Positions 1 to 40,229 of a stretch of DNA of 40,229 nt are shown here, one piece after another (the stretch's first letter is position 1; every line of letters starts with the position of its first letter). The stretch lies in sequence record SRR22947727_323; one strand, 5' to 3'. The notes beneath the pieces were generated by a model that was not told the DNA's origin, searched no databases, and saw nothing but the letters and a program-made list of their open reading frames with translations. The translations under genes and the position numbers were made by a program.

Positions 1-2
1 AC

Positions 3-875
3 AGTTTAATTTCAGATAGAGATTCTGATACTATATTCATACAAAATCTTAAATCAAAACAACAATTGTTGCAAATTTCATTAGACTCAGATCACAATCT
101 TTTTCAATCTAAACTTTTACAAATTGAAGGTATAGGAGATTCAGATCTAACAGTAATGGCTAATTTAAGAAACGAGGTAGATAACCTTAAATTAGATAGA
201 GATTCAGATACAATTGTATTACAAAATTTAAAAATTAAACAAGATCAAATTCTCCAACTATTAGATTCAGATCAAATACAAATTCAAGCTATACGTACTG
301 AAGTTAGATCTAGATTAGATTCAGACTTTAGTCATTTTACTAGTAAAATAAGTGCTGGTGTTGATTCTGATTTACAAACTTTAACTTCAAAAGTTTCAAA
401 TCTATTGTTGGATAGAGATTCAGATACAATTGTTATTCAAGATCTCAATAAAAGATTGAATATATTAGAAGCTGCAATAGGTGTTACACCATCACAACCA
501 GATGCAACACCAGTACCAACTGATTCAGAGACATTAGGAACATTACAATTCCAAACAGACAGTGACAATACACTTGAAGAAAGTATTACTGTTGCATGGA
601 GAGTAATAGCAGGTGACGGTGCAACTGTCACTATTAATACAGTATTGTTTGCTAAAGGAATGACTGATGCAAATGTACTACAGATTTTATATATTAATAT
701 AATTGATCATCCAGTAGCTAATAGATACTGGGAAGTGTTTGCGCTGAGAGGTGGAAATAAAATTGAATATGCGTTTAAGGAAAAATATAGTTTATTAGGA
801 TACACGTTAACTGTTTCGGTAACTAAGCAAGGAAGTGACAATGCTAATTTTACTAACATTGTTCCTTCATCGTAG
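3..875 (+). CDS. 5'-truncated putative virion structural protein, coiled-coil with DRDSDTI repeats and 9 DSD motifs
   Basis: Frame is open from position 3 (SLISDRDSDTIFIQNLK...), so the true start lies upstream of the window. Three DRDSDTIxxQxL repeats, a Pro/Thr linker, then a beta-rich C-terminal domain. Lies immediately upstream of the tail sheath gene. Confidence 0.6.
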   Translation, partial: SLISDRDSDTIFIQNLKSKQQLLQISLDSDHNLFQSKLLQIEGIGDSDLTVMANLRNEVDNLKLDRDSDTIVLQNLKIKQDQILQLLDSDQIQIQAIRTEVRSRLDSDFSHFTSKISAGVDSDLQTLTSKVSNLLLDRDSDTIVIQDLNKRLNILEAAIGVTPSQPDATPVPTDSETLGTLQFQTDSDNTLEESITVAWRVIAGDGATVTINTVLFAKGMTDANVLQILYINIIDHPVANRYWEVFALRGGNKIEYAFKEKYSLLGYTLTVSVTKQGSDNANFTNIVPSS

Positions 876-886
876 AATTTTAATAA

Positions 887-894
887 TATAAATA
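887..894 (+). promoter_or_regulatory. T4-type late promoter (gp55-dependent) for gp18/gp19
   Basis: Exact TATAAATA in the intergenic region, followed by an AAGGAG RBS before ATG 938. Confidence 0.85.
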
Positions 895-937
895 TAACAG
901 ATAATTTATCTTTGTAATTACAAAAAGGAGTCGATAG

Positions 938-3127
938 ATGGCGTTCCAAGTTAGCCCAGGAGTACAGGTCAATGAAAAGGACCTAACTAATATAATCCCA
1001 GCAGTTGCAACTTCAACAGGAGCATTTGCAGGAAATTTTGAATGGGGTCCATGTCTAGAACCAACATTAATAAGTTCAGAAGAACAGTTAGTTTCTATAT
1101 TTGGTAACCCAGTTGTTTCAACCATAGCAGGTGAGAGTAACAGAACTGACTGGTATTCAGCAGCAAATTTTTTATCTTACGCTAACGCAATTCAAATTTG
1201 TAGAATTTTAACAGACGGTGCAAGAAATGCTGCATCAGAATTCTCTACATTAGAAGCAGGTAAGACAACATTAACAATAACAGGAACTCCTGTTTTTACT
1301 TTTCCAGATTCAGATGGTGAAGGTCACAAAACAGAGACTGTTACTATAGGGGCAATAACTGGTAGCTCAGCTTTCACATTTAGAGTTACAGACTCAGATG
1401 ACATTGGCAATACTGGTGACATAGCAAATATAATTAAAAATGCTATCAATGTAGAAGGAAATGCAGTAGATGCTGCAATAGATTCAGATGGATCAACATC
1501 TTTAAGTAATGATGCTACTGTTACATTTACAACACCTGCAAGTACAGATCCATCAGCGGTCACAACTGTAGGTTTATCATTTATTCCAATAGAAGAACAA
1601 GAGCAAGGATCTGGTTTTGGAACAGCTGCTGTGTTGAATAACTTAGATGATTTCATTGCAGAAGAAAGCACATTGACAAACGGTTCTGTCTATGCAAGAT
1701 TTCCAGGGTCAAGAGGAAATGGTATAGGTGTAATTTTAATTGATGCTTCAATAACAGATAGTGATTTTTTAAACACATCTCTTGTAAGTAGTGGTACAAT
1801 AAAAGCTGGAACTTACTTCGATAAAAGACCTGGTAAATCTCAATGGTCATCAGATACATTTGATTCTGATGTAAATGATGAAGTTCATATAATTGTACAT
1901 ACAACAGATACAACTATTACAGGAAATGCTTTTGAAGTATTAGAGACACATGAAGCTTTATCTAAAGCAGGTAATGGTTTGACTGCAGATGGTGGTCAAA
2001 ATTATTATAAAACTGTAGTTAATAATACCAGTAATTGGATTTATGTTTTATCTGAAGACAACGCTAATGGAACTTCAGTTACTGCTCTAACTAATAGTGA
2101 ACAAACAACTACAATAGGAACTAGCATTTATAAAAGCAATCAAAAAGATTTTGTTAGATTTGTTTCTAACGCATCAATTGCTGGTGTAAGAAGATACAAT
2201 CTTAATGGAGGTTCCTCAGGTGATGACATCGATGCAGCAGATTATACATCAGCTCTAGATAAATTTAAAGACGCTGAAGAAATTGATATATCTCTTTTAA
2301 TAGGAAATCATTTTGGATCAGGTACTTCAAATGCATTAAAACAAAAAACTGTACAAAAATACGCAATAGATAACATTGCAAAAATAAGAAAAGATTGTAT
2401 AGTTTATGTATCACCATCATATGATGCAGCTGTAATAAATCCTACTGCAAAGAAAATTACAGATCACTTTGCTGATTATAATAGTAATTCATATTCAGTG
2501 TTTGATTCTTCTTGGAAAAGAATGTATGATAGATACAATGATGAATATTTCTGGTCACCTTTAGCAGGAGATACTGCTGGATTGACAGCAAGATCAGAAT
2601 ATACAAACGATGCATGGTGGTCACCAGCTGGTTTCAATAGAGGATTCGTTTCAAATGTTACTAAGTTATCATACAATCCTCAACAAGCTGATAGGGATGC
2701 TTTATATAGAGAAAGAATAAATCCTGTTGTTACTGTAAGAGGTCAAGGAACTTTATTGTTTGGAGACAAAACTGCTTTATCTAGACCTTCAGCATTTGAT
2801 AGAATTAATGTAAGAAGATTGTTTATAGTTTTAGAAAAAGCAATAGCAACAGCAGCAAAATTTCAGTTATTTGAATTCAATGATGATTTTACAAGAGCTA
2901 ATTTTGTTGCAGCTATCGAACCTTTCTTACAAGATATAAAAGCAAGAAGAGGTGTACAAGACTTTAAAGTTGTTTGTGACACTACTAATAACACATCAGC
3001 AGTGATCGATGGCAATAGATTTGTGGCAGATATATATATCAAACCAAACAGATCAATTAACTATATTACTCTAAACTTTGTAGCAGTACGAACTGGAGTA
3101 AGTTTTGAAGAAGTAGCAGGAGCTTAA
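938..3127 (+). CDS. gp18: Tail sheath protein
   Basis: N-terminus FQVSPGVQVNEKDLT and GNFEWGP; C-terminal WWSPAGFNRG, GDKT, SAFDRINVRRLF, LFEFNDDFTR, IKPNRSINYITLNFVA, all typical of T4 gp18. Confidence 0.97.
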   Translation: MAFQVSPGVQVNEKDLTNIIPAVATSTGAFAGNFEWGPCLEPTLISSEEQLVSIFGNPVVSTIAGESNRTDWYSAANFLSYANAIQICRILTDGARNAASEFSTLEAGKTTLTITGTPVFTFPDSDGEGHKTETVTIGAITGSSAFTFRVTDSDDIGNTGDIANIIKNAINVEGNAVDAAIDSDGSTSLSNDATVTFTTPASTDPSAVTTVGLSFIPIEEQEQGSGFGTAAVLNNLDDFIAEESTLTNGSVYARFPGSRGNGIGVILIDASITDSDFLNTSLVSSGTIKAGTYFDKRPGKSQWSSDTFDSDVNDEVHIIVHTTDTTITGNAFEVLETHEALSKAGNGLTADGGQNYYKTVVNNTSNWIYVLSEDNANGTSVTALTNSEQTTTIGTSIYKSNQKDFVRFVSNASIAGVRRYNLNGGSSGDDIDAADYTSALDKFKDAEEIDISLLIGNHFGSGTSNALKQKTVQKYAIDNIAKIRKDCIVYVSPSYDAAVINPTAKKITDHFADYNSNSYSVFDSSWKRMYDRYNDEYFWSPLAGDTAGLTARSEYTNDAWWSPAGFNRGFVSNVTKLSYNPQQADRDALYRERINPVVTVRGQGTLLFGDKTALSRPSAFDRINVRRLFIVLEKAIATAAKFQLFEFNDDFTRANFVAAIEPFLQDIKARRGVQDFKVVCDTTNNTSAVIDGNRFVADIYIKPNRSINYITLNFVAVRTGVSFEEVAGA

Positions 3128-3128
3128 T

Positions 3129-3689
3129 ATGACTTTAAGAATTGATGACTTTAAAGCAGCCCTCATTGGGGGTGGTGCTAGACCAAATTATTTTAGAGTG
3201 ATTCCTAGCTTTCCAGGCGGTGTTACATCTACAGATAACACAGGTCTAGGATTAGTACAATTAGGTTCATTTGTAATAAAAGGAGCACAACTTCCTCCAT
3301 CAACTATAGGTGAAATTCCTGTCCCTTTCAGAGGAAGACAATTAAAAGTTGCTGGTGATAGAATATTTGAAGATTGGACTATCACAATAATGAATGATAA
3401 CAACTTTGCAATAAGAAATGCTTTTGAATCATGGATGAATCAAATAAACCAACATGTTGGTGGTACAACATCTCTAGGAACTAACATTCAAGCTTATATA
3501 CAAGATTGGAGAGTTGAGCAACTAGACAAAAACAATGATATACAAAAAACCTATACCTTTAGAGGCTGCTTTCCAGTGCAAGTTGATCCTATAGATATGT
3601 CTTTTGACGCGACAGACACTATCGAAGAATTTAGCTGTACTATTGCGTATCAATATTGGACTAGTAATACTACGGACAATGTAGGATAA
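3129..3689 (+). CDS. gp19: Tail tube protein
   Basis: GGARPNYFRV, LPPSTIGEIPVPFRGRQLKVAGDRIFEDWT, IEEFSCTIAYQYW; follows gp18. Confidence 0.96.
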   Translation: MTLRIDDFKAALIGGGARPNYFRVIPSFPGGVTSTDNTGLGLVQLGSFVIKGAQLPPSTIGEIPVPFRGRQLKVAGDRIFEDWTITIMNDNNFAIRNAFESWMNQINQHVGGTTSLGTNIQAYIQDWRVEQLDKNNDIQKTYTFRGCFPVQVDPIDMSFDATDTIEEFSCTIAYQYWTSNTTDNVG

Positions 3690-3690
3690 A

Positions 3691-3719
3691 TTTACTATAA
3701 CAATAGTAGCTAGTATAAT
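3691..3719 (+). promoter_or_regulatory. Sigma70/T4-early-like promoter upstream of the portal gene
   Basis: TTTACT (3691-3696), 17-nt spacer, TATAAT (3714-3719), then a GAGGA RBS and ATG 3736. Confidence 0.55.
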
Positions 3720-3735
3720 ATTATGAGGAAGCAGA

Positions 3736-5352
3736 ATGGCAGAAAAAACTATTAATCTTTTTGGATTTGATTTAGTCACTCCAGAAAATGAAAAGAAACA
3801 AGTAAGTCCTGTACCTGTTGAAATGGATGACGGTACAGAACTTCCTGTTGGAGGACGCGTTGGTTATACATATGAAATTGATAAAAAATATCGAAACGAA
3901 CATCAATTAATAACTCAGTATAGAAACGTAAGCTTTTATCCAGAAGCTGATGCTGCAATAGATGATATTGTCAATGAAGCTTTTGTTGTTGAACATGAAA
4001 GAGCACCTGTATCAATACGTTTAGATACTCTAAATATAGATGATAGAATTAAAAAGATAATAAGAAGCGAATTTAAAAACGTATTACATTACCTTAAATT
4101 TCAAAGAAAATCATATGATCTGTTCAGACAATGGTATATTGATGGTAGATTATTCTTTCAAGTAATAATAGATAAAAAGAATCCTAAAGATGGTATTCAT
4201 GAACTTAGACCTATAGATGCTTTAAAAATAAAAAGGATGGTTAAGCCTGAGTATGAAAAAGATAAAAATACAGGTGTTCCAGTTCTAACTAAAGTAAACG
4301 AATGGTATGAATACGCTCCAGATAAAAACATGAATAGTTCTGCTAAACTATCAAAAGATAGTGTAGTTTTTTGTCCCTCTGGTATTTTAGACAGAAATAG
4401 AGGAATGATAGTAGGTTATTTAGACAAAGCTATTAAACCATTTAATAACCTTAGATCAATGGAAGATGCTCTTATTGTTTATAGAATAGCAAGAGCTCCT
4501 GAAAGAAGAATATTTTATGTTGATGTTGGCCAACTTCCAAAGATAAAAGCTGAACAATATATCAAAGACATGATGAATAGATATAGAAATAAAATTGATT
4601 ATGATCCTAGTACTGGTTCAATAAGAGATAGTAGAAAATTTATGTCTATGTTAGAAGATTTTTGGTTGCCTAGAAGAGATGGTTCAAAAGGTACTGAAAT
4701 TACTACACTTCCTGGTGGACAAAATTTAGGTGACCTTGATGATGTTGAATATTTTAAAGGTAAGTTATATCAATCTTTGAATGTTCCTATGAGTAGAATT
4801 AATCAAGATAATAATTTTCAACTTGGTAGAGCTTCAGATATTAGTAGAGATGAATTAAAATTTACTAAATTTATTCACAGAATAAGAAAACAATTTGCTG
4901 AGTTGTTTAATGAAGTATTGAGAGTACAATTAGTTTTAAAAGGTGTATGCACAACAGGTGAATTTGAAGAAATGAGACAGTATATAACATATGATTATAT
5001 TTCTGACACTCACTTTGAAAATTTAAAAAGAATTGAAATACTAGGAGACCAACTTAATGTATTAAGAGATGCTTCTGAGTATGTTGGTAAATATTTTTCT
5101 ATTGAATATATAAGAAAAGAAATACTAGGTCAAACAGAGGAAGACATAGCTAGAATTGATAAACAAATCATGAGTGAAATGGAAAAAGAACAAATTCAAG
5201 ATATAGACGTTCCTTCTGATATTGCTAATAATGATTTTGTTAATATGTACGATGATTATAAAAAGTCACCAGAGATGACCTTGACAGAAAACAGTAGTGA
5301 TTTAGATATAAATACTACAGTAATAGAAGAGGATTCTGATGCCACTACCTAA
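3736..5352 (+). CDS. gp20: Portal vertex protein
   Basis: YPEADAAIDDIVNEA, WYIDGR, MEDALIVYRIARAPERRIFYVDVG, EDFWLPRRDGSKGTEITTLPGG, ISRDELKF. Confidence 0.97.
   Translation: MAEKTINLFGFDLVTPENEKKQVSPVPVEMDDGTELPVGGRVGYTYEIDKKYRNEHQLITQYRNVSFYPEADAAIDDIVNEAFVVEHERAPVSIRLDTLNIDDRIKKIIRSEFKNVLHYLKFQRKSYDLFRQWYIDGRLFFQVIIDKKNPKDGIHELRPIDALKIKRMVKPEYEKDKNTGVPVLTKVNEWYEYAPDKNMNSSAKLSKDSVVFCPSGILDRNRGMIVGYLDKAIKPFNNLRSMEDALIVYRIARAPERRIFYVDVGQLPKIKAEQYIKDMMNRYRNKIDYDPSTGSIRDSRKFMSMLEDFWLPRRDGSKGTEITTLPGGQNLGDLDDVEYFKGKLYQSLNVPMSRINQDNNFQLGRASDISRDELKFTKFIHRIRKQFAELFNEVLRVQLVLKGVCTTGEFEEMRQYITYDYISDTHFENLKRIEILGDQLNVLRDASEYVGKYFSIEYIRKEILGQTEEDIARIDKQIMSEMEKEQIQDIDVPSDIANNDFVNMYDDYKKSPEMTLTENSSDLDINTTVIEEDSDATT
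5307..5314 (+). promoter_or_regulatory. Late promoter embedded in the 3' end of gp20, serving gp13
   Basis: Exact TATAAATA 24 nt upstream of ATG 5339, with a GAGGA RBS in between. Confidence 0.7.
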
Positions 5353-6340
5353 TAGTAAACAAGAGTTAGCTGATTATATATTAAGAAAATTAGGAGCTCC
5401 TGTTATAAACGTTGAGATAGCAGACATACAATTGGAAGATTGTATTGATGATGCTGTACAACTGTATCAAGAATATCATTTTGATGGCGCAGAAAGAACA
5501 TATAGATTAATTAAAATAGATGAAAAATTCTTAAACAGAAATACAAGAAAACATCTAACTATGACAGCTGAAGATTATGTTAGTACTACAACATATTCAA
5601 AAGGTGCTAGAGTGATGCATAAAGTAGATAATGTAACCGGTCAAAGAATATATATTAAAACAGATTCAGATGGAGCATTTGATTCAGAGGCAACTTTTTC
5701 AACTAAATTTCAATTAGAAGAAAAAATTTTAGAAGATCAGAATATAACATTATCAGATAATGGAAAGGTAGGAATTAAAGTTCCTAATGACATTATATCA
5801 GTTACTAAAATTGCTAAGGTTGATTCATTCAGTCAAGCAGGTATGTGGAATTATGAGTATCAATATTTTTTAAATAACTTTGATTTTTTCTACGGTGGCA
5901 TGGCAGGTGGTGGTTTAACATCATATTACATTCAGAAATCTTTCATTGAGCATATTGAATTTTTATTAAACACTTCGCCAGCTATAAGATTTAATAAGCA
6001 TAAAAATAGATTATATTTAGATGTTGATATGAATAGACTCAAACATGTTTCTAATGGTGGTAAGAAGACACATTATTTGTTAGCTGAATGTTATGTGATT
6101 ACAGATCCAGAAATTTATGGACAAGTGTATCAAGATAGTTGGTTGAAATCTTATTCAGTTTCATTAGCTAAAATGCAATGGGGTGCTAATTTGAAAAAAT
6201 ATATGAACACAGAATTACCTGGTGGTGTTCAGTTAGATGGTCAAACATTATACAACGAAGGTAAAGAAGAAGAAATAGCTTTGAGAGAAGAGCTTAGAAA
6301 CAATAACCAATTAGAGCTAGACTCTATTTTATGGGGATAA
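5339..6340 (+). CDS. gp13: Neck protein
   Basis: PNSKQELADYILRKLGAPVINVEI..Q.EDCIDDA.Q.YQEYHFDG and WLKSY..LAKMQWGANLKKY...LPGGVQLDG match T4 gp13. Confidence 0.92.
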   Translation: MPLPNSKQELADYILRKLGAPVINVEIADIQLEDCIDDAVQLYQEYHFDGAERTYRLIKIDEKFLNRNTRKHLTMTAEDYVSTTTYSKGARVMHKVDNVTGQRIYIKTDSDGAFDSEATFSTKFQLEEKILEDQNITLSDNGKVGIKVPNDIISVTKIAKVDSFSQAGMWNYEYQYFLNNFDFFYGGMAGGGLTSYYIQKSFIEHIEFLLNTSPAIRFNKHKNRLYLDVDMNRLKHVSNGGKKTHYLLAECYVITDPEIYGQVYQDSWLKSYSVSLAKMQWGANLKKYMNTELPGGVQLDGQTLYNEGKEEEIALREELRNNNQLELDSILWG

Positions 6341-6346
6341 TAAATA
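6339..6346 (+). promoter_or_regulatory. Late promoter-like box
   Basis: AATAAATA (one mismatch) 2 nt before ATG 6349. Confidence 0.5.
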
Positions 6347-6348
6347 GT

Positions 6349-6519
6349 ATGAGTAAAACTGACTTTACGAAAGACATTGACAATAAAGATAATTTTGTTA
6401 ATAATATAAAGAATGAATTAGATGTTACAGCTTACAATGCGCTAAATGCAATGAAAAAAGAGTTGGCTACTGATTTTATAAAAGGTGATAATAATGATAC
6501 TGCAAAATCTGAAGAATAA
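6349..6519 (+). CDS. Small prohead core protein, gp67-like
   Basis: 56 aa, helical (FVNNIKNELDVTAYNALNAMKKELATDF); occupies the gp67 position between portal and protease. Assignment mostly from synteny. Confidence 0.55.
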   Translation: MSKTDFTKDIDNKDNFVNNIKNELDVTAYNALNAMKKELATDFIKGDNNDTAKSEE

Positions 6520-7213
6520 AATTTTTGAAAATCAAAAAAAGATTGTCATTGAGCAATTGAATAACGACGTTGCAGTTGATAATTCTATATTTACAGATGA
6601 AGAATTAAAAAACATTAAAGAAGAAACAAATATTAATAATTATTTTGAATACGTTGAAGAAGATATTGACGATGTAGAGGAATATGAGTTTGATTTAAAC
6701 TCTAACGATGATGAAGATTGTGGTTGCGAATCACACGAAGATGATTGTACGTGTCCAGAATATTACTTAGACTTTGTACCTATGGAAGATGGAGATGAAA
6801 TGGATCTTCAATATGGTATAGAAGATAGAACTGGATACCACGATGGAATCAAAACATATATTGCTATGAAAGATGCTTTGTTTGCTGAAGAGTATGAAAT
6901 GTATGAAGATTTATATTTTGATGAAGATGGAAATGAGAATATAAAAGAAAGTGCAGCTCAAGTAATCTTTAGAAGAGCTAAAGGTAAAATTATTAAAAAG
7001 AAAAAGTGTGGACCTGGAATGAGATTGGCTGGTCGTAGATGCTTACCTCAGACTGGAACTCAAAAAGCATCCATGAAAAAATTAGGAATAAAACTTAAAA
7101 GAGCTAAGAAAGCTATGGGATCAGCTGCAAAAAGAAAGGCTGCAAGAATAGCTAAGATTACAAAAAAGAGAATTAAGGGTCGCAATAGAAGCTTAGCTTC
7201 TTTGTCAAACTAG
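6494..7213 (+). CDS. Prohead core protein, gp68-like, with long acidic N-terminal extension
   Basis: Very acidic N-terminal two thirds, then a basic C-terminus (RRAKGKIIKKKKCGPGMRLAGRRC...KRKAARIAKITKKR) as in gp68 homologues. AAGGTG RBS before ATG 6494. Confidence 0.6.
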   Translation: MILQNLKNKIFENQKKIVIEQLNNDVAVDNSIFTDEELKNIKEETNINNYFEYVEEDIDDVEEYEFDLNSNDDEDCGCESHEDDCTCPEYYLDFVPMEDGDEMDLQYGIEDRTGYHDGIKTYIAMKDALFAEEYEMYEDLYFDEDGNENIKESAAQVIFRRAKGKIIKKKKCGPGMRLAGRRCLPQTGTQKASMKKLGIKLKRAKKAMGSAAKRKAARIAKITKKRIKGRNRSLASLSN

Positions 7214-7222
7214 GAGATATAA

Positions 7223-7567
7223 ATGGCTAATACTATTATAGCAAAAAGAATTACAGCAAGAGATCAAAACTCTGCAAGAGTAACATTGCATATTGATGCA
7301 GCATCTGCTTTTGATTCAGACGCATTGTTGTTTACGTTAGAAACTGGTGAAACAAAAAGATTTCAACCTAATAGAATCGAGACAGTTATTAATATGGGAC
7401 CTAATGATGTTACATTAGATGGTAAAGTATTCGAATCAGGCAATTGGTTACTATCTCAATTTGGAGGTTTACCTTTTATTGGAGCTGGAGGAGGAGGTTC
7501 TCTTACTGTAGTAGGCACTAGTCCTAATGCAATAATTGAATTAAGAGGCTTTTTAGTAGACAATTAA
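7223..7567 (+). CDS. Hypothetical protein in the head module, probably virion-associated
   Basis: AGGAG RBS; beta-rich 114-aa ORF between the gp68-like gene and gp21; one DSD. Confidence 0.6.
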   Translation: MANTIIAKRITARDQNSARVTLHIDAASAFDSDALLFTLETGETKRFQPNRIETVINMGPNDVTLDGKVFESGNWLLSQFGGLPFIGAGGGGSLTVVGTSPNAIIELRGFLVDN

Positions 7568-7581
7568 GATAGGATAAAACA

Positions 7582-8238
7582 ATGAAACTCATAGCAGAAT
7601 CAACATTATTTGAAGATATAAAAGTAATCACTGAAGGTAAAGGTAAAGATAAAAAAAGAATGTATATATCTGGTCCTTTTCTTCAAGCTGAGAAACAAAA
7701 TAGAAATGGTAGAGTATATCCTCAAACTATTATGGATCAAGCAGTTAGTAAGTATAAAGAAGATTATATTGATAAAAAAAGATCTTTAGGAGAGTTAAAT
7801 CATCCAGCTGAACCTACAGTTAATCCTGAAAGAGCAGCTATACTAACTGAATCATTAGAGAAAGACAACATCTATTATAAAGGAAAAGCAAAGATACTAT
7901 CAACACCATGTGGTAAAATTGTTGAAAGTTTAGTAGATGATGGTGTAACAATTGGAGTAAGTTCAAGAGGTTTAGGATCTCTTAAACCTACAAGAGAAGG
8001 TTATAATGAAGTACAAAGTGATTTTGTTTTAACTACTGCGGCAGATATCGTTTTTGATCCCTCTGCACAATCTTCGTTTGTTGAAGGTGTTTACGAACAA
8101 GCAGAATGGATATTTGAATCTGGATTGTTTGTTCAAAGAGACTTAGCTGAGGCAAGAAAAGAATTGCTTAGAGCTGATAGAAATAGAATAAATGAAGTTA
8201 AACTTAAATTATTTAATAAATTTTTAAGAGATCTTTAA
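7582..8238 (+). CDS. gp21: Prohead core protease
   Basis: YISGPFLQAEKQNRNGRVYP, LGELNHP, GVSSRGLGSL, AADIVFDPSA. Confidence 0.96.
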   Translation: MKLIAESTLFEDIKVITEGKGKDKKRMYISGPFLQAEKQNRNGRVYPQTIMDQAVSKYKEDYIDKKRSLGELNHPAEPTVNPERAAILTESLEKDNIYYKGKAKILSTPCGKIVESLVDDGVTIGVSSRGLGSLKPTREGYNEVQSDFVLTTAADIVFDPSAQSSFVEGVYEQAEWIFESGLFVQRDLAEARKELLRADRNRINEVKLKLFNKFLRDL

Positions 8239-8242
8239 GAAT

Positions 8243-8250
8243 TATAAATA
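8243..8250 (+). promoter_or_regulatory. Late promoter for gp22/gp23
   Basis: Exact TATAAATA, then an AAGGAG RBS and ATG 8276. Confidence 0.85.
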
Positions 8251-8275
8251 AAAGAGACTACAAGGAGTGGACCCA

Positions 8276-10492
8276 ATGTCTAAAGATTTAATAAATGTAA
8301 TTGATGATCTTCTTAATGAGAAGGCAAAAACTGGTGCAATGACAACAAAAGATTCTGTTATCAATCCGCAGGAAAAAAAGCCTATGAAGGAAGAAGAAAT
8401 AAAAGAATTTAATCAGAATGCAGATAATGCAAAGAATTTAACTAGTGATGGAAAGACAGCTGATATTGCTACTATAAAACCATCTAGTGGTAAAGATTCG
8501 AGCAATGTTGAAGCTGATAAAGGACCCCATGATCAGGCTGGAGAAAATGCTAGCGATCAGGGTGACATGAATAAAGGCAAAATTGCTAGTGATGCATCTG
8601 CTGAAATTGAGGCTGACAAAGGTCCACATGATCAGTCTACAGATAATGCAGGTGATACTAATTCAATAGATGGTATTAGCGCTAAACCTTCTCAAGCATC
8701 TACAGAAGTTGAAGCTGACAAAGGTCCACACGATCAAGCTAATGATCCAGGAATGAGTGAACAAATTGAAGCTGATGAAGAAACAGTTGATGAAAAAGCT
8801 AAAATGGATCCCGTAGATAAAGAAGACGGTGATGTAGATAACGATGGTGACAAAGACAAGTCTGATGATTACCTAATGAAAAGAAGAGCTGCAATTAAAA
8901 AAGCTATGTCTTCTGAAGAGGTTTCTTGGGAAGATGCAATGTATGTTTTACATTCAGAAGAACTATCAATCAAAGAATCATCAGGAGCTTTTGATTGGGA
9001 TAAAATCAAAGACTTAGATGAAAGTCAATGGTACCTATTAGTTGGCGAATTAGACTCTACAGAAGTTGATGTTTTTGCTGAAGAATTAGAACAAATGGCT
9101 TCAGGTTTAAATGCAATGGAGGAAGAAAGTATTCCTACAAAAGCAGAAGCTGAGGAAGAGTATGAAAGAGAATTGACTGATGAAGAATATGATCATATTT
9201 GTGATTCACAATATCATTTATGTGCTGTAGTAGTTGAACATCCAGAGTGGGGTGAAGGTAAACCAATTATTGGTAGACACGCTGCACCAGATGACGAAGG
9301 TAACATTGAATGGTACGATGTAGAATTTGAACATGGAATAGAAGAAGAAGTTCCTGTTGAAGGTATGAACATTGTTCATGAAATGAGCCATGGCGCTTCT
9401 AAAGGTAAAAAGAAAATGAAAGAAACTATGAAAAAGAACATAGACACAAGCATGGGTGAAGAAAAAGTTGAAGAGGCTTTACCAGCAGGAGATCCAATTC
9501 AAAAACTTGGTGATGCAAAAGGTCAAGATACAACTATCCAAGCTGGTGCAAATGATAAAGAGCTTCCTGCAGATGATAAGAAAACAGCTAAGGGTGAAGC
9601 TGAAAGTAAAGGTGGCAATCCTGCAGCTGGTCCTCATAACCAAGCTAATGATCCATTAGAAACACCAACTACAGCTAATCCAAAAGGTGTTGCTAAATTA
9701 AAAACAGCATCTGCTACAGCTGAACCTAATAAAGGTCCACACGATCAAGCTAAAGATCCTATAGTTAATAAAATGGCAGCTGAAGAAACACATTCTGAGA
9801 ACGTGGATGATTTAGACGAAGATTTCAAACGTAAGGCACAAGTAGTTTTTGAAACAGCTGTTAATGAAAAAGTTGAGCAATACAAAGTAGAAATTCAAGA
9901 AGAAACTGAAAAGTTAATTCAAGAAGAAAAAGATTCTATTAATGAAAAAGTTCAAGAATACATTGACTATGCAGTTAAAGAATGGTTAAAGGAAAACGAA
10001 TTAGAAATTAAATATTCTTTAAGAACTGAAGTAGCTGAAAGTTTTATTACAGGAATGAGAAAATTATTCGCAGAGAATTATATTGACATACCTGAAGATG
10101 AAATTTCTGTTGTAGATGAAATAACAGAACAAATAGATTCATTTAAGGAGCAATCTGAAGAGTATGCTGCTCAAAATGAAAAACTACAAAAAGAAGTCTT
10201 AGAATTGAAAAAGTCATCTATTGTAGAAACAGTATCAGAAGGTTTAACTGAAACACAGAAAATTAAATTAGAAAAATTATCTGCATCTGTTGAAGCTGAA
10301 GATACAGAAGAATTCCAAACCAAGTTAGAAGATCTTAAACAAGTTTATTTTAACGAAGGTGAAGAAAGCAAGAAGCTTCTTGGCTCATTGAGTGAAGAAG
10401 TTATTGGTACTGACGAAGTAATTGCTGAAGAATCTAATGACTATTCCGTCAATGCATACGCTCAGTTCCTTACAAAAACTATAAAGAAATAA
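8276..10492 (+). CDS. gp22: Prohead core scaffold protein with a very large N-terminal extension
   Basis: C-terminal ~230 aa match gp22 (LDEDFKRKAQVVFETAV, YIDYAVKEWLKENELEI...LRTEVAESFITGMRKLFAENYIDIPED, LTETQKIKLEKL). Located between gp21 and gp23. Confidence 0.9.
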   Translation: MSKDLINVIDDLLNEKAKTGAMTTKDSVINPQEKKPMKEEEIKEFNQNADNAKNLTSDGKTADIATIKPSSGKDSSNVEADKGPHDQAGENASDQGDMNKGKIASDASAEIEADKGPHDQSTDNAGDTNSIDGISAKPSQASTEVEADKGPHDQANDPGMSEQIEADEETVDEKAKMDPVDKEDGDVDNDGDKDKSDDYLMKRRAAIKKAMSSEEVSWEDAMYVLHSEELSIKESSGAFDWDKIKDLDESQWYLLVGELDSTEVDVFAEELEQMASGLNAMEEESIPTKAEAEEEYERELTDEEYDHICDSQYHLCAVVVEHPEWGEGKPIIGRHAAPDDEGNIEWYDVEFEHGIEEEVPVEGMNIVHEMSHGASKGKKKMKETMKKNIDTSMGEEKVEEALPAGDPIQKLGDAKGQDTTIQAGANDKELPADDKKTAKGEAESKGGNPAAGPHNQANDPLETPTTANPKGVAKLKTASATAEPNKGPHDQAKDPIVNKMAAEETHSENVDDLDEDFKRKAQVVFETAVNEKVEQYKVEIQEETEKLIQEEKDSINEKVQEYIDYAVKEWLKENELEIKYSLRTEVAESFITGMRKLFAENYIDIPEDEISVVDEITEQIDSFKEQSEEYAAQNEKLQKEVLELKKSSIVETVSEGLTETQKIKLEKLSASVEAEDTEEFQTKLEDLKQVYFNEGEESKKLLGSLSEEVIGTDEVIAEESNDYSVNAYAQFLTKTIKK
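8508..9752 (+). repeat. Five dispersed coding repeats (EAD)KGPHDQ(A) within gp22
   Basis: Copies near 8519, 8618, 8720, 9626 (AGPHNQA) and 9731, with synonymous variation between copies. Confidence 0.85.
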
Positions 10493-10556
10493 TTAAGAAA
10501 AAAATTTAATATGAATAAGAAAAATCACATCAACGTTTTTATAAAGGAGAAGAGAT

Positions 10557-12041
10557 ATGTCTTTTGATGTTCTCACAGAAAAATGGGCTCCAGTAATTAA
10601 TCACGACGATTTACCTGAAATCAAGGAAAGAGACAAGAAAGCCGTTGTAGCTCAAGTTCTCGAGAATACTGAGAAAGCTCTTCATGAAGAAACTCAGATT
10701 CAGGAATCAAGTGTATCTGGTGCAGCCTTCGGAGGTGCCTTTTCAGGCGCCGGCGATAATGCAAGTATAAATGCAACTGGTCGTGCAGGTTACGATCCGA
10801 TTATCATATCACTAGTAAGAAGAGCAATGCCTCAAATGATGGCCTTTGATCTTTGTGGTGTGCAAGCAATGTCAGCTCCAACAGGCTTAATTTTTGCCTT
10901 ACGTGCTAGATATAATAACAGAAATGAAGTAGACGGACTTGGTGAAGAGGGCTTAGAGGCTTTCTATAACGAAGTATTCCCGAACTTTTCTGGTACTGCC
11001 TTCAATACAGGTGCACCTAGCACTCATAAAGATGGTGCAAATGAGGATACCGCTGGTAACCCATTTAATCCTTCAAGAGCTGCTAACTCTGGTTCAACAT
11101 CAGCTGAATCAGATGCATATACTGATAACTCAGTAACACCTGTAAATAACCCTTTTGGTACTAACTCTGGTGCAAACCCTGCTCTTGCAGGTGGATCAGC
11201 AAAGAATAGTGCTGAAGGTACTTCTTCTTATGGTATGACTACCAGAGAAGGTGAAGGTGATAACTTCCGTGAAATGTCATTCACAATTGAGAGAACAGCT
11301 GTCGAAGCTAAGACACGTGCTCTTAAGAGTGAATACACAATGGAATTGGTTCAAGATCTAAGAGCTGTACATGGATTAGATGCAGAGGCAGAATTGTCAA
11401 ACATCTTATCTACAGAAATCTTAGCTGAGATCAATAGAGAAGTTGTATACACTATCATTTCTCAAGCAAAAAGAGGAGCCACTGGCTTAACTACAGCAGG
11501 TAGATTTGATCTAATTGCTGATGGTCAAGGTAGATGGTCAGTTGAAAGACAAAAAGGTCTTATGCTTCAGATAGAAAAAGAAAGTAATAATATTGCTTTT
11601 GAAACTAGAAGAGGTAAAGGTAACTTTATGTTATGTTCAGCTAACGTAGCTTCTGGTCTTACAATGGCTGGTCTTTTAGACTATTCATCAGGGATCCAAG
11701 ACAACTTAGATGTTGATGTAACATCAGGTGTCTTCGCAGGTACATTGAATAATAGAACTAAGGTTTATATTGACCCGTATGCAACATCAGGTGACTACAT
11801 CGTTGTTGGATATAAAGGTACAAACAATATGGATGCAGGTATGTTCTATTGTCCTTATGTTCCATTACAAATGGTAAGAGCTGTTGCTCAAGAGACTTTC
11901 CAGCCAAAAATCGGTTTTAAAACTCGATATGGAATGGTTTCAAATCCGTTTGCTGGTGGTGCTGCAGCGATCCAATCAAAAGGATTAGTAGCTCCTCACT
12001 CAAACGTATACTACAGAAAATTTGCTGTAGATAACGTATAA
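10557..12041 (+). CDS. gp23: Major capsid protein
   Basis: LTEKWAPV, DPIIISLVRRAMP, GVQAMSAPTGLIFALR, EAKTRALKSEYTMELVQDLRAVHGLDAEAELSNILSTEI, YCPYVPL, FQPKIGFKTRYG. Confidence 0.98.
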   Translation: MSFDVLTEKWAPVINHDDLPEIKERDKKAVVAQVLENTEKALHEETQIQESSVSGAAFGGAFSGAGDNASINATGRAGYDPIIISLVRRAMPQMMAFDLCGVQAMSAPTGLIFALRARYNNRNEVDGLGEEGLEAFYNEVFPNFSGTAFNTGAPSTHKDGANEDTAGNPFNPSRAANSGSTSAESDAYTDNSVTPVNNPFGTNSGANPALAGGSAKNSAEGTSSYGMTTREGEGDNFREMSFTIERTAVEAKTRALKSEYTMELVQDLRAVHGLDAEAELSNILSTEILAEINREVVYTIISQAKRGATGLTTAGRFDLIADGQGRWSVERQKGLMLQIEKESNNIAFETRRGKGNFMLCSANVASGLTMAGLLDYSSGIQDNLDVDVTSGVFAGTLNNRTKVYIDPYATSGDYIVVGYKGTNNMDAGMFYCPYVPLQMVRAVAQETFQPKIGFKTRYGMVSNPFAGGAAAIQSKGLVAPHSNVYYRKFAVDNV

Positions 12042-12061
12042 GAGTTATTAAACTAATATAG

Positions 12062-12090
12062 AAAAAGGGAGGTTAAGCCTCCCTTTTTTT
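12062..12090 (+). terminator. Intrinsic terminator after gp23, potentially bidirectional
   Basis: AAAAAGGGAGG-TTAAG-CCTCCC-TTTTTTT. Confidence 0.9.
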
Positions 12091-12092
12091 GT

Positions 12093-12100
12093 TATAAATA
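12093..12100 (+). promoter_or_regulatory. Late promoter
   Basis: Exact TATAAATA just after the terminator; AAGGAG RBS downstream. Confidence 0.85.
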
Positions 12101-12121
12101 TATAAACAAAAGGAGTTTGAT

Positions 12122-12244
12122 ATGATAGATATTATTATATGGATTTTAATTGGTGCTTTCATTGGATGGAACTTACCTCAACCTGGTTGGGCTATTCTTA
12201 TTCAAGAGTGGATCACAGATAAAATAACTAGATTTAAGAAGTAG
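12122..12244 (+). CDS. Small membrane protein, 40 aa (not in ORF track)
   Basis: MIDIIIWILIGAFIGWNLPQPGWAILIQEWITDKITRFKK*; late promoter plus AAGGAG RBS; hydrophobic N-terminal helix. Confidence 0.75.
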   Translation: MIDIIIWILIGAFIGWNLPQPGWAILIQEWITDKITRFKK

Positions 12245-12252
12245 TTCTAACA

Positions 12253-12834
12253 ATGGCTAATACTTTCTCAGATGTAGTGGTAAATAATCAAGTTGATTTG
12301 AATTTTACACCACCTCAGAATTTTTTTCTAACTGCTGAAAGATTGCCTAAACTAGTTTTTACAATACAAGATTTTTCTATTCCTACCTTAGTTGGAGGAG
12401 AAGCTAATCTTCCTAATTCATTAAATCCTGGTCGTGTTTATATACCTGGTGATGGTTTGGATTATGGAACATTAGAAGTCAATTATGTAATTGATAAAGA
12501 GTTTAAAACATATAGAGAAATATTAAAATGGATAAAAGGAATTACTGCACCTGAAAGTGGTGATCAGTCAAAGGACTATCAAGAATCTATTGCTAGAAGG
12601 CAACCAGCATTTTCAAAGTTTTTTTCAAACATTGAGTTGTTTGGAACTGATGCTGGTAATAGACCTTTAATAAGTTGGAAATTTAGAGATGCGTTCCCTA
12701 TTGGAATAGGAGGTCCATCTTATGATTCAAAATCACAAGACGTGGAACCTTTAGTAGGAAATGTAAGTTTTAGATACATGTATTTTGAATGTGAAACATT
12801 TACTAACGGTAAAGCTAATAACGATAAGATATAA
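12253..12834 (+). CDS. gp3: Tail completion / tube terminator protein
   Basis: NFTPPQNF...RLPKLVFTIQDFSIP, PGDGLDYGTLEVNYVIDKEFKTYREILKWI, FRDAFPIGIGG; usual position after gp23 in marine T4-like phages. Confidence 0.85.
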   Translation: MANTFSDVVVNNQVDLNFTPPQNFFLTAERLPKLVFTIQDFSIPTLVGGEANLPNSLNPGRVYIPGDGLDYGTLEVNYVIDKEFKTYREILKWIKGITAPESGDQSKDYQESIARRQPAFSKFFSNIELFGTDAGNRPLISWKFRDAFPIGIGGPSYDSKSQDVEPLVGNVSFRYMYFECETFTNGKANNDKI

Positions 12835-12837
12835 ATA
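12830..12837 (+). promoter_or_regulatory. Late promoter
   Basis: TATAAATA followed by TAAATATATAAACAAAA, the same leader as at 12095, then a GAGGT RBS. Confidence 0.8.
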
Positions 12838-12863
12838 AATATATAAACAAAAAGAGGTATGTC

Positions 12864-13916
12864 ATGAAAACATTTACAGATTTTATAGAAGAAATATTTG
12901 AAAGAGCTGAAGAAGAAGACGAAAGAGATAAGCCCGATCGAAACGTAGTAATGCAAGCAAGAAAAGCTGTGAACATGGGTAATAAAGACATTACTTTTCA
13001 TGATGGTAAAACTCACAATGTATCAAGAGCACATGCACAAAAGTTTTTAAATAAACACACATCAGCTGATAGAGATAACAAACTAAGTATACAAAATCAC
13101 GCTCAACAATCTCATAAAAACTTTATGTCACATGTAGGCGAAGACATAGACGTTGAAGAAGGTACAGGATCAAAGGTTTGTGATCAATGTGAAAATGGTA
13201 AAACAGAAAACGGTTCAACATGTAAATCTTGTAGTGGTACTGGCTATAATATGTCATCAGCTAAACCTGCTACAGAAGCAAATATTGTTGAAATTTCAGC
13301 TGATAGATTATCTAGCTATATGAGTAAAGCATCTGATGCTAGCAAATATAAAAACATGTCAACTAAAAAAGTTGACAATAGATATACCGGTGTTGCAACT
13401 GCACATGATAAAATGGCATCAGCTGGAAGAATGGGTACAACTGCACAGAAATTTTCTAAAGCAAAAGTTTCAGCTACTGAAGCAAAAGTAGGCGCTGTAA
13501 AAGAAGTTACAGCACGATCATCTGGATATGGTATAAGAAATAAAGTTTCAGATATGCCAGGTATGGATTACAGTAAAAGAGATAACTATTCAGGTAGAGA
13601 TGCAGTTAAAACTGCAGTTAAGAAAGCTAATGCACAATCAGACGCAAAACGAGCTGAGTATAGAAATAAAATGGGTATGAAAGAAGACGAATCATCTGTT
13701 GCAAAAGAAGGTTCGTTGACACCTGTTAGTAAAAATAATTATGCTGAACAAATGGCTGCATACATGAAAGGTTTAATATTAAAAAATAACGTTTCAGTTG
13801 AAGAAAAAGCAGGTTTGTGGGCTAATATTCATGCAAAAAGAGCTCGTGGTGAAAAAATGAGAGAACCAGGTTCTAAAGGTGCACCTACAAAAGCAGATTT
13901 TAAAAGATCTCAATAA
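12864..13916 (+). CDS. Putative internal head protein (modular, basic)
   Basis: N-terminus MKTFTDFIEE resembles the T4 capsid-targeting sequence MKTYQEFIAE. Late promoter; Lys-rich modules bounded by Glu sites; CxxC..CxxCxGxG finger; C-terminal GLWANIHAKR...PGSKGAPT module. Confidence 0.6.
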   Translation: MKTFTDFIEEIFERAEEEDERDKPDRNVVMQARKAVNMGNKDITFHDGKTHNVSRAHAQKFLNKHTSADRDNKLSIQNHAQQSHKNFMSHVGEDIDVEEGTGSKVCDQCENGKTENGSTCKSCSGTGYNMSSAKPATEANIVEISADRLSSYMSKASDASKYKNMSTKKVDNRYTGVATAHDKMASAGRMGTTAQKFSKAKVSATEAKVGAVKEVTARSSGYGIRNKVSDMPGMDYSKRDNYSGRDAVKTAVKKANAQSDAKRAEYRNKMGMKEDESSVAKEGSLTPVSKNNYAEQMAAYMKGLILKNNVSVEEKAGLWANIHAKRARGEKMREPGSKGAPTKADFKRSQ

Positions 13917-14383
13917 TGTCTGTGTTCAAATATTTTAAAAAAAATATAACACCTGAAGGATATACCTTTAATAAAAAAGGTAATCTTGTTTCTGAAATGG
14001 TTTTAAAAACAGATCCTAAACTTCCAAATTTAAAAGTACCTGCAGATGGTCCTAATGGTAAAACTTTACATATGAAAAAAATGGGTATAAGATCTGCTCC
14101 TAGTGACAACAAAAAACCTGAAATTAAAAAAGAAGATATGGATGGTATGTCACAAAAATCAGGTGACAAAAGAAGTACAGACAGTGGAGCTGGAATGACA
14201 GCTCAAGGTGTTGCAAAGTACAATAGACGTACAGGTGGTGATTTAAAAACAGCTGTCACGACACCTCCATCTAAACTTGAAAAAGGAAGTAAAGCTGCAG
14301 GAAGAAGAAAATCATTTTGCGCTAGATCAAAAAGTTGGGATGGTGAAAGAGGAAAAGCTGCTAGAAGAAGGTGGAATTGTTAA
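13916..14383 (+). CDS. Basic hypothetical protein with RRKSFCAR...RWNC domain (DUF6321-like)
   Basis: GAGMTAQGVAKYNR..GGDLKTAVT..RRKSFCAR..ARRRWNC, a motif recognised from phage hypothetical proteins; coupled to the upstream ORF (TAATG). Confidence 0.6.
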   Translation: MSVFKYFKKNITPEGYTFNKKGNLVSEMVLKTDPKLPNLKVPADGPNGKTLHMKKMGIRSAPSDNKKPEIKKEDMDGMSQKSGDKRSTDSGAGMTAQGVAKYNRRTGGDLKTAVTTPPSKLEKGSKAAGRRKSFCARSKSWDGERGKAARRRWNC

Positions 14384-14619
14384 TGCCACAAAAATTATCT
14401 CAGACACAAACACAAAAAACATCTCAAATATTATCTACACTTCAAGTTTTAGAACAAATTCGAGTTCATGAAGCAGAATGTGCTTTAAGATTAGAAAGAA
14501 TAAATGAGAAGTTTGAAGATATAGATAAAAAAATAAACGGAATAGAAAGTAAAATGTGGGTTATTGCAGCTTTGATAGTTGGTACTGCTATAACAAACAT
14601 TTTTATACAAAATATATGA
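14383..14619 (+). CDS. Small coiled-coil plus transmembrane protein (XhlA/holin-like)
   Basis: HEAECALR..INEKFEDIDKKINGIESKMW followed by a C-terminal hydrophobic helix; TAATG coupling at 14381. Confidence 0.6.
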   Translation: MPQKLSQTQTQKTSQILSTLQVLEQIRVHEAECALRLERINEKFEDIDKKINGIESKMWVIAALIVGTAITNIFIQNI

Positions 14620-14924
14620 TTACAATAACTGAAAAAGCAAAAGATTACTTAACTGAAATGGTGTGGTCTAAAGATAAAAAATATGCATTCTTGTCTGTTA
14701 ATGGAGGAGGATGTTCAGGTTTTCAATACAAATGGGATATGTTAGATGATTTATCTAATGATAATGATCTAATAGATGATATATTGGTTGTAGATAAAAT
14801 AGCAGAAATGTTTGTTATTGGTTGTACAGTTGATTATGTTACAGAATTTGGTGGCTCGTACCTTAAAGTAATCAATCCCAACGCCGTCGCTAGTTGTGGA
14901 TGTGGTGAATCTTTCGCTGTTTAA
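14616..14924 (+). CDS. iscA: A-type Fe-S cluster carrier protein (IscA/HesB/ErpA family)
   Basis: MITITEKA start, GGGCSGFQY, VDYVTEFGGS, NPNAVASCGCGESF with all three conserved Cys. True start at ATG 14616 (ATGA overlap). Confidence 0.93.
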   Translation: MITITEKAKDYLTEMVWSKDKKYAFLSVNGGGCSGFQYKWDMLDDLSNDNDLIDDILVVDKIAEMFVIGCTVDYVTEFGGSYLKVINPNAVASCGCGESFAV

Positions 14925-14930
14925 ATATGG

Positions 14931-14994
14931 TATTCCGGGGGCGGAATAACTAACCCTTATTCTAAGGTGATAGCGAAAAGTTCGAAAAAGTTTC
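14931..14994. other. GC-rich intergenic structured element
   Basis: Perfect inverted repeat TATTCCG-GGGG-CGGAATA (14931-14948), a second hairpin CCTTA-TTC-TAAGG, then GAAAAGTTC/GAAAAAGTTTC tandem units. Confidence 0.4.
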
Positions 14995-15015
14995 AAAAAA
15001 AATAAAATAAATATT

Positions 15016-15023
15016 AATAAATA
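15016..15023 (+). promoter_or_regulatory. Late promoter-like box
   Basis: AATAAATA followed by a GAGGT RBS and ATG 15040. Confidence 0.6.
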
Positions 15024-15039
15024 GTTTAGAGGTATAACT

Positions 15040-16620
15040 ATGGCATCAGCAGGAAGAAATCTAGCTAAATTAATTGGAGCTAATAAGCAAGTTAAACTCA
15101 CAGGAAGTGGGGGCGATTCTGACTTTAATGCAGCTTTAGATTCTGATGCAACTAAACTTGCAACATTAGAAAGAGAAATAAAATCTAGACTAGATTCGGA
15201 CGAAGCTAATCCTATTACTAGTTCTACATTAAACATGGGCAGCAATGACGTTGTCACTACAGGTAAAATGTATTTTAGTAACATGTTTGCTACTGAAGGT
15301 GACCTACCCAGTGCTTCAACATATCATGGTATGTTTGCTCACGTGCACGCTACAGGAGCAGCTTATTTTGCTCATTCAGGTAGTTGGGTTAAATTAGCTA
15401 ATAATAGTGCATTGAGTGGTAGTGGTAGTGGTAGTGGTTTTGATTCTGATCAAGTAGTATCAATAATAAACGAGAATGTTACAGTTGGTGGCGGTGGTAT
15501 AACTTATGAATCTAAAGATTCAGATTTTACAGCTGTAGCTGGAAAAGGTTATTTTGTAGATACAACATCCGGTGTTGTGACAGTAAATTTACCAACTTCA
15601 GCTAGTCTTGGCGATGAGATAATTTTTATAGACTATGCTAACCAATGGTCAACAAATTCAATGTTTTTGCATGCGCCACCTTTAAATTACCAAACTTTTG
15701 CAGATTCAGACATTGAAATAACTAGTGGCGATTATAGTACAGTTCATATAATTTATTCTGGGGCAACACAAGGTTGGTTACCAAGAAAATATGCTGGGGG
15801 TCAACAATCCGCAGAGGATGGTTATGTGGATGGACCCATCTCTGGAGGGTATACTTATACAGTTGATGGATACCGATATTATAAATTTACTAGTTCAGCT
15901 ACATTTGTAGTTGCTGATACTGTTACCGCTCAAGCGATCATGGTTGCTGGTGGCGGTGGCGGTGGTAGAGATGATTATAGCGGTGGTAGAGGAGCTGGAG
16001 GTGGCGGAGCTGGGGGAATGATAGACGCTCAAACTTTAAATTTAGTTAGTGGTAATAATTTAACCATTGTTATTGGAGCTGGTGGTACAAACCCAGGTAC
16101 TAATGGAGCTGGTGGTACAAACGGTGGCCATACTAGTGTAACAGGACTTACAACTGCAACAGGTGGTGGTGGTGGTGGTAGTCACAGTACAAGCACAAAT
16201 CTTGATAATGCTGGCTCAGGAGGATCAGGAGGAGGTGGAACAAACGGCCGGGACGGTAAATCAGGAACTTCTGGACAAGGTAATGATGGAGCAGATGGTT
16301 ATGGTGCTCTCTTTGCATACGGTGGTGGAGGCGGTGGTGGTAAAGGAGCAGCTGCAACTACTAATTCCGGAGGTGCTGGTTCTAATACTTACTCAGCTTG
16401 GGCAACAGCAACAAGTTCTGGCGACAATGGATACTTTGCTGGGGGAGGTGCTGGCGGTGGTGGTAATTTGTCTGGAACAATAAATGGTAGTAATGGTGGT
16501 GGAGGTTCCGCTAATAACGGTCCGGGCACTGTTAATACTGGCGGTGGTGGTGGCGGTAATAAAAATTCAACAGCCGGTTCAGGTGGTTCTGGCATTGTTA
16601 TTATTAGACATGCGGTTTAG
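15040..16620 (+). CDS. Glycine-rich tail fibre / virion appendage protein
   Basis: DLPSASTYHGMFAHVH..AYFAHSGSW module, FTAVAGKGYFVDTTSG..VNLP module, and a C-terminal Gly-rich domain ending GGSGIVIIR, all typical of marine phage fibres; 6 DSD. Confidence 0.8.
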   Translation: MASAGRNLAKLIGANKQVKLTGSGGDSDFNAALDSDATKLATLEREIKSRLDSDEANPITSSTLNMGSNDVVTTGKMYFSNMFATEGDLPSASTYHGMFAHVHATGAAYFAHSGSWVKLANNSALSGSGSGSGFDSDQVVSIINENVTVGGGGITYESKDSDFTAVAGKGYFVDTTSGVVTVNLPTSASLGDEIIFIDYANQWSTNSMFLHAPPLNYQTFADSDIEITSGDYSTVHIIYSGATQGWLPRKYAGGQQSAEDGYVDGPISGGYTYTVDGYRYYKFTSSATFVVADTVTAQAIMVAGGGGGGRDDYSGGRGAGGGGAGGMIDAQTLNLVSGNNLTIVIGAGGTNPGTNGAGGTNGGHTSVTGLTTATGGGGGGSHSTSTNLDNAGSGGSGGGGTNGRDGKSGTSGQGNDGADGYGALFAYGGGGGGGKGAAATTNSGGAGSNTYSAWATATSSGDNGYFAGGGAGGGGNLSGTINGSNGGGGSANNGPGTVNTGGGGGGNKNSTAGSGGSGIVIIRHAV

Positions 16621-16631
16621 GAGAATATAAA

Positions 16632-16982
16632 ATGGCACATTTTGCAAAAGTAGAAAACGGTTTAGTAACACAAGTAATAGTAGCAGACTCTGAGTTCTTT
16701 GATACCTTCGTGGACTCAAGTCCTGGTGAATGGATAAAAACTAGTTATAATACACAAGGTGGTGTACATACAAAAGGTGGTACACCTTTACGTAAAAATT
16801 ATGCTGGTATTGGATTTATATATGATAAAGGAAGAGACGCTTTTCATGCGCCTCAACCATTCAATAGCTGGACTTTAGACTCTGATACATACCAATGGCA
16901 ATCACCTGTAAGTTATCCAACTGATGATAAACCATATACATGGAATGAAGAATCTCAATCGTGGGATTCTGATAGTTTATAA
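16632..16982 (+). CDS. Conserved fibre-associated protein (MAHFA family)
   Basis: MAHFAKV..VTQVIV..WIKTSYNT..LRKNYAGIG..YD..RDAF..PQP..SWTL..WQSPV.YP; typical partner of Gly-rich fibres; AGGAG RBS. Confidence 0.75.
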   Translation: MAHFAKVENGLVTQVIVADSEFFDTFVDSSPGEWIKTSYNTQGGVHTKGGTPLRKNYAGIGFIYDKGRDAFHAPQPFNSWTLDSDTYQWQSPVSYPTDDKPYTWNEESQSWDSDSL

Positions 16983-17666
16983 GTTCTCTCTATCGAACAT
17001 TTTAACTAACCTCGCCACAATATCCGATCTCACAATGTCTTTTACAGTAAATCTCACTACTGGTATATCAATGTCGTACTTAGAACACATTTGTGAAAAG
17101 TGTAACAAGTTATTTCCTTTAGCTACATCTGATTGAGCAGGATCTCCTGATAAGATTAGTTTTGAATTTTCACCTAGTCTTGTAGTAATGGCTTTAATTT
17201 CTTCAATAGATAAATTTTGAGCTTCATCAACCATAACTAAGCTATTGTTATATGATCTTCCTCTTATAGTTTCAATTGGTTGTACTTCTATCATTTCTTT
17301 TTGTTCCATGTATTCAAATCTACCATGACCTAATCCTTGTTTGAGAACATCTGTCATTGGCATTAACCATGGTTTCATTTTTTCTTCTACAGAGCCTGGA
17401 AAAAAACCTAATGTTCTTCCTACAGAAACGTTAGCTCTGGATAATATTATTTTATCGTATTGACCTTTTAAAAATAATTGAGAAACTTTCATACCTGTAC
17501 AATAAGTCTTTCCTGTTCCTGCTGGTCCTATTGCTACAGTTATTGATGTATTCTCTATACACTCTAATAAGTATTGTTGTGTTGGGTTCTTAGGTTGTAT
17601 ATGGAAGGAGGCTGCGCTTTGTAGTTCATTAATAAAAGATTCCTTTTTGCGTTTAGCTTTTCCCAT
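16977..17666 (-). CDS. phoH: PhoH-family ATPase
   Basis: GPAGTGKT Walker A, LGFFPG, IRGRS, DEAQN, TRLGENSK, GDPAQSD, DIVRS; AGGAG RBS on the minus strand. Confidence 0.95.
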   Translation of the reverse strand: MGKAKRKKESFINELQSAASFHIQPKNPTQQYLLECIENTSITVAIGPAGTGKTYCTGMKVSQLFLKGQYDKIILSRANVSVGRTLGFFPGSVEEKMKPWLMPMTDVLKQGLGHGRFEYMEQKEMIEVQPIETIRGRSYNNSLVMVDEAQNLSIEEIKAITTRLGENSKLILSGDPAQSDVAKGNNLLHFSQMCSKYDIDIPVVRFTVKDIVRSDIVARLVKMFDRENL

Positions 17667-17691
17667 TAAGTTGTTCTCCTAATATGTTTTG

Positions 17692-17724
17692 AAAAAAAAA
17701 TAAGCGAACGTGAAACACGATCGC
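17692..17724 (-). terminator. Terminator-like hairpin plus U-tract in the phoH leader
   Basis: Minus strand reads GCGA-T-CGTG-TTT-CACG-T-TCGC-TTA-T9, about 25 nt upstream of the phoH start. Confidence 0.5.
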
Positions 17725-17765
17725 CTTTGAATTGAAGTATGTAGAAACATTTTTGATAATCATAC

Positions 17766-17771
17766 TATAAT
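17766..17771 (+). promoter_or_regulatory. -10 box for probably leaderless uvsY
   Basis: ACTATAAT, 6 nt, then ATG 17778, with no SD. Same arrangement at 25698-25710. Confidence 0.5.
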
Positions 17772-17778
17772 ATTTATA
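17771..17778 (-). promoter_or_regulatory. Late promoter pointing towards phoH
   Basis: Plus-strand TATTTATA equals TATAAATA on the minus strand; overlaps the uvsY start. Confidence 0.55.
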
Positions 17779-18212
17779 TGATTACACATGAAGAACTGTT
17801 AGATTTATGGGAAAAAGATGCAGAAATTGATAAAGGAAATCTTGATCAAGCTGCAGTAGATATTCCTAAATTGCATCACAAATATTTAAGAATATATTTA
17901 GATTTAAGATCTAAAAAATTAGCTCAAGGTCACAAACTTGAAACTGTTAGAAAAGATAAAGAATTGTATTATACAGGACAAGCTACGTCTGACGTGTATA
18001 AAGAAAAACCATTTGATTTGAAATTGAAAACAAAATCAGGTATTGATAAACACGTCAACACAGATCCAGAAGTTATAAAACTTTTAGAAAAAATTGAATA
18101 TATGGATGTTTTACTTGAAGGAGTAAACCATATTCTAGATCAAATTAAATGGAGAAATCAATCTATCAAGTCAGCTATTGATTGGACTAGATTTACTTCT
18201 GGGGAACTATGA
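17778..18212 (+). CDS. uvsY: Recombination mediator UvsY
   Basis: WEKDAEID...IPKLHHKYL, YYTGQA...YKEKPFDLKLKTK, IKWRNQSIKSAIDWTRFTSG; precedes uvsW. Confidence 0.9.
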   Translation: MITHEELLDLWEKDAEIDKGNLDQAAVDIPKLHHKYLRIYLDLRSKKLAQGHKLETVRKDKELYYTGQATSDVYKEKPFDLKLKTKSGIDKHVNTDPEVIKLLEKIEYMDVLLEGVNHILDQIKWRNQSIKSAIDWTRFTSGEL

Positions 18213-19657
18213 TAATATTTAAAAAGAAAGACGACGTGTATCTTACTTTTGATGGTGATAGACACGATATGCAACAGTTGTCTGATTACTTTACATTCGA
18301 AGTACCAGGAGCTAAGTTTTCTCCACAATATCGTAACAAATTTTGGGACGGTAAAATAAGATTAGCTAATCTTAAAAATTTTACTATATATGCTGGTTTG
18401 TGGGAAGAGATTGTTAAATTTGCTAAAGAGTTAGAAGTAGCTGTAGAATTTGAAGGTAATAAATTTGACTTTCCTGGAAGAGAACAACCAGCTACAGATC
18501 AAATGTTAGAAGGTTTCTTGAAAGTTGTAGAACCAGCAAAAATACAATTCAGAGATTATCAAAAAGAAGCTTTTAAAATTGCAATAAGAAAACAAAGAGC
18601 TCTGTTATTGTCACCTACTGCATCTGGAAAAAGTTTAATAGCTTATAGTTTGTGTAGGTGGTGGGAACAAGTACATAAAAGAAAGATATTAATAGTCGTT
18701 CCCACAATATCTTTAGTGAGTCAGCTACAAGGAGACTTTAGTCAATACTCAGATGGCAAATATGTGACATATGGAATAACAAGTGGTATTGAAAAAGATA
18801 CTGACACAAGATGTATAATATCTACATGGCAATCAATACACAACATGCCTTCAAGTTGGTTTGCACAATTTGGTTCTATAATAGTAGACGAAGTTCACCA
18901 CGCACAGTCAAAGTCAATACAAAAAATAATGAATAAAATGTTAATATGTCCAGATAGAATTGGATTAACAGGTACTCTTCAAGATACAAAAACACACGAA
19001 TTAGTTCTTAAAGGATTGTTTGGTCCTCTTAGTAAAATAATAACAACAAAAGAGCTAATCGATAGAGATCAAGTGTCAGATTTAGATATAAGAGTTTTAT
19101 CTTTAGAATATAAAGACGAACAATGTAAGTTAGCAAGTACATATAAATACCAAGAAGAAATAGACTTTCTTATCAATTATGAAAAAAGAAATAAAATTAT
19201 AGCTAGGATGGCTGGAGATTTACCAGGCAATACATTAGTTGTATTCAACAGATTAGCACATGGCCAGCAAATATTCAGTATGATTAAGACTGAAAAAGAC
19301 AAACATTATGTCGCTGGCGAAACAGATAAAGAACTGAGAGAAACAGTAAGATATCTAACAGAAGAAAATGATACCATCATTGTAGCTTCATTGGGAGTTT
19401 TCAGCACTGGTATTAATATTAGAAATTTACATAATTTAATATTTGCACATCCAACTAAGTCAAAAATTAAAGTTCTCCAATCAATAGGAAGAGTTTTGAG
19501 AAAAGCTGATGATGGTAGAAAAGCAACAGTGTTTGATATTGTAGACAATCTAAAATATAAAGCAAGAGATAATTTTGTATTAAGACACGCCAACGAAAGA
19601 ATAAAATTTTACGTTGATGAGTCTTTTAATTTTAAAATTTCGAAATTGGAACTATAA
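18209..19657 (+). CDS. uvsW: SF2 DNA helicase UvsW
   Basis: FTFEVPGAKFSP..WDGKIRL, RDYQ, SPTASGKS, DEVH, GLTGT, VFSTGINI, LQSIGRVLRK. Confidence 0.95.
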   Translation: MIIFKKKDDVYLTFDGDRHDMQQLSDYFTFEVPGAKFSPQYRNKFWDGKIRLANLKNFTIYAGLWEEIVKFAKELEVAVEFEGNKFDFPGREQPATDQMLEGFLKVVEPAKIQFRDYQKEAFKIAIRKQRALLLSPTASGKSLIAYSLCRWWEQVHKRKILIVVPTISLVSQLQGDFSQYSDGKYVTYGITSGIEKDTDTRCIISTWQSIHNMPSSWFAQFGSIIVDEVHHAQSKSIQKIMNKMLICPDRIGLTGTLQDTKTHELVLKGLFGPLSKIITTKELIDRDQVSDLDIRVLSLEYKDEQCKLASTYKYQEEIDFLINYEKRNKIIARMAGDLPGNTLVVFNRLAHGQQIFSMIKTEKDKHYVAGETDKELRETVRYLTEENDTIIVASLGVFSTGINIRNLHNLIFAHPTKSKIKVLQSIGRVLRKADDGRKATVFDIVDNLKYKARDNFVLRHANERIKFYVDESFNFKISKLEL

Positions 19658-19659
19658 CA

Positions 19660-20310
19660 ATGAGTGAAGAAACACCAACAATAGGACATAACAATCCTCC
19701 AAAAGTAAAACAAAAAAGAACAAGGTTAAAACCAACTAGCGAGCACTATGTTAATAATAAAGAATTTACAAAAGCGCTTGATGCATATTCACGTAATTGT
19801 AAAGAAATGATTGCGGACGGTAAAGAAAGACCTATAATGGGAAAATATTTAGGTAAATGTGTTATTAAAATGGCTACAAGATTATCTTTATCACCTAATT
19901 TTAGAGGATACGTATACAGAGAAGAAATGATACAAGATGCAATATTAGGTGCTGTTAATTATATGCATTTATTTGATGGTAATAGATTTAATAATGGTTT
20001 TGCATATGTTACGCAAATATTGTTTTCACATATGGTACAAACAATTAAAAAAGAAAAAAAGAAATATGAATTAAATTTAAAACTTATACAAAAGGCTGAA
20101 TTGACACATATGAATGATCCTGAATTTGTATCACAACAAACAACTGACGCTCAAGCAATTGCTGATCAGAAATTAGGAGACATAGAAGAAGGAAGAAAGA
20201 ATATATCTAAAAGATCAACAGGATTTAGATTAAAAACTGGTTGGAATAAATCAGAACGAGATTCGTACAAAGGTACACCATTATCAGAAGCTGAACCAAA
20301 GGATAATTAA
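19660..20310 (+). CDS. gp55: Late-transcription sigma factor
   Basis: HYVNNKEF, YLGKC..KMATRLS..PNFRGY.YREEMIQDA, FAYVTQI...IKKEKK. Confidence 0.92.
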   Translation: MSEETPTIGHNNPPKVKQKRTRLKPTSEHYVNNKEFTKALDAYSRNCKEMIADGKERPIMGKYLGKCVIKMATRLSLSPNFRGYVYREEMIQDAILGAVNYMHLFDGNRFNNGFAYVTQILFSHMVQTIKKEKKKYELNLKLIQKAELTHMNDPEFVSQQTTDAQAIADQKLGDIEEGRKNISKRSTGFRLKTGWNKSERDSYKGTPLSEAEPKDN

Positions 20311-21359
20311 TGAAAATAGCGATAGTTGGAGACACACATTTTGGTGTTCGTAACTCTAATTTGACAATACAATATTGGCAAGAGAAATTTTGGACAGATG
20401 TTTTTTGGCCATATATAGATAAACATAAAATAACAACAATAATACAAACTGGTGATTATTTTGATAATCGCAAGTGGATTAATTTACAAACAATGGCTTT
20501 TCAGAAAAAGATGTTTGTTAAAAATCTACAAGAAAGAAATATGAAATGTTATGGTATAATTGGTAACCATGATATTCCTTTAAGATACTCGTTGGAAAAT
20601 AATTCACCATCACAGATTATTAATCACGAAGACGGTATAGAGTATTATGATAAACCAACAAACATAGAACTAGATGGTGTCAACATTACTTTAGTACCTT
20701 GGATCTGTAAAGAAAACGAAGAACAGTGTAACGAGGTAATTAAAAAAGGTGGTGAAGTATTAGTAGGACATTTTGAAATAGATGGCATGTTAATGCATCC
20801 AGGTCATACAGCTCGAGCTGAACTAAAAGTGTCAGATTTCAACGAATGGAAATATGTGATATCAGGTCATTATCATACACAATCACAAAGAGGAAATATC
20901 AATTATATTGGCACACCTTATCAAATGAATTGGAATGATGCTACAGGTAAAAATGGTTTTTGGATATTAGACACAACAGATTTATCTATGGATTTTATAC
21001 AAAACAACAATACATTTTTTAATAAAATATATTGGGAAGATGGTACTGATTACAACATTGATAGATTAAACAATTCATTTGTTAAATTGATAGTTAGAAA
21101 AAAATCTGATTTTGAAATGTTTGAAAAATTTGTTGATAAAATTAACCACCAAGATCCTTTCGAATTAAAAATTATTGAATCGTTTGAAGAATATAGTGAA
21201 GATAATGTAGGTGATATGATAAAAGTTATTGCAACAACAGACTTGATAAAAGAATACATTGATGATGTTGCAACAGAAAATAGTAAAGAAGCTATAAAAA
21301 AATTAATGTTAGAAATTTATGATGACGCACTAAGGATGGACGAAATTGATAGTATTTGA
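20310..21359 (+). CDS. gp47: Recombination endonuclease subunit (Mre11/SbcD-like)
   Basis: DTHFG, GDYFDNR, GNHD, GHFE, SGHYH metallophosphoesterase motifs. Confidence 0.95.
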   Translation: MKIAIVGDTHFGVRNSNLTIQYWQEKFWTDVFWPYIDKHKITTIIQTGDYFDNRKWINLQTMAFQKKMFVKNLQERNMKCYGIIGNHDIPLRYSLENNSPSQIINHEDGIEYYDKPTNIELDGVNITLVPWICKENEEQCNEVIKKGGEVLVGHFEIDGMLMHPGHTARAELKVSDFNEWKYVISGHYHTQSQRGNINYIGTPYQMNWNDATGKNGFWILDTTDLSMDFIQNNNTFFNKIYWEDGTDYNIDRLNNSFVKLIVRKKSDFEMFEKFVDKINHQDPFELKIIESFEEYSEDNVGDMIKVIATTDLIKEYIDDVATENSKEAIKKLMLEIYDDALRMDEIDSI

Positions 21360-23058
21360 TAAAATAACATACAAGAACTTCTTATCAACTGGAAACACAG
21401 GTCAAACTTTATTTTTAAGTAGAACTCCTTCTGCTTTAATTACAGGACCAAATGGAGCAGGTAAATCTACAATGTTAGATGCATTGTGTTTTGCTATTTT
21501 CAATAGACCATATAGAAATGTTTCTAAGTCTCAATTGATAAACACAGTTAATGAAAAAGGTTTGCATGTTGAATTAGAACTTAAAGTAAATCATGTTGTT
21601 TATAAAATAATTAGAGGTGTTAAGCCTAATATATTTGAAATTTATAAAGAAGGTGAACTTTTAGTACAAGAGGCTTCACTTAGAGATTACCAAGATAAAT
21701 TAGAAGATATAATAGGTTTAAACTATAAATCATTTACGCAAATTGTTATACTTGGTTCAGCTAGATATCAATCGTTTATGGATTTATCAAATTATGAGAG
21801 AAGAGGTATCATTGAAGAAATATTAGATATAACAGTATTTTCAAAAATGAATACTATTTTAAGATCAAAAGTATCTGAATTAGATTTGAATATAAAAGAT
21901 AATAATTATCAAAAAGATGTTAACAAAACTAAGATATCAGCACAGAATGGTTTAATAAAAAATATAGATGCTAGATCTAAAGAATCTACAGATAAGATAG
22001 AACAAGAAGAACAAAGAACTAATGCTGAAATAAGTTTATTAGAACGGAGACTTTCAGAGTATGATTCTGATATTCTAAAATATACTAATATGATATCTAC
22101 AGACGACATGCTAACCGAAAAATTAAAACAAGGTGAGCATCAGTTGATAAGAGTAAAAACAGAACTTAAAAATCATAATAAAAAACTAGATTTTTATTCT
22201 ACTAAAAATGTATGTCCAGAATGTGAACAACCACTTACAGACGATCATAAACATCAACAGATTGAATTTCATACCACTAAAAAAACTAAAGCAGATCAAA
22301 TAATAACTATAGCAGACAATGCTTTAACAAAGTTGAAAGAACAAACTAAGAATAACAATTTGGTTAAAGATCAAATTTATATGGTAAGTGGTAACAAAAC
22401 AAAAGTAAAAGCTGAAATTGGATCCAAACAAAGTTATATTTCTAATCTTAATAAAAATAAAAATATGACTGCAGATACAAAGTCTCTAAACGATGCAAGA
22501 GCTGAACTTCACAATCTAAAAGAACTTAGAAAAAAAGTTGAACATGAAGCTATTCAATTAATGGAACGTAAACATTATTTAGAAGTGTGTAAGGTTCTAT
22601 TAAAAGATACTGGAATAAAAGCTAAGATAATTAAACAATATTTACCAATTATGAATAAAATGATTAACATGTATTTGGATAAAATGGGTGCTAATTATTC
22701 TTTCAATCTAGATGAGAATTTTAACGAAATTATTAAAAGTAGATACAGAGATAATTTTAGTTATGCTTCTTTTTCTGAAGGGGAAAAGATGAGAATTGAT
22801 TTAGCTTTGATGTTTACATGGAGAGAGATAGCTAAAATAAAGAACTCTGTTAATACTAACCTTTTAATTATGGACGAAGTAGGCGATAGTTCTTTAGATG
22901 CTGAAGCAACTGATATACTTTGGGATATTTTAGGTGAAATGAATGATGTAAATGTTTGGATAATATCACACAAAACTCAATCAGGAGATAGATTTAAAAC
23001 ATTAATTGAGTTTTATAAGCAAGGTAATTTTTCATATATTAAAGACTCTAAAGTTTAA
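21346..23058 (+). CDS. gp46: Recombination endonuclease ATPase subunit (Rad50/SbcC-like)
   Basis: KNFLSTGN, GPNGAGKST, CPEC zinc hook, FSEGEKMRIDLAL, LLIMDE, ISH. Confidence 0.96.
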   Translation: MIVFDKITYKNFLSTGNTGQTLFLSRTPSALITGPNGAGKSTMLDALCFAIFNRPYRNVSKSQLINTVNEKGLHVELELKVNHVVYKIIRGVKPNIFEIYKEGELLVQEASLRDYQDKLEDIIGLNYKSFTQIVILGSARYQSFMDLSNYERRGIIEEILDITVFSKMNTILRSKVSELDLNIKDNNYQKDVNKTKISAQNGLIKNIDARSKESTDKIEQEEQRTNAEISLLERRLSEYDSDILKYTNMISTDDMLTEKLKQGEHQLIRVKTELKNHNKKLDFYSTKNVCPECEQPLTDDHKHQQIEFHTTKKTKADQIITIADNALTKLKEQTKNNNLVKDQIYMVSGNKTKVKAEIGSKQSYISNLNKNKNMTADTKSLNDARAELHNLKELRKKVEHEAIQLMERKHYLEVCKVLLKDTGIKAKIIKQYLPIMNKMINMYLDKMGANYSFNLDENFNEIIKSRYRDNFSYASFSEGEKMRIDLALMFTWREIAKIKNSVNTNLLIMDEVGDSSLDAEATDILWDILGEMNDVNVWIISHKTQSGDRFKTLIEFYKQGNFSYIKDSKV

Positions 23059-23064
23059 TAAATA
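23057..23064 (+). promoter_or_regulatory. Late promoter-like box, leaderless arrangement
   Basis: AATAAATA 4 nt before ATG 23069; no SD. Confidence 0.55.
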
Positions 23065-23068
23065 ACAT

Positions 23069-25663
23069 ATGAGACTTTTTAGAGTAGATTTTCAAAATAA
23101 TGTAAGACCTCCTATATTGGTAAGAGGTGTTACGAGAGCTCAAATATCTGTACAGATGAAAGAAAGATACGGAGATTTGTTTTTGAAAGTAGAATATATC
23201 TCACATGAAGATGCTGAGGCACAATTTGGACATTTTGATTTATTTAAAGAGTCAAGAGATAGTGGAAGAAGAAGAGGTCAAAAACTTATACCTCATACAC
23301 ACGCAGTTGTTAATACAGATGCACCTAAGTCAAGAAGGATAATGAGTAAACACAGTAGTTCAGAAAAAGCTGACGAATATGTTAAAAAAACACAACCACA
23401 TATTCCAGGTAAATTAGAAGTACAATCTCATGTTGGAAAAAGTACTATGACAGATTATTTTAACGAAACTAAAATTAAAAATACACAGACGAGTAAGGAT
23501 AAGATTATGTTTAAAGATCAATTCAAATTAGCTGAAATTTCTACAAATAAAATATATAAGTATTTAGATAAATCAGGTCAAGAACCTGGACATAAAAAAG
23601 ATATGGAATCTGCTAGTTCAAAAAGAGACAAAGGTTTCAAATTAGCGACTGATAAAGTTTTAGGTAAAGCTAAAGTAAATGCTACTGAATCTAACATTGA
23701 TGAAATTTCGAGAGATATGAAAAATAGATACATAAAAAAAGCATCTGCGAGTTTATATGATAAAGGTCTAGATCAAGGTATTAGTGCAAACGATCCTAAC
23801 AGATTCAAACCTGATAATCAAGTAAAATTAAAAGATCGTATGGACAAAAATAGACATTCATCAATTAAAAGAATAGCAGGAATAGCAAAAGCTACAGAAG
23901 AATTTGCTGATTTTATCACACCTGAGTCTGAACTTACAGAAGAAATGTATTTTAAAGTAAACATACAAGGATTACCAGATATGTATATGACTGCTTCATC
24001 TGCAGGCATGATTAAAGCTAAACTAAGAAAAATGTTAAAGAACATGGATATGATTGGTGACATTGTAAAGACACCTAAAGCTGATGTTCGTAAAGCATTT
24101 AGAATGAAAGCTATGGAAGGTGAAGATTCACAAGATGAATCAACAATATTTGAAGTTAAAGACGGTCCTAAAGACACAAAACTCTCTCCAAATACTAGAG
24201 CATTAGCTAAAGCAAGTGATAATAGATCTAGATCTACAGTAATTAAAGCTATGAATATGAACGCTCCTAAAGATAAAGCAATTGCTGGAAGATCCTATCA
24301 AGAAGATAATAATTTAGATGAAATTTCTTCTGATCTTGCAGGAAGAGCTTATTCATCAGCTAAAAAACAAACAGATTATAAAAAAGTAACTCCTACTACT
24401 GCTAAAAAATCTGTTCAACAGCATAAATTTGTAACTTACAATCAAAGAAAAGCAAGTGATTCAAAACACGTTGGAACTACTGACAAAAGACCAGGAAAAA
24501 ATTATAATCCATACAATACTTCTTCAGAACCTGCTAGAAAAACAGCTGACAGACAAATTGCAGTTGCTAAGAAAAAAGGATATGATGTATCTGAAGATTT
24601 TATTGAAAATAAAAGTAGATTTGGTAAACCTGTAAAAGCTTCTGAAGATGTGTTTGAACATGAAGCAAAGCCAGATGAATCAAATACATTAAACTTTACT
24701 TCTATTCTTACAGGAGACAATCCTTTCTATAGGCCTATACAAGAATTGTCAAAAAACACTTTGAGTAGTTATTCACAAAAAGCAAACAATCGATTGGACA
24801 ATGCTCCTGATAAAAAAGCTATAGGTATACCAACACCAAATAACGTTAGGAAGTATAGTAATAAACTTATGAACAAAATTTCTGGTCAAAGAACAGCACA
24901 AAATAAAGTAGCAAAAGCAGATGGTGTTGATCAACCACATAAGTATATTGGAGGCAAAAAGAGCAATATTAAAATTGCTGCTAACGAAGGTCATGATGAA
25001 ATACAAGATAAAAATGTAGATGGTATAGATGATAATCAAAAACCAGAAGGAAAGAAAACAGCTAAACAATTTCCAGCTCCTAAAGATGCTAAGAATAAAA
25101 TGAAAAGCTTGAAGATGGAAATGAGATCTGATATTGCTGATATAGTAATAGAAAAAGCTAAACTTAAAAAAAATGATATGAAAATGAGAGCAGGAAAGTT
25201 AGATCCTAAAGCTATGATAGCTCTCAAGACCATGAGCCAAGATGAAGCTAAGGTATTGGTTCAAGGTCTACCCTCTAATTTAAGAAAGTCAACAATGAAA
25301 CAATTAGGAATTAAAGAAAAAAATATTCAGAATACTGTTGACCTTATACTTAAAAAAAGATATAATGAGCGTAATGTAACTTTCAATGAGGATAACATGG
25401 AAAAACAACAAGCTCAAGCTACTAAAGCATACAATGATAATAAAAAATCTTTACAATCACTTCATAGAAAAGCAAAATCTAAAGGTGGTCAAGTACATGT
25501 AGATCATACAGATGAAAAGGGTAAAAAACAATCTGGAAGATTTAACGGCATGATGAGAATGGGTGCACATACTTACGCAAAGGTAGAACCTCATGATGGT
25601 AAGAGAGGAGCTACTACTTTGTTACCAATACATCAAGCTCAAAACATTAGACATGTGAAATAA
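23069..25663 (+). CDS. Large Lys-rich modular protein, putative internal head (poly)protein
   Basis: 864 aa; repeated (L/I)xE(I/L)S...Y..KA modules shared with ORF 12864; late promoter; internal RBS+ATG sites at 23507 and 25397. Confidence 0.55.
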   Translation: MRLFRVDFQNNVRPPILVRGVTRAQISVQMKERYGDLFLKVEYISHEDAEAQFGHFDLFKESRDSGRRRGQKLIPHTHAVVNTDAPKSRRIMSKHSSSEKADEYVKKTQPHIPGKLEVQSHVGKSTMTDYFNETKIKNTQTSKDKIMFKDQFKLAEISTNKIYKYLDKSGQEPGHKKDMESASSKRDKGFKLATDKVLGKAKVNATESNIDEISRDMKNRYIKKASASLYDKGLDQGISANDPNRFKPDNQVKLKDRMDKNRHSSIKRIAGIAKATEEFADFITPESELTEEMYFKVNIQGLPDMYMTASSAGMIKAKLRKMLKNMDMIGDIVKTPKADVRKAFRMKAMEGEDSQDESTIFEVKDGPKDTKLSPNTRALAKASDNRSRSTVIKAMNMNAPKDKAIAGRSYQEDNNLDEISSDLAGRAYSSAKKQTDYKKVTPTTAKKSVQQHKFVTYNQRKASDSKHVGTTDKRPGKNYNPYNTSSEPARKTADRQIAVAKKKGYDVSEDFIENKSRFGKPVKASEDVFEHEAKPDESNTLNFTSILTGDNPFYRPIQELSKNTLSSYSQKANNRLDNAPDKKAIGIPTPNNVRKYSNKLMNKISGQRTAQNKVAKADGVDQPHKYIGGKKSNIKIAANEGHDEIQDKNVDGIDDNQKPEGKKTAKQFPAPKDAKNKMKSLKMEMRSDIADIVIEKAKLKKNDMKMRAGKLDPKAMIALKTMSQDEAKVLVQGLPSNLRKSTMKQLGIKEKNIQNTVDLILKKRYNERNVTFNEDNMEKQQAQATKAYNDNKKSLQSLHRKAKSKGGQVHVDHTDEKGKKQSGRFNGMMRMGAHTYAKVEPHDGKRGATTLLPIHQAQNIRHVK
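25338..25366 (+). promoter_or_regulatory. Near-consensus sigma70 promoter inside the 864-aa ORF
   Basis: TTGACC (25338-25343), 17 nt, TATAAT (25361-25366), then a GAGGA RBS and in-frame ATG 25397. Confidence 0.7.
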
Positions 25664-25709
25664 ATCAACTAATTCAACAAAAAATATATTTTGACACTAT
25701 AATTATATT

Positions 25710-26561
25710 ATGAAAGTTTCGTTATTTACAGATTATGGTGCTCTTAATAGTCCCCCAATTTTTAAAGCATTTGCAGAAGGATGTTCTGAAAATGTTGTCT
25801 ATAACGATATGGATGCTGATGTAGCAGTCATATGGTCTATATTATTCACTGGAAGAATGAGAAAAAATAAATTAGTTTGGGATCATTTTACATCTCAAAA
25901 CAAACCAATAATAGTTATTGAAGTAGGAAGTATTTTTAGAGACAAAACATGGAGAGTTGGCATTGGAGGAATTAACAATTTAGCAAACTTTGCAAATAAA
26001 GAACACTTAGATATTGATAGAGTTGATAAATTTAATATAAGAGTTAAACCTTATGTAAAAGATGGAGAATTTATTACAATAGCAACTCAAAGACAAGACA
26101 GTTCGCAGTGGAAAGGCATGCCTTCTACAGAGGTATGGGTAAAAAATAACGTAGAAGAAATAAGAAAACATATAGACAAACCTATAGTAATAAGACCTCA
26201 TCCAAGAGATAAGGTAACAAATTATAAAAAAATATCAGATGAAATACCTGGATTATATTTTGATTTACCAAAGTCTACAGGATTGAGCGATTCAGTTAAT
26301 TTCAATGATATTTTAAAAAGATCTTGGTGTGTAGTTAACTATTCATCAGGACCAGCATTGGAGGCTGTTTTAGATGGAGTACATATTTTTACTGGAGCTG
26401 CTAGTATTGCTTATCCTCTATCTATACTTGACTGGAAAGATATCAAAAATCCGCCAAGAGTTGAAAGAACTCAGTGGCTTCATGAACTTGTACACACGGA
26501 GTGGTGGACAGATGAAATCAAAGAAGGAATTCCATGGAAAAGACTCCGACCTTATCTTTAA
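25710..26561 (+). CDS. GT-B glycosyltransferase-like protein, KpsC/KpsS (Capsule_synth)-like paralogue 1
   Basis: IATQRQD, PIVIRPHPRD, CVVNYSSGPALEAVLDGV: the Q..D, HP and S...EA...G motif order of the KpsC/KpsS family. Confidence 0.6.
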   Translation: MKVSLFTDYGALNSPPIFKAFAEGCSENVVYNDMDADVAVIWSILFTGRMRKNKLVWDHFTSQNKPIIVIEVGSIFRDKTWRVGIGGINNLANFANKEHLDIDRVDKFNIRVKPYVKDGEFITIATQRQDSSQWKGMPSTEVWVKNNVEEIRKHIDKPIVIRPHPRDKVTNYKKISDEIPGLYFDLPKSTGLSDSVNFNDILKRSWCVVNYSSGPALEAVLDGVHIFTGAASIAYPLSILDWKDIKNPPRVERTQWLHELVHTEWWTDEIKEGIPWKRLRPYL

Positions 26562-27352
26562 TCCAACCAAGACCATCACCAAAGATGGAAAGAATATACG
26601 CAGCCTTAGAACAAGGGTATCCAGGAGCAAAAATAAACGAACATAATACAGACATGTTTGTATTGTGGGGTCTAATTGGTAACAATTCAGATTATATGAT
26701 GAAAGATAGGTTTATTTTTTGCGATATGCCATATAGTGGAAGATATGATCCTAACAACGAAGATTGGGATAATACATATTGGAGATGGTGTTTTAATGGT
26801 TTACATGATAATAGAAAATTAGATGTACCTTCGGATAGATTTGAAGAATGGGGTCATGATATTGAATTTTTTGAATATGTTGACTATCATGATAAAATTG
26901 TAATTTGTCCTTCAAGCGAAACTATGACTCAATACATGCATGGAAAAAGTGTTGACAAATGGATCTTCGATGTTACAAAAGCACTTAGATGTCATACTAA
27001 TAGACCTATTGAAGTAAGAAAGAAACCTCGAGGTAATGGTACTAGTGGTCCTAGTGTTGCTGGTATAAATCAAATTAGTTTAGATTTGGCAAACGCACAT
27101 GCTGTTGTTGTAAGTGGTAGTATTGTAGCTATAGATGCTTTAAAGATAGGTGTTCCAGTTTTTAGTACTCATAGATGTGCACCATCAGCTTGGTGTACAA
27201 ATAGAGATTTCTCTAAGATAAATAAACCAGAATACTTTAACAGAGAAGAGTTGTTTTTTAATTTAGCTTATAAACAATATTCAATTAAAGAAATGCGCGA
27301 AGGTATATGTTATGAAAATTCAAATCGCTGGTTGCTCAGTAAAAGCCAGTAA
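26534..27352 (+). CDS. GT-B glycosyltransferase-like paralogue 2
   Basis: IVICPSS, PIEVRKKPR, AVVVSGSIVAIDALKIGVPVF; same C-terminal architecture, HP replaced by KP. Confidence 0.5.
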   Translation: MEKTPTLSLIQPRPSPKMERIYAALEQGYPGAKINEHNTDMFVLWGLIGNNSDYMMKDRFIFCDMPYSGRYDPNNEDWDNTYWRWCFNGLHDNRKLDVPSDRFEEWGHDIEFFEYVDYHDKIVICPSSETMTQYMHGKSVDKWIFDVTKALRCHTNRPIEVRKKPRGNGTSGPSVAGINQISLDLANAHAVVVSGSIVAIDALKIGVPVFSTHRCAPSAWCTNRDFSKINKPEYFNREELFFNLAYKQYSIKEMREGICYENSNRWLLSKSQ

Positions 27353-28268
27353 AAGAACACTACAAAATCCAATATTTTATGCTCTTAAAATGATACAAAG
27401 ATCATGTGAAGAATTGAATCATACAGTATTTTATAATGAAGACGATGAGGCATTAGATGTAGATGTAGCTTTTATGTTTGGTTCTGTTACTAAAAGAAAA
27501 ACTGGTACAGACAGAGCATTAATAAAGAAAAATTTAATCAATAAAAAAATTCCAACTTTTCATTTAGACACAGGTTTATTTTCTGTGTATATTAGAAATC
27601 ATTTAAATGTGAGTGAAACAGGAATGTTTAGATTAGGTATGAATGATTGTGTTGGTACTGGTGATTTTTTTAATAAAGATATGCCAGACGAGAGATACAA
27701 ATCATTTAAAGATAATTTCAATTTTATAGAAAAAGATCCTATAACAAACAAAGATGGTAATATATTATTTTTATTACAATCTGAGAAGGGGTGGCAGTAT
27801 AATGAAATACAACCTTTTTGGGAATATGCGAGGAATACCATTGAACACATTAGAAAGATTACTAAGAGAAACATTACAATCAGAGCACACCCATCTCCGG
27901 ATAGGAGAGGACCTGAAGCCATTGCAGAAGGTTTCGAAAACATCAAAATTGAATATGCTGAAAGATCTAGACGATCAGTTTTGGATTCGATCAATAAGTC
28001 TTTCGCTGTTGTTACACATAGTAGTAGCGCTGCTGTTGAATCAATTGTAGAAGGTATACCTACATTTGCTTTAGACGAAAGATGTATTGCTTACGATGCG
28101 TGTGAAAGTAACTTAGAATTGTTAGAAGATATTGAAAAATACAATTGGAACAATAGAATGAAAAATTTATACGGTTGGGCTTATACATCGTGGCATGTAA
28201 ATGAATTTGAAAACCCGGTTACTATACAATATTATTTACAGAAAGGAAAAACTCTTGGACACTTTTAG
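27312..28268 (+). CDS. GT-B glycosyltransferase-like protein, KpsC/KpsS-like paralogue 3
   Basis: ILFLLQ, ITIRAHPSP, AVVTHSSSAAVESIVEGIPTF. Confidence 0.6.
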   Translation: MKIQIAGCSVKASKRTLQNPIFYALKMIQRSCEELNHTVFYNEDDEALDVDVAFMFGSVTKRKTGTDRALIKKNLINKKIPTFHLDTGLFSVYIRNHLNVSETGMFRLGMNDCVGTGDFFNKDMPDERYKSFKDNFNFIEKDPITNKDGNILFLLQSEKGWQYNEIQPFWEYARNTIEHIRKITKRNITIRAHPSPDRRGPEAIAEGFENIKIEYAERSRRSVLDSINKSFAVVTHSSSAAVESIVEGIPTFALDERCIAYDACESNLELLEDIEKYNWNNRMKNLYGWAYTSWHVNEFENPVTIQYYLQKGKTLGHF

Positions 28269-29052
28269 TTTTTGTACAACATTTCACCAAGCAGGTTATG
28301 ATAGATATGGAAGAAATCATGTACACTATTTTGATCAAGCACTTCCAGAAGGTGTTCTACATTATGCATATGCACAAGAAACAAATGTAGATCTTAAACC
28401 TAAAAAAATTAAAATGTTAGATTTTGATAAAGAAGTGAAGGGCTATAAAGAATATAAAGAAAAATATTCTGGAAAGAAACCTAAAGATAAGCAATATAAA
28501 AGTTTTGAATACGAACATGTAAGATTTAGTCATAAAGTATATGCAGTACTAGCTCATTATGAAAATAGAAAAGACGATGCAAGATATGTAGGATGGATTG
28601 ACGGAGATGTAGTTCCTGTTAAAGCTATTCCACTAGAATTTTTTAACACACTTGTTAAAGAAGGATGTTTTATGTCTTTGCTTGAAAGAGGATACAAATA
28701 TGCTGAGTGTGGTTTTATGATATGGGATACAACTTTGTCTGAAACAAAAGAATACTTTAAACGTATTAGGGCTATGTATGATGAAGGTTTAATGTTTGAG
28801 AAATACAATGATCTCGGATGGCATGATAGTATTGTATGGGATCATGAAATGAGAGAAATGAGAGATGCAGGATTATGTAAAGCATATGATTTATCACAAC
28901 CAGCTAAAAATGCTAAAGTAAAAATAGATCAAACACAAGTAAGAAAGATGCATCCTTTTGTTAAAGGTATTTTAGGTGAGTATATGGATCACGTAAAAGG
29001 TAGACGTAAGGATGTAGGATTCTCAAAAGAAAGAGTACAAATATGGGGTTAG
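28255..29052 (+). CDS. GT-A fold nucleotide-diphospho-sugar transferase
   Basis: RFSHKVYA, WIDGDV (DxD), ECGFMIWD, WHDS, YMDHVKG.RK. Start placed at TTG 28255 after AAAGGA. Confidence 0.7.
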   Translation: MDTFSFCTTFHQAGYDRYGRNHVHYFDQALPEGVLHYAYAQETNVDLKPKKIKMLDFDKEVKGYKEYKEKYSGKKPKDKQYKSFEYEHVRFSHKVYAVLAHYENRKDDARYVGWIDGDVVPVKAIPLEFFNTLVKEGCFMSLLERGYKYAECGFMIWDTTLSETKEYFKRIRAMYDEGLMFEKYNDLGWHDSIVWDHEMREMRDAGLCKAYDLSQPAKNAKVKIDQTQVRKMHPFVKGILGEYMDHVKGRRKDVGFSKERVQIWG

Positions 29053-29828
29053 ATTATGCATTTTTAGATCCTAAACCTGCTAAACAAGTTATGCTTGGTA
29101 TGTTAACTCAAGAAAATGTAACATATCTTAAATGTGAAGATGACCCTAATTGGAACCCAACGTTTCCTGATGATATGGATAATTTATTTGTTACTGGAAC
29201 ATTAAGAGGTTGTGGAGCTGTATGTAGAGAGTCTGTAAGACAAAATAAAAATTGGTTTTATATGGATAATGGTTATGGTCCTTTTTGGAAAAGAGTTACG
29301 TTCAAAGGGACAGCGCCTACAAGATTATTAGATAGACCAAATGATAGAACACCACCGGAGCTAAGTGTGTTGCAACCTTGGAGGGAGAATAAATTGAATG
29401 CTAAAAACATTCTTATTCTTCCTCCATCGTTACCATATATGGATGCTTTCGAAGAGATAAATTGGCTCAATAAGTTAATACACTCAATCAATGAATTTAC
29501 AGGTAGAAATTTAGTTATAAGACCTAAACCTGCTAAAGGAAAAAAAGCTCCACCTTGGGAAGAACAACTAAGAGATGCTTATTGTGTAGTAAGTTTTGGT
29601 TCTAATTTAGCTGTAGATGCTATGATAAAAGGTGTTCCTACAATAAGTTTTAAGTACTGTCCAGCTTTCTTTGCTTCGTTTAAAATGGAAGATTTAGAAA
29701 CGGATAAATTGAATGTAGAACCAGATAGACAAAAAATAATTAACAATTGTATGTATCATTCATTTCATAAACACGAGTTTAATAATGGATTTGCATGGGA
29801 AACATCAATGGAGAATGCATATGGATAA
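29043..29828 (+). CDS. GT-B glycosyltransferase-like paralogue 4
   Basis: GTLRG, FYMDNGY, ILILPPS, LVIRPKP, CVVSFGSNLAVDAMIKGVPTI. Confidence 0.5.
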   Translation: MGLDYAFLDPKPAKQVMLGMLTQENVTYLKCEDDPNWNPTFPDDMDNLFVTGTLRGCGAVCRESVRQNKNWFYMDNGYGPFWKRVTFKGTAPTRLLDRPNDRTPPELSVLQPWRENKLNAKNILILPPSLPYMDAFEEINWLNKLIHSINEFTGRNLVIRPKPAKGKKAPPWEEQLRDAYCVVSFGSNLAVDAMIKGVPTISFKYCPAFFASFKMEDLETDKLNVEPDRQKIINNCMYHSFHKHEFNNGFAWETSMENAYG

Positions 29829-30483
29829 AAAGTTAAAAGTTTTTATTGGGTGGGATAGTAGAGAAGATATAGCTTATCAAGTTGCAAGATATTCAATATT
29901 AAAATATGATCCTAATATAGAAGTTGTACCTTTAAAATTATATGAATTGAGAGAACAAGGATGTTATTGGAGAGCAGGAGATAAAAAAGCTTCAACTGAG
30001 TTTACAATTAGTAGGTTTTTAGTTCCTTTCTTATCTGGTTATGAAGGTTATTCGTTGTTTATGGATTGTGATGTATTAGCTTTTGGAGATATGAAACACA
30101 TATTTAAAGAAATTAAAGGTGACCATGATGTGTGGTGTGTTAAACATGATTACAGTCCTAAATCCACTATGAAGATGGATGGGCAAATGCAACATATATA
30201 TCCTAAAAAGAATTGGTCTTCTGTTATGTTGTTTAACAACTCTAAGTGTGAAAAACTAACACCTAAATTAGTTAATGAAGAAACACCTATGTATTTGCAT
30301 AGAATGAATTGGGCAAATAGTATTGGAAGTTTAAAAAACAAATGGAATAGTCTAGCAGGTTATTACGAAGAAGATCCAATGTTAGTTCATTATACAGATG
30401 GAGGTCCATGGTTTGAAAAATATAGAGAATGTCCCTATAACAAGCAATGGAAAGACACTTTAAAGGAGATGTATGGATTATGA
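29821..30483 (+). CDS. GT-A glycosyltransferase (GT8-related)
   Basis: VFIGWDSREDIAYQVA..SI, STEFTISRFLVP, FMDCD, YPKKNWSSVMLFN, HYTDGGPW; GGAG RBS before ATG 29821. Confidence 0.85.
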   Translation: MDKKLKVFIGWDSREDIAYQVARYSILKYDPNIEVVPLKLYELREQGCYWRAGDKKASTEFTISRFLVPFLSGYEGYSLFMDCDVLAFGDMKHIFKEIKGDHDVWCVKHDYSPKSTMKMDGQMQHIYPKKNWSSVMLFNNSKCEKLTPKLVNEETPMYLHRMNWANSIGSLKNKWNSLAGYYEEDPMLVHYTDGGPWFEKYRECPYNKQWKDTLKEMYGL

Positions 30484-31115
30484 AAGCGTTTATAATACAA
30501 GTAGAAGGAATATTGCATAGTATGCATTCAGCTTTAGAAGCTCAAACGTCTTGTATGAAAAATGGTATAAGTGCAGAGATAGTAAATGGTTTTGTTCCAT
30601 CAAAAGCTGATCATGCTATTAAAGAATTAGGACTTAAACCTTATTCACCAGGTCCTAAACTTTACGAAATTAAAAATAGTAAACCTGGAGTAAGAGGATG
30701 CTTTATGTCTCATTTTTCTTTATGGGAACAATGTGCTAAACAAAACGAAAATTTTCTTATATTAGAACACGATGCTAGAATTGTTAAATCAATTCCTAAA
30801 GTAGTGTTTCAAGATGTTTTACATTTAGATGCATGGAGATTTGAACCTAATCCAGACTATGCAGAAAATGCACTAGAAGTAGAAGAATATTATGAAGTAA
30901 GAAAAGGTGTTAAGACTTCAAAAGGAGCTTATGCTTACATTGTAAAACCTCATGCAGCTAAAAAGTTAGTTGAATCTACTTTTAAACAAGGTTACACAGC
31001 CGCTGACATGCACATATCAGATAGATGTGGTGTTACAATAGAAAGAATACAACCAAGATGTGCAATAGTTAGCGATACAAAATCATTAACAAGCGATAGG
31101 GATTTTAATTTATGA
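30480..31115 (+). CDS. Glycosyltransferase family 25-like
   Basis: MKAFII, GCFMSHFSLW, LILEHDA, GAYAYIVKPHAAKKL, AAD. Confidence 0.8.
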   Translation: MKAFIIQVEGILHSMHSALEAQTSCMKNGISAEIVNGFVPSKADHAIKELGLKPYSPGPKLYEIKNSKPGVRGCFMSHFSLWEQCAKQNENFLILEHDARIVKSIPKVVFQDVLHLDAWRFEPNPDYAENALEVEEYYEVRKGVKTSKGAYAYIVKPHAAKKLVESTFKQGYTAADMHISDRCGVTIERIQPRCAIVSDTKSLTSDRDFNL

Positions 31116-31879
31116 AAATAGGAATAATATCTGGGGGATTTGACCCAATACATTCAGGACACATTGCTTATATAAAAGCAGCTAAACAACATTGTGATTT
31201 TTTACTTGTAGGAGTAAATTCTGACGATTGGCTAACAAGAAAAAAAGGTAGACCTTTTCTTCCTTTTGTGGAAAGAAAGATTATTTTGAAAGCTATGCAT
31301 GATGTAAACTATGCTACAAGTTTTGATGATACAGATGATTCAGCAATTGATATAATTTTAAGAGCAGCAGCTATGTTTCCAGATGGTGAACTTATTTTTA
31401 TGAATGGAGGAGATAGAACTAAACAGAACATTCCAGAGATGGAGTCTCCTTTGTTATCAGAATTTGATATTAATTTCAAATTTGGTATAGGTGGAAAAGA
31501 TAAGAAAAATGCTTCATCTAAAATTTTAGAAGATTTTAAAGCTCCTATAGTTGTTAGACCATGGGGATGGTATAGAGTATTAGATGAACAAAATGGTTGG
31601 GCAGTAAAAGAGCTGACAATTGAGCCTGGTAAAAGTTTAAGCGATCAAAGACACACTTGTAGATCAGAACATTGGCATGTTGTTGAAGGAAATGTAACAA
31701 TAGATTTAGAATACTCTAACAGTGATAAATTAACAGAAAATTTTCATGTTAAACAAAGTGCTGACATTCCTAGATTAACTTGGCATAAAGCTTACAACGA
31801 AGGAAAAAAACCAGCTAAAATTATTGAGACTTGGTTTGGTACTGAGCTAAACGAAGAAGATATTGAGAGGAGACCATAA
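31112..31879 (+). CDS. Cytidylyltransferase-like (HIGH) domain fused to a mannose-6-P-isomerase-type cupin
   Basis: SGGFDPIHSGH, VGVNSD.WL.RKKG, NGGDR; C-terminal RPWGWY..L, LSDQRH..RSEHWHVVEG, WH. Confidence 0.85.
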   Translation: MKIGIISGGFDPIHSGHIAYIKAAKQHCDFLLVGVNSDDWLTRKKGRPFLPFVERKIILKAMHDVNYATSFDDTDDSAIDIILRAAAMFPDGELIFMNGGDRTKQNIPEMESPLLSEFDINFKFGIGGKDKKNASSKILEDFKAPIVVRPWGWYRVLDEQNGWAVKELTIEPGKSLSDQRHTCRSEHWHVVEGNVTIDLEYSNSDKLTENFHVKQSADIPRLTWHKAYNEGKKPAKIIETWFGTELNEEDIERRP

Positions 31880-32289
31880 TGTTTGAATACAAATGTAAAT
31901 TATTGAGAGTTGTGGACGGAGATACAATTGATGTTGATATTGATTTAGGATTTGGTGTATGGATGAGGAAACAAAGAATAAGAATGTATGGAATTGATTC
32001 ACCAGAATCTAGGACAAGTGATCAAGAAGAAAAAAAATATGGCTTGGCTTCTAAAAATTTTCTCAAAGGAATGTGTGACGATGAACAAGGCCTTATTATA
32101 AAAACCAAAAAAGACGGAAAAGGAAAGTTTGGAAGAATTTTAGGTGAAATGTGGAGAATAACAAACTTTGCGGATAAATCTATTAACCAATATTGTATTG
32201 ATAAACACCACGCTGTTGCTTATTTTGGACAATCAAAAATAGATATAGAAGAACAACATTTAAAAAATAGAGAGTTAGTAACTTTATGA
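31879..32289 (+). CDS. Thermonuclease (SNase-like) family protein
   Basis: RVVDGDTIDVDIDLGF, RIRMYGIDSPESRT, GKFGRILG. Confidence 0.85.
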   Translation: MFEYKCKLLRVVDGDTIDVDIDLGFGVWMRKQRIRMYGIDSPESRTSDQEEKKYGLASKNFLKGMCDDEQGLIIKTKKDGKGKFGRILGEMWRITNFADKSINQYCIDKHHAVAYFGQSKIDIEEQHLKNRELVTL

Positions 32290-33083
32290 TAGATACACTT
32301 ATAATAGGACCATGTCAACATGAAAATTTAGACCATTCAAAAAAATTGATAGAATTAATTTTGAATGCAACAACTAATAAAGTAGAAAAATTATATTACA
32401 AAGCATCGTTTGACAAAGCTAATAGAAGTTCAATGAGCGGAAAAAGAGGTGTTGGTATTGAAGAAACATTATTAGATTTTCAAGCTTTAAAATTAATTTA
32501 TCCAAACTTGATGTTTCTTACTGATGTACATGAAATTAATCACATAATTGATATTGAAAACAGTGGTGTTGTAGATGTTATACAAATACCTGCTTTTTTA
32601 TGTAGACAAACAGATCTTGTACAAAGAGCTTGTCAGAGTGACATGATAGTTAATATTAAAAAAGGACAATTTCTAGCTCCTTGGGATATGAAAGGTATAC
32701 TGTCAAAAACAGACGGTGCTAACGATGTTTGGATAACCGAAAGAGGAACATCTTTTGGTTACAATACGTTAGTAAATGATTTTACTGGAATGCAATATAT
32801 CATGGACAACTTTGATAATAAATTTGTATATGATGTTACTCATAGCGTTCAAAAACCAGGAGGCTTAGGTACAAGTTCAGGTGGCAATAGAGATTATGTT
32901 CCAAGATTAGCTTATGCATCTGCTGCAATGGGTGTAGATAGTTTTTTTATGGAAGTACATGATGATCCTGACAACGCACCAAGTGATGGGCCTAATATGA
33001 TACATGTTGATTCATTACCTGAAGTAATTAATAATTTAAATTCTTTCGTAGAAACGAGTGTAGTATGTCAAACGTATGGTTAG
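32286..33083 (+). CDS. kdsA: 3-deoxy-D-manno-octulosonate 8-phosphate (Kdo8P) synthase
   Basis: GPC, KASFDKANRSS, TDVHE, QIPAFLCRQTDL, NIKKGQFLAP, ERGTSFGY, DVTHSVQ, EVHDDP..APSDGPN. Confidence 0.95.
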   Translation: MIDTLIIGPCQHENLDHSKKLIELILNATTNKVEKLYYKASFDKANRSSMSGKRGVGIEETLLDFQALKLIYPNLMFLTDVHEINHIIDIENSGVVDVIQIPAFLCRQTDLVQRACQSDMIVNIKKGQFLAPWDMKGILSKTDGANDVWITERGTSFGYNTLVNDFTGMQYIMDNFDNKFVYDVTHSVQKPGGLGTSSGGNRDYVPRLAYASAAMGVDSFFMEVHDDPDNAPSDGPNMIHVDSLPEVINNLNSFVETSVVCQTYG

Positions 33084-33577
33084 GATCTTGGTTACAATGT
33101 AAACCTTATATTACAAATTTTAACACAGCAATAGACATAGGTTATAGAAGAGGTGAATTTGCTCAATATCTTTTACCAGAATTTAAAAAGGTAATTGGTT
33201 TTGAATTTAGATTTCCAAGAAATATGTCACTAGAAAATTTAGAAGTTTACAATCATGCAATAGGTGATGAAAACACAACAAGATTCACTTCAAGCAAAGC
33301 AGGAAGAATAAAAGGATCTGGACCTAGAGAAGTTATTATTAAAAAATTAGATAGTTTCAACTATAATAATATAGGATTTATTAAAATAGATGTAGAAGGA
33401 TACGAACCTAAAGTTCTTCAAGGAGCTAAAGAAACAATTGATAGATGTAATCCAGTTATATGTTGTGAAATTAATAGAGAAGATAACAACTCACAAGAAA
33501 TTCTTGAAAGTTGGGGTTACGTATTAAAAGAAATAGACAAACTACAAGGTCATGATTATATATTTGTAAGGAGTTAA
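33065..33577 (+). CDS. FkbM-family methyltransferase
   Basis: AIDIG, KKLDSF, FIKIDVEGYE..VLQGA..TI....PVI..E. Confidence 0.85.
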   Translation: MSNVWLGSWLQCKPYITNFNTAIDIGYRRGEFAQYLLPEFKKVIGFEFRFPRNMSLENLEVYNHAIGDENTTRFTSSKAGRIKGSGPREVIIKKLDSFNYNNIGFIKIDVEGYEPKVLQGAKETIDRCNPVICCEINREDNNSQEILESWGYVLKEIDKLQGHDYIFVRS

Positions 33578-33578
33578 C

Positions 33579-33929
33579 ATGAAAGCAGGAAAAATATGGG
33601 GACAAACAGAACTTATACACGCTAATGGAGTTCTTGAGTTTCATAGAATAGAATACAAAACAGGGTTCAAATGTTCAGAACACGAACATAAATATAAATG
33701 GAATGGCTTCTTTGTTGAGTCAGGAAAGATGATTGTTCGTGTGTGGCAAGATGGAGAACAAAAGGGTTTAGTTGATGAAACTATTCTTGGACCAGGAGAT
33801 TTTACTCAAGTAAAACCTGGAAAAATACATCAGTTTGAAGGACTTGAAGATGGTGTAGCTTTTGAATTGTATTGGGCAGAATTCAACCACGACGACATAG
33901 TGAGAAGAACTATTGGAACATCAACGTAA
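33579..33929 (+). CDS. Cupin-fold protein, possibly a sugar isomerase/epimerase
   Basis: GKIWG.T, CSEHEH..KWNGFFVESG, LGPGD...VKPG.IHQF, FELYW. Confidence 0.75.
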   Translation: MKAGKIWGQTELIHANGVLEFHRIEYKTGFKCSEHEHKYKWNGFFVESGKMIVRVWQDGEQKGLVDETILGPGDFTQVKPGKIHQFEGLEDGVAFELYWAEFNHDDIVRRTIGTST

Positions 33930-34122
33930 AAAAGCTTTTATTACAGGAGTTTTAAAACGAATAAATATAACTAATAAAGCTAAAAAAATTATTGGTGATT
34001 GTACAGCGAAATTATCAAGAGACAACAAGATAACAAATAGAGACGAACTTGTTATGCAATGGGCAAGAGAACATTTAATACCTATGGAGCGAGAAAAAAT
34101 TGAACAAGCAATCAGTAGATAA
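33913..34122 (+). CDS. Hypothetical protein
   Basis: 69-aa ORF with TTG start filling the gap between neighbouring genes with short overlaps. Confidence 0.45.
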   Translation: MEHQRKKAFITGVLKRINITNKAKKIIGDCTAKLSRDNKITNRDELVMQWAREHLIPMEREKIEQAISR

Positions 34123-34774
34123 AGATTTATTAGAAAAAATTAGAGAGACAACATATATACAAAATGCAACAGGTCATGATCATGAAGAATTTAATTATGA
34201 TAAAATGGAAGAAATATTTGAAGACATTTACAAAACAAATAGGTGGAGAAAAGCAGATGGAGCTGGATCTGGTTCAATTCCAGAGAATGCACAAATTTGG
34301 TTAAAGATATTATTTCAACATGTGAATAAATTTAACATTGAAGAAGTTCATGATTTTGGATGTGGTCCTTATTTTTTATACAAAGATTTACAATGGCCTC
34401 AAAGTTTAAGATACAAAGGTTTTGATATAAGCGATACTGCTCTAGAACGAGCCGATTTAAACTGCACTAATCCAAAAGCTAAGTTTGAAAAAATTGAACA
34501 TTTTAATAACCTTCCAGGAGGAGGTGCTCATACTATGTTAATAATAAAAGAAGTGTTACAACATTGGCCTGATAATATAAGAATTGAATTTTTAGATGCA
34601 GTTAGGAAAAAATACAAATGGGTATTGATTCAAGGCGCCTCAAATTGTACTGTACCTCCATCGTATAAAGATTGTCTTGTTATGTTTAAATCTTATCAGC
34701 ATGAAATGAATGCTAACAGTGAAGTAGGAATTTGGAAATTTAATAATGACCCTGAAGACAGTTTACTTACATAG
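34100..34774 (+). CDS. Class I SAM-dependent methyltransferase
   Basis: FEDIY..N.W....GSGS, DFGCG, YKGFDIS, KEVLQHW. Confidence 0.75.
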   Translation: MNKQSVDKDLLEKIRETTYIQNATGHDHEEFNYDKMEEIFEDIYKTNRWRKADGAGSGSIPENAQIWLKILFQHVNKFNIEEVHDFGCGPYFLYKDLQWPQSLRYKGFDISDTALERADLNCTNPKAKFEKIEHFNNLPGGGAHTMLIIKEVLQHWPDNIRIEFLDAVRKKYKWVLIQGASNCTVPPSYKDCLVMFKSYQHEMNANSEVGIWKFNNDPEDSLLT

Positions 34775-35465
34775 AAAAGATAAATCAAATCCTGGCGATT
34801 GGTTTAGCTCACCTTATCATTATCATCCTGAAGATTCAAAATCTATAAAAATATTTGACTTAACAGATAAAATTCCAAATGGTATTGAATGTAATAAATT
34901 TATTGTTGGTGGCGGTGGAATTATTTCAAGCGATGGCTGGGTCAATACTATATGGGAATGGTCAAAAAAAATCAAAGCTAAAAAAAAAATAATTTGGGGA
35001 GCTGGTTTAGATGAAGAATATTTTAACCACCCGTTATTTTTAAATTTTGATTTAGTTGGTATAAGACAAACAAATACACCTTATCAATTTGTTCCATGTG
35101 TATCATGTTTAAATAAAATTTTTGATAGTCCAAAAGCTAATAAAAATATTGCTCCTTTAGCTAAAGGAAAATTGTTAAAAGTTGGTGGTGGTAAAACTAC
35201 TAAAAGACACATTAAAGGCCAACACATGAATAACATGGCAAAACTTGACTATGTTGTTAATCAAATAAAACATCATAATCAAATACTAACTGCATCATAC
35301 CATGTTTGGTATTGGGGACAGCTTTTAAAAAAAGATGTAAAAATTGATTATGAAACAGAATTTAGAAAACCATTAAAAGAAAAATTTTTCACATTACCTA
35401 ATATAATAAGTTTAGAACATTGTAGAAAATTAAACTATGAATTTGCGAGTAAAGTATGGCTATAG
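34746..35465 (+). CDS. Polysaccharide pyruvyltransferase-like protein
   Basis: NPGD, IVGGGGII, IIWGAG, VGIR, TASYH motif order as in the PS pyruvyltransferase family. Confidence 0.6.
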   Translation: MTLKTVYLHRKDKSNPGDWFSSPYHYHPEDSKSIKIFDLTDKIPNGIECNKFIVGGGGIISSDGWVNTIWEWSKKIKAKKKIIWGAGLDEEYFNHPLFLNFDLVGIRQTNTPYQFVPCVSCLNKIFDSPKANKNIAPLAKGKLLKVGGGKTTKRHIKGQHMNNMAKLDYVVNQIKHHNQILTASYHVWYWGQLLKKDVKIDYETEFRKPLKEKFFTLPNIISLEHCRKLNYEFASKVWL

Positions 35466-36163
35466 ATAAAGTAAATGTGGTATGTGTAAACTGGGGAACC
35501 AAATATGGAGCCGATTACACACATAGATTATACAATATGGTTAAAAGAAATACAACTAAAAAGTTTGACTTTTATGTTTTAACAGATCAGGTAGATCTTT
35601 ACCCAAAATACAAAGTTGTAGAATTAAATACAGACGAAGTAGGTTGGTGGAATAAACTTCAAATGTTTAAAGAAGGAGTGCTACCTCATGGTGAATATTT
35701 ATACTTTGATCTTGATGTGGTTATTGTCGATAACATTGATTGTTTTTTTGATCATGAATCCTTTGCTGTCACTAGAGATTTTATCAGGCCTGACAACGGT
35801 CTTCTCCCCGGAAAAGAATATAATTCCTCTGCTATAAGATTTAATACTTCTAACAGTAAAGGCATATACCAATACTATATGCAAAATTATAAAAAATGGC
35901 ACGATTATCAAAAACAAATACATTTTTTTGGAGATCAAAATGTCATATCGAGCTATGTTAACTATTATCCTAATTTTCTCAACGTTTTTCCTGATGAGTG
36001 GCTGTGGTCATACAAAAAGGGAAGTGAACGTGGTAAACATGCTGGAGACAGGAGTAAAATGTTTGGGGCACATATTCCCACCGGAGGTAAAGTGTGTGTA
36101 TTCCACGGAAATCCCAATCCAACTGAAGTGAGTGATAAATGGATAAAGAAAAATTATTTATAA
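35456..36163 (+). CDS. GT-A glycosyltransferase
   Basis: VVCVNWGTKY...Y..RLYNMVKRN, GWWNKL..F, LYFDLDVVI, NSS, GDQ, VFHGNPNP. Confidence 0.8.
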   Translation: MAIDKVNVVCVNWGTKYGADYTHRLYNMVKRNTTKKFDFYVLTDQVDLYPKYKVVELNTDEVGWWNKLQMFKEGVLPHGEYLYFDLDVVIVDNIDCFFDHESFAVTRDFIRPDNGLLPGKEYNSSAIRFNTSNSKGIYQYYMQNYKKWHDYQKQIHFFGDQNVISSYVNYYPNFLNVFPDEWLWSYKKGSERGKHAGDRSKMFGAHIPTGGKVCVFHGNPNPTEVSDKWIKKNYL

Positions 36164-36381
36164 GAAGAACTACATCAACAGAAACTACCGAAGGTTTACA
36201 GCAATCTAATATAAATGTTTTTATATACGATTCTATCGAAATTGCTTGGACTTACTTTGCTGAAATAATGGACATTGAAGAATGGAACAAGTTATTAGAT
36301 ACAGGTGAAGGTTTTTATAAAGTAGAAGGAGAAGGATATGTCAACTACATCTTCATCGAAACCAGAAAGGTTTCAGTATAG
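36139..36381 (+). CDS. Hypothetical protein
   Basis: 80-aa ORF in a tightly packed run; no recognised motif. Confidence 0.5.
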   Translation: MDKEKLFIRRTTSTETTEGLQQSNINVFIYDSIEIAWTYFAEIMDIEEWNKLLDTGEGFYKVEGEGYVNYIFIETRKVSV

Positions 36382-36520
36382 AATATATCCAAGCCTGTAT
36401 GCTAATAATAGTTGGTACATATATAGAATTGATGTAGAAGGAAGCTACGATTTAATAGGTCCTTACATGAACGAAGACGAAGCAAAAATAGATCTTACTA
36501 ATTTAGAAAGAGGAGAATAA
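36338..36520 (+). CDS. Hypothetical protein
   Basis: 60-aa ORF preceded by GAAGGA; ends just before the next gene. Confidence 0.45.
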   Translation: MSTTSSSKPERFQYRIYPSLYANNSWYIYRIDVEGSYDLIGPYMNEDEAKIDLTNLERGE

Positions 36521-36521
36521 A

Positions 36522-37082
36522 ATGGTTGGAGTTAAAAATCCAAGTACAAGAATGAAATGTCTAAGGTGGTTATCAGATCATTATGGATGGGAAACAGGTT
36601 TAGAATTAGGTGTAAAGATTGGTGAAACTACTTTTCATCTTATGAAAAATACTAAACTACAAATGACAGTTGTAGATGCATGGGAAGTACAAAATGACAA
36701 TCCGGATTACCATTGGCAGTATAATGAAAAACCTGTATGGTCAGGAGGAGATCAATTTGTTCCTTGGGACCACAATGCTAATGAACTAAAATTTAGAGAA
36801 GGTGCTAAAGAATGGGGAGATAGAATTAAAATAATTAAAGGTAGATCTTTAAATGTTATAGATCAGATTCCAGATAATAGTATGGATTTTATATTTCACG
36901 ATTCAGACCACTCGTATCCATTTGTTAAAAATGAAATAGAATCTTACATGTGTAAACTTAAAAAAGGTGGTGTAATATGTGGAGATGATATTACATGGAA
37001 ACCTGTTAAGCAAAGTGTAGAAGAAGTTTTTGGTTCAAATTGGAATAGAATGGGTAAAAATGTTTGGTATTCAAAAACATAA
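36522..37082 (+). CDS. Class I SAM-dependent methyltransferase (Methyltransf_24-like)
   Basis: GLELGV..G, VDAW, DFIFHDSDHSY..VK, LKKGGVICGDD; AGGAG RBS. Confidence 0.85.
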   Translation: MVGVKNPSTRMKCLRWLSDHYGWETGLELGVKIGETTFHLMKNTKLQMTVVDAWEVQNDNPDYHWQYNEKPVWSGGDQFVPWDHNANELKFREGAKEWGDRIKIIKGRSLNVIDQIPDNSMDFIFHDSDHSYPFVKNEIESYMCKLKKGGVICGDDITWKPVKQSVEEVFGSNWNRMGKNVWYSKT

Positions 37083-37146
37083 ACTTAGTCTTGTGTAACT
37101 TTTATTCAATTTACTACTATAACATTTAAAACATATGGAGGACATA

Positions 37147-37392
37147 ATGACTGAATTTACATCAGGAATTTTTGAGTTAATAAAAAAAATAATAGGTGGA
37201 AGTAGCGTAAATTTAGCCCTAATATATACATTAGGACATATTGTAATAGCTATGACTGTTGTAAGCTTAATGACAGGTGCTAGTTTGTGGGAAGCAGGAT
37301 CTGTAGCTTTAGTAGAACCAGCCATTAACGGTGTGTGGTTTTATGTATTACATTCTGCCTATAAAAAAATTACTAATAAAAATATGACATAA
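37147..37392 (+). CDS. Small membrane protein, DUF2061-like
   Basis: IYTLGHIVIAM.VV..MTGA....AG.VALVEP.IN.VWFY.LH; GGAGG RBS before ATG 37147. Confidence 0.65.
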   Translation: MTEFTSGIFELIKKIIGGSSVNLALIYTLGHIVIAMTVVSLMTGASLWEAGSVALVEPAINGVWFYVLHSAYKKITNKNMT

Positions 37393-37655
37393 TGAAGTTT
37401 GTTATTGTTGCTATCGTATATCTATCTTCTGTAGAAAATAATATTCAAGTTTTGTTGAATACAGAAAACATGTACGATAGCAAACTTTCATGTGAGAGTT
37501 ATCTAGTTAACAATAACAAAAAATTAATTAAAGGTTTACAAAGTATTTTCAATAATATTAATAATATTACTATAACATGTGTAACTGAAAAAAAAGCGTT
37601 AGAGTTTAAAAAAGAAAATGCAAAAAAATTTAAAAACATTACTTATCCAAATTGA
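37392..37655 (+). CDS. Hypothetical protein with a Cys pair
   Basis: 87 aa, hydrophobic N-terminus, YDSKLSCE...ITCV; TAATG coupling. Confidence 0.5.
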   Translation: MKFVIVAIVYLSSVENNIQVLLNTENMYDSKLSCESYLVNNNKKLIKGLQSIFNNINNITITCVTEKKALEFKKENAKKFKNITYPN

Positions 37656-38379
37656 TATAAATCCAAACTATTACAAAAAATATGTTGAATCAAGAACTAC
37701 TGCCACACATAGTATTTTAAAAGAAAGAAATGAAACAGTTAAATCTAATTCAATTCTTTTTAATGGTGGAGCTGCTCAAAGATTTGGTTGGGATTATATT
37801 TGTGAAAGTATACCAGAAACTAAACATCATTCACCTTGTCTTGAAGTATTAAAAATATTTAGAGATGACAAGTATCTTGAATATGATAGAATATTATTTT
37901 TAGATACAGACACTTATTATTATCCTGATTCTCCTAACATTCTTGAATATTATCCAGATGAAGGTTTTCATGCTGTAAGCAGAATGGGTAAAATATTTGA
38001 CACTGGAAAAGAACCAGATCATTTAGCTAGAATAGGAAAATCTTATCTTGTAGAAAACTACAAACAAAATTATTTTAATACTGGTGTAATATTATTAGAT
38101 AAAAATACTATAATAAAAATGAGACCTTTTCTAACACATGATGTAATTGAAAATTTGTTAGACAAAAGAGGTCTTTGGTCAGATGATCAATCTGCTCTTA
38201 ATATAGCAGCTTATGAGTCAGGAGTTAAGTTAACTCCTATGCATGAATATTGGAATCAAATGGACAAAAGATATAAAGAAGGATATATTGTACACCTAAA
38301 AGGTAGTATAAAGAACAGAGAAAACGTTTTTGATAAAAGAGCAGAGGAGTATTTGAATGCCGTTTCCAGCAGTAATTGA
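37618..38379 (+). CDS. Glycosyltransferase family 8-like
   Basis: YDRILFLDTD, YFNTGVILL, DQSALN, WN, IVHLKG. Confidence 0.8.
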   Translation: MQKNLKTLLIQIDINPNYYKKYVESRTTATHSILKERNETVKSNSILFNGGAAQRFGWDYICESIPETKHHSPCLEVLKIFRDDKYLEYDRILFLDTDTYYYPDSPNILEYYPDEGFHAVSRMGKIFDTGKEPDHLARIGKSYLVENYKQNYFNTGVILLDKNTIIKMRPFLTHDVIENLLDKRGLWSDDQSALNIAAYESGVKLTPMHEYWNQMDKRYKEGYIVHLKGSIKNRENVFDKRAEEYLNAVSSSN

Positions 38380-38941
38380 AATTGAAAAAGATGGAAGAGA
38401 AAAAGCATATGATGTATATACTAGATTAGCAAAAGATAGAATTTTATTTCTAAACGGTGTAGTAGAAGAAAACATGGCTAATCATATTATTGCTACATTG
38501 TTGTGGTTAGAGTCACAAAATCCTAAAGCTCCTATTAATATGTATGTTAACTCACCAGGAGGAAGTGTTGTAGCTGGGATGGCTATATATGATATTATGA
38601 TGTATATACAGTCTCCTATTACTACAATAGTAACAGGGCAAGCAGCTTCAATGGGATCTCTTCTTGCATGTGCAGGAAAAAAAAGGTTAGTAACTGTTAA
38701 TAGTAGACATATGATTCATCAACCTTTAGGAGGAGCTCAGGGTCAAGCTACAGAAGTAGAAATAGCTTTTAGAGAATTACAAAGATGGAAAAAGGTTCTA
38801 ACTGACATATATGTAAAACATACTGGACATCCATATGAAAAACTAGAACAAGATATGGATAGAGATAATTTTATGACAGCTCATGAAGCTGTGAAATATA
38901 ACTTAGCAGACGAGGTAGTAAATGAACGTAAACCTGATTGA
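38357..38941 (+). CDS. clpP: ATP-dependent Clp protease proteolytic subunit
   Basis: YDVYTRL.KDRI.FL, YVNSPGG, GQAASMG (Ser), MIHQPLGG (His), DMDRDNFM (Asp). Confidence 0.95.
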   Translation: MPFPAVIEIEKDGREKAYDVYTRLAKDRILFLNGVVEENMANHIIATLLWLESQNPKAPINMYVNSPGGSVVAGMAIYDIMMYIQSPITTIVTGQAASMGSLLACAGKKRLVTVNSRHMIHQPLGGAQGQATEVEIAFRELQRWKKVLTDIYVKHTGHPYEKLEQDMDRDNFMTAHEAVKYNLADEVVNERKPD

Positions 38942-39554
38942 TAGTATGGGAAGTGATGTTTCTGTTGTTAACGCAGCAAGAGTATCTTTTGCAAAGGAAG
39001 TCAAACATTTTAGTGATAAAGATGAAGGCCTATTAAGATATTTAGCTACACACGATCATTGGACTCCTTTTTCTCAAGTTACTTATCAGGTAAGAATTAA
39101 AGCTCCTATATTTGTTGCAAGACAATGGTTTAAACATATGATAGGAATTACTAGAAACGAAACTAGTAGAAGATATGTTTCAGATACACCAGAATTTTGG
39201 TCTCCACACCAATGGAGACTAGCTGCAGATAATAAAAAACAAGGATCTTCTAATGAAATATATCCGGATACAGACATAAGTTATGCTTATCAAGAAACTA
39301 TTAGACACACAGAAGATACTTATAAATTGATGTTGGCAAAAGGTATTTGTCCTGAACAAGCTAGAGCAATATTACCTCAAGCTATGATGACTGAATGGAT
39401 TGAGACAGGATCTTTAGCAGCTGCTGCTAGAATTTATAAACTTAGAACAGAAGAACACGCACAAGTTGAAATACAAAAATTGTCTGAGTACTTTGGAGAA
39501 GAAGTAGCTAGAATAGCTCCAGTTTCGTGGAAGTATCTAATAAATAAGACATAA
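38922..39554 (+). CDS. thyX: Flavin-dependent thymidylate synthase
   Basis: VVNAARVSF, HWTPF, APIFVARQWFKH, NETSRRY, PEQARAILPQ, LR...HAQVEI. Confidence 0.95.
   Translation: MNVNLIDSMGSDVSVVNAARVSFAKEVKHFSDKDEGLLRYLATHDHWTPFSQVTYQVRIKAPIFVARQWFKHMIGITRNETSRRYVSDTPEFWSPHQWRLAADNKKQGSSNEIYPDTDISYAYQETIRHTEDTYKLMLAKGICPEQARAILPQAMMTEWIETGSLAAAARIYKLRTEEHAQVEIQKLSEYFGEEVARIAPVSWKYLINKT
39539..39546 (+). promoter_or_regulatory. Late promoter-like box upstream of the riboswitch
   Basis: AATAAATA ends 9 nt before the first aptamer helix. Confidence 0.5.
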
Positions 39555-39600
39555 TCGTTCACCCTCACGGGCGGAAGTAGGCAATCGCTGAAGGAACGCA
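39554..39600 (+). ncRNA. Glutamine riboswitch aptamer (glnA RNA motif type)
   Basis: P1 CGTTC (39556-60)/GAACG (39594-98); P2 CCC-TCAC-GGG; conserved CGGAAGTA and GAAG E-loop strands; P3 GGC-AATC-GCT. Matches the three-way-junction consensus ATCGTTCA..CGGAAGTA..GAAGGAACGC as recalled. Confidence 0.85.
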
Positions 39601-39627
39601 CCTAACTTTAAAAAGAGGAGGGTGGCA

Positions 39628-39741
39628 ATGACTTACAGACCATATCAATGGAAAAAGTTTGTTCAAGCACGTAGACGTGCCTTAGTTCATAAAATACTGA
39701 ACTATCGCATAGCTAAATGCACATGTAAACAAACTGCTTAG
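39628..39741 (+). CDS. 37-aa basic peptide downstream of the riboswitch (not in ORF track)
   Basis: MTYRPYQWKKFVQARRRALVHKILNYRIAKCTCKQTA*; strong GAGGAGG RBS; followed by a terminator. Confidence 0.75.
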   Translation: MTYRPYQWKKFVQARRRALVHKILNYRIAKCTCKQTA

Positions 39742-39760
39742 TTCGATTAAAATCTAATAG

Positions 39761-39789
39761 AAAAAAGGGTCCTTCGGGACCTTTTTTTT
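39761..39789 (+). terminator. Intrinsic terminator with C(UUCG)G tetraloop
   Basis: AAAAAAGGGTCC-TTCG-GGACC-T8. Confidence 0.92.
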
Positions 39790-39821
39790 GTTGACTTTAG
39801 TATAAAATGTGTGATTATAAT
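39790..39821 (+). promoter_or_regulatory. Putative early promoter, copy 1
   Basis: GTTGACTTTAGT-N4-AATGTGTGAT followed by TATAAT; AGGAG RBS before ATG 39848. Confidence 0.7.
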
Positions 39822-39847
39822 AGTATAATTTAATTTAGGAGAGTTTA

Positions 39848-40180
39848 ATGATTAAAGTAACTGTTATGCACAAGCACCGTGAAATCATTGATGGATTAGA
39901 TGTAGTTGCTGATGTTCACGCACCTACACACAATGTTATGGAGGCATTAGAATATGCTTATAAATGGACTCAGAACATGTCTGGTTCGTGGTCTAAGAAA
40001 ATAGGTTCTGATTCTAATGATAACGTAGAAGTTTTAGAAACTAGAAAAGATGGTTTAGGATTGAGAAGTACTATGGTAGGTGATAGAATGATGATTGATT
40101 GTTCTTTAGGTTTTAACACTGGAGCAGAATTTGAAGTAAGTAACTTTGGTTTTGAAGAAGTTAATATGGATATAAATTAA
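39848..40180 (+). CDS. Hypothetical early protein
   Basis: 110 aa with LEYAYKWTQN..GSWS and GLRST.VGD; own promoter and RBS. Confidence 0.7.
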   Translation: MIKVTVMHKHREIIDGLDVVADVHAPTHNVMEALEYAYKWTQNMSGSWSKKIGSDSNDNVEVLETRKDGLGLRSTMVGDRMMIDCSLGFNTGAEFEVSNFGFEEVNMDIN

Positions 40181-40182
40181 CT

Positions 40183-40220
40183 GTTGACTTTAGTTCTTAA
40201 TGTGTGATAATGAATATAAT
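40183..40220 (+). promoter_or_regulatory. Putative early promoter, copy 2
   Basis: GTTGACTTTAGT-N4-AATGTGTGATAAT...TATAAT, a near-identical repeat of 39790. Confidence 0.7.
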
Positions 40221-40229
40221 AAGAAATTA

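Follow-up and report, generated by a model that had tools for sequence, protein, structure and literature searches.

What does a phage regulate with a glutamine riboswitch? This question is raised by a locus near the end of a 40,229-nucleotide stretch of DNA from sequence record SRR22947727_323 (the whole stretch is called the window below), for which an earlier note, made from the sequence alone, had described a compact unit consisting of a late-promoter-like motif, an aptamer, a Shine-Dalgarno (SD) region, a short open reading frame (ORF) and a terminator. All of these elements could be located where that note had placed them (Table 1). On the basis of the current results, the locus is probably a micropeptide cassette that a marine T4-like myovirus expresses late and gates by glutamine, a judgement that covers its regulatory architecture, and the most likely effect of the switch is to induce, late in infection, the translation of a conserved, previously unannotated protein of 37 residues. 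The observation stands above chance because of the covariance-model E-value, the linkage of aptamer and peptide in 47 of 47 loci and the purifying selection acting on the ORF.

Table 1. Features of the riboswitch locus, in positions of the window
Feature	Position	Strand	Basis and remarks
thyX (flavin-dependent thymidylate synthase), upstream neighbour	38922..39554	+	Pfam Thy1, E 4.6e-41
T4-type late-promoter-like motif AATAAATA	39539..39546	+	7/8 identical to TATAAATA; inside the 3' end of thyX
Glutamine riboswitch aptamer, type 1 (RF01739, glnA RNA)	39554..39602	+	Rfam covariance model, full model 1-53 of 53
P1	39556-39560 with 39594-39598	+	
Alternative anti-SD strand of the earlier note, UCACCCUC	39559..39566	+	End of P1 5' strand, P2 5' strand and loop; pairs with 39618-39625
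P2	39562-39564 with 39569-39571	+	Loop UCAC
Aptamer junction CGGAAGUA	39572-39579	+	
P3	39580-39582 with 39587-39589	+	
3' tail CACCU, proposed anti-SD strand	39599..39603	+	Pairs with 39620-39624; covariation
Shine-Dalgarno region GAGGAGGGTGG	39615..39625	+	Sequence; 3' half, 39620-39624, is the tail partner
ORF of 37 aa, MTYRPYQWKKFVQARRRALVHKILNYRIAKCTCKQTA	39628..39741	+	ORF list; ATG at 39628, TAG stop at 39739-39741
Intrinsic terminator GAAAAAAGGGTCC TTCG GGACCTTTTTTTT	39760..39789	+	Terminator scan: 13-bp stem, TTCG loop, T8 run
Sigma-70-like early promoter of the next gene	39789..39818	+	Promoter scan; 3' boundary of the unit

Aptamer and layout of the unit

The presence of a glnA-type aptamer in phage DNA, as described in the earlier note, was confirmed with Infernal and Rfam: cmscan gave an RF01739 match of 56.6 bits (gathering score 35, E 5e-10), which was the sole Rfam hit in the 40-kb window. 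The model agrees with the start assigned earlier (39554) but not with the end, which had been set at 39600, two bases short of the model end at 39602. The three stems, the conserved junction, the 3' strand GAAGGAACGC and, directly after it, the linchpin C all fall within 39556-39599, and the stem pairs are standard with one G-U. No match to the Downstream-peptide/type-2 glutamine riboswitch (RF01704) was obtained in the window at the gathering score. By these sequence features the aptamer is a member of the glutamine-sensing type-1 class, and glutamine would be its expected ligand.

The TAA stop of thyX (39552-39554) touches the first aptamer base. Among the sampled loci of the peptide family, thyX lies upstream only in the window's own lineage, which comprises two further loci, L127 (by PHROGs) and L143 (same ORF layout); other neighbour genes stand at the remaining loci, and thyX is outside the conserved unit. 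Downstream of the ORF, the UUCG terminator previously pointed out is present as a GC-rich hairpin with a T8 run, in a region with two terminator-like sites against 0.3 expected, and it is kept in the close relatives L127 and L143. The description of the unit as self-contained is valid for this lineage but does not extend generally beyond it, where even with a permissive pattern only 11 of 35 relatives have a terminator-like site 3' of the ORF. The next gene is an ORF of 110 aa (39848-40180), and a second copy of its early promoter was found at 40182-40211 (direct repeat D1, 83% identical).

At the DNA level, none of 50,697 phage records matched the window at E 1e-5, and the only match at E 10 was the aptamer of phage Melnitz. 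No photosynthesis domain was found among the 47 ORFs scanned in the window, in agreement with the earlier note.

A viral micropeptide family linked to the aptamer

Using the peptide alone, we found 47 homologues in viral contigs, and the aptamer was present 29-32 nt upstream of the ATG at all 47 of these peptide-anchored loci. All 20 homologue loci scanned, including one that carries tandem aptamers, passed the Rfam gathering score (50.9-61.1 bits). Substitution patterns indicated purifying selection (pooled pS 0.37 and pN 0.135; median dN/dS 0.27 over 522 pairs), and invariant residues are encoded by several codons, such as CGT, CGA, CGG and AGA for R15. The short ORF that the earlier note had proposed as a gene is hence conserved and looks translated.

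A profile search of 1.84 billion proteins returned only seven representatives (31-56 aa). The family was observed in viral contigs only, always behind an RF01739 aptamer, and was absent from the cellular genomes and isolate phages searched. A weak match to an Anaplasma contig among the cellular genomes was judged spurious on account of stop codons and the absence of an aptamer. None of seven family members matched any Pfam family at E 10, and the DUF4278 profile (PF14105) to which IF17 belongs was not matched by the family. PHROG similarity of the family was not found, the ESM Atlas gave no usable match to the peptide, and tblastn against phage records produced chance hits only (E about 3). 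Comparison with viral DUF4278-like peptides by hhalign gave a probability of 1.4%. For two further viral peptide families of the Trp-basic type the values were 0.3% and 7.6%, which do not support a common origin.

AlphaFold2 modelled a helix over residues 5-33 (mean pLDDT 79.8), and the product is predicted to be a basic single-helix micropeptide. The N-terminus of the peptide reads YRP, not YRG as in the repeats of DUF4278 proteins. The family has a conserved ARxRA core, which lies on one helix face together with W8, F11 and H21.

Late-promoter motif and predicted transcript

Evidence for a late promoter comes from comparison among relatives. Of 37 unique peptide-family units, 31 have the sequence [AT]ATAAATA at 6-13 nt upstream of CGTTCA, and the upstream genes of the units with this motif are mutually unrelated. 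Four of the remaining six units have CTAAATA, and in the other two the box presumably lies before the first of the tandem aptamers. Across the riboswitch class, the promoter motif was present at 27 of 109 loci compared with 23 of 1757 control windows. Within the window (32% GC), AATAAATA occurs 7 times against 10.6 expected and TATAAATA 9 times against 8.3 expected; these are chance frequencies, so the promoter call rests on conservation in relatives and not on the motif alone. If the spacing that we assume from T4 is applied to AATAAATA, the transcript would start at about 39552-39554. A domain scan found neither the T4-type late sigma factor gp55 nor the coactivator gp33 in the 40-kb window; a gp33-like late-transcription coactivator is annotated in Melnitz, a member of the same phage group.

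The stretch is covered by Logan DNA contigs from marine metagenomes and viromes, and two metatranscriptomes hold small shares of it. One metatranscriptome contig of 179 nt, from a relative about 95% alike, spans 39504-39667 and starts upstream of the promoter motif. If derived from RNA, it hints at read-through from thyX, a point against the proposed reading of the locus. It should be noted that such contigs show no starts, ends or strand and are thus not evidence of expression.

Proposed expression platform

The earlier note had interpreted the leader as a translational ON switch. This is still the best reading, although the strand most likely to mask the ribosome-binding site (RBS) appears to differ from the one that was proposed. 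The SD is GAGGAGG, and a GGAG followed by (G/A)GUG is an arrangement common to most viral leaders. The linchpin C, which is paired with a junction G in the glutamine-bound state (PMC11477058, PMC6212724), has its counterpart in C39599; the available part of one report on the glutamine riboswitch (PMC11477058) describes this pair as G23-C60. A duplex between the tail and the RBS, together with an ON response in vivo, is put forward for Synechocystis gifB in the accessible text of another study (PMC6212724).

Pairing between the 3' tail and the SD covaries among viral leaders. In 84 distinct leaders, 80.0% of the cells of this helix were paired compared with 74.6 +/- 0.8 in shuffled data (reached by 0 of 500 shuffles), and double-change cells numbered 28 versus 12.2, values whose significance is overstated by the shuffles because the counts come from related sequences. 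In a permutation test, mean helix length was 4.86 versus 4.42 +/- 0.05. Slid controls gave 34-58% paired cells. Compensatory changes were seen in three of the five pairs (for pair 9-37: CG 38, UA 19 and UG 6), and switches from CACC:GGUG to CACU:AGUG occurred inside single peptide clusters. The helix appears in the fold with the aptamer enforced; it has only five pairs, one of them U-G, and contributes about -4.6 kcal/mol (-12.7 versus -8.1). Eighteen of the 84 leaders have no tail helix of at least 4 bp and must use another platform. The covariation fits the model proposed for gifB, which the geometry of the tail-SD helix matches as well and from which the direction of the switch and the effect of the ligand would follow.

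The platform originally suggested relies on the 5' strand of the aptamer: the unliganded RNA would unfold the aptamer so that CACCCUC sequesters GAGGGUG, and glutamine would re-form P1 and P2 and free the SD. We consider this rather unlikely. CACCCTC (39560-39566) is indeed the exact complement of GAGGGTG (39618-39624) over 7 nt, a U39559-G39625 pair extends the helix to 8 bp, and this helix is found in the minimum free energy (MFE) fold of the leader, which at -23.0 kcal/mol lies below the aptamer-enforced fold at -18.3 (MFE z-score only -1.38). At least 6 bp are kept in all 37 unique peptide-family units; the full 8 bp are restricted to the window, L127 and L143, and the 6 bp of the other 34 units are invariant and thus uninformative for or against the proposal. 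In the 84 leaders, however, 56.7% of the cells were paired, a value equalled or exceeded in 443 of 500 row shuffles (57.4 +/- 0.6), so that no covariation is seen at the level of the class. Furthermore, leaders with AGUG or GAUG in the SD carry a matching change in the tail and none in the 5' strand, and the extra pairs of the window stem from its UCAC loop, whereas relatives have GNRA loops. The proposed pairing is available in the window phage and its closest relatives and lacks covariation in the class.

Taking the tail as the main anti-SD strand, we propose the following sequence of events. The T4-type late promoter would start a short transcript at the position predicted above, with the aptamer at its extreme 5' end. 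At low glutamine, base pairing of C39599-U39603 with G39620-G39624 would mask the 3' half of the SD and block ribosome loading; in the window phage the 5' strand could also pair with the SD. When glutamine is bound, C39599 would move into the aptamer core and form the linchpin pair there with a junction G, and the tail helix would melt. The freed SD would then allow translation of the 37-aa ORF, and the transcript would end at the terminator.

Micropeptides behind viral glutamine aptamers

Of 122 aptamer matches (121 viral matches plus the window), 113 were followed at a distance of 17-36 nt by an SD and an ORF of 18-81 aa with an ATG start, and three ORFs were found at 89-91 nt behind tandem aptamers. 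These ORFs include at least 12 recurrent micropeptide families, one of them unannotated in phage Melnitz. True DUF4278 (IF17-like) peptides also occur behind viral aptamers, where 8 of 10 scanned match PF14105. Five long viral contigs (73-143 kb) were found to have one riboswitch locus each. At one further locus (L001), a structured-looking stretch had no Rfam match at E 0.1.

Glutamine riboswitches have already been published for T4-like cyanophages, Melnitz and pelagimyophages (PMC9004378, PMC9964418, PMC9602691), and the available portions of these reports do not name a downstream micropeptide. Accordingly, the riboswitch class is known, and the micropeptide payloads and the protein family controlled here are not in print as far as these portions extend. 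The Melnitz riboswitch has been assigned to ssrA, with speculation about control of lysis (PMC9004378, available part). In our analysis, the tmRNA annotation of Melnitz has the aptamer at its 3' end. Next come an SD and an ORF of 32 aa, at a place where the GenBank record annotates an ORF on the opposite strand; the peptide of this unit belongs to a different family from that of the window.

The earlier note had also suggested a non-cyanobacterial host. This is plausible: a two-piece tmRNA of the alphaproteobacterial type lies 0.1-2.6 kb downstream on the same strand in 9 of 20 relatives, and isolate homologues of the next gene were found only in Melnitz, a phage of OM43. The hosts are probably not cyanobacteria.

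Possible roles of the peptide

Our best guess is that the peptide is short-lived and binds a host protein, and in this way adjusts the use of nitrogen or energy when glutamine is plentiful late in infection. Such a role would make it a functional analogue of IF7/IF17 and not a relative.

By analogy, the peptide might be a phage inactivating factor of host glutamine synthetase made at high glutamine, as the earlier note had supposed, but we regard this as unlikely. In cyanobacteria, IF17 is under the control of this riboswitch class (PMC6212724, accessible text), the DUF4278 peptides mentioned above stand behind viral aptamers as well, all five long contigs have one riboswitch locus each, as if different peptides fill one slot, and the peptide is small, basic and helical. 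Against this, sequence similarity is lacking in both the Pfam and the hhalign comparisons, and the OM43 host of Melnitz is described, in the part of the report at hand, as having no glnA (PMC9004378), yet Melnitz carries an aptamer-micropeptide unit of another family. What the idea rests on is the regulator shared with IF17.

A broader version is more speculative and, taken as a whole, decidedly unlikely: the glutamine riboswitch would be a portable nitrogen-status checkpoint that accepts many unrelated micropeptides (the recurrent families above), the window family would be among the first protein inhibitors of glutamine synthetase or another central nitrogen enzyme in non-cyanobacterial (for example, SAR11-type) hosts, and its -AA/-xA C-terminus would lead to rapid turnover by the phage's own Clp protease.

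An arginine-rich helix that binds RNA or the ribosome, whether as an antiterminator of the N type, as a modulator of translation or by feedback binding to its own leader, seems very unlikely. The ARxRA core with its aromatic and histidine residues on one helix face, and the GNRA-type P2 loops of relatives, would suit such a function, and the peptide may resemble the arginine-rich motifs of phage N and Rev; nevertheless, homology to any RNA-binding family was not found, and other peptide families that follow this aptamer are not rich in Arg. There is still less to recommend a function in lysis timing or at the envelope, which could draw on late expression, on the cationic and amphipathic character of the peptide and on the lysis control considered by the Melnitz authors (PMC9004378, available part), but which is at odds with the lack of a hydrophobic segment, the absence of adjacent lysis genes in the window and the varying neighbourhoods among relatives. 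Finally, it is hardly credible that the ORF is incidental and that the riboswitch controls thyX, the downstream 110-aa gene or, as put forward for Melnitz (PMC9004378, same part), a tmRNA such as those downstream in the relatives, since a strong terminator and a separate early promoter lie between the ORF and the next gene, the ORF is always at a fixed distance and under amino-acid selection while neighbours differ, and in Melnitz itself an SD and a short ORF come after the aptamer.

Implications

The most likely targets of phage glutamine riboswitches are tiny ORFs missed by gene callers, and the published tmRNA assignment of the Melnitz riboswitch is affected by the SD and 32-aa ORF that follow the aptamer there. 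The results imply that abundant marine phages sense the glutamine pool of the host late in infection and answer with dedicated micropeptides, which would give a testable means of finding new nitrogen-metabolism regulators in oligotrophic bacteria. In addition, the approximately 80 natural leaders with a covarying anti-SD of 5-6 bp represent a compact design set for ON switches.

Comparison with known systems

The use of a riboswitch to drive a very small protein family has a parallel in the c-di-GMP riboswitch small proteins of C. difficile (PMC13724677, available text), an analogy only, as ligand, organism and protein type all differ. IF7 and IF17 can be likened to the window peptide as small basic proteins whose synthesis rises with glutamine, but no homology to them could be detected and the hosts of the window phage are probably not cyanobacteria.

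The gifB gene of Synechocystis, which encodes IF17, is a parallel with respect to the regulator. According to the accessible text of Klahn et al. 2018 (PMC6212724), it has an aptamer of the same RF01739 class directly before the SD of a small protein, the same proposed duplex between the post-P1 segment and the RBS, and an ON logic that probably applies to the window unit as well. In contrast, gifB has an NtcA-regulated host promoter, whereas the window unit lies in a phage, behind a T4-type late-promoter motif, and IF17 is a DUF4278 protein, whereas the window product has 37 aa without DUF4278. A second cellular parallel is the Downstream-peptide/type-2 riboswitch (RF01704) with yfr6-type ORFs of marine picocyanobacteria, in which, as far as the available portions of the reports describe, a glutamine aptamer precedes ORFs of 17-100 aa as it does here (PMC2864571, PMC6212724). 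Those systems use another aptamer type, to which the window has no match, and their ORFs are mostly DUF4278 and cellular, whereas the window peptide is not DUF4278 and was seen only in viral contigs.

Further counterparts are the riboswitches of Melnitz, pelagimyophages and T4-like cyanophages (PMC9004378, PMC9964418, PMC9602691), which, in the text available, are the same element in the same broad phage group and often lie near thyX or tmRNA. The published Melnitz riboswitch was linked to ssrA and lysis, whereas in the window, and in Melnitz itself, an SD and a short ORF directly follow the aptamer.

Organization of the cassette and its surroundings

The RNA examined here is an ordinary member of the RF01739 family (type-1 glutamine riboswitch, glnA RNA) and gave the sole Rfam match in the window. 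An earlier note, made by a model from the sequence alone, had placed all elements of the unit correctly to within 2 bases.

Elements of the glutamine riboswitch cassette and the adjoining promoter in the window
Feature	Position	Strand	Basis and remarks
Late-promoter-like motif AATAAATA	39539-39546	+	Sequence; upstream of aptamer
RF01739 glutamine riboswitch aptamer	39554-39602	+	Full-length model match, 56.6 bits (gathering score 35); at thyX stop codon
SD GAGGAGG, then ATG	ATG at 39628	+	Sequence
37-codon ORF	39628-39741	+	ORF list
Terminator, 13-bp, TTCG loop	39760-39789	+	Terminator scan
Sigma-70-like promoter of next gene	39789-39818, second copy 40182-40211	+	Promoter scan and repeat; abuts terminator

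The window (GC content 32%) is a fragment of a T4-like myovirus. It encodes structural and assembly proteins (sheath, tube, portal, prohead protease, scaffold and gp23) as well as PhoH, UvsY, UvsW, gp46/47-like proteins, a sugar-modification cluster, ClpP and ThyX. Cyanomyovirus gp23 and portal proteins were ~50% identical to those of the window, and the gene 3' of the cassette had isolate homologs only in the OM43 phage Melnitz (35% identity). The sugar/LPS-modification cluster (30447-33929) includes GT25, a cytidylyltransferase/mannose-6-P isomerase fusion, a KDO-8-P/DAHP synthase-like protein, an FkbM methyltransferase and a cupin; an IscA-like Fe-S assembly protein is also encoded (14556-14924). 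Because neighboring genes vary among relatives (thyX, a ClpX-like ATPase, ferredoxin, a radical-SAM enzyme and others), the cassette can be regarded as a mobile unit. Five long contigs (73-143 kb, 28-67% complete) contained one riboswitch locus each.

In 31 of 37 unique family units (viral homologs of the peptide with their leaders), CGTTCA of the aptamer was preceded at 6-13 nt by the motif [AT]ATAAATA despite differing upstream genes, the remainder having CTAAATA (four units) or tandem aptamers (two units). Across the whole aptamer class, among the matches listed, the motif occurred at 27 of 109 loci versus 23 of 1757 control windows. Since its count within the window itself was at chance level, the evidence for a promoter is its conservation in relatives. 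Based on the motif-to-start spacing of T4 late promoters, the transcript would start at ~39552-39554, with the aptamer at its extreme 5' end. Within the window's lineage, the terminator is readily recognized; a terminator-like site was present 3' of the ORF in just 11 of 35 relatives, and a convergent gene replaces it in many of them.

A near-identical sigma-70-like promoter (TGTTGACTTTAGT...GTGTGAT(T)AT) precedes each small downstream gene, both in the window, where the terminator hairpin directly adjoins the first copy, and in L001, a 96%-identical relative (65-95, 459-490 and 708-740). This arrangement may resemble the shuffling cassettes of T4-type phages termed 'promoter-early stem-loop'. 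Just past the window end, a GC-richer, structured-looking stretch of ~175 nt that separates an early promoter from the next ORF (L001 776-950) had no Rfam match at E 0.1.

Micropeptides behind viral glutamine aptamers

Comparative sequence analysis indicates that the 37-aa peptide is a real gene, tied to the riboswitch. With only the peptide as query, 47 viral loci were retrieved, and in all 47 the ATG was preceded at 29-32 nt by an aptamer; Rfam scoring of 20 of these gave 50.9-61.1 bits in every case, one locus having two tandem aptamers. The window's peptide falls into one of the peptide clusters described below, with the consensus MTYRPFxWKxFxxARxRAxVHKILNYR. Pooled over 33 distinct 27-codon cores, pS and pN were 0.37 and 0.135; median dN/dS was 0.27, and up to four codons were used for invariant residues. 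Codons 1-5 (ATG ACT TAC AGA CCA, 39628-39642) were nucleotide-invariant in these cores, with the sole exception of ACA in two, pointing to a probable constraint at the RNA level around the start of translation.

The family profile found only seven representatives, all of 31-56 aa, among 1.84 billion proteins, and no match was observed in Pfam (E 10), PHROGs, 50,697 isolate phage records or the ESM Atlas. When 185,579 species genomes were scanned with a sequence pattern, the sole match was judged spurious. AlphaFold2 predicted a single helix (residues 5-33, mean pLDDT 79.8), and the conserved W8, F11, A14, A18, H21 and N25 were spaced with helical periodicity. Most members end in -AA or -xA (LRAA, FQAA, LKAA, KQTA and so on), resembling ssrA-type ClpX degrons. 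A ClpP gene (38357-38941) lies two genes upstream of the ORF, and a ClpX-like ATPase is convergent on the cassette in three relatives (L128 548-1750, L135 3111-4316 and L162 3106-4311). The peptide might be turned over rapidly by a phage Clp protease.

At least 120 loci in IMG/VR matched the aptamer core as an exact pattern. Among the matches listed, 113 of 122 aptamers (viral loci, the window and tandem copies) had downstream an SD and an ORF of 18-81 aa starting with ATG, at a distance of 17-36 nt or, behind tandem aptamers, 89-91 nt; the nine misses were mostly loci cut by contig ends or GTG starts. The 111 complete peptides from these listed matches formed 19 clusters, 12 of them with at least three members, and at least 12 recurrent families (18-81 aa) could be recognized (L005-L124 from IMG/VR). 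DUF4278 was matched only by YRG-repeat families; such viral IF17-like peptides also stand behind an RF01739-type aptamer, with a PF14105 match in 8 of 10 scanned. A 64-aa family matched phrog_32989 (function unknown), and the other families had no match in Pfam or PHROG.

Probable mechanism of the switch

The P1/P2 strand CACCCTC had been proposed in the earlier note as the anti-SD. This helix (39559-39566 with 39618-25) does exist and is part of the MFE fold (-23.0 kcal/mol), but class-wide covariation was absent. With 84 distinct viral leaders aligned and 500 shuffles for each helix, the 5' strand and the SD were paired in 56.7% of cells versus 57.4 +/- 0.6% in shuffles (443 of 500 at least as high). 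For the 3' tail just after P1 (C39599-U39603) and G39620-G39624, the value was 80.0% versus 74.6 +/- 0.8% (0 of 500 at least as high), a significance that is overstated because the leaders are related. Double-change cells in the tail helix numbered 28 versus 12.2 in shuffles, slid controls were 34-58% paired, and compensatory changes occurred at three of five pairs; CACC:GGUG, CACU:AGUG, CAUC:GAUG and CAAU:AUUG types were all found within single peptide clusters. With the aptamer enforced, the tail helix formed unprompted (-18.3 kcal/mol). It was absent in 18 of the 84 leaders.

In the gifB model of Klahn et al., the C after P1 and its neighbors form a duplex with the RBS that is melted by glutamine, and an ON response of this riboswitch was shown in vivo (PMC6212724). 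In the ligand-bound structure, the same C pairs as the 'linchpin' with a G of the junction (PMC11477058). The tail-SD duplex of the viral leaders is the one postulated for gifB (PMC6212724). Tail covariation, the gifB duplex model and the linchpin C lead us to read the unit as most likely a translational ON switch, with the tail as the conserved anti-SD. The tail would pair with the SD until glutamine draws the C after P1 into the linchpin, whereupon the duplex would melt and translation turn on. Additional repression by the 5' strand may occur in the window's phage lineage.

Possible function of the peptide

Action on some host protein other than GS receives whatever probability the following readings leave. 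That GS is the target, the peptide being a GS-targeting factor by analogy with IF17, is a fair lead in that the peptide and the GS inactivating factor have a regulator, the aptamer, in common. However, it appears unlikely: DUF4278 had no similarity to the family (hhalign probability 1.4%), two other Trp-basic viral families were only weakly similar to it (0.3% and 7.6%), and the OM43 host of Melnitz is reported to be without glnA (PMC9004378), yet this phage has its own aptamer-plus-micropeptide unit. Roles as an arginine-rich RNA binder or as a lysis timer are both still less probable.

Comparison with Melnitz and previously described systems

In Melnitz (MZ577097.1, ~46398-46570; L125 1500-1672), GGGGAGAGTG and a 32-aa ORF with its ATG lie 3' of an RF01739 match (52.8 bits); the ORF product, MTLYQQWCYLKAQKEYRRRQKILMYFRIRLKG, is a member of a different viral family (cluster 9). 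At this site, a minus-strand hypothetical ORF is annotated in GenBank, where the tmRNA feature includes the aptamer. An alphaproteobacterial-type two-piece (permuted) tmRNA was located on the same strand 0.1-2.6 kb downstream of the peptide in 9 of 20 scanned relatives (L139, L144, L147, L150, L152, L154, L160, L165 and L173), starting a few bases past the peptide stop codon in L147 and L150. In Melnitz, by contrast, the tmRNA is directly upstream of the aptamer unit.

The aptamer class and the way it switches on a small protein in cyanobacteria (sources including PMC6212724), short ORFs behind the type-2 motif (sources including PMC2864571) and the riboswitch in T4-like cyanophages, Melnitz and pelagimyophages (PMC9004378, PMC9964418, PMC9602691) have already been published. 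No description of phage micropeptides behind RF01739 was found in the literature covered, which was mostly open-access. The RNA itself belongs to a known class; the late-promoter cassette and the non-DUF4278 micropeptide payloads are new.
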